A stretch of DNA of 63,950 bases, filler included, from Reclinomonas americana ATCC 50394 (Eukaryota), in the NCBI GenBank assembly GCA_048213135.1. It is 11 parts of 11 records of this genome, joined end to end, with 100 filler letters (N's around TTAATTAATTAA, not from the genome) between each part and the next. Parts side by side here need not be neighbours in the genome. Positions count along the whole stretch, not along the records: positions 41,061 to 42,790 come from AFZH01021096.1; positions 42,891 to 48,514 come from AFZH01021097.1; positions 48,615 to 54,226 come from AFZH01021099.1; 8 more parts are not named here. One strand, given 5' to 3'. The position numbers and the translations under genes are program-made. The notes beneath the pieces were generated by a model. It saw only the letters and a list, made by a program, of their open reading frames with translations. It ran no database searches and was not told the DNA's origin. Shown in pieces: positions 1 to 63,950 of this stretch. How positions within the stretch are numbered: position 1 is the stretch's first letter; each line of letters starts with the position of its first letter.

Positions 1-520
1 TGTGGTGTGCTCATGTGATACGCTTCTCTCGTTGCTTCAGCGTGGACTGCAAATCAAGTTCCGCACTGGCATCAACACGGGTCCGGTGACCTCGGGAATT
101 GTGGCGGGCCTCATTCGGACGTTTGATTTGTATGGAGGTGCGTGGCGGTGGATCGGGCCAACCTGTGCGCCAGCTTTGCTCATCTCCTGCGCAGACTCGG
201 TGAATGTGGCATCGCGAATGGAGAGCTCGGCGCCGTTTGGTCGCGTCCAGCTGAGTGAGGTGAGGAAGAGGGAGAGGGAGAGAAGCACATCGATGCATTG
301 TTGATATTGGAGTGATGCTGAACGTCGTCGATGCACAGTCAACGAACCGCAAAACGCGCGGCTTGTTTGATCTGGAGACGACCAGCGTGGAGAGTTGCGT
401 GCGATTCCAGTCAACAGCTGTGTTGCATCTCACTCACGCGACTCACACGATACCTGTGGCACATGTACAGTCAAGGGAATCGGATATGTGACGACGTTCT
501 TGGTGGTGCCGCAGGAATAG
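1..520 (+). CDS. Class III nucleotide cyclase (probably adenylate cyclase), 3' part, spliced
   Basis: Removing GT-AG introns (138-194, 260-338, 394-470) gives RTGINTGPVTSGIV..FDLYGDSVNVASRMESS..RVQLSE..EIKGIGYVTTFLV, the cyclase catalytic C-terminus; TAG at 518-520; 5' end lies outside the window. Confidence 0.85.
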
Positions 521-660
521 CTGTGTGTGACGTAATAATCCACATGCAGCGAGCGGTGTGTTTGGTAGAAAAAGGAAAAAGAATGTACACACAAATAATG
601 GTCGAAGAAAGAGCCATGCGACGTCGGATCTTGTCCCCCCCACTTTCCACTCGTCGGTGA

Positions 661-2392
661 ATGGCGCGAGGCGCCCTGGTGCTCCTGCCCCTGCTGCTGC
701 TGCTGCTGCTTCTGCTTCTGTTAGTGTGCATAAGCAGCACACAAGCACGGCAGCAGCAGCGTCGGCGACAGAAGGAAGCTGCTGCTGCGCCACCGAGTGC
801 AGAGGACAGTGAGGAGTTGGCTGAGGAGGGGGAACAGGAGGCGGAGGAAGGCGACGCAGAGACTGGCGAGTACGATGATGATGCAGATGCGAGTGCAGAA
901 GAGGAGCCGCCTGCACGGAGACGAGGCGCACGACCAGCAAAGACAGTGACGAAAGCGACGCGTGCCACGCGTCGCGAGAAGAAGGCAGCGGGGAAGGCGA
1001 AGAAGAGTGGCAGCAAGAAGTTGTCTCCTCCTCCGCCTCCTCCACCACGTGCGCCACGCAAGTCAAGTCCAGCAGAGAGCACAGAGGACGAAGAGAGGAA
1101 ACCAAGTGCCTCTTCTTCTTCCGCTTCTTCCGCGTTGCCATTGTGGATGCGACCGGCTGAGCCGCTGCATTTGCCCGACGCACACAAGCTGCCTTCGAAG
1201 CGCACAGTGGCAGAGGTGACGTGAACGCTCTCCTTCTTCCCCATCGTCACCTCTCCTCTCCTCTCACATGCGTTTCGCAGAATCGAGAGCACATCAAGTA
1301 TCTCTGTTCCAAGTTCCTGGCGGGACCGCGGCCAGTGGCCGGCTATCAGCTGTGGGAGAGCGGGTTCTCTGAGTTTGGGCAGGATCGCTACGTGAGTGAT
1401 CTGTATGGCCGTTCGCGCGAGGGCACGAACCACTCGGTGGTGCGGTCGCGACTGTTTGAGCACCTGCGACCGGAGATGCAGGAGCGCTTGCGTGGAACGG
1501 GCGCGAAGCGCGTGAAGCGTCGCTTTGCCGGCTTCTTCCTCGATGTTGCGCGTCTTTTCGGGATGCCATGGCCCTCTCCCTCCTCTATTGTTGCTGATTC
1601 ATTTATTCATGCAGGTGGGTGCTGGCGACGGAGAGATGAACTCGAACACGTGGCTCCTCGAGCACTGCCTCGGCTGGACGGGACTTGCACTGGAGCCGGT
1701 GGCGTCCAAGTTCTCGGCGCTGTGCCAGTGGCGCCCTCACTCGGTGCACTATCAGGCGGCGGCCTCGAACCGAGCCGAGGCCGAGTGCAAATACAGTTGC
1801 GCCGTGTGTGTCACTCTCGTGCTCGTGCTCTTCTGCGCATCTTACCCCCTCGGACACGCAGTTGAGAACGCACCGATGCGCTTTTCGGGGTTGCTTGATG
1901 TGGCGCCCAAGGGAGTCGACCGCACGCCCACGAGCACTTTCACGGTCCCGTGTGTGCGGCTCGATGATTTGCTGGACTATCACGGCATACATCAGGTGGA
2001 CTACCTCAGCGTTTATGCCGGTGAGAGAGAAGAAGGGGGCAGGGATGGGGAGAAGGAGCGGAAGGGGGAGAAGGGGAGAGAGAAAGGAGAGAAGAGATAA
2101 GAGAGGGGGGAAGAGCGGAGAGAGGGAGAGAGGAAGACGAGAGAGTCAAAAAGCCCGAACAGGGAGAAGAGGTCCGCGATACTCACTTGCGCAATTTGCA
2201 GAGGGCGGAGAACTGGAAGTACTTCAAGGTCTCGATTTCGCCAAGAACCACGTGGAGGTCATCTCGCTGCGACAACACGCACGCCACACCGACATTGACA
2301 CACTGTTGCGCCAGCACAATTACACGTTCGCCACCAAGGTCGGCGACGAAATGTTTTACGTACACAATGACTTTGAGCAGGAGGGCGAGTGA
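661..2392 (+). CDS. FkbM/Methyltransf_21-family methyltransferase with signal peptide or anchor, spliced
   Basis: Poly-Leu N-terminus and low-complexity stalk, then SEFGQDRY, FFLD|VGAGDGEMNSNTWLLE..GWTGLALEP, VRLDDLL..VDYLSVYA|EGGELEVLQGLDF; introns include 1216-1280 and 1545-1614. Confidence 0.75.
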
Positions 2393-2597
2393 ACGCGAAC
2401 AAGATGTAGGAGGCAGATTACCCATCAGGATCGCTGCTTTACGGGACAGGGATATAACAACTGCAGCGACGACGGTTCGTTCGCCAGCACAATCACAAGT
2501 CCTGAAGGTAGCAGAGTTGTGACACGGGTGCAACGGTGAAGGGCAGAGGATCACTTGGTGTGCATCGTACAGCGGCGCGCGCGGCGAACAGGGCACA

Positions 2598-2688
2598 AAC
2601 AACAGCAATTCGTTCACCTACAACAAGCAACAGCTGTCTTGATAACCAAGTTCAACCACAAGACATCAACACAGACACCAGTCTTGAG
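2598..2688. repeat. Dispersed ~90-bp intergenic element, copy 1
   Basis: Closely similar to 26542-26637 (core caagcaacagctgtcttgat(a/g)accaagttcaacc...acatcaacacagac(a/g)ccagtcttgag). Confidence 0.85.
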
Positions 2689-2829
2689 GCCATACCGACT
2701 TGCCGAATTCGATTCTTCGGATCCTCATTGATAGCGAGCGTACTGGTGCTTGTTGTAATGCGAGGAAACAGAGCAGCCTTCTGACAGGAGCACCAAAGAC
2801 CAAAGTGTCCGATTTGGCGGGAAGCGCGA

Positions 2830-5800
2830 ATGACTGTCACCACGTGCTCGCGGGTTGTTGAGAGTGTCTGTCGCGGTCACGACGACGACACGCTCACTAT
2901 GTTTCGTCACGATGACTACGGTGACGACGAGTCTGCGTTTATGGGTGGAGTGGTGATTGAGCAAGCACCCTCATTATCGTCGACTGTGCGTGTGCGACGC
3001 GCTGACTTTGACGACGACGATGATGATGATGAGCAAGGTCACATTGTTGAAGACGATGGTGATAGTGATGAAGAGGAGGAGGAGGAGAGAGAAGAGGGAC
3101 GCCGAGCCATGTTCGATGGCTTGTCGTTGACATCGAGTGTGTCGTTGGACTATCAAAAGGTTCTTTCCACTCGCTCGCGCTCACTCACTTCCTTCACTCG
3201 CTTGCTCACGTGCTCGTTTGTGTGTGTGTGCGTGCTCCACGTTGGCAGGAGTTTGAAGAGGGCATTGCTGAGCAGCTGCGCGGTGTGTTGAAGGCGGTGG
3301 ATAATCAGTTGTATGCGGGTGCGGTGGTGTTTGATTCTATTCCTCCATGAGGTCAAGCGCTCATCTCTCTCTCTCCCTGTGTGCGTGTGTGCGCGCGCGT
3401 AGATGGCACCTCATTGTCGTCGTCGTCGTCGTCGGCATCGCGAGCTGTCGACAATCGCATCACGTTCTGCTCGTTGGACGACATTGTGCAGTACTGTGAG
3501 CCGTGGAGGGAGGCCTATGCGTACTTTCGGTGCGCGCGCGCGCGCTTCTGTGGCGTTGGTGTCTCCTTTTCTCCATCGTATTCACCCTTGCCATTGTTGT
3601 AGCGTTCGTGGCGTGGCACCTCCGTCGGTTGCTGCCTCTGCGCCGCCGGCGGTCGTCGCTCGTCCTTCGATCGGTGGTGACGCGTCGTTTGGCTCGATGG
3701 GTCGCACGCCGGCGCCATCGATGCTGCCACCGCACGCGTCGCGACAGCTGAGCGTGGGCGATCTGGAGGCCTTGGCAGTGGCCGGCAGCGGTGTTCGTGC
3801 TGTCACCACGCCCGCCTCGTTGCTGTCGTTGCGTCTCCACGTTGTTGTCATCCCTAGTTCTTCTAGCCGCCGCTCACTGCGTGCGCGTACAGGGAGGACG
3901 ATTGCGCGCCTGGCGTGGAGGAGATTATCGAGTCGCACGGTTACTACGAGGAGTGGTTTGCTCGCGACAGTGCCCTCGATGACATTGACGAGTCGTGGCT
4001 GCTGCCGTCGACCCAGCACTCGCTGCATCCACGTAGCGCCCGTGCGCATACTCTCTCGGGCCCATCCTCTCGTGCCCCGAGTCGCACCGCACGCCAGGCA
4101 CCTTCGTCCAACATCTCCGCCGCTGCGACGAATGCCACCGCGACAGCGGCTGCTGCTGCATCGTCGCACGCACGGCGAGACGCGGCCAATGTGCGCGCGC
4201 GCTTTCTGCATCAGCATTTCCACGCTCGGTACGGGTTTCCGCTACTCGAGCACCTGTCGGCGTCAGTGGGAGCGAACAGCGGCGAAGGCGCGGGCAACAG
4301 CCACGCCCCGAATAGTGGTGTCGGACCACCGTCGTCCAGGGGTCGCACTTCGTCTTCTTCTGTCGCTCGTCATGCGTCCTCCCGGGTGCCACCCTCGCCG
4401 ACCAGCCGCAGCACGGCAGGACGGCGGAGTCAAGGTGGGCAGTATGCGTCGTCGCTTGCGCCGTCGCGCAGTCGACCGGTGGGACCAGTGCTGGCGTGGG
4501 ATTTGCCGTCGGTGTTGCTTGCCGCGTCAACAGCTTCATCATCTTCGTCATCATCATCATCAACAACTACAACAACAACAATTGCAAATGACACTGCCAG
4601 TCGACCAGTGGCTGCTAGCTCGGCCACCTCCACAGTCCCTTGGCACTGTGATCCGCACAATCGCTACGGCGTGGTGGCTGTGGCCACTCGATCCACTCGC
4701 AGTGGGATGATTAGCTCCACGCGTCGAGTATCGGCATCGGTGTCGATGTTGCGGCGGTCGGCCAAGCGTAACGAGGCAGCGGAGAGTGCAGGACTTGGCG
4801 GCGGCGGCGGTGGCTTTGTGCGGTCGTCTCGCATGTCGATGCGTTCAAGTGCAAGTGGTGTCGGTACTGTGGCGGTTGTGTTTCTCGAACTGCGTTTGTG
4901 TGCTTCGCGTGTGTTCATGTGCGTCTCGGTCTGTGCAGGCTTGACTGCTGGCTCTCGCCTCGTTTCAGCGGTGCGTTTACCCACGCATGACTTGACTTCA
5001 GCTTCTTTCATCTTACCTCAGCTCTTTCTCGGTGCACAGCAACAACCGCCATGGGAGGCATCTGCTCTGGCCGACCCGGCAGTGCACGAACGGAATCGCC
5101 GGCGTCGTGGACTGCCTCCCCTCAATCCGCAGGCCGCCGTCAAGGTGTGACGACAGTTCCGTGTTTTTGCTGCTCGGCAGCTACTCAATCCCAATATCGA
5201 TGCGCAGGAGGCCATCCAGTGGGATCTCTTGCGTGGAGTGTGGCAAGTGGTTGCGCACACGCTGGCACCACTGGTCGAAGCTTCGCTCCTTCCCAACGCA
5301 CCCGAAATCGTGGATGGTGAGTACTGACGATGCTCAATTCGCTGGCCACGTGTATGTCGCTGACAGCGCTGCTCCCAACCACACAGCTCATACGCTGTCG
5401 GCGTCACCTCTCGGTCCCAAGTGCGTACTCTTGAGCACCCACGCCAACGCTTTTTGCATCGTCGCGCTCACCGCAGCCATTCTCTCTGGTGCCACAGTGC
5501 CCTCGTCTCAGTGCCCGGTGCCTCGGATAACTCGCCTGCGCTTTCAGTACCTCACGGCCGCGCAGGCCGGGGAGCGACGGGTCCGTACGGCTCCACAGTT
5601 TCGGTGGTTGGTGTCGGCGCTCAGCGGCAAGCAGCAAGCGCTGCTCCCGTGGCTGCCGCCGCACGCTCGGCCAAGCAGATTGTTCTCTCACCACAGTTGT
5701 GTGCACGCACACCCACCATGCTTTTCCGTGCCTTACTCTCTTTCTTAGATTGGTGGATGTGGACTCGACGACGCACGTGCGATTGCGCGGAGAACAGCGT

Positions 5801-8043
5801 GCGGCCGGTGGAGGTGCTGGCGACTGGTCGCGGCCGCACGCCTCTCAAGCGCCGTCTCCGCGCAAGAGTAATCGGGCGCACGGTCCATCGGCGACTCTCG
5901 ATCTGTCGGCCTCGCTGACAGTGTCGACTGCGTCGCCGATTCTGCGCCGACAAATGAGCATGCCTGCACAAGGTAGAGTTGCATGGCGCGCTCCGTCTTC
6001 AGCTGCGCCCTGGCGACTCACACTCACTCCTTCGTGCGCAGCCTCCGGATTCTCGACGAATGGCGCCGGCGCCCGTGCAGGTGGCTCCAGCGCCAGTTCC
6101 AATCGCAGCGTGCGCAATCTCGGTACACTTGGGGCGATTGCATCCGGTCTCTCCATCACATCGCCGTCGCCCGGCCCACTGCACGACATGGCGCCGCTGC
6201 CCATCTCCATTACACCACTTGCGTCGTCGTCGCCGCAGTATCCGCGCATGAATCGGAGTGCGGTGCCGACGAGGGATGGCGGTGACGAGCGCCCGCCTCT
6301 GTTCCCTCCGATCAATCGAGGCAGTGCGGCATCGTCTCAGCAACCTACGTATCGTCCGTCGGTCTCCGCGCAATCGGGCGACGTCATGCTCTATCGCGCC
6401 ACCGCTGCCTCATCGTGGGGAGTGTCGGATCCGGTGCTGGCTGGCGCTCGTCGTGGGAGCATTGATATTGCTGCGCTTGCCACGTCTGTCATGTCGCCGA
6501 CCTCGCGAAATGGCACGGCAGGCTCGCGTCTACCGCGGCTTTCCACGACAGGCTATGGCCGTGCTGGTGTTCCGAGTCTTCCGTCGCCGCGCAATGCACC
6601 CAAGCAGCAGCGGGCGTTGCATGGTGACGGATCCCCGCCGCAGCTGCAACCGTACTACGCCCGCAACGGCGCCAAGTTGCACGACTCATCTCCGTCGCCG
6701 TTGCGTACTCGTCCCCCTCTGTGAACACAACAATGATGATGATGTCGATGGCTCACACACGCAACACAGACCACTTGGTCGTCGCAATCACGGTGCGCCT
6801 CTGCAGCAGCTGCAGCAACAGCAGCCGCAACAGCAGGCGCAGCTTCCGCTGCAACAGCAACAGCAGGCGCAACAACCGCAACAACAGCAGCAACGTGGGG
6901 CGTCGAATCGACCACAATTCGAAATGTCGGCGCACGGCGGCAGTCACACAGTCACCGTTCACAGCACCGCCGACGGCACGAGTGCTAGTGGCAGTCGCCG
7001 CGGAAGTGCTCCCTCGAAGAAGCCTTCACGCGTTCCCGCCACTGCAGGCCAGCCGCGCATGCATCGCGTGGTGACTGACGCGTTTGAGAAGCCGCACCCT
7101 GTGATGAAGGGCCGCCGGAACGACCACCTGGCATCTCGGTGATTATCCCCGCACCCTTTGAGAGTTGTTTGAGGTGCGCGCTGACACCGGAAGGGTTGTA
7201 TTCCAATTGTGTAGTGCTGGAGAGAAACCGCCACTGATTGAGCGGTTGGGAACGCCGCCGACAAGCAGTCAGCTCGGTGTGTAGCTCCACTGCGACAGCT
7301 TGTTTCACCCTTTCAATTTTTTGTCCTTTCCGTTGACCCATGTTTGGCGGCTGCACAGAGCGCGCACAGACAGCCGATCCGTCCATGCTCTCGGCGCAGC
7401 GGCGCGCCCATGTGGACGACTTGGTGTCTGCACCACATCATGTCTCGCGTTTCGCCGACCTCAGTCCGCGACTCGTCCATCCAGGCGTACAGTCGCTGTG
7501 GGTGGCCGACAAGCGCCCAAATTCTTCTGCGGCCTCCGGAGTCGGCGGAGCACCGGGTGCATCCACGACTGCCAATGTCAGACCGGCACGTGGTTTCGCC
7601 CAGCAGCTTCTCTCCATATCGTCGAGCCTGGCCGGTGAGCAACGCAGTGGCGGCAGCGCCGGCGTGGCAAACGTGGTGGCGGCCGTCTTGTCGGGGGACG
7701 AGTGGGCGTCGGTGGCTCCGCGGCGACATCCTCGTGCTGGAGGGTGTGTTTTGCGCCCTGCGCAACGCGTTTTCGTTCCACAGTCTAACATTGCTTCTCG
7801 TGTGACAGCACGACGGCCGCAAGTGGTGCCGTCACACCACCGTTGCTTGCGGGTGACAGGTCCCTGAGTCCGCCGATATCTCCTCGCCGCCGCCAGCTTC
7901 GCCACGGGTACGGCATATGATTGCGCATTCTTCTCTCTCTCCTTCTTATGCGAGTCATCCTGTCTGACTGCTGCAATTCGCGTAGACGCACCACGGCGCC
8001 CATATCTCCTCGAGTGATTGCGGAAGAAGATGTTGCGTTCTGA
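2830..8043 (+). CDS. FAM149/DUF3719-like protein, multi-exon, mostly low-complexity
   Basis: Blocks CEPWREAYAYFR|VRG, EEIIESHGYYEEWFARD and RRGLPPLNP..EAIQWDLLRGVWQVV resemble FAM149 motifs in order; phase-consistent 3' exons lead to TGA at 8041-8043; start may be ATG 2830 or 2899. Confidence 0.55.
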
Positions 8044-8261
8044 AGACCGTGTCTGTTCCATCGATATGGATAGCGTCTAACTGCTCATCGTCGCAGAGGT
8101 TGCGCAAGGCGGCGGCGGCTGACGCGCTGCAGGATCTGTTTGCCAAGGGCCATGCTTTGCAGTGAACATTATAATAATCGTGTGCCAACAACACTGGAGA
8201 TTAGTAGTCTATAGTCTTCATCATCTAATTGCCATTCGATTATTCAACTCGCAACAACGTA

Positions 8262-11200
8262 CTAGCAGTAATAGGAGGGTGCCAGCATGAGCTCGGTGAG
8301 CGTGTCCAGCTGCTCCTCGGAAAAGAGTGCCTTGTCACGCGCCCACGTGTCTCGGTGATCCTCCCAGAAGTCATTAAGAATTTTACGGACAGCCTCCTGC
8401 ACGCAGTGGTCGGTGATTGCCCGTGCACTCCACACACACACACACACACACACACCCCTGCACGTAGGAGCACACTCACCGCGACCGGCGACGGGTCGTT
8501 GACATGGCGGGCGATCTTGACCATGATGACCGGAATGTGCGGGCGGACCTCGTGAGGCGACGCCATGACAATGGCGGCAAGGCCAAGAATGCCGCTGTGT
8601 CGACGCAGCGCCAAGGATCGAACTGGGAGAACGTAGTAGTAGTGAGCAGCGCAAAAAATGTAGGACGCGATCGTGTGAAAGGGCACACAACTGTCCGGGT
8701 GTGCCATGTCAAATCGTTTGCCCTTCTTTGGCAGCGGTGTCTCTGCCAGGCCATCGAATCGCCGCTGCGCCGTCGCATGTCCTCAGTGAGAACCGCGCAC
8801 AAGGCAGGTGGGGAGAACGGGCGCAAAACGCAACAATCAGTTCAGCGAGCCGGCCTTCGGCTTCCAACGCCGGTACGAAGGTGGAGAGGGTGGTCGCAGC
8901 CGCCTCACGGACCTCCAACGTCTCGTCGGACAAGGCGGCCAGCATGGTCTCCACAAACTGGCCCCAAGATTCCGCCGTCAACATGTACCGATTCATGAAC
9001 ACGAACGGCCTGCGGCACGGTGAGGAACACAGTACCAGATGGGAGAGCGTGAAAGAGACATGCATGAGTGTCGCAACTTGAGGAAACACAGCAGCGATCC
9101 GCGCAGCAACCAGCTGTGGTCCGAGGCGCGTACCACCAACAGTTCGTGCACAAAGCGGATGAGGAAGTCGGTGTGATTCGCAGCAGTGAACGGTCCGTTT
9201 CCAAACACCGTCCCCGGTGTCGGCGGTTCACGTGCGCCGACGTACAGAGCGTGTGCGAGGCCGCCAAGAACCTCGTTGAGTGCCTCTTGAATATACTGTG
9301 TGCCGTCAAGGGAAGAATAAAATGAGCGTGCGTCAGCCATTGTTCCCCTCTGCTCGCCCACCAACACCAACCTCATCCTGCGTCACCGACGCCTTGACAA
9401 TGTGCGGCAACAGCGGCTGAATGTACACCAGCAGAGCCGGCAAACGGGCCGATCGGGAGCACTCGCGAACGCATTCCACGGCTGTCTTCAGGGAGGTGCG
9501 ACTATAAAGTCAAGGAGCACAGCAAAACACACACACATAGAAGCAACAACACATGCATCGGCATGAAGGATATTTGAGGAGATTCAACTTGCGGCGCGTC
9601 TCGACCGACATCGACCCCATGGCAGTCAGCGTGCTGACCATGGCCGCCACCTCGTCCGCGTCTCGATCCTCCGTCACCGGCACCAGCGCCTTCTTCTTGG
9701 CTCCCATCACAGGCTTGGACGACGGAGTCCCACTCGGGCCGGCAGCGCCGTCCTCTTCGCCCGCCATCATTCCCTCGACGGCGGCCATCATGGCTGCCAC
9801 GGCCGCAGCATCACCCTCCCCATCGCCCATGTCGTCGTCGTCGCCATTTTCGCCATCGCTGTTTCCCATTTCCACTTCTTGGTCGTCCTCCAGCGGTGAC
9901 TCCATTTCCTCTTCCGCCTCCTCTTCGCGAGAGCGACTGCTCTCCGCGTACGGTGGCGATCGCGAGCGCGGCCGCGAGAATCCCGGACTCATCAAGTCGA
10001 CACTGGGTGTGAATGGGCTCGAGAGTACTTCTGGTGTGAATGGGTACGGATCGACGGGCGTGAAGTCGCCGCCATCACTGGCCGATCCGGTGCTCACGGC
10101 CGCCGGCGATGGCGCCGACAGCAAAAGTCGCGGGGGCGGAGCGGCGGCACCCGTTGGCTGACGTGGAGCACGTCCCGAGAAGACACCTGTCGTTGCCGAC
10201 GATGCGGCAGCAGCTGCCGCGGCAGCAGCAGCAGCAGCACCAGTCGTTGCCGACGGAGCGGCTTTCTCGCGCTGCAAGTGCAACGACTTTTCCAGCTCCA
10301 CTGCCTCCACCACGTCGAGTGTGGCCAGCTCGGCGGCCCACGTGTCGAAGAACGCCATCATGCTGCAAGGGAGGCCATCAAGGTAAGCGGGCGAACGGAA
10401 ATAACATGAGCGGAAGACAAGCCAAAATTCACTCACCGCTGATCCACATGACTGCCGGAGGCAGTGGTGGCCGACACGCGGAAACCCTCCGGTGTCGAGA
10501 TCAACGCCGGTCGCCACACGTGCTCGATCATCTATAGCGGCAAACAGGGTTGTGAGACAGAGAGGAAGCAGAGGCAGCGAGGGCATGCTGGAGAAGAACA
10601 ACGCACAAGACTCAGCAGCGAGCCGAGCTGCCGGCGCACTTGGTAGGAGCCTGACTCGCAGAAGCCCTTGATCTTGTCCAACACTCGGTCTGCGTGCGTG
10701 CGAGGCAGATGATAAGCACCAGTTTGTCACCGGCTGCCGTCGCGCAAATCGTCGACGCAACAGTTGAGATGCGGCACACGCCACGAAAGCTCGATCAGCA
10801 GCGACAGCAAATACTGGATCTGGCGCAAGTGTACGGATGATGGAACTTGAGCGTTCGAGTTGAGGTCATCGAGAACGAGGTCTGCGTTGGAAAGCACGTG
10901 TAGCGTGCGTCAATAAAACTATGTGGAGGCGTGACAGATAACAATTCGCAAAAGAAAAAACACGCACCGACGAGCCACCCGAGGCGACGCGGATCCTGTG
11001 ATTGCAAATTCAGCAAGTTGGTCAAGAAACGAATCAGGATCGAGGCGAGAACACGACAGCACCTTGTCGTACGACGAGTTGATCAGGCACTCGGTCCAGT
11101 CGCGCGCGCACTGCAGTGAGCTGTGCTGCAGGCCGTAGCGCAGTACGCTGCCGACTTCTGTCCACTGCGTAACACATATACGAATCAGACACACGAAGCC

Positions 11201-14200
11201 GGCGATCATGCTTGCAGCAAGACCACAGCAAACTCACCAGGCGCTGCTGCTCCGCAAACAACCAATGCTTCGAGCCACGAATCAAGCCCGTGATAATCTC
11301 AGCCATTGTGCGCATGCTGGTACGCTCCTCCGGGACGGTCTTGCCGGCAACCTTGCACAGGTCTTCGACAATCGGCTACGCACAACAACAACACATCAGC
11401 AGCGGCCAGTGAGTATGGAAATGGTTCAAATGACAAGCGCAACTTTGAGCAGATCCCACAGCGGCATCCCAATCAACTGCGTCCATCCTTTCCACTGCAG
11501 ACAGAGTCAGCACAGAGCATCTATCACCGCATTCAGTTGACAGCACGCAACGACTTCCACATTGGTGGAGTTGAATTCCTCGCCCTGATACGCATTCCAC
11601 AGCGCGTTGGTGATCACTGAAAAGACACCAATGCAACAAAAAACACGCGCACACACCTCGTTCGTCACTTCCACCATGCACACGTCAATAAAGTCACGCA
11701 GCCAAAACGCAGTTTCCTTGCCAGCCGGGTGACTTTGGAACAGGGCAAGCAGGGCGGTGGCCACTTCCTCATTCCGGTACACCGTCACACTGTCTGCGTA
11801 GCTGTAGCCTCGCGTGGGACCCTTTGGATACGCATAAAACCCAAATGAATCTGACAAATCGACCGTGAGAAGTGAATGGAAACAAGGTGGAAGGCAAGTG
11901 AGACGCAACTGCGTTCAACAAAGAGGCATGATCGCCACTCGGCCTCGGTATGCGGTCGCTGCTCAGAAATCTCAGCGTGCACCAAACCCGACGGTCGATG
12001 GACGCTCTCGTCCGCCCTGAGCGACGCGGGGTGAGTGGCCAATTGAACACAGTCGCGCTGCGCCATGGTTCGACAAACACACCAATCCTTCATGTGCTTT
12101 GGTGAGAGTGGTTTGAACACGTACAACAGTTGACCCATCACCGAACGCCTGCATTCGACACACTCCACGTAAGTCACCCATGCCGCCACACATCGATACC
12201 TTCACGTGCTGACGCAACGCTTGGTCGCGAATCTCAAGCACGTCCGACGTCAACTGGCGGGTGATGAACAGCAGCAAGTCGGATGGTGGCGGCACGTCGA
12301 GTCGAATGAGCGACGACATGATCACCAACAGCGTCAGCTGAATACGCCAGTTGTCAAGCGGAATGCTGTTCGGCGGTTGAGCAACAGATATGTCAAGAGC
12401 ACGAAAGCGGTGTGGGCGTGGAAACGCAACCGGCCAGCTGCATAGTTTTCCACAAAGCGTTGGTAGTGGTGCATGAGGACATGGTCGGACGACGAATTCG
12501 GCGGCACCAGACGGCGGCCAGGAGGACCCGGCTCCGTCACCGCCAACCAAAAGCGAATGAGCTCGTGGATTTTGAGAATGGCAGCGTCATCTGTACGCAT
12601 GCATAGTATAAGTGTCAGTCCGATGAGCGGAGAATCAGCATCGACACAGCGCGACGTGAACACAACGTTGCGTGGTGGTGAGTGCGGCACCACCGCACAG
12701 TCGCTCAAACCCAACACACGACAGCGTCAACTCATCCACCGAGTGCACCGACACCCACTCGCTCAACGAATACAGCATCTGTCGGATTGATGGCTGTGCG
12801 CGAAGCGAGTATCAGGGTGAGCCACCAGCAGTAATGTTACACACCCTATCTTCAACCCAACCTTCTCAATGTGAGTGGTCGCCACGAGCGCCAGTGCCAA
12901 GTACTGAAACAGGTTCCAGTCGTCAAAGATACCAAACACAGAGCGAGCCACCACGTACAGGGCGCCCTTCAGCCGCGCCTCCGAGGCATCTAATTGGAGG
13001 AGGCATGGAGAGATGAGTCGGCCGCTCGTGGAAAATTGTCAACGACAGGCAGACGCACCGCGGTCGAGCAGCACGGCAAGGAACTTGCGCAGGCATTGTT
13101 GGCCACGCTCGCGCGAGAGCAGGGATGAGACATTGCCGAGAATATCTTGCGCACAACTGAGCACACACAAGTGATGAGAGGCAAGGGCGTTTCGTGAAAA
13201 AGTCGACCAGCACCACGCAACATGCGAACGACGGCAAAGTCGTGGAGAGCCAACTCGACGGTGTCGTTCAGCAGGCTCTCGGCAGAGGCCCACAACTGTT
13301 GCGTAGGCCGCCTCGCAGCAGCAGTGATACGCGAGACGTGCAAGACGTGGCAGCGGTCGACTGCAGCAGAGAGTTAATGGCAATCGAAGAGCTCGCAAGA
13401 ATCGTGGGCGACAGCGAAACTGGCGTCGGCACGGGAGAACTCGTGGCGCGGGTGATACGCGTCATAGTACAGCTGCTTGGACTGCTCGCTGGCATTCGTC
13501 ACATCCACATGCGTCGGCAGTGGGCGATGCACCAGAATGGCACCAATGAGCTGGGATGCACAGGTCAATATTTTAGAGGAAGAGGGCGGGCATGTCAACG
13601 CGCTCACCTTTGACACAGAGGTCCAGAGTTTGGGGAAATCGTGCAAGCGCGAGGAAAGCTCAACGCACACTCGGTGCACGGCAGCCGCCACCCGCGAACG
13701 CAGACTTGCAGCCACATCTGTGTTGCGCGAGGAGAGGATGAGACTCTGACACGGAGCGGCCGCACGAAGCACATACCATGCAGAGCCGGGTTGTGTTCTC
13801 GCAGGGAGACAGAAGACGTCGAAGTGATCATGGGCAACAGCGCTTGACTGCATAAACATGAGAACGCCGCGTCAGTCACACGAACAAACACACAGTCGCC
13901 ACAAACGACAAACGCAACGATGTCAAGTCGCGCTCCTCCTCCTCGGTTTCCACCGAGAGCAATTCGTCGGCATTGAATTCGGGGCTGAGCAAGCCCGGAA
14001 GCACGACGCTGGATCCACGAATCACCTCCCGCATCACCACCAGCGAGTGAATCAGAGTTGTAACTAGATCGCTATCAGCACAGAACGCACAAAAAGGGTG
14101 ATGAGACATCAGCAGTGCCGTCGCCTTCCTGTCAAACTCCAGCGTGCATACGTACCTAATGGGTACACGCCGTGGGGACGCGGACACCGCAGGCGAAACC

Positions 14201-38077: not shown

Positions 38078-39932
38078 TGGCACGCCTTTGGCAATCCCGA
38101 TCGGGATGACGATCGCAACGATAGTGATCGCAGCTTGCGCTGCCATCACCGGCGACGCCGCCTTCGCTCTGCTCAGCGCCGTCATGGGTTGCGTTGGCGC
38201 ATTCCGCCTGGGAACCCAGATTCTCTATCGACAGAAACAAACGTCATTCTCCACGGCGGTGTTCGAGCGTCTGGCTTATGCCGGTGCTTGGGCGACCGCC
38301 CTCACGATGAGCTGCTTCGGCGCCTATGCCGTCACCGCTCACGCTGACGACCGGATCGTGACATTGGCGGTTGCGCAGACCATCGGCTACATCGCCGGTA
38401 TTGCGGGCCGTAATAGCTCCCGCCCGTTCATCACGAATGTCCAGGTCACTTTCGCGGCGCTGCCCTTCGCCGGCGCGCTGATTGCTTCTCAAATCCCTGC
38501 GTTCGTCGTTATCGCAGGCGCGCTGTTGATGACCGTTGTGCTGACGATCTCGTCCTCGGAGGTCATACACCGCGTGTTCCTATCGAATTTTCGCACAACA
38601 CGCGATCTTAAGACCATCGCGACGACCGACAGCATCACGTCGCTTCTCAACAGGCGCGGGTTCATCGAGGAAGTGGAGGAGCGGCTTTCATCGGGAAGAC
38701 GAACCTACCTCCTGTCAGTGGACGTCGATGACTTCAAAACAGTCAACGACACGCTGGGCCATGACGTCGGCGATGCCCTGCTGTCTCTGGTCGCCGCTCG
38801 CATCTCGTCGGTTCTGGAGTCCAGCGAAAAAGCCGCGCGAATCGGCGGCGACGAGTTCATGATCGTCTCCGATCGCACCAGCAAAGATGTTGCCGAGCTG
38901 GCCGCGCTGGTGGTTAGCTTGTTCGCAGATCCCATAAGCGTCGGCAAAGCCACTCTCTCGGTTTCCGTCAGCATCGGTCTTACCAATGCGACCGGCGAAT
39001 CGATCGAACGTTCACTCAAGCACTGCGACCTGGCTCTCTACAAGGCGAAGGCTGAAGGGAAAAACCGCTGGCTGTCCTATGTGCCAGAGTTGAGCGAAGC
39101 CTATGATCGTCGGATCGAGCTGGAGCAGGACTTGGCCAAGGCCATCGTCGAAGGTCAGTTCGAGCTCCATTTCCAGCCGATCTATAGCCCGCGCGGTCGA
39201 ACGATCTTGTTGTGTGAGGCGTTGATGCGCTGGCGGCATCCAACGCGCGGCTCGGTCAGCCCTTCGGAATTCATCCCCCTTGCCGAGCAGAACGGGCTAA
39301 TCAAGAGCCTCGGCTCTTTTGCGATCGAGCAGGCGCTGAAGGCAGCGATCAGCTGGCCGCAGCCGGTCGGCGTCAGTGTCAACGTATCCGCCAAGCAGTT
39401 CCACCGGGATCATGATCTCGTCGGCGTCATCGAGGACGCGCTGCGGCGGACCGGGGTTGCGCCTCACCGGGTGACGATCGAGGTCACTGAGACGACGCTC
39501 GCGGAGGACAAGGACTTCGTGATCGCGACGCTGCACCGAATTCGCGCGCTGGGCGTGAAGGTGGCTCTGGACGATTTCGGCACGGGATACTCGTCGCTGA
39601 GCTACTTTGCCGAGCTCCCGATCGACATGCTGAAGATCGACCGGGCCTTCGTCGGCAGCATCGCCACGAGCACCAAGGCGAGAGCGCTGATGCGGGCAAT
39701 CACAGGTCTGGCGGGCGATTTGAACGTGCCGATGATCGTCGAGGGCGTGGAGACGCCAGAGCAGTTCGAAGCGGTGACGCGCTTTGCCCCTTATGGCGTT
39801 CAGGGCTTCCTGTTCGCGCGGCCAATGCCGAAGGAGGATATCGATCCGATCATCGATCGGCGCGTCGCGCTTCCTGCTATCGACCGGCCTTCCACAACCA
39901 CCGCTAAAAAGGGTCGTTCCTCCGCAGCCTAA
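38078..39932 (+). CDS. Membrane-bound GGDEF-EAL diguanylate cyclase/phosphodiesterase, 5'-truncated
   Basis: TM helices; ARIGGDEF; EALMRW; DDFGTGYSSL; EGVET. Confidence 0.95.
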
Positions 39933-39974
39933 ACAGGATATGTTCTGTTTCCTAGCAACGGGAGCCAGGGCGCT

Positions 39975-40960
39975 ATGGCTGGCGTGGGCGTCAAAGATCT
40001 CCTATCCGCCGATGATATCGACGAATCGGATCTGTTCGACGTCTTGAGCAAGGCTGCGGCAATTGCCGACGGAAAGTTGCCCGCACGGACAAGGCCCAGG
40101 ATGATCGGCCTTTTCTTCGAGCAGGAAAGCACGAGGACCAGGATAGGGTTCGACGTGGCGGCCTCCCGACTCCGTCATCATATCGTCGATATCTCCGCTT
40201 CGCCGGGCAGCCGGCTCGGCAAGGCTCAAGGCGAAGACCTCGAGGATCACATCCGGACGATCTCGGAGTACTGCGACCTGATCGTCGCCAGGACTGAACA
40301 TGTCGCGACCGTCGAAGAGATCGCGCGCCTGACGCACCTTCCCGTGGTCAATGGTGGCAACGGAATCGGCGAGCACCCGACCCAAGCCCTGGTCGATCTC
40401 TTCACGATCGAGCGACGCCTCGGAGATGTCAGGGGGCTGTCGGTGGCGCTGTCGTGCGATCCGACGGCCCGTCATGCCCTCTCCTTCATGAAGCTGCTCG
40501 CCTTGCGCCCCCCACGGCGCTTCACACTTTGCCTTGCACCTGAGACGAAATTATCCAACGTCGCTGCGGCTGCGATTGATGATTTGAGGCGTTGCGGCAC
40601 GATTATCGATAGAGTGGACAACGTAGAGGCCACGTTGGATCATGATGTTCTCTCGATCCAGACTCAGAGAGCGTCCAGTATTATCAGCGGACGTATTGGC
40701 GAGATGGATACCGCTCAAAAGATTGAAGACGAGAAATTTACTTTGACGGCCGAGAAGGTCCTTAGAAATCGGTCGAAGACGATGATTATGAATCCCCTGC
40801 CGCGGCATTCCGAGACCGACAAGTCATGCGACAGCCTCCCGAACGCCGCGTACTTCGACCAGGTGCGGCTGTCGGTTCCGATTCGGATGGCGGTTCTCAG
40901 CCGCATGCTCGCGGGCCGGCGCTGGGCGGGGCGATCTCCTTCGCGTTCGCAGCCTGGATG
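39975..40960 (+). CDS. Divergent aspartate/ornithine carbamoyltransferase-family protein (stop not seen before gap)
   Basis: FEQESTRTRIGF, NGGNGIGEHPTQALVD, MNPLPR. Confidence 0.85.
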
Positions 40961-41060
40961 NNNNNNNNNNNNNNNNNNNNNNNNNNNNNNNNNNNNNNNN
41001 NNNNTTAATTAATTAANNNNNNNNNNNNNNNNNNNNNNNNNNNNNNNNNNNNNNNNNNNN

Positions 41061-41777
41061 CGCTCGCGCCTGCCGCTGCATCTGGCTCGGAGCGCCCTGC
41101 ATGCCATGGGCGCGATCGCGGTGGTCTGGAGTGTCGCTAATCTGCCGCTGGGCCTGGTGGCGAGCATCGAGTTCAGTGGACCCTTGTTCGCGGCCGCCAT
41201 CGGCGCCTTCGCTTTCCGGACGCGGCCGGCGCGCTTCGCATGGATCGGATTTGGCCTGATTTTCGCCGGAGCGGCGGCGATCGTGTTTCAATATATGGAT
41301 GTGATCGGCTTCGCGATCATCATTCCATTTGCGGGCGTCGGCATTCTGACCTGCACAAATATCATGTTGGGAGTTCTGAGCGAAAGACAATCTACACGTT
41401 CAATATTGTTTCTGATGAATATCATACAGCTCGCAATCTTCGTAGCGTTGAGCATAGTGGGATCCGAGGCACTCAAGCTTCCATCTTCGGCCCTGACGAC
41501 GACCACGCTCTTCGCGCACGGGACGGCTACACTGCTGTTTGCGGTCGTTCTGATGGCTGTTTCTGGCTATATGACGCAAGCGTCACTCAGCCAGGCAACG
41601 CGCCATGGCACCGCCGTCCAGGTCGCCGCCCTGGACACGTTGCGAATTCCAGCGCTCGCGGGCGCCGGCGCGCTACTGTTTGGCGAGCCACTCAATCAAA
41701 GTCTGGTAATTCCAAGCGCGATCATCATGTGCGGAGCCATCTTGACTGCATATTTGGATCGGTCAAAGCGAGGGTAG
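41061..41777 (+). CDS. DMT/EamA-family transporter, 5'-truncated
   Basis: Hydrophobic; LPLGLVASIEFSGPLF and GALLFGEP motifs. Confidence 0.8.
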   Translation, partial: RSRLPLHLARSALHAMGAIAVVWSVANLPLGLVASIEFSGPLFAAAIGAFAFRTRPARFAWIGFGLIFAGAAAIVFQYMDVIGFAIIIPFAGVGILTCTNIMLGVLSERQSTRSILFLMNIIQLAIFVALSIVGSEALKLPSSALTTTTLFAHGTATLLFAVVLMAVSGYMTQASLSQATRHGTAVQVAALDTLRIPALAGAGALLFGEPLNQSLVIPSAIIMCGAILTAYLDRSKRG

Positions 41778-41804
41778 TGCGCTAGTTCAGTCCTATATTG
41801 TAAT

Positions 41805-42090
41805 AGAGCCCTTGGGAACCTTAATCGTCCGCGCGGGATTGCTCGTTGGCGGAACGCCCCACTCCTATTGCAGCCTCGAACACATGCCGAAATATCACAA
41901 GCTCGCGGCGCACGGTGGCCGGCTTCACGCCTTTGAGCCGTGTATCTCTATAATGAGCCACACTGGCTCCTGAGAGACTTCCTAGGTGCTCCTGAAAGCG
42001 CTTGGACACCGCGTCAGTTAAAAAGGAGGCTCAGGGGCCGCTCTGAATCGCCGCGCCGATCGCTTTCCTGCAGGCGGGTATCGATGCTGT
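41805..42090 (-). pseudogene. Tyrosine integrase remnant (core-binding domain), frameshifted
   Basis: VAHYRDTRLKGVKPATVRRELVIFRHVFEAA, then in a shifted frame EWGVPPTSNPARTIKVPK. Confidence 0.7.
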
Positions 42091-42109
42091 CATTGTTCGC
42101 AAGTCAAGA

Positions 42110-42262
42110 CCTTCTTACCGCAGGAATTGCTCGAACTCCGGGCCGTTGTCTGAACGCACATGCCAGCACGTCGCGCAGGATGAAGAGGTCCGAGAGGACG
42201 TCGATGACATCGGTCGACCTGAGCCTGCGATCGATGCGGACCGTCAGGCATTCCCGAGTGGA
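42110..42262 (-). mobile_element. IS3-family transposase (rve domain) fragment
   Basis: TRECLTVRIDRRLRSTDVIDVLSDLFILR, then frameshifted VRSDNGPEF. Confidence 0.8.
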
Positions 42263-42427
42263 CCCCTGGTCACGTCCGCGCAAACGCGAAGCGTTTGTCG
42301 CGAGCAAGCTATAAGGCTGGAGCGGCACCAAGCGGCGGCACCAAGCGGTTGACCTTCGCGCTCAAAGGTCTGTTCGAGGAAGGCCACTTGGAGTCGGCTA
42401 CTGGCGCATTGCTCCTCTCCACGGCGA

Positions 42428-42790
42428 TCACACCGACGAGACAGTGGCGACATGACATGCAACGCTTCTCGCCGGTTTCAATCGCGACGCGGCCAGCACG
42501 GGACGCTCGCTGCGGCAACGGTCGACGGCAAGGGGGCAGCGAGGATTGAAGGCGCAGCCCGTTGGCGGGGCGAGCGGATTGGGAAGTTCGCCTTGGATTC
42601 CGGCCTTGCCCTGCCCGCGGCGCTTGCCCGGAACCGCAGCGAGCAGCATCTGCGTATAGGGATGCTGCGGAGCCTCGAACAGCTCCTGCGCCGGTGCGAC
42701 TTCGACCAGCCGGCCAAGATACATAACGCCGACCCGATCGGCGAAATGGCGGACCGCGGCGAGGTTGTGCGAAATGAAAAGGCTGGTCAG
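42428..42790 (-). CDS. Oligopeptide/dipeptide ABC ATP-binding protein, C-terminal part (DppF/OppF-like)
   Basis: [41 protein letters not shown]. Confidence 0.9.
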
Positions 42791-42890
42791 NNNNNNNNNN
42801 NNNNNNNNNNNNNNNNNNNNNNNNNNNNNNNNNNTTAATTAATTAANNNNNNNNNNNNNNNNNNNNNNNNNNNNNNNNNNNNNNNNNNNN

Positions 42891-42926
42891 TGCCTGCAGA
42901 CAGCGTCGAAGGATGAACATGATCAT
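42891..42926 (-). CDS. Start of peptide ABC permease (DppB-like)
   Basis: MIMFILRRCLQA immediately downstream of the binding-protein gene, cut by the gap. Confidence 0.6.
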
Positions 42927-42951
42927 CGGCAACCCGCCGCTCCCACCCGGC

Positions 42952-44556
42952 TCATTTCACGGTGAAAAAGCGGAGATTGACGCGGTTATCGTTCTGGACG
43001 GCGGTCTCAACCCCGGTTCGGGCGCCCCAGGTGATGCCGGGCTGGTAGAGCGGAATATGGCCGATCTCGCGTTTGTGGATCGTAAGGGCTTGGCTGACGG
43101 CCGCCTGGCGCCGTAACGCGTCCGGCTCGTCCTTGACCCGGTTGATGGCGGCGTCGACCTCGGCGTTCGAGTAGTTGCCGACATTCCACTGGCCGGCCCC
43201 GCCCTTGTCCGGCGTTTGGACGATGACGTTCAGAGGATTGTAGGCGTCGAAATCGGAAGGTCCGTAACCGAAGAAGCAGAGGCTCGTGTCGCGAGCGCCG
43301 ATCTTCGCGAAGAACTTGGACGATGGGATTGCGTTCACCGAGGCCCGGATCTCGATCCTGGCCAGCATGGCAGCGAGTGCCTGGCAGACACGCTCCGCGT
43401 TGATGTAGCGGTCGTTCGGGCAATCGAGCGTGATCTGGAAGCCCTTCGGATACCCGGCTTCCTCGATCAGCTTGCGCGCGGCTGCGGGGTCGAACTTGAA
43501 TTCGCGCCGATTGAGGGCGTTGTCGAAGGAGTTGATGTCCGAGGGCAGCACCTCGCCGATTGGTTTGGCGGTGTTGCGCATCAGCCGGGCGTTGATCGCC
43601 TCGACGTCGATCACCTGATAGATCGCCTGCCGGACGCGCGCATCCTTGAACGGATTCCTGCCCTTCACATCCGAGTAGAGCAGCTCGTCGCGGTGGAGAT
43701 CCATGGCGAGAAACATCGCGCGAACCTCGGTACCTTGCAGCACCTTCGCCTTGCCGGAGGCGTTGACCCGGTCGATGTCCTGGATCGGTACCGGATAGGC
43801 GAAATCGACCTCGCCCGAGAGCAGGGCGGCGACCCGGGTCGCGTCCGCGCCGATCTTGACGAGGGTCGCCTCAGTGACGGAACGCGGCGCCTTGTCCCAC
43901 CAGCCCTGATAGGCCTGCAGCACGGTGCGAATGTCGGGCTGGCGCTCGACGAGACGGAACGGGCCGGTCCCGTTGGCACTGCGCGTGGCGAAGTTCTCGG
44001 CGTTCTTCTTGAAGTCCGCCGGCGCCGTGGCGCCGTGCCTCTCGGCCCAGGCCTTCGACATGATCCGCAGTTCTGGAAGCGACTGCAGCAGCGCCGGGTT
44101 CGGACTGCTCGTCCTGAGTTCGACCGTATTGGCTTCGGCTCCGGCCACGACATCGGTAAGCGACGCTGTGAACACCTTCATGTCGGAGCCTGGAGCCATG
44201 GCGCGCTTGAGCGAAAAGACGACGTCCTCGACGCCGAACGGCGTGCCGTCATGGAAGGTGACGCCCTCGCGAAGCTTGAACCGCCAGACGGTCGGGGACG
44301 GGTTCGTCCACGACGTTGCGAGCGCGGGCTCGATCCGTGACTCCGCGTCGCGCCGGACGAGCCCCTCGTAGATGTGCTGCAACACGGTCAGGGTCATGCC
44401 GTGGTTGAAGGCATGCGGGTCCATCGTCGCCGCATCTTCCTGGGATGCCCATTTGATCGTCGCGGCCTGAGCCGTGGTCGCAGGGGCCGGCAGAGCCGTG
44501 GCACAGAGCGCGAGCAGCATGGCCGAGATGCAGCGGCTGGACTTGGAGAGGGCCAT
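42952..44556 (-). CDS. ABC transporter substrate-binding protein, family 5 (peptide/nickel type)
   Basis: Signal peptide; TMDPH, IYEGLV, WRFKLREGVTFHDG, NGTGPF, NPFKDARVRQAI. Confidence 0.93.
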   Translation of the reverse strand: MALSKSSRCISAMLLALCATALPAPATTAQAATIKWASQEDAATMDPHAFNHGMTLTVLQHIYEGLVRRDAESRIEPALATSWTNPSPTVWRFKLREGVTFHDGTPFGVEDVVFSLKRAMAPGSDMKVFTASLTDVVAGAEANTVELRTSSPNPALLQSLPELRIMSKAWAERHGATAPADFKKNAENFATRSANGTGPFRLVERQPDIRTVLQAYQGWWDKAPRSVTEATLVKIGADATRVAALLSGEVDFAYPVPIQDIDRVNASGKAKVLQGTEVRAMFLAMDLHRDELLYSDVKGRNPFKDARVRQAIYQVIDVEAINARLMRNTAKPIGEVLPSDINSFDNALNRREFKFDPAAARKLIEEAGYPKGFQITLDCPNDRYINAERVCQALAAMLARIEIRASVNAIPSSKFFAKIGARDTSLCFFGYGPSDFDAYNPLNVIVQTPDKGGAGQWNVGNYSNAEVDAAINRVKDEPDALRRQAAVSQALTIHKREIGHIPLYQPGITWGARTGVETAVQNDNRVNLRFFTVK

Positions 44557-44678
44557 CGAGCAGACTCCGGAAGAGTTCACGGGGACCTGCGCCAAACCGG
44601 CCCGGAGCTTCGCCAGGCCTTCAAAAACTTAGGCTTCCCCTTTATTGACTCGATCTTCCGGGCGGCTCAGCTTTGTCG

Positions 44679-44720
44679 CAAATCCATAATTGTTGGCCTC
44701 AGGCTCAGTAAAATTTAGCC
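44679..44720 (-). promoter_or_regulatory. LysR-type activated promoter motif for the transporter operon
   Basis: T-N11-A dyad CTAA-N7-TGAG (minus strand); aligns ungapped with 45638-45679. Confidence 0.65.
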
Positions 44721-45644
44721 TTGCTCCGGCAATGCGGCGACTTCCGTCTTTGCCCATTCCCGGAAGATGGCGACCTTTTCCCGGTCCGCGGCCGCTGGAG
44801 GCCAGACGAGATGGAAGCCGTAGGGACCGCTGACAGAGAGCGGGCCGAACGGCCGCACCAGCGCGCCGCTCTTCAGATCCTCCCCGGCCAGCGCAGAACT
44901 GGCCAGCGCCACGCCCTGTCCTGCCACGGCAGCCTGCAGCGTCATATGCGAGAACGAGAATCGGATGCCGCGTTGCGTATCGATCCCGCCGGCGCCGACT
45001 TCCTGCACCCATCGCGTCCAGTCGAGCTGATCGGGGATCCGTGCCTCCCATTCGTCATGGAGCAGAACATGGCCAGCGAGATCCTCGGGCGTGCGCAGCG
45101 GCGGTCCCTTGGCGAGCAGCGCCGGGCTGCAAACCGGGTAGAACTCCTCCTGTAGCAGCAGTTCGCTGGTCAGGCCGGGATAGCTGCCCCGTCCAAGGCG
45201 AATGGCGATGTCGACCTCCTCGCGCGAGAAATCGGTCAGCGGCACCGAGGCCAGGATGCGGACGTCCAGATCGGGATAGTTGTCGGTCAGCCGGCCAAGG
45301 CGCGGGACCAGCCAGCGCGAGACGAAGGAGGGCATCGCGCTGACGGTCAGGGTCTGCGAGGCCTCGATGCGCTGCAGATCGGCGGTGGCTTCGCTCAACT
45401 GGTCGAGAATGCTCGCGACGCGCGCCAGATAGCTGCGTCCGCCTTCGGTCAGGACGACGCCGCGCGGCAGCCGACGAAACAGCGGAACGCCGAGCCAGTC
45501 CTCCAGCACCTTGACCAGGCGGCCGACGGCATTGGCCGAGACGTTGAGCTCACTGCCAGCTGCATGGAATCCGCCGCGCCGGGCCGCGGCCTCGAATGCC
45601 CTGATCGCGTTCAAAGGTGGCAGCCGACGTCGTTCTTGACTCAT
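44715..45644 (-). CDS. LysR-family regulator, GcvA-like
   Basis: RLPPLNAIRAFEAAAR, LEDWLGVPLFRR, LQAAVAGQGVAL. Confidence 0.95.
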   Translation of the reverse strand: MSQERRRLPPLNAIRAFEAAARRGGFHAAGSELNVSANAVGRLVKVLEDWLGVPLFRRLPRGVVLTEGGRSYLARVASILDQLSEATADLQRIEASQTLTVSAMPSFVSRWLVPRLGRLTDNYPDLDVRILASVPLTDFSREEVDIAIRLGRGSYPGLTSELLLQEEFYPVCSPALLAKGPPLRTPEDLAGHVLLHDEWEARIPDQLDWTRWVQEVGAGGIDTQRGIRFSFSHMTLQAAVAGQGVALASSALAGEDLKSGALVRPFGPLSVSGPYGFHLVWPPAAADREKVAIFREWAKTEVAALPEQG

Positions 45645-45679
45645 CTCAGTTGAGCCTCAGCCCCAGATATCTCGATTTG
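45638..45679 (+). promoter_or_regulatory. LysR recognition site and promoter for the aminotransferase operon
   Basis: Perfect CTCA-N7-TGAG dyad (45640-45654) overlapping the LysR start codon. Confidence 0.65.
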
Positions 45680-45794
45680 TAGCGCCGGATTGAATGGCAG
45701 AAAACGAAGGAAGTTCCAAACAACCCTCACGATATTCGAGCCTATCCACTGTCCGGGCAGGAGCGAGATCGCGTGATGACGAGGCGCCGACCAC

Positions 45795-47159
45795 GTGGAC
45801 CTGCAAATTCACAGCGCGACCGACAGGGCCGCTCCCGCCAAATATCGCAAGGTCCTCACGCCCTGGGCGGTTCAGGGCAACCTGAACCCGCCGATCATCG
45901 AGCGGGGTTCCGGCAGCTTCTTCTTCGACAATCACGGAAAGCGCTATTTGGACCTCACCAGCGGCTATGTCGCCGTATCCCTCGGCCATGGTCATCCGAA
46001 GGTGGTCGAGGCCATCCAGCGGCAGGCCGAGAAGCTCTGCTGGACAGCGTCGAGCTATTTCAACGAGGTGCGCGCCGATTATGCCGAGGCGCTGTCACGG
46101 ATCTCGCCCTGGCCCGAGGAAGGCGCGCGCGCCCATTTCGCCTCGGGCGGTGCCGAGGCCAATGACGACATGGTCAAGATCGCGCGGCTGGTCACCCGTC
46201 GTCCCAAGATCCTGTCAGCCTATCGCTCCTATCACGGCAGCACAATCGGCGGCAGCGCGCTGACCGGGGTCGATCGCTGGCGCGACCCCTTCCCGAACAT
46301 CCCCGGCATCGTTCGGTTCTTTGCACCCTACCCCTACCGATCACCGTTCCACGCCGAGACCGCGGCGCAGGAGACTGCGCGCGCGCTCGATCATGTCGAA
46401 CGCATTCTCCTGCATGAGGGCGCCGCCAATGTCGCCGCGATCATGCTGGAGCCGATGACCGGATCGAGCGGGCTCGTCGTCTATCCGCCAGGATATCTCG
46501 AAGGTTTGCGCACGATCTGCGACCGCCATGGCATCCTACTCGCTTTCGACGAGGTGATGACCGGATTCGGGCGGGTCGGGAAGGCTTTTGCGAGCATCCG
46601 CTTCGGCGTCGCGCCCGATCTGCTGTCCTTCGCCAAGGGGGCAAGCTCGTCCTACACTCCGCTCGGCGGCGTTCTCGTCCGTGAGCGACTCGCCCGCTTC
46701 TTCGATGCCGAGCTCTTCGATGTCGGCCACACCCATGCCGGCCATGTGCTGGCGGTCGCGGGCGGGCTCGCCGCACTCCAGGTCTATGAGGAGGAAGGCC
46801 TGTTCGAGCGCGCGATCGAGATCGAGGCCTGGTTACGAGAGGGTCTCGGCGCCCTGCAGGCGAAGCATGCCGGTGTTGTCGGCGACGTCAGGGGGGCCGG
46901 CGCGCTGTTCGGACTCGAACTCATCTCCGATCCTGAGACCAGGGCTCCGCTCGTCGGCTGGCATCATCCGGGCGGCTCCGGGCCGATGAAGCGCTTCTAT
47001 GCGACTCTGCTCGAGCGCCGCGTTCACGCCTATGGCCGCTACAACATCGTTCTTGTCGCGCCGCCGCTGACGATCGGCCGCGAGGAACTCGCTTTCGGCT
47101 TCGATGCGCTCGATCACGCACTCGCGACTCTCGTACCGCGCTCGCACCGCCAGCCCTGA
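45795..47159 (+). CDS. Class III (omega/beta-amino acid type) PLP aminotransferase
   Basis: YLDLTSG, SGGAEAND, SYHGST, FDEVMTGFGRVG, FAKG; GTG start. Confidence 0.93.
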   Translation: MDLQIHSATDRAAPAKYRKVLTPWAVQGNLNPPIIERGSGSFFFDNHGKRYLDLTSGYVAVSLGHGHPKVVEAIQRQAEKLCWTASSYFNEVRADYAEALSRISPWPEEGARAHFASGGAEANDDMVKIARLVTRRPKILSAYRSYHGSTIGGSALTGVDRWRDPFPNIPGIVRFFAPYPYRSPFHAETAAQETARALDHVERILLHEGAANVAAIMLEPMTGSSGLVVYPPGYLEGLRTICDRHGILLAFDEVMTGFGRVGKAFASIRFGVAPDLLSFAKGASSSYTPLGGVLVRERLARFFDAELFDVGHTHAGHVLAVAGGLAALQVYEEEGLFERAIEIEAWLREGLGALQAKHAGVVGDVRGAGALFGLELISDPETRAPLVGWHHPGGSGPMKRFYATLLERRVHAYGRYNIVLVAPPLTIGREELAFGFDALDHALATLVPRSHRQP

Positions 47160-47177
47160 GATCAACGAGGAGAAGAC

Positions 47178-47978
47178 ATGGCCATCGCCCGGGAATTCTC
47201 GGATATCCGCTACGACAAGCGCGACGGCGTCGCGCGGATCACCATCGACCGCCCCGAGAAGATGAACGCCTTTCGGGCGCAGACCGTCGACGAACTGCTC
47301 GCAGCCTTCACCGACGCTGGCGCGGATCGCGAGATCGGCGTCATTGTCCTCGGCGGCGCCGGCGAGCGCGCCTTCTGCACAGGCGGAGACCAGTCAGGCC
47401 ATGCAGGCAGCTATGGCGGCCGCGGAACGATTGGCCTGCCGATCGACGAGGTCCAGAGCCTGATCCGGGACGTGCCGAAGCCGGTGATCGCGCGCGTGCA
47501 GGGCTATGCCATCGGTGGCGGCAATGTCCTCGTCACCGTCTGCGATCTCGCCATCGCCTCGGAACAGGCGGTCTTCGGTCAGGTCGGCCCGAAGGTCGGC
47601 TCGGTCGATCCCGGCTTCGGCACCGCCCTTCTGGCCCGCGGCATCGGTGAGAAGCGGGCCCGGGAACTCTGGTTCCTCTGCCGGCGCTACAGCGCCGCGC
47701 AGGCACTCGAGATGGGCCTCGTCAACGCCGTCGTGCCGCATGACTGTCTCGACGCCGAGATCGACGCCTGGTGCGCCGAGATTCTCGAGAAGAGCCCGAC
47801 GGCGCTGGCGATTGCCAAGCGGTCGTTCAATGCCGACAGCGAGAATATCCGTGCGATCGGCTCCCTCGGTTTCGAGGCGCTGGCGCTCTTCTACGCCTCG
47901 GCTGAATCCCGCGAGGGCGTCGAGGCCTTCCTTCAGAAGCGCAAGCCGCAGTTTCGCACGCGGGCGGCGCAGCGATGA
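47178..47978 (+). CDS. badI: 2-ketocyclohexanecarboxyl-CoA hydrolase-like crotonase (BadI type)
   Basis: AFCTGGDQS..GRGTIGLP..IRDVPKPVIARVQGYAIGGGNVL..FGQVGPKVGSVDPGFGT..SPTALAIAKRSFN matches BadI (GGGNVL, GSVDPG) rather than MenB (GGGHVL, GSFDGG). Confidence 0.8.
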   Translation: MAIAREFSDIRYDKRDGVARITIDRPEKMNAFRAQTVDELLAAFTDAGADREIGVIVLGGAGERAFCTGGDQSGHAGSYGGRGTIGLPIDEVQSLIRDVPKPVIARVQGYAIGGGNVLVTVCDLAIASEQAVFGQVGPKVGSVDPGFGTALLARGIGEKRARELWFLCRRYSAAQALEMGLVNAVVPHDCLDAEIDAWCAEILEKSPTALAIAKRSFNADSENIRAIGSLGFEALALFYASAESREGVEAFLQKRKPQFRTRAAQR

Positions 47979-48514
47979 TCCGCGACGAAGCGCTGTTCGC
48001 CACGCTGCTCGACACGGTCTCGCGCTTCGTCCGCGAGGTACTGGTGCCGATCGAGGAGCGTGTCGCCCGCGAGGATGCCGTTCCCGCCTCGGTGGTCGAG
48101 CAGATGCGCGCGCTCGGCCTGTTCGGCCTGACCATCCCGGAGGAATTCGGCGGCCTCGGCCTGACGGTCGAGGAAGAAGTCGAGGTCGTCCTTGTACTTG
48201 GCCGCACGTCGCCGGCCTTCCGGTCGGTGTTCGGCACCAATATCGGCATCGGCTCGCGCAGCCTCATCCTGACAGGCACGGATGAACAGAAATCGCGCTA
48301 TCTGCCGCGTCTAGCTTCCGGAGACCTCATCGCCTCCTTCGCGCTGACCGAGCCCGAGGCGGGGTCCGACGCCGCGTCGCTGCGCAGTCAGGCCCGGCTG
48401 GACGGGGAGGAATGGCTGCTCAACGGCACCAAGCGCTTCATCACCAACGCTTCTCATGCCGGCCTGTTCACCGTTTTCGCCCGAACCGGCGGCGAGGGAG
48501 CAGACGGCATCTCC
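47975..48514 (+). CDS. Acyl-CoA dehydrogenase, 3'-truncated
   Basis: GLTIPEEFGGLG, FALTEPEAGSDAASL, LNGTKRFITN; ATGA overlap. Confidence 0.93.
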
Positions 48515-48614
48515 NNNNNNNNNNNNNNNNNNNNNNNNNNNNNNNNNNNNNNNNNNNNTTAATTAATTAANNNNNNNNNNNNNNNNNNNNNNNNNNNNNN
48601 NNNNNNNNNNNNNN

Positions 48615-50074
48615 CCGGTTTCGACGTCGACGCGATCGTCGCCCGGCTGGGCAGCGCCGAGGCGAAATGCCTCATCGCGGCCCGTGGCTTCCGCCGCCGC
48701 GGCAAATGGATCGACCTGCTGGCGACCGTCGAAGCCGCTCGGGCCCGTCTGCCGAAGCTCGCGGAGATCATTGTCACCGATCCGGAGCCTGCTCCTGACG
48801 AAACGGCCCTCGAGCAGGACTGGCACGCGCTCCTGGCCGCGGGGCCATCCGGCTCGGTCGACGCCGTTTCGATGGCGCCCGACGACCCGTTCATGATCAT
48901 CTTCACCTCGGGGACGACGGGAGCTCCCAAGGGCGCGGTCCACACCCATGGGGGTTTTCCACTCAAGATCGCGCATGACGCCGCGCTGCTCTTTGACCTG
49001 GGCCGGCAGGATGTCTGGCTCTGGCCGGCTGATATGGGCTGGGTCGTCGGGCCGATCACGCTGCTGGGCGCCGGCATGCGCGGCGCGACGCTGATCTGCT
49101 ATGACGGCGCGCCCAATTTTCCGGAAACCGGGCGGCTGTCGCGGTTGATCGCGCGCCATCGCGTCACCCATTTCGGAGCGTCGCCGACCCTGATCCGTAC
49201 GCTCGCCGCTGCTGGGCCGGACGCCGTCCCGGCCGATGCCGACTTGTCTTCGCTGCGTGTCCTGATCACGGCCGGGGAAGTCATCGACCACGAGCATATG
49301 GCCTGGTTCTCGCGAAAAATCGGCGCCGGCCGCTGCCCGGTGATCAATTATACCGGCGGGACCGAGGTCTCGGGGGCGCTGCTCTCCAGCGTCGTGGTCA
49401 GGCCGATCCATTCCACCGAGTTCAACGCGCCGTCCCCGGCGATCGCCGTCGACGTCGTCGATGACAAGGGCCTGCCCGTGGAGAACGAGGCTGGAGAACT
49501 GGTGATCCGCGCGCCGTTCATCGGCATGACCAGGAGCTTCTGGCGGGATGACGCGCGCTACCTCGACAGCTATTGGCAACGCTTTCCGGATCTCTGGCAC
49601 CACGGCGATCTCGCCCTGAAGCGGCGCTCAGGCGATCACGCCCATTCGGTCTTCGAAATCCATGGCCGCTCCGACGACACGCTCAAGATCGCCGGAAAGC
49701 GTGTCGGCCCGGCAGAGGTCGAGGAGATCGCGACCGGCGTGGCCGGGTGCATCGAGGCTGCCGCGATTGGCATCGACGATCCCCTCAAAGGGCAAGCGCT
49801 CGTGCTGTTCGTGGTTGTCGGCGAGGGCAAGGGAGCTGCCGCCGGGCTGGACGTTCTGGGCGAAGAGATCGAACGCCGGCTCGGAAAGCCATTCCGGCCC
49901 TACGCGATTCATGCCGTTTCCAGCCTACCCCGGACCCGCAACGGCAAGATCATGAGGCGAGCAGCGAAGGCCGCCTATCTCGGAGCCGCCATCGGCGATG
50001 TATCCACCATGGACGATGCCTCCGTGCTCCGGCATTTCGCGGACCTGCGCCCAAAGCGCGACGAGCAAAGGTAA
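48615..50074 (+). CDS. AMP-forming acyl-CoA synthetase, 5'-truncated
   Basis: FTSGTTGAPKG, YTGGTE, WHHGD, GRSDDTLKIAGKR, PRTRNGKIMRR. Confidence 0.93.
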
Positions 50075-50099
50075 TCTGAAACACCGAAACAGGTGCCGA

Positions 50100-50500
50100 A
50101 CGGCGACCGGAGGCCGCAAAGTGGACCCGCAATCGTCGAGATGTTCATCGCGGTTTCCTTCGCCGGCATATGCAGCGCCGCGAACCTGCTGATAAAGCGG
50201 TCCAATTCGTCCTTGGGCACGACGCGTTGCGGGCAACGGTTTACAGGGTTCAATACCATTCGTGAGGGGAGGTGCTCGCGATCGGCCAACGCCTGCGCCA
50301 CGGGTGTCTACGCGCATCCTTTTCGCTCGATCTCGCGCAGCGTGAAGTGGCTGTGGTCATGTCCACGTACCAGCGGCTTCGCCTCGTCCGGACCAACTTC
50401 GACCGAGTGCCTCCCTTTCCGATCGGGTTGATATCGGACCCGGGATATTGCCCCGTCGATGACCGGCCTCACGATTTCCATCGCAACAGGAAGTGTGTTT
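50100..50500 (-). pseudogene. Probable TniQ-family C-terminal remnant, frameshifted
   Basis: AMEIVRPVIDG..SVEVGPDEAKPLVRG..TLREIER and, in another frame, HLPSRMVLNPVNRCPQRVV; resembles alphaproteobacterial TniQ tails from memory only. Confidence 0.45.
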
Positions 50501-50569
50501 CGCCGTCGCTGGGAAGGACCACAAGCCACCACCCTCATTCCGGACCATTCAATGGAGTCAGACCAGAGA

Positions 50570-51586
50570 CTAAGAAGGGGCAGTGAGCTCCTTGCTTGCT
50601 GGTGTTTCATCCGCACGGAATGTCCCGGAATCTGTACCCGCTGCCAGAATCGATCCAAAAAGCTCTGGCCTATTATAGTGACCCGCAAAATCATGAATGA
50701 ATTTCGGTATGATGACGTCCGACAAACTGACGTCTGCGTACAGAATATCTTCCCCGGGCGGCAGCGGGCCGGCAACGATATTTCCGCCCGGGCCTATGAT
50801 GCAGGTCCCGCCGTGATTGGTCGCTTCTTCCAGGAACGCGCGCGCCTGTGCGTCCAGCCCATACGCATCGATGATCGAGCTGTCGACGGCTGCACAACTA
50901 TTGATGACGAAGCACTTCAGGGCATAGGCCAATCCCTGCGTGATGACCGCGATGACCTCCGCCATGCCCAGCCCGTCCAGCGCGAGGCCGGGCCCGAAAT
51001 GAGACGGCCAGGAGGCGACGTGCACGAGCGGATAGTCGAGGCCGATCGAATACTGGAAGAGCGGGTTTGCGTTCTCGCCGCAAAGCAGGCCGCTCACCGT
51101 GCCGATATCCGTCGTCATTGAAGCCTTGCGCCCCGTTGTGCCGGGCGTGTGAACAACCCGCTCGCCGATCGTCGGGACGATCTTCTGATGCTTGTGCCGC
51201 AGAAAGCCGTCTCGATCGAAGAAGAGCTGGGTGTTGAACAACGAACCCGTCGTGCCGGCGCGCTTTTCGTTGATGCCGATGATCGCGATGACCCCCGCCT
51301 CCCGGCAGGCTCCCGAGAGGGCGTCGATACAGGGCCCCGGGACTTCGACGGCGTTCCTGAACAGCTTCTGCGAGAGCGTCAGAGCCAGTTCCGAGGTCGC
51401 CGGGATGAGCTCCTGCCAGCCCGGATGCCCGGGTATGAAGCCCTCGGGGAATCCGACGACATCGGCTCCCTTGCGCCCTGCTTCGAGGATCAGGCTGCAG
51501 GCTTTCCGCGTGCTGCGTTCGCAGTCCAGGAAAACGGGCGTGGCTTGAACGGCGGCCAGGCGAACGGTCTTGTCCAGATTGGGCAT
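50570..51586 (-). CDS. Nitrilase / carbon-nitrogen hydrolase
   Basis: Catalytic triad contexts FPEGFIPG, HQKIVPT, LCGEN; DFAGHYNRPE. Confidence 0.92.
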   Translation of the reverse strand: MPNLDKTVRLAAVQATPVFLDCERSTRKACSLILEAGRKGADVVGFPEGFIPGHPGWQELIPATSELALTLSQKLFRNAVEVPGPCIDALSGACREAGVIAIIGINEKRAGTTGSLFNTQLFFDRDGFLRHKHQKIVPTIGERVVHTPGTTGRKASMTTDIGTVSGLLCGENANPLFQYSIGLDYPLVHVASWPSHFGPGLALDGLGMAEVIAVITQGLAYALKCFVINSCAAVDSSIIDAYGLDAQARAFLEEATNHGGTCIIGPGGNIVAGPLPPGEDILYADVSLSDVIIPKFIHDFAGHYNRPELFGSILAAGTDSGTFRADETPASKELTAPS

Positions 51587-51694
51587 CGGATCCTCATCAT
51601 ACCGGTGTGGTTCGTGATGGTGTGTCTCTAGGGCTCCCGGAGCGGGGCCTCGTCGTCTCGTTCGGACGGGCTTCGAGCGAGAGCGCGCATCGGT

Positions 51695-53005
51695 TCAGTC
51701 CAGGGGCCGATGCGCGGTCTCTCGCATGGTGAGGAGCGTCGCCAGCCCGAGCAGGGACGCCGCGATGACATAGAAGCTGGGAGCGATCGACAGCCCCGTC
51801 GCTGCAATCAGCCAGGTCGCGACGAACGGAGCGAAGCCTCCGGCGACTGCTACCGCTACGCTGTAGGACGCCGACAGCCAGCCGGAGCGGATTCGCGTCG
51901 GGAAGATTTCGATCAGGGCCGCCGTCGCGGGGCCGGAGATCGCGGCCAGTGCGATCCCGAAGATGATCTGGATGCCGGTCAGCATGAGCAGCGAGGCGCC
52001 GTCGAGAAGGATCACGAACAGCGGATAGCTGAGAAGCGCGAAGGCCAGGCATCCCGCCGCGAGCACCGGCCGTCGCCCGACGCGATCGGACAGAAGGCCC
52101 ATCAGAGGCAGAACCAGCGTGTAGACGATGATGCCCACCGTGTTGGCCCAAAGCGCCTCGCTCGAGGACATGCCGAGCTGCTTCTGTGCGAAGGAGGGTA
52201 GATAGGCGAGGAAGATGTAGAATTCGACGGACCAGGCCGATGCCAGCCCGAGCACCTGCAGGGCCCGGCCGAAGGATCCACGCTGAGTCGGGGCCGCCGG
52301 CGCTGCCTTTACCGCCTCGAACATCGGTGTCTCGCCGACCATCCTGCGCACGTAAAACCCGATCGGCACGAGGATGACGCCGATCAGGAAAGGCACCCGC
52401 CAGCCCCAAGCATCGACGACGTTCGATGCGAGGATGGAGCTCAACAGCGCCGCGGTGAAGGATCCGAGCAGGATGCCGATCGACGCGCTGAATTGATTGA
52501 AGCTGCCATAGAAGCCGCGGTGGCGCTCGGGTGCCCATTCGACCATGAAGGCCGCAGCAACCGCCCATTCGCCGCCGAGCGAAAAGCCTTGCAGCAGCCG
52601 AACCATGACCAGCAGGATCGGCGCCACGATCCCGATCGTCTCGTAGGTCGGCAGCAAGCCCATCGCGAAGGTCGAGACCGCCATGATGAAGAACGTCACG
52701 AGCATGACCGGCTTGCGGCCGAGCCGATCGCCGAGACGACCGAGGACGACGCCTCCCAGAGGGCGGGCGACGAAGCCGACGCCGAAGGTCGCGAATGTGA
52801 GAAGCAGGGAGGTGACCTCGTCGGCCGGAAAGAACTTCCTGCTGATCGTCAGCGCCATGTACCCGTAAATGGTGAATTCGTACCATTCGAGCATATGGCC
52901 GATGCCGGCGGCGGCGATCGCTCGCCGGGCGCCGGTGCGGTCAGGCACCGGCACGCTGTGTTCGGATGGCTCGGAATAGGCCGTCGCTGGCATGCTCATT
53001 TGCAT
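51695..53005 (-). CDS. MFS metabolite:H+ symporter (ProP/MHS family)
   Basis: GHMLEWYEF, RPLGG..GDRLGRK, RLLQGFSLGGEW. Confidence 0.93.
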   Translation of the reverse strand: MQMSMPATAYSEPSEHSVPVPDRTGARRAIAAAGIGHMLEWYEFTIYGYMALTISRKFFPADEVTSLLLTFATFGVGFVARPLGGVVLGRLGDRLGRKPVMLVTFFIMAVSTFAMGLLPTYETIGIVAPILLVMVRLLQGFSLGGEWAVAAAFMVEWAPERHRGFYGSFNQFSASIGILLGSFTAALLSSILASNVVDAWGWRVPFLIGVILVPIGFYVRRMVGETPMFEAVKAAPAAPTQRGSFGRALQVLGLASAWSVEFYIFLAYLPSFAQKQLGMSSSEALWANTVGIIVYTLVLPLMGLLSDRVGRRPVLAAGCLAFALLSYPLFVILLDGASLLMLTGIQIIFGIALAAISGPATAALIEIFPTRIRSGWLSASYSVAVAVAGGFAPFVATWLIAATGLSIAPSFYVIAASLLGLATLLTMRETAHRPLD

Positions 53006-53082
53006 CTCCCCTCAGGGGCTCGCAGTTCGCGATGCTCCCACGGGGTCTAGATACAATTACTCGACTTATACGTGGTCAATCG

Positions 53083-53107
53083 ATATATTGATACCATGAC
53101 AATATAT
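53083..53107. promoter_or_regulatory. Palindromic operator candidate over the MocR start codon
   Basis: ATATATTG-N9-CAATATAT; 18-bp core identical to 55053-55070. Confidence 0.65.
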
Positions 53108-54595
53108 GTGCCAACACTCTCGGTCAGCGCTGCCTCGAAAGCCGACAGGATCGCGACGGCGATCGAGGCCGACATCAAGCTCGGTCGCCTGCAACCCGGC
53201 GCGCAGCTTCCGACGCATCGCGCGCTTGCGCTCGCCTTGAAGGTCACGCCGGGCACGGTCAGCCGCGCCTATGCCCTGCTCGAACAGCAAGGTTTGCTCA
53301 GGGGGGAGGTCGGTCGCGGAACCTTCGTCGCGGATCCGAAGCTGCGCTCGCCCGACGTCGTCGTCTCGGCGTCTCTGGCCGCCGCGTCGACCATCGACCT
53401 CGCGGTCAATCGCAACGCGTCGAAATGGGTCGAGGCGGCGGTTGCCGAGGCGCTTCTGTCACTCGATCGCGATGCGATGCTCGGCACGCTGATGACCTAC
53501 CAGCCCGACAGCGGCATGGTCAGGCATCGCGTCGCATGGACCCAGTTTCTCAAGGGCCTCGGAGTCGAAGCTCATCCGGATCGCCTCATCCTGACGGCGG
53601 GCGCGCAGCACGCGACCTTTCTCATCCTTTCGGTCCTGGCTTCCCCCGGGGACGTCATTCTCGCGGAGGACTTCACCTATGCCGGCTTCAAGGCGCTGGC
53701 GGATGAGCTTCGCATGCGCCCGGAGCCAGTCCGCATGGATGGGGAAGGCATCCTGCCCGACGATCTCGAGCGCGTCGCGAGGGCTACGGGGGCCAAATGG
53801 CTGTATCTCATGCCTCAGGTTCAAAACCCGACGATGGCCCGGATGCCGCCTCACCGACGGCAGGCCTTGCTCGCGGTCGCCCGAGCGCTCGACCTCCGGA
53901 TCATCGAGGACGGAGTCTATGATCCCCTCCGTCCGAGTGCGGTGGCGTCGCTCGTCACCCTCGATCCCGAACGGGTCTTCTACGTGACGAGCCTGTCGAA
54001 ATGCCTCGCCCCCGGGCTGCGGATCGGCTGCATCGTCGCCCCCGAAAGTTGGAGCAACCGGCTAGCCCGGGCGATCCGGCGTTCGATGTGGATGATTCCC
54101 GTTCTCGGCGCGGAGCTCAGCACACGCTGGATCGAAACGCAGGAGATGCCTTCGCTGCTGAGGAAGCAGCGCCGCGAACTGGAGCAACGCAGCGCCTGCT
54201 TGCGGAGCATTCTGCCGGATTTGACGNNNNNNNNNNNNNNNNNNNNNNNNNNNNNNNNNNNNNNNNNNNNTTAATTAATTAANNNNNNNNNNNNNNNNNN
54301 NNNNNNNNNNNNNNNNNNNNNNNNNNATTTGACGAAGGATGCGACCCTCGACTGCGGCTTTGCCTGGCTCAAGCTACCCGATGAGGTCCGCAGCGAGAGC
54401 GTTGTCGCCGCAGCCCAGGAGCTCGGCGTCATGATCGCGCCAACAGAGGCGTTCACGTTACGAAAAGGAGCGGGCTCCGGCTTCATCCGCCTGAATCTGA
54501 GCGCCTCCGGCAGCCTGGGCGAGCTCCAGCTCGCGCTTCAGAAGATCCAGCCGCTTCTTCGAGGCGCGTCGCTCAACGATCGCGGTTACTATTAA
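53096..54595 (+). CDS. MocR/GabR-family regulator (GntR HTH plus PLP aminotransferase-like domain), split by spacer
   Basis: LPTHRALA..VSRAY..GRGTFV; QNPT, IIEDGVY, SLSKCLAPGLRIG; contig ends overlap by ATTTGACG and join in frame (about 463 aa). Confidence 0.92.
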
Positions 54596-54658
54596 GGCAT
54601 CGGCCGGGAAGCGGTTTTCACTGCCCGGACCAATGCCGTGGCGCCTTCTCTTGGCCGC

Positions 54659-55042
54659 TCAGGTCGGGACCGGGGTCTCGGCGTGACCTGGCTGGTCTCC
54701 GTCGCCCAGCCGAATGAAATCATAGGCGCCAAATCCCTGGAGATTGACGAAATGGCAATCTCCACCGTCGAGGCATGTGACGCGGTGCTCGCATCCGGGG
54801 GCGACCGCGCAATACCCTCCCGGCCCGAGCTCCATGCATTGATCGGGCCCGCGCGTCTCGACCTTCAGACGGCCCGATACCACCCAGAAGTGGTCGATCA
54901 CATTCGTATGACGATGCCAGGGAACCTGCTGCCCTGAAGCGAAGGTCGCGTCGAGAACGCGCAGGATCGGCGTCTCGATCGCCACCTCGATCCGGTCGGC
55001 ATCGTAATGCCGTTCCCAGGGGCGCTTCGTCGAGGCGTTCAT
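54659..55042 (-). CDS. Cupin-domain protein
   Basis: VPWHRH..FWVVSGRL..VAPGCEHRV; AGGAG RBS. Confidence 0.85.
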   Translation of the reverse strand: MNASTKRPWERHYDADRIEVAIETPILRVLDATFASGQQVPWHRHTNVIDHFWVVSGRLKVETRGPDQCMELGPGGYCAVAPGCEHRVTCLDGGDCHFVNLQGFGAYDFIRLGDGDQPGHAETPVPT

Positions 55043-55052
55043 TGCGGACTCC

Positions 55053-55070
55053 TATTGATACCATGACAAT
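55053..55070. promoter_or_regulatory. Second copy of the MocR operator candidate, abutting the cupin RBS
   Basis: TATTGATACCATGACAAT identical to 53086-53103. Confidence 0.65.
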
Positions 55071-55351
55071 TATCAGATTGACACGATATCAGCATGGCTT
55101 TCTCATAGCGTCAATGAGCGCTTTGCGACGTGCCGTGGCGCCGCCCGCCCTATCGCTTTCGGCAGGCTCGCGCAGGCTGAACGAAATGGTCGATATGAGG
55201 AGGTGGGAGTCTTGGCGTCGGTGCAATGGAGAGGCCCGCAAGGTGCGCTGGAGTTGCGATGCTCCCTCGCCGATCCGACCGCGCTCGCAGTCCGAACACG
55301 CCAGCCGGCGTGCCGGTCATTTGGCCGGTTCAATCACAGGAGCCAACGAGG

Positions 55352-55789
55352 ATGAGCAGCGATTTGGCCGGGTCCGACTTCCGGTTCGTGGATCATCTGA
55401 CTGCGCCTCAAACGTCTCAGCTGCATGAGCTGTATCAGCAGGAGTGGTGGACCAATACCCGCAGCCTGGAGCAGACCAAGCAGGTTGTCGCCCATTCATC
55501 GCTCCTGATCGGCATCGTCACTGCAGACAGCCGCCTTGTCGGGTTCGCCCGCGTATTGACGGACTTCACGATCAAGGCCCTGGTGCTGGATGTGATCGTC
55601 GCAGAAGCCTTCCGCGATCGACGGCTTGGCTATGCCCTCATGCAGCGCATCATCGAGCACCCGAAGCTCAGGCACATCGGCGATTTCGAGCTGTACTGCC
55701 TACCTGACATGGAGGCGTTCTATCGCAAATGGGCCTTTACGAGCGACATTCCCCAGTTGCGGTTCATGCGCTTTCGACGGCCCCGCTGA
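55352..55789 (+). CDS. GNAT-family acetyltransferase
   Basis: LVGFARVLTD..DVIVAEAFRDRRLG..FYRKWAF. Confidence 0.88.
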   Translation: MSSDLAGSDFRFVDHLTAPQTSQLHELYQQEWWTNTRSLEQTKQVVAHSSLLIGIVTADSRLVGFARVLTDFTIKALVLDVIVAEAFRDRRLGYALMQRIIEHPKLRHIGDFELYCLPDMEAFYRKWAFTSDIPQLRFMRFRRPR

Positions 55790-56003
55790 AGAGATGTGTG
55801 GTCGTCGCGAACCGGGGGATGCCGGCTGCATAGCTCTTCCTGGAATAATCCGAGTCAACGGCGAAGCTTATCTGGACGCGACAAATCATAACTCTGGCAT
55901 CATCTCATCGCTGCCGAGCCAGGGGCTTGATGAGGGGCTGCCACGATGGCTCGCGCAAACCCGGAGCATAATCATGAAATCGGAGCCAGCACCGATATTC
56001 AAT

Positions 56004-56170
56004 ATGGCAACATTGACACCAAAAAGAGAGATGGTGCGGAAATCTTATAAAGAGACGTGGGACCATGCCAATGTCTCCCTGATCTCAGAGATTTTTCATG
56101 AAGCTTTCACGTTCCGAGGGTCTCTCGATCCTACACTGGTTGAGCATGTGCAATTCTGCGCGAACCAATT
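56004..56170 (+). pseudogene. SnoaL-like/ester cyclase N-terminal fragment
   Basis: VRKSYKETWD..EIFHEAFTFRGSL, then similarity is lost. Confidence 0.55.
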
Positions 56171-56291
56171 TAACGGGGGTGGACCAACCATCGGTATCGC
56201 CTTCGCCTTCCGCGTCCCACGCCCAAACTGCGCATAGTCGCAGTTGCAAACAAAGCGTGAGCGAATACGAGAAGGAAAAAATCTCTCGCCG

Positions 56292-57188
56292 CTATGATGG
56301 TTTTTGAGGTGTGTGTATTGCGACGGCGACCATCACCAGGGCTATCCCGGCAAAGTCTCGTGGCGTCGGAATTTGTGCGAGTACAATCGCCGCAATAACT
56401 GTGGCGGTTGCTGGCAGGATTGCCAGAAACAGCGCGAACGTGGCACGCGGCAGGCGGGACATAGCGAGCTGGTCGGCTATGTAGGGAATGACCGAAGAGC
56501 ATAGGCCCACCGCAACGCCGGCCAACACTAATTCGAGCGTTCCGAACGCTTTGGCTGCCTCGATGAAGCCGATCGGCATGAGGATGATGAAGGCGACCGC
56601 CATCGCTGCTCCGAGCCGCTCTACTCCGCCGCTGGCCCCGCCTTCGGCGGCTTTGTGCCCAAGCACGATATAGGCGACGAAAAGGGCGGCATTCAGCGAG
56701 GCCCAGAACAGGCCAAGGAGGTCCGTCGACCATTTCAGGTCGATCAGGATGAAAACTCCGAGCACTGCTAGGGCCAGCGCCAGAACATTTCGCCCAATGC
56801 GCACGCCATAGAGAGCAACGCCGATGGTGCCAACGAACTCCATCGCTGCAACCAGGCTCATGGGAAGGCGGTCGAGGGCGAGGTAGAAAGCGGTGTTCAT
56901 CGTGGCGAGGCAGACGCCGAGCCCAAACAGCAGCCATCTCGTCTTTGCATCGACCTGGCGGAGGGTGCGCCAAGGCTGTGTGAACGGGGCGAATATGAGC
57001 GCTGCAGAGGCAATCCTGAACCACGCGACACCAAGTACGCCCACGAACGGGAACAGCAGCACTGCGAAAGACGGTCCCAGGTAGTGGAAGACGGCACTTA
57101 CTCCAAACCAAGCCTGTGGGGGGACGGCTTCGGCGGCTCTGTTCAGTGTGAGATTCGATGGCGGCATAGTTTGCTCCCTCGCCATCAT
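56292..57188 (-). CDS. EamA/RhtA-like DMT exporter
   Basis: Ten predicted TM segments; MNTAFYLALDRLP, LCSSVIPY. Confidence 0.88.
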   Translation of the reverse strand: MMAREQTMPPSNLTLNRAAEAVPPQAWFGVSAVFHYLGPSFAVLLFPFVGVLGVAWFRIASAALIFAPFTQPWRTLRQVDAKTRWLLFGLGVCLATMNTAFYLALDRLPMSLVAAMEFVGTIGVALYGVRIGRNVLALALAVLGVFILIDLKWSTDLLGLFWASLNAALFVAYIVLGHKAAEGGASGGVERLGAAMAVAFIILMPIGFIEAAKAFGTLELVLAGVAVGLCSSVIPYIADQLAMSRLPRATFALFLAILPATATVIAAIVLAQIPTPRDFAGIALVMVAVAIHTPQKPS

Positions 57189-57268
57189 TATGAAAAGACC
57201 ATGGCGGGGAATGAATGGGTAATATAAGGTTTTTGTAGAAATTCTCTACAGAATGATAGGAAAATCAG

Positions 57269-57745
57269 ATGAAACGCCTTCGATATGGAAGCGGCGATGT
57301 GGACGGGGTGGACTTGAAATTGCTCGAGGCGCTGGCGGCAGATGCGCGAACTAGCGTGGCGGAGTTGGCGCGGATGGTCGGACTATCCTCGCCGAGTGTT
57401 TCGGAAAGAATCAGGCGATTGGAGGATGCAGGCGTAATCGAAGGCTATGCCGCCAAGATCAATCCGAAGGCAATTGGCCTCCCGCTTGCTGCCTGGCTCC
57501 GTATTCGGCCGATTCCTGGGCAATTGAGAAAGGTTGCCGAAATTTTGCGGGACATTCCCGAGGTGACAGAGTGCGACCGCGTAACTGGAGAGGACTGCTT
57601 CATCGCCCGCGCCCATGTGGCTACCGTGGAGGGGCTTGAGCAGCTTATCGACAAGCTCATCCCCTATTCGATGACGAACACATCGATCATTCAATCATCT
57701 CCCGTTCCCCGCAGGCTGCCGCCGATGAAGGCGCTGTCAGACTAA
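57269..57745 (+). CDS. Lrp/AsnC-family regulator, divergent from the exporter
   Basis: DARTSVAELARMVGLSSPSVSERIRRLEDAGVIEGY, VTGEDCF. Confidence 0.93.
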   Translation: MKRLRYGSGDVDGVDLKLLEALAADARTSVAELARMVGLSSPSVSERIRRLEDAGVIEGYAAKINPKAIGLPLAAWLRIRPIPGQLRKVAEILRDIPEVTECDRVTGEDCFIARAHVATVEGLEQLIDKLIPYSMTNTSIIQSSPVPRRLPPMKALSD

Positions 57746-58056
57746 CTCGTGTTGAAGTGCTAACCTGACCTTTTACTGATGCGGCCGGAACTGATCGGTA
57801 CTAGACGTAACGCCACCGACCTCCATGCCCTGCCAACCATCTGCAGCGCGCCCCAGGTCGAGGACGTCGCTTGCTTTCGCGACATGATACTCAGCGGCGC
57901 CGCCCAACTACGAGTTGGAGTGGCCTGTCCCGATTAAGTGGACGGGCTTCTCCTCATCAGTCGCGATCCTGCAGGCGTCGGCCTTCGCCTCCTGTTCCGT
58001 TCTGCCTCAGCGAGGCTGACGGTTTTCCAAGAGTCGAAACCCTGTCACGAGATGCT

Positions 58057-58846
58057 TCAAGCGTAAACGGCGTTCAGGGACGGGACCGTGACAGTTGCCG
58101 TTGGCTGGTCGAGCATGAGCTTGCCGTGACGCATCGCGACGATACGATCGGCGTAGCGGCGCGCGAGATCGGTCTGGTGCAAGCTGCATAGAACTGCAAT
58201 GCCGCGTTCGCGAGCGATGTCGCGCAGCACGCCGAGCACGTTGGCGGCCGCTGCAGGGTCCAGGCTCGCCACCGGCTCGTCAGCGAGAACGAGCCGGCTT
58301 TGCTGCGCCAGCACGCGGGCGATAGCGACGCGTTGCTGCTGCCCGCCGGACAGCGAATCGGCTCGCTGATAGGCCTTGTCCAGCAAGCCGACCCGGTCCA
58401 GCGCCGCAAGCGCGAGCTGCCGGTCGTCAGCCGAGAATTGCCGCAGCAGGACCCGCCATGTCGGAGCATGGCCCAGCCGTCCCGCCAAAGTGTTGTCGAG
58501 TGCCGTCGAGCGCCCGATCAGATTGAACTGCTGGAAAATGAGACCGATGCCGCGCCGATGCTCCCGCAGCGCCCGTCTGTCCATCCCCAGCCATGTCCTG
58601 GCCCAGCACGGCGACTCGGCCGCCATCGATTGTCGCCAGCCGCGAGATGCAACGGAAAACCGTCGATTTCCCGGCTCCGCTCGGCCCTAGCAAGGCGACA
58701 ACCTCTCCCGGGGCGATCGAGAAGCTGACATCGTCCAGCGCGAACGAAGCACCGTAACGCTTCCTGACACGGTCGAGCAGTAAAGCGGGCTGCGATTGCG
58801 CCATCGCCATCTCCGCGGATATCGCGATTCTGTCGAGAACGGTCAT
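58057..58846 (-). pseudogene. phnC: PhnC-like ABC ATPase with a +1 frameshift (pseudogene or sequencing error)
   Basis: GPSGAGKST in one frame; IFQQFNL, LSGGQQQRV, ADEPVASLDP in another; switch at a G4 run (58585-58588). Confidence 0.85.
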
Positions 58847-59676
58847 GACAGCCTCCGGCGCAGCCAGGCGCTGAGCTGGTCGATGATCGTCACCATGACG
58901 AGCATGATCGCGGTCACGGTCAGCAGTTTGGGGAAGTCGAGCAGGTCGATCGCCGCCTTGATCTCGATGCCGATGCCGCCGGCGCCGACGATGCCGAGGA
59001 TGGTCGAGGTGCGCACATTCGCCTCCCAGACATACAGCGAAACCGAGGCGAGGTTGGGCAGCACGGAAGGCAGGAGAGCGTATGAGACAACCTTGCTGCG
59101 GCTGGCACCGGTCATCGCCGCCGCTTCGAGAGGTGCCTGCGGAACGGTCTCGATCGCCTCTGCATTGAGCTTGGCGATGACACCGAGCGAATGCACGATC
59201 ATGCCGAGCACGCCGGCGAAGGGGCCGAGCCCGACCGCCGCGACGAAGAGCAGCGCGAAGACGATGGTATCGACGCCGCGGAAGCAGTTGACGGCCAGTC
59301 TGACGGGCGTGGCAAGCCAGGGCGAGGGAGAGGTGTTGCGCGCGATGAACACCGAGAGCGGGAATGCGAGCAGCGTCGCGACGGCAGTCGCGACTGTCGC
59401 GATCGCGATCGTCTCGGCAGCACGCAGCCAATAGACGTCGAGATCGCCGAGATAGGGCGGCCATGATTTGGCTGCCCAGGCGACGAGCCGCGGCAGGCCG
59501 GAGACGAGCGCGGCCAGGTCGATCTCCGCCAGCTCCACACAGAAGGCGAACAGGATGGCGAGAACGGCGGCGAGCCCGATCCTGACGAGAATGGATGGTG
59601 AGGTCAGGGGAATGCGCGTCTCGACATAGCGCCCTGTCGCGTCGCGCGACGGCGGAGTCCGCTCAAGCTGCAACAT
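58843..59676 (-). CDS. phnE: Phosphonate-type ABC permease
   Basis: AVGLGPFAGVLG, YVWEANVRTSTILGIVGAGGIG. Confidence 0.92.
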   Translation of the reverse strand: MLQLERTPPSRDATGRYVETRIPLTSPSILVRIGLAAVLAILFAFCVELAEIDLAALVSGLPRLVAWAAKSWPPYLGDLDVYWLRAAETIAIATVATAVATLLAFPLSVFIARNTSPSPWLATPVRLAVNCFRGVDTIVFALLFVAAVGLGPFAGVLGMIVHSLGVIAKLNAEAIETVPQAPLEAAAMTGASRSKVVSYALLPSVLPNLASVSLYVWEANVRTSTILGIVGAGGIGIEIKAAIDLLDFPKLLTVTAIMLVMVTIIDQLSAWLRRRLS

Positions 59677-59736
59677 GCTCTACTCCGACGCGTTGGGAAC
59701 GCGGCCGGCCCGCAGACCGACCGCGCAAGGAAGGCT

Positions 59737-60600
59737 TCAAACCTTGAGGACGCCGAGATCGCGACCCATCGTCTCGAGCACGGCGTAAGGCTCGTCCGTG
59801 GTCGTGGCGAAGCCTGTGTAGGGGTAAGGCAATGCCTTGAGTTCATCCGATGTCAGATTGTTGAAGGCAGATTGAAGGGCCCGTGCGGTTTCCTCATCCA
59901 CGCTCTTTCGCACGACGATCGGCTCGTTCGGCAGCGGCTCGGATTGCCAAACGATCTTGTTGGCATCGGCCTTCATCAATCCGTTCTTGATCATGGTGTT
60001 GCGGTGAGTGTCCCAGCCAGTGGCGAGGTCGACCTGGCCGTTGATCGTGGCCATCTGCGCCGCTGCGGCCGAGGCACCCTCTGCATAGCGGCCGAAATAG
60101 GTCTTCGGCTCGATGCCGCGCGAGCGGAAATAATGGGTCGGCACCATCCACCCCGTCGTCGAACCGGTGTCCAGCATCTGCATGGACATGCCCTTCGCAT
60201 CCTCGGGGAACTTCTCGAGCTTCAGGTCGGCGCGGGCGACGATCAACCCGTGGTAGATCGGCTTGCCGCCGATCAGCATGACGTTGATCACACGGGTGCC
60301 AGAGCTGTTCTTCGCCAGCACATAGCCCCAGGGACCGAGTTGCGCGAGATCGGCCTGTTCGCTGCCGATCGCGACCGAAACACCGGCCCAGTCATTGGCG
60401 ACGGTGAGATGAAGATTCGCGCCGATACGGTCGCAAACCATGCGGTAGAGCGGTTCCCAGACCTTGCGCGTTTCTGCCTGCGTTGGTTGCGAAGGCGCCA
60501 GTGCGACCTTGATAGTCTTGCGGCCCGTCTGGGCGCGCAGAAGGGCCGGTGCAGCGAGGGTTCCAGCGGCTCCGAGAAGCAGCGAGCGGCGGCCGAGCAT
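59737..60600 (-). CDS. phnD: PhnD-family substrate-binding protein with twin-arginine-like signal
   Basis: MLGRRSLLLG..; LGPWGYV; DTGSTTGWMVP; SEPLPNEP. Confidence 0.88.
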   Translation of the reverse strand: MLGRRSLLLGAAGTLAAPALLRAQTGRKTIKVALAPSQPTQAETRKVWEPLYRMVCDRIGANLHLTVANDWAGVSVAIGSEQADLAQLGPWGYVLAKNSSGTRVINVMLIGGKPIYHGLIVARADLKLEKFPEDAKGMSMQMLDTGSTTGWMVPTHYFRSRGIEPKTYFGRYAEGASAAAAQMATINGQVDLATGWDTHRNTMIKNGLMKADANKIVWQSEPLPNEPIVVRKSVDEETARALQSAFNNLTSDELKALPYPYTGFATTTDEPYAVLETMGRDLGVLKV

Positions 60601-60666
60601 GTCGATATCCTCGTAGATCTGTGTGGCAGCGCACCGACGCCGCAGCGATCGGACAGCGCCTCGATT

Positions 60667-60695
60667 ATGATTGCTCAATGACAGCTCTATGACGC
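60667..60695 (-). promoter_or_regulatory. Pho box (PhoB site) upstream of phnD
   Basis: Minus strand GCGTCAT-AGAG-CTGTCAT-TGAG-CAATCAT: three CTGTCAT-like repeats at 11-bp period. Confidence 0.75.
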
Positions 60696-61169
60696 TGAAT
60701 AAAATTCAATTTCGGATTTGTCCGCATCCTCTCGCGGTCTAACGAGCCTCCGCAAGGTGGCCGCTCGAGCGACAGAACCGGGAGGGCAGAATGTCGAACC
60801 GCTCAGTCGCTTGCCGCGCCGCAATCACACAGGCGCCACTGGCCCGCTTGACCGCCTGGCGTTGTCTCTGGCGAGCAGCCTTTCGACAAAACTATGCGCT
60901 TGCGCAAAGCTCGGCTGGCGGCGCCTCAGATATGCGCGCTCCGAGGCGCACATACTCAATTTGCTCCGCAGAGAGCAGGCAGGACGACACGATCCGCCAC
61001 ATCCTCGGGAATCTTTGGGGCGATGAGGGCGATCTCCTGAAAGAAGCCCTTTCGCTTCGCGACCTCATGTCCGGTTCGCCGATCTCTCGGAGAGACGAGA
61101 TCCGTTGCGGGACACTCGTCTACGCCGCAGGGAGGGACACAATGTGCCCGGTGGCTGTACCCATGTAGC

Positions 61170-61420
61170 TGAATCTACCACGCTGCGAGCGATCCTCGAA
61201 TGCACTCGATCGAGATCTCGCCCGGAACGCAGCGCCCATGCCAAGGTCTCGCGGATCAAGACGCTGCTACGTCGTCCAGCCTGCCACCAGACGCTGGCGC
61301 TGCTCTCAAGCTCAGATCTTGCGACTTATCGTGGCGAACAGCTTCGATCGAGCTCGCCGTCGACCGTGATCCGCGCGCTGAACACGATCAGCCACGCGAT
61401 CGACACGCCGATGCAGCATC
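61170..61420 (+). pseudogene. Tyrosine integrase remnant, same type as 41805-42090
   Basis: SRIKTLLRRP..LSSSDLATYRGEQLRSSSPSTVIRALNTISHAID; no catalytic domain. Confidence 0.7.
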
Positions 61421-61581
61421 CGACGACAGTTTGCGCGGGCGAGAGCGAGCCCCTCCAGCTTCGTCTCGTCTCCTGCTAGAAAAATGCAGCCGCTGCCGCT
61501 TCATGTGGAAAGCGGCACGCGCTTTCGCGGAGATTCCATTCTGCGGCTGTCGCGCATCAGGAAACGTTCCGGAAGGACGCT

Positions 61582-62451
61582 ATGCCGCAATTAGCATTTC
61601 CGCTCGCCCGCCTCAGGGCGATGCTTGACGACCTGCCGCCAACTGCGCGCCGCATCGCCAGCGTCATAGTCATGCAGCCGGACCAAGTTCTCGGCATGTC
61701 GGTCAGCGAGCTGGCTGCCGTGGCGCGAGCGAGCGAAGGATCGGTGATTGGACTTTGCCAACAGATCGGCGCGCGCGGTTTCTCCGAATTGAAGATCACG
61801 ATCGCCAAGGAGATCTCGACCTCGCGCGCGTTGCTGCATGAGGCGATTACGGCCGGCGACAGCACGGCCGACATCGTCGCCAAATTCACCGCAAGCCATG
61901 CCGTCGCGATCGAGGACACCGTCAAGGTGCTCGATATCGGCGAGATCGATCGGGCAGCGCGCTTCATCGTCGATGCAAAGCGAATCGAGTTCTACGGGAT
62001 AGGCACTGCCGCGCCGATCGCGGAAGATGCGGCCTATCGCTTCCTGCGACTCGGTCTTTCGACCAAGGCGGTGACGGATTCGCATGCGCAGGCGGTCAGC
62101 GCGGCCTTCACCGGGCCTGAGGTGGCGACGCTGACGATCTCGCATTCAGGCAGAACGCATGAGACGCTGGAGGCCACACGTCTCGCCAAGGCTGCCGGCG
62201 CGCGGACGATCTGCATCACCAATTACGGAAAGTCTCCGCTGCAGCAGCATTGCGAGATCACGCTCTTCACTGCTGCCCAGGAAACGAAATACCGGATGGA
62301 GGCGCTGTCGAGTCGCATCGCGGAGCTCTTCGTCATCGATGTTCTGTATGCTCGCCTCGCTCTGCTGCGCTGGGAAGGCTCGCTTGCCGCCATCCAGAAA
62401 TCCTATGACATCATCGCGACGAAGCGCGTTCCTTCCTCAGCCGAACGGTAG
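61582..62451 (+). CDS. RpiR/MurR-family regulator (HTH plus SIS)
   Basis: GARGFSELK, IEFYGIG, ISHSGRTHET, ITNYGKSPL. Confidence 0.93.
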   Translation: MPQLAFPLARLRAMLDDLPPTARRIASVIVMQPDQVLGMSVSELAAVARASEGSVIGLCQQIGARGFSELKITIAKEISTSRALLHEAITAGDSTADIVAKFTASHAVAIEDTVKVLDIGEIDRAARFIVDAKRIEFYGIGTAAPIAEDAAYRFLRLGLSTKAVTDSHAQAVSAAFTGPEVATLTISHSGRTHETLEATRLAKAAGARTICITNYGKSPLQQHCEITLFTAAQETKYRMEALSSRIAELFVIDVLYARLALLRWEGSLAAIQKSYDIIATKRVPSSAER

Positions 62452-62484
62452 GCCTGATGCTCTTGTCCTAGGGTGCAAGCGATT

Positions 62485-62735
62485 TCAGCGCCAACCCGTC
62501 GCCGCCGATGATGTGCAATAGGCTGAGTCGCTTGCGCCGAGTCCGTCGGTGTCAGGGTTGTCGCCGATCATCGCCGTTTCCTGCGACGCGAGCCCGAGGC
62601 GGGCGAGGGCGAGCTGGAAGAACTCCGGCGCAGGCTTGCCGGAGTCAAGGTCGGGCTCGCGTCCTTCAAGGGCGAGGAGGTCGCCAAGTCCCACCGTCCG
62701 GAGCTGGGGATTATCGCGATGTGCCGCCCGCACTC
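62485..62735 (-). pseudogene. HAD-IIA (NagD-like) phosphatase C-terminal fragment
   Basis: GKPAPEFF..AMIGDNPDTDGLGA; N-terminal DxD motif absent. Confidence 0.75.
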
Positions 62736-63089
62736 GTCGCCTTGTCGCGAAGAGACGGAAGTGTTCCGGGCCCCCAGAAGCCTCGCGGAGCGGAATTCCC
62801 CTGGACTGATATTCTGGCCGTATGGAGCGCTGTCGCCAATGAGATTGGACATATGACAGCGCCGGCGCAACGTTCGAACGGTTAGCTTCAAGAGGTTCGG
62901 ATGTTGTCAGCGCTCAACGGTCGGACGGCCGCAAACACCATCGAGCTGTCTGGCATGGCTGTCGCTGCGGCCGAGATCCGCCCTTCTAGCTAGGCCGGCA
63001 CATCGAGCGACGGTCCGCTCGTTCCTGTCGGCTCGTTCGATAGCCAAGGGCAGGGAAAGAAAAAACATCATAAGAACACGGGGAACAAC

Positions 63090-63950
63090 ATGCTGAAAGT
63101 CGCAGCCGTAGTATGTCTTTCGACATTCGCCTTGAATAATTCCACCGAAGCTCAAGCTCTCAACGGTACATTGCGCAAGATCGTCGAGACCGGCGAGATC
63201 GTCGTTTCACACAGAGACGCATCGATTCCTTTCTCCTATGTCGATGACAAGCAGCGGCCTGTTGGCTATGCACTCGAAATCTGTCTGAAGGTGGCCGAGG
63301 CGGCTAAGCGCGAGCTCGGCAAGACGGATATTCAGACCAAGCTAAGCCTCGTGAACTCCGCGACGCGGATCCCTTTGCTTCTGAACGGCACAGTAGACAT
63401 GGAATGCGGTTCGACGACGAACACCGTCGAGCGGCAACAGCAAGTAGCGTTTTCCATGACCTACTTCGTAACCGGGAACCGTATTCTGGCCAAGAAGTCG
63501 AGCGGTATCAAAGGCCTGTCTGACCTAAGAGGAAAGACTGTGGCTTCCAATTCTGGAACGACAAACCTTCGTCAGATCACTGAAATCAACACCCGGCAGG
63601 CGATGGGCATGAATGTCATTGCCGGCAAGGATCTGGCGGAGTCTTTCCTCCTTTTAGAGACGGATCGCGCCGCCGCGCTGGTCATGGACGACATCCTGCT
63701 CTCGAGCCTTTCGGCAAATTCACGGTCGCCTGATGACTATCAACTCGTGGGTGAGCCTCTGTCGATCGAGCCCTACGCCATCATGATCAGGAAGGATGAC
63801 CCCGCGTTTAAGGCAGTGGTCGACAAAGCCATGATCGATCTGATGAAGAGCGGCGAAATCGAGAGCATTTACAAGAAGTGGTTTCTGAGCGCGATCCCGC
63901 CGCGCGGAATCGTCCTCAACCTTCCTCCGAGTGAAGCTCTGCGAAAGGCC
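63090..63950 (+). CDS. Amino acid ABC substrate-binding protein (GltI-like), runs off the window end
   Basis: Not in ORF track; MLKVAAVVCL..TLRKIVETG..HRDASIPFSY..TRIPLLLNGTVDMECGSTTNT..MDDILL..EPYAIM. Confidence 0.9.
   Translation, partial: MLKVAAVVCLSTFALNNSTEAQALNGTLRKIVETGEIVVSHRDASIPFSYVDDKQRPVGYALEICLKVAEAAKRELGKTDIQTKLSLVNSATRIPLLLNGTVDMECGSTTNTVERQQQVAFSMTYFVTGNRILAKKSSGIKGLSDLRGKTVASNSGTTNLRQITEINTRQAMGMNVIAGKDLAESFLLLETDRAAALVMDDILLSSLSANSRSPDDYQLVGEPLSIEPYAIMIRKDDPAFKAVVDKAMIDLMKSGEIESIYKKWFLSAIPPRGIVLNLPPSEALRKA

Follow-up and report, generated by a model that had tools for sequence, protein, structure and literature searches.

A conserved aminotransferase–BadI-like hydrolase operon in the Reclinomonas americana ATCC 50394 assembly: a candidate route for beta-amino acid breakdown

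A conserved, contiguous four-gene operon encoding a class III aminotransferase, a BadI-like crotonase, an acyl-CoA dehydrogenase and a CoA ligase is present in the Reclinomonas americana ATCC 50394 assembly GCA_048213135.1. Judged from sequence, this operon probably breaks down a beta-amino acid via a route not previously described. A literature search found no description of such an aminotransferase-BadI pathway, in line with the original prediction. The stretch of DNA analysed here, called the window, is 63,950 nucleotides long, filler included, and consists of short contigs strung end to end. Pfam and NCBIfam profiles bore out the predicted gene content and order, namely a LysR regulator followed by the aminotransferase, the BadI-type hydrolase, the acyl-CoA dehydrogenase and the CoA ligase.

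Operon structure and contig joints

The operon lies on the plus strand. The aminotransferase gene (positions 45,795–47,159; 454 aa, GTG start) is followed by the crotonase gene (47,178–47,978; 266 aa), the first part of the acyl-CoA dehydrogenase gene (47,975–48,514; N-terminal 180 of 381 codons) and the remainder of the ligase gene (48,617–50,074; last 485 of about 660 codons). Start and stop codons overlap by 4 nt at both the crotonase/dehydrogenase and the dehydrogenase/ligase junctions. The LysR gene (44,715–45,644, minus strand) diverges from the operon across a 150-nt control region (45,645–45,794).

The original prediction placed gaps at 42,791 and 48,515. Both are artificial joints, two of the ten 100-nt spacers that join separate contigs in the window, each made up of 44 N, a 12-nt six-frame stop linker and another 44 N. 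The window alone therefore does not give adjacency across them. At the second joint (48,515–48,614), the spacer takes the place of 1,125 nt of missing sequence, as indicated by the spacer structure and by locus L252, part of a 327,772-nt metagenome contig that bridges both sides. L252 is 100% identical to window positions 46,461–48,514 and 99.9% identical to 48,615–49,467, with 1,125 nt between the two matching parts. Read in L252, this stretch holds the 3' part of the dehydrogenase gene and the 5' part of the ligase gene and nothing else, and adjacency across the joint is real. The full dehydrogenase (381 aa) spans L252:1515-2660, and the ligase starts at L252:2657, overlapping the dehydrogenase stop. 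Neither badH nor badK, which the original prediction had proposed to look for here, was found in the missing sequence; likewise, loci L169 and L241 show the same four-gene order with no extra gene. There was also no badH, badK, aliA or aliB on the window contig or in L252.

Enzymes encoded by the operon

The crotonase, proposed to be a retro-Claisen (C–C) hydrolase of a beta-ketoacyl-CoA, had badI (TIGR03210) as its best NCBIfam family. Its score of 432.9 bits was under the equivalog cut-off of 467.6, whereas six BadI-like genes from bad-ali-type clusters scored 460.7–538 bits and five of the six were over it. MenB models were also below their cut-offs (NF005637, 331.5 bits against 380; TIGR01929, 311.1 against 342.7), and hydratase families scored the protein far more weakly (about 130–170 bits vs. 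433 for badI). The nearest solved structures were MenB (E 8e-88), and the residues aligned with E. coli MenB G86, G133, S161, D163 and Y258, which we take to have catalytic roles, were identical in the window crotonase. On the profile scores, badI is the better family than MenB.

Phylogeny placed the crotonase in the same family. In a tree built by quick search and rooted with a single long-branch outgroup, the six full-length crotonases found directly 3' of the aminotransferase formed one clade (SH-aLRT 99), nested among 79 BadI-like rows. The sister group comprised nine rows (SH-aLRT 97), and a BadH-like SDR was encoded directly 5' at seven of these. The window crotonase is about 70% identical to the hydrolases of textbook bad-ali clusters. 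Among 112 conserved columns, defined as at least 95% conserved in the 79 other BadI-like sequences, 96 were identical in all six aminotransferase-linked crotonases, and a single one, column 226, had changed from Gly to Ala in all six. Clade-specific changes occurred at positions 80, 90, 121, 166, 226, 232 and 233. The predicted BadI-type assignment thus holds by best HMM match and tree and falls short at the cut-off; together with the clade-specific changes, this shortfall suggests that the crotonase may act on a different substrate from BadI.

The aminotransferase contains a full-length Aminotran_3 domain (PF00202, E 9e-81, residues 33–443) and passed the cut-off of NF004718 (PRK06062) with 544.5 bits against 472. 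Its best solved relative, although a distant one, is the taurine:2-oxoglutarate aminotransferase Toa (PDB 6jix; E 2.8e-89, residues 18–443). Toa works with sulfoacetaldehyde-handling partners, not with CoA enzymes, and no sulfoacetaldehyde enzyme was found on the window contig. About 85 database clusters are 67–91% identical to the aminotransferase. Some homologs are named 'taurine--2-oxoglutarate transaminase', a name derived from Toa, and others only 'class III-fold PLP-dependent enzyme'.

The acyl-CoA dehydrogenase (PF02771, PF02770) occupies the same place in L169 (68% identity) and L241 (54%). It is the reciprocal best match of the extra acyl-CoA dehydrogenase in a Pandoraea bad-ali cluster, at 59–60% identity vs. 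39–42% for the next match. A BadI-like gene is nearby for just six of its 80 closest homologs; the subfamily is widespread and therefore says little about the product. The ligase (PF00501, PF13193) has the ACAS_N, AMP-binding and AMP-binding_C domains of acetate/acetoacetate-CoA ligases. Its best NCBIfam matches were acetate--CoA ligase (TIGR02188) and acetoacetate--CoA ligase (NF002937), all below cut-off: the window fragment scored 342.9 bits (cut-off 724.95) and 306 bits (cut-off 639), respectively, and the full-length orthologs of L040 and L169 reached 388–424 and 371–407 bits, still below. By these scores the ligase is a separate subfamily within the acetate/acetoacetate-CoA ligase superfamily. 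In five of five cluster-bearing genomes, the cluster's own ligase was the best match to it (48–54% identity vs. 34–35% for the next paralog).

Recurrence, transport and regulation

The aminotransferase-badI linkage was found elsewhere, a check that the original prediction had called for. The prediction thus withstood two of its three refuting conditions, lack of linkage elsewhere and badH/badK in the gap. At seven of the 18 aminotransferase-clade loci, window included, the gene directly 3' of the aminotransferase encodes a BadI-clade crotonase, and two further loci have a more distant BadI/MenB-like crotonase and a ligase within 8 kb, so that nine of the 18 carry a BadI/MenB-type crotonase adjoining or near the aminotransferase. 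The dehydrogenase is missing from the otherwise similar order in L040, L238 and L240 and is present in half of the complete operons. Cultured carriers include Hydrogenophaga intermedia S1 and Paraburkholderia sediminicola. Kordiimonas gwangyangensis shows a looser arrangement with a distant crotonase.

Among the best 80 BadI-like loci, the gene directly 5' of the hydrolase was a BadH-like SDR in 50 and the aminotransferase in one, and AliB was present at 42. The aminotransferase occupies the usual badH position, where the 2-keto-forming enzyme is otherwise encoded. No BadH, BadK, AliA or AliB homolog with at least 40% identity was found within the 9–21 kb fetched around six complete clusters, and in the genome designated G562 the cluster crotonase was the sole BadI/MenB-type gene.

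The aminotransferase is the most constant cluster member, and it is also often found alone with its own LysR gene. Crotonase and ligase were absent from the fetched DNA at seven of the 18 loci, and LysR adjoined the aminotransferase at five of these seven. In the aminotransferase tree, enzymes with and without a linked crotonase interleave, and a search with the window ligase found no ortholog in five of five aminotransferase-only genomes. Therefore, the aminotransferase is no dedicated replacement for BadK and BadH, contrary to what had been predicted. Because it also stands alone without any ligase, it probably acts on a free acid or amine and not on a CoA ester. At one aminotransferase-only locus (L245), a TauE/SafE exporter is encoded beside it, with an aldehyde dehydrogenase and a sulfolactaldehyde/hydroxy-acid-reductase-like gene nearby.

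The predicted peptide-type ABC transporter operon was recovered in part. A periplasmic binding protein of a Dpp/Opp/Nik-type ABC importer (42,952–44,595, minus strand; 547 aa; PF00496 SBP_bac_5, E 1.4e-74) lies on the operon's contig, with no NCBIfam equivalog at cut-off and no further transporter gene there. The genes downstream of it are lost at the contig end (42,891), which is why M20D amidohydrolase and permease genes are invisible in the window. Orthologs of the binding protein, at 57–65% identity, adjoin the cluster in L040, L237, L238 and L241 and occur at five cluster loci, and M20D amidohydrolase (TIGR01891) orthologs occur at six aminotransferase loci. These partners point to a substrate that enters in the form of an amide or peptide conjugate. 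On the neighbouring contig, the C-terminal fragment of an Opp/Dpp-type ABC ATPase (42,428–42,790, minus strand; PF08352 oligo_HPY) is 47% identical over 97 aa to the L237 transporter ATPase and possibly belongs to this system.

The regulator (PF00126, PF03466) belongs to the GcvA subfamily, as predicted, with 331.3 bits on NF008352 against a cut-off of 288. LysR homologs of 47–52% identity diverge from the aminotransferase in L040, L169, L238, L241 and L166. An imperfect dyad in the control region (45,664–45,679) recurs upstream of the LysR gene in related loci; a loose pattern matched seven of 11 intergenic regions, window included, in a comparison made by eye and regular expression without statistics. 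Similar dyads were seen at both crotonase-linked and aminotransferase-only loci.

Proposed route and alternatives

In the general scheme we propose, every step of which is read from gene content, the operon would be a LysR-controlled catabolic unit for a beta-amino carboxylic acid. The Dpp-type importer would bring in an amide or peptide conjugate, and in relatives the M20D amidohydrolase encoded beside the transporter would free the amino acid. The aminotransferase would then convert the free beta-amino acid to a beta-keto acid with gain of nitrogen, and the acetoacetyl-CoA-synthetase-like ligase would capture this unstable product as a CoA thioester. Next, the BadI-clade crotonase would hydrate the keto group and split the C–C bond (retro-Claisen/Dieckmann) to yield an acyl-CoA, which for an alicyclic substrate would be a dicarboxylyl-CoA, e.g., pimeloyl- or adipyl-CoA. 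The dehydrogenase would begin beta-oxidation. We put this scheme forward tentatively, at a little under an even chance.

As for the substrate, an alicyclic 2-aminocycloalkane-carboxylate is favoured since the crotonase is nested in the 2-ketocyclohexanecarboxyl-CoA hydrolase family. It would be the single likeliest class, a plausible assignment that still falls well short of probable. A more specific version, in which the operon would serve specifically to catabolise, and possibly to detoxify, alicyclic beta-amino acids of the cispentacin or 2-aminocyclohexanecarboxylate type imported as amide or peptide conjugates, is possible but rather doubtful. Here, the aminotransferase would replace the hydratase/dehydrogenase pair of the bad pathway, and the BadI subclade would open the ring to adipyl- or pimeloyl-CoA.

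Among known systems, the bad-ali pathway (AliA, AliB, BadK, BadH, BadI) of R. palustris and Aromatoleum sp. CIB is similar in having a hydrolase of the BadI family and in working via CoA thioesters. The placement of a dehydrogenase 3' of the hydrolase also resembles that of aabA after badI in Aromatoleum, a likeness of position (PMC9795900). The window operon differs in having neither AliA, AliB, BadK nor BadH, with a class III aminotransferase in the place of badH; its ligase is ACS/acetoacetyl-CoA-synthetase-like and not AliA-like, its hydrolase is under the badI cut-off, and clusters of its type are linked to a Dpp-type binding protein and an M20D amidohydrolase. Its regulator is a GcvA-subfamily LysR, whereas BadR is described for bad-ali (PMC9795900).

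Two transaminases invite comparison by description. In cispentacin biosynthesis, the class III PLP transaminase AmcC turns the keto group of 2-oxocyclopentanecarboxylate into an amine while the acid is bound to ACP (PMC10698177). It thus acts at the 2-keto/2-amino position of a cycloalkane-carboxyl thioester, in the reverse of our proposed step, but it is biosynthetic, its substrate is ACP-bound, and its amino donor is ornithine or lysine (PMC10698177). The second, 3-aminobutyryl-CoA aminotransferase, is a class III enzyme that makes a beta-ketoacyl-CoA. As an acyl-CoA beta-transaminase of alternative lysine fermentation, it is reported to act on 3-aminobutyryl-CoA (PMC3149608), a CoA ester, in contrast to the free acid favoured for the window enzyme.

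The strongest alternative to the general scheme takes the aminotransferase for a general omega-aminotransferase of the taurine/beta-alanine type, whose substrate would be a common small amine released from an amide. Crotonase, ligase and sometimes dehydrogenase would then handle a small oxo-acid product or co-product, e.g., by cleaving a short linear or alpha-branched 3-oxoacyl-CoA, and no ring would be involved. We consider this a realistic possibility, though on balance an unlikely one. Toa's place as best solved relative and the use of its name by several sources fit it, as does the short-chain acetate/acetoacetate type of the ligase; however, taurine has no carboxylate for a ligase to activate, and the operon has no aldehyde dehydrogenase. 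Loci with the aminotransferase alone are no rarer than linked ones and are mixed with them in the tree. These loci, the L245 neighbours and the dyad shared by linked and unlinked loci point to a common small amine more than to an exotic alicyclic one. We know of no natural source of 2-aminocyclohexanecarboxylate. On the other hand, a thiolase would suffice for linear 3-oxoacyl-CoAs, and the crotonase is closely similar to the textbook bad-ali hydrolases among which it nests. In favour of the small-amine reading, the N-acetyltaurine system combines a LysR regulator, an amidohydrolase and a five-component ABC transporter, a likeness in make-up (PMC4334477).

CoA-dependent deamination, as in the beta-valine pathway of Pseudomonas sp. 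SBV1, is improbable. The ligase would activate the beta-amino acid, the crotonase-fold enzyme would remove ammonia to give an enoyl-CoA, the dehydrogenase would serve as enoyl-CoA reductase or dehydrogenase, and the aminotransferase would be parallel or accessory, an odd role for the cluster's most constant member. In its favour, clostridial acryloyl-CoA reductase AcrC is among the dehydrogenase's two top NCBIfam matches, though far below cut-off. In the beta-valine pathway, a beta-amino acid is likewise degraded via a CoA thioester, by a ligase (BvaA) and two enoyl-CoA-hydratase-like ammonia lyases of crotonase fold (BvaB1/B2), but there is no aminotransferase, the ligase is of phenylacetate-CoA type and not ACS-like, and the lyases are hydratase-like, in contrast to the BadI/MenB-type profile of the window crotonase (PMC4619459). 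An ordinary cyclohexanecarboxylate (bad-ali) pathway with badH/badK in the gap, or unrelated genes that are neighbours by chance, is very improbable. In its favour, badI is the hydrolase's best family, the dehydrogenase has its Pandoraea counterpart, and the pimelyl-CoA dehydrogenase gene aabA lies directly 3' of badI in Aromatoleum (PMC9795900). However, the L252 bridge leaves no further gene in the gap and, with the absence of bad-ali homologs of at least 40% identity in the DNA fetched around the six complete clusters, contradicts this reading. The sole crotonase of its type in G562, the recurrence of gene order in separate genomes and the gene overlaps also speak against it.

Returning to the beta-amino acid scheme, if true, it would make transamination, and not hydration plus oxidation, a second feed into BadI ring-opening (retro-Dieckmann). 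The crotonases would then be a new specificity subclade within the BadI family and the ligase an acetoacetyl-CoA-synthetase-like enzyme for larger beta-keto acids; with an alicyclic substrate, no earlier pathway for degrading carbocyclic beta-amino acids would have been described. Should the substrate prove linear, hydrolytic cleavage of the BadI type would still be an uncommon step in an amino-acid pathway. The enzymes would be of interest for biocatalysis with cyclic beta-amino acids, and the operon would provide a first handle on the use of beta-amino acids, antibiotic ones included, as a nitrogen and carbon source by soil and freshwater Proteobacteria.

Continuity of the gene cluster

Rather than a single molecule, the 63,950-nt window was a series of separate short contigs, with ~1.7–5.6 kb between joints. 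The joints were ten identical spacers of 100 nt, in each of which two runs of 44 N flanked a 12-nt six-frame stop linker; the spacers started at positions 19944, 22716, 25351, 28814, 32445, 37978, 40961, 42791, 48515, and 54227. Because the contigs are separate and joined by these spacers, gene order in the window is not general evidence of linkage. The operon core was carried on the contig at 42891–48514, with a ligase fragment on the next contig (48615–54226). Neighboring contigs held unrelated genes, including those for GGDEF-EAL, carbamoyltransferase, and EamA proteins.

The minus strand of the core contig encoded an SBP_bac_5 binding protein (42952–44595; Pfam) and a GcvA-subfamily LysR regulator (44715–45644; NCBIfam, 331 bits against a cut-off of 288). 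The plus strand encoded a class III aminotransferase of subfamily NF004718 (45795–47159; 544.5 bits, cut-off 472), a crotonase whose best family was badI, TIGR03210 (47178–47978; 432.9 bits, below the cut-off of 467.6), and part of an acyl-CoA dehydrogenase covering its N-terminal and middle domains (47975–48514; Pfam and NCBIfam), the start of which overlapped the crotonase stop by 4 nt. MenB models gave the crotonase 331.5 and 311.1 bits, likewise under their NCBIfam cut-offs. The nearest solved structures were taurine:2-oxoglutarate aminotransferase 6jix for the aminotransferase (E 2.8e-89) and MenB for the crotonase (E 8e-88). The ligase fragment (48617–50074, plus strand) encoded the last 485 residues of an AMP-forming enzyme, with acetate–CoA and acetoacetate–CoA ligase as its best matches, all below cut-off.

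The original prediction had treated positions 42791 and 48515 as gaps in one locus. Both were artificial contig joints, but the adjacency across 48515 was true. A search for exact matches to the terminal 32-mer of the dehydrogenase fragment yielded one metagenome contig of 327,772 nt. A 4,032-nt excerpt of this contig (L252) was 100% identical to window 46461–48514 and 99.9% identical to 48615–49467, with 1,125 nt separating the two matches. This stretch contained nothing beyond the remaining 201 codons of the dehydrogenase and 175 codons at the start of the ligase gene. The dehydrogenase was complete in L252:1515–2660 (381 aa), and the ligase ATG (L252:2657) overlapped its stop. The order of the operon is aminotransferase, crotonase, acyl-CoA dehydrogenase, ligase. 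The bridged 1,125 nt held neither badH nor badK, the genes whose products the aminotransferase was proposed to replace, and left no room for them. Scanning for consensus promoters and terminators gave 0 promoter-like and 2 terminator-like sites, no excess over shuffled sequences.

Downstream of the ligase, the next gene was a convergent carbon-nitrogen hydrolase (50570–51586, minus strand), beside which lay an MFS transporter (51695–53005, minus strand). Divergent from this pair was a regulator of the GntR/MocR type (53072–54226, plus strand; cut by the joint), which has an aminotransferase-like domain. The three genes may form a separate unit for amide or nitrile utilization. DNA near-identical to 45700–48514 (at least half of the sampled 31-mers) occurred in 17 public runs among those listed, and 20 listed runs from 12 studies held any part of it. 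Among the run labels were metagenomes of lake water, freshwater, bioreactor, biocrust, and animal gut, as well as several coded isolates. Three of the runs may represent the sample from which the window was derived.

Recurrence of the aminotransferase–crotonase linkage

The species genomes were searched for BadI-like genes, and the best 80 loci showed 67–74% identity. Directly 5′ of the hydrolase lay a BadH-like SDR (≥50% identity) in 50, a more distant SDR in 6, and the aminotransferase in 1, with the remaining 23 having none of the three; upstream DNA was cut at four of the 80 loci, which were counted across these classes. One of the 80, L040 (L-numbers denote DNA excerpts of related loci), also encoded the aminotransferase, LysR regulator, binding protein, and ligase. 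The aminotransferase was rare: among 400 genomes from the class of genome G001 it was found in G001 alone, and in the family of genome G404 in 4 of 397. A clade-specific back-translated aminotransferase motif gave 66 matches, of which 51 were unrelated and discarded. The 15 remaining loci, together with the window, L169, and L167, made up 18 distinct loci with aminotransferases 64–77% identical to that of the window.

At 7 of the 18 loci (window, L040, L169, L238, L239, L240, and L241), a BadI-clade crotonase with 71–74% identity lay directly 3′ of the aminotransferase. The linkage on which the original prediction depended thus recurs. The window, L169, and L241 had the order aminotransferase, crotonase, dehydrogenase, ligase; L040, L238, and L240 had aminotransferase, crotonase, ligase; and L239 had a truncated crotonase with no ligase after it. 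Two further loci, L237 and L246, encoded a more distant BadI/MenB-like crotonase (51–55% identical) and a ligase within 8 kb of the aminotransferase, and two (L243 and L213) were cut by contig ends. No crotonase or ligase was present in the DNA examined around the other seven aminotransferases (L166, L167, L168, L242, L244, L245, and L227, the last with a 1-kb flank only). The four-gene operon is real and conserved.

The crotonases of L237 (12653–13546, minus strand) and L246 (17416–18186, minus strand) represented a second lineage, 51–55% identical to the BadI-like proteins and tied to an ACS-like ligase and the aminotransferase clade. Its carriers were a Ferrovibrionaceae chromosome and Kordiimonas gwangyangensis. 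Signs of decay or mobility were seen around some clusters (L239:10842–11606; L240:5709–6467 and 15188–15910). The truncated crotonase without a ligase belonged to Variovorax boronicumulans (L239), and in Paraburkholderia sediminicola (L240) a 550-nt spacer separated the aminotransferase from the crotonase, with split TPP-enzyme fragments on the upstream side and an IS240-type transposase on the downstream side.

Crotonase, ligase, and acyl-CoA dehydrogenase

Six BadI-like genes of ~70% identity, set in cyclohexanecarboxylate clusters of the bad-ali type, were examined with NCBIfam. They scored 460.7–538 bits as BadI, and most had AliB and AliA model matches beside them. Five of the six had a BadH-like SDR directly 5′, which in one case matched TIGR03206 above cut-off. 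A maximum-likelihood tree of 86 crotonase rows (quick search, rooted on the long-branch L237, truncated L239 omitted) placed the six full-length crotonases directly 3′ of the aminotransferase in one clade (SH-aLRT 99), nested in the BadI family. Their sister was a nine-row clade (SH-aLRT 97), which had a BadH-like SDR 5′ of the hydrolase at seven of nine loci, a different ligase, and extra hydratases. Among 112 columns conserved at ≥95% in the other 79 rows, 96 were identical in all six aminotransferase-linked crotonases, and the only one changed in all six was position 226 (Gly to Ala). Other diagnostic positions were 80, 90, 121, 166, 232, and 233. The window residues aligned with E. coli MenB G86, G133, S161, D163, and Y258, which we take to have catalytic roles, were unchanged. 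Given the nesting in the tree, the retained columns and MenB residues, and the few diagnostic changes, the window crotonase is best described as a new subclade of the BadI family with an intact catalytic scaffold. The few changes may affect the acyl pocket. The cluster crotonase of genome G562 was the sole BadI/MenB-type gene there.

The nine sister-clade loci (L026, L013, L035, L008, L042, L048, L033, L041, and L061; around position 10000 in each) combined a PRK08162-type acyl-CoA synthetase, a BadH-like SDR, the hydrolase, two more crotonases (one PaaG-like), and an acyl-CoA dehydrogenase, with an additional OYE/FadH-type reductase in L026. This context is apparently undescribed, and the gene set may be a variant alicyclic-acid pathway.

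The best match of the window ligase in all five cluster genomes searched was the ligase of the cluster (48–54% identity, 378–503 bits), with the next paralog at 34–35%. In all five aminotransferase-only genomes searched, the best match reached 31–35% or was absent. By this comparison, the window ligase is an ortholog of the cluster ligases. The dehydrogenase was the reciprocal best hit of the extra acyl-CoA dehydrogenase in the Pandoraea bad-ali cluster (59–60% identity vs. 39–42% for the next). In Aromatoleum, the acyl-CoA dehydrogenase encoded immediately 3′ of badI is AabA, a pimelyl-CoA dehydrogenase (PMC9795900). Just 6 of the 80 closest dehydrogenase homologs lay near a BadI-like gene, and cluster genomes without the operon copy had their orthologs in other, unrelated contexts, so the dehydrogenase was rejected as a marker of a pimeloyl-CoA product. 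It was also optional, occurring in three of six complete operons, and does not settle the identity of the product.

Aminotransferase, transport, and a proposed pathway

In the aminotransferase tree, members with and without a crotonase were interleaved; the label required six changes, a number matched by 228 of 500 shuffles. Three Burkholderia loci contained the LysR regulator and aminotransferase only. An imperfect dyad matched a loose pattern in 7 of 11 LysR–aminotransferase control regions, from both kinds of locus. The interleaved tree, the aminotransferase-only loci, and the common control dyad suggest that the aminotransferase would act on the free amine and not on a CoA ester, with the crotonase–ligase module as an add-on handling its oxo product.

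The candidate LysR box lay at 45664–45679 in the window, with counterparts in L040, L169, L239, L240, L241, and the aminotransferase-only L245, ~20–35 nt upstream of the LysR start. A second candidate dyad near the aminotransferase start occurred in L040, L238, and L245 and was absent from the window. In L242 and L244, the aminotransferase adjoined a mesaconate-type CoA-transferase, a CitE/RipC-like lyase, an acyl-CoA dehydrogenase, a TctC receptor, and an AtzE-family amidase, a different downstream module for what could be the same amine. These loci were labeled Vineibacter and Reyranella, related genomes, with the aminotransferase at L242:4567–5931 and an M20D amidohydrolase also there. At L245, a TauE/SafE exporter adjoined the aminotransferase, and the opposite strand carried an amidase, an aldehyde dehydrogenase, and a hydroxy-acid-reductase-like gene.

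Binding-protein orthologs adjoined the cluster in L040, L237, L238, and L241 (57–81% identity among themselves). An M20D amidohydrolase (TIGR01891; 59–75% identity across loci) accompanied the transporter in the same four loci and stood beside the aminotransferase in L242 and L244. Its lower-scoring matches were carboxypeptidase CpsA and the N-acetyl-diaminobutyrate deacetylase DoeB2. Further transporter or M20D genes were not visible in the window because the contig ended 61 nt past the binding-protein gene. Since both proteins recur with the cluster, the substrate probably enters the cell bound in an N-acyl or peptide-like conjugate, from which hydrolysis would free it. For comparison with the N-acetyltaurine naa genes, Cupriavidus genomes contained many M20D paralogs at 45–52% identity and no clear ortholog.

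A five-step order, inferred throughout, fits the data. Import would be followed by amide hydrolysis, and the free β-amino acid would then be transaminated to a β-keto acid. An acetoacetyl-CoA-synthetase-like enzyme would ligate CoA, the BadI-clade enzyme would cleave a C–C bond hydrolytically, and β-oxidation would follow. A linear β-ketoacyl-CoA would normally be passed to a thiolase, and the BadI-type hydrolase thus provides the chief argument for an α-substituted, most simply alicyclic, substrate. Cispentacin biosynthesis offers a precedent in AmcC, a class III transaminase acting at the 2-position of a cycloalkane-carboxyl thioester (PMC10698177). The main argument against is the wide stand-alone distribution of the aminotransferase clade together with its taurine-type relatives; the interleaved tree, the aminotransferase-only loci, and the shared dyad also weaken the idea of an aminotransferase specialized for an exotic substrate. 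The crotonase is of the BadI/MenB type and not the hydratase type (NCBIfam), which makes a CoA-dependent ammonia-lyase route, like that for β-valine (PMC4619459), less likely. The original observation is confirmed in part, and its interpretation is supported in part: it survived two of its three refutation tests, those of the gap and the linkage. Its cyclic β-amino acid is still a guess, a reasonable one that we hold to be possible but rather doubtful as the substrate.

Literature searches, mostly at title and abstract level, on BadI with aminotransferase, β-amino acid catabolism with CoA ligase and hydratase, 2-aminocyclohexanecarboxylic acid degradation, and cispentacin with transaminase found no published description of the gene set. 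Database names of the parts were generic or transferred, e.g., ‘taurine--2-oxoglutarate transaminase’. The pathway appears to be undescribed, and its new feature would be a hydrolytic module of the bad type that receives its substrate from an aminotransferase.
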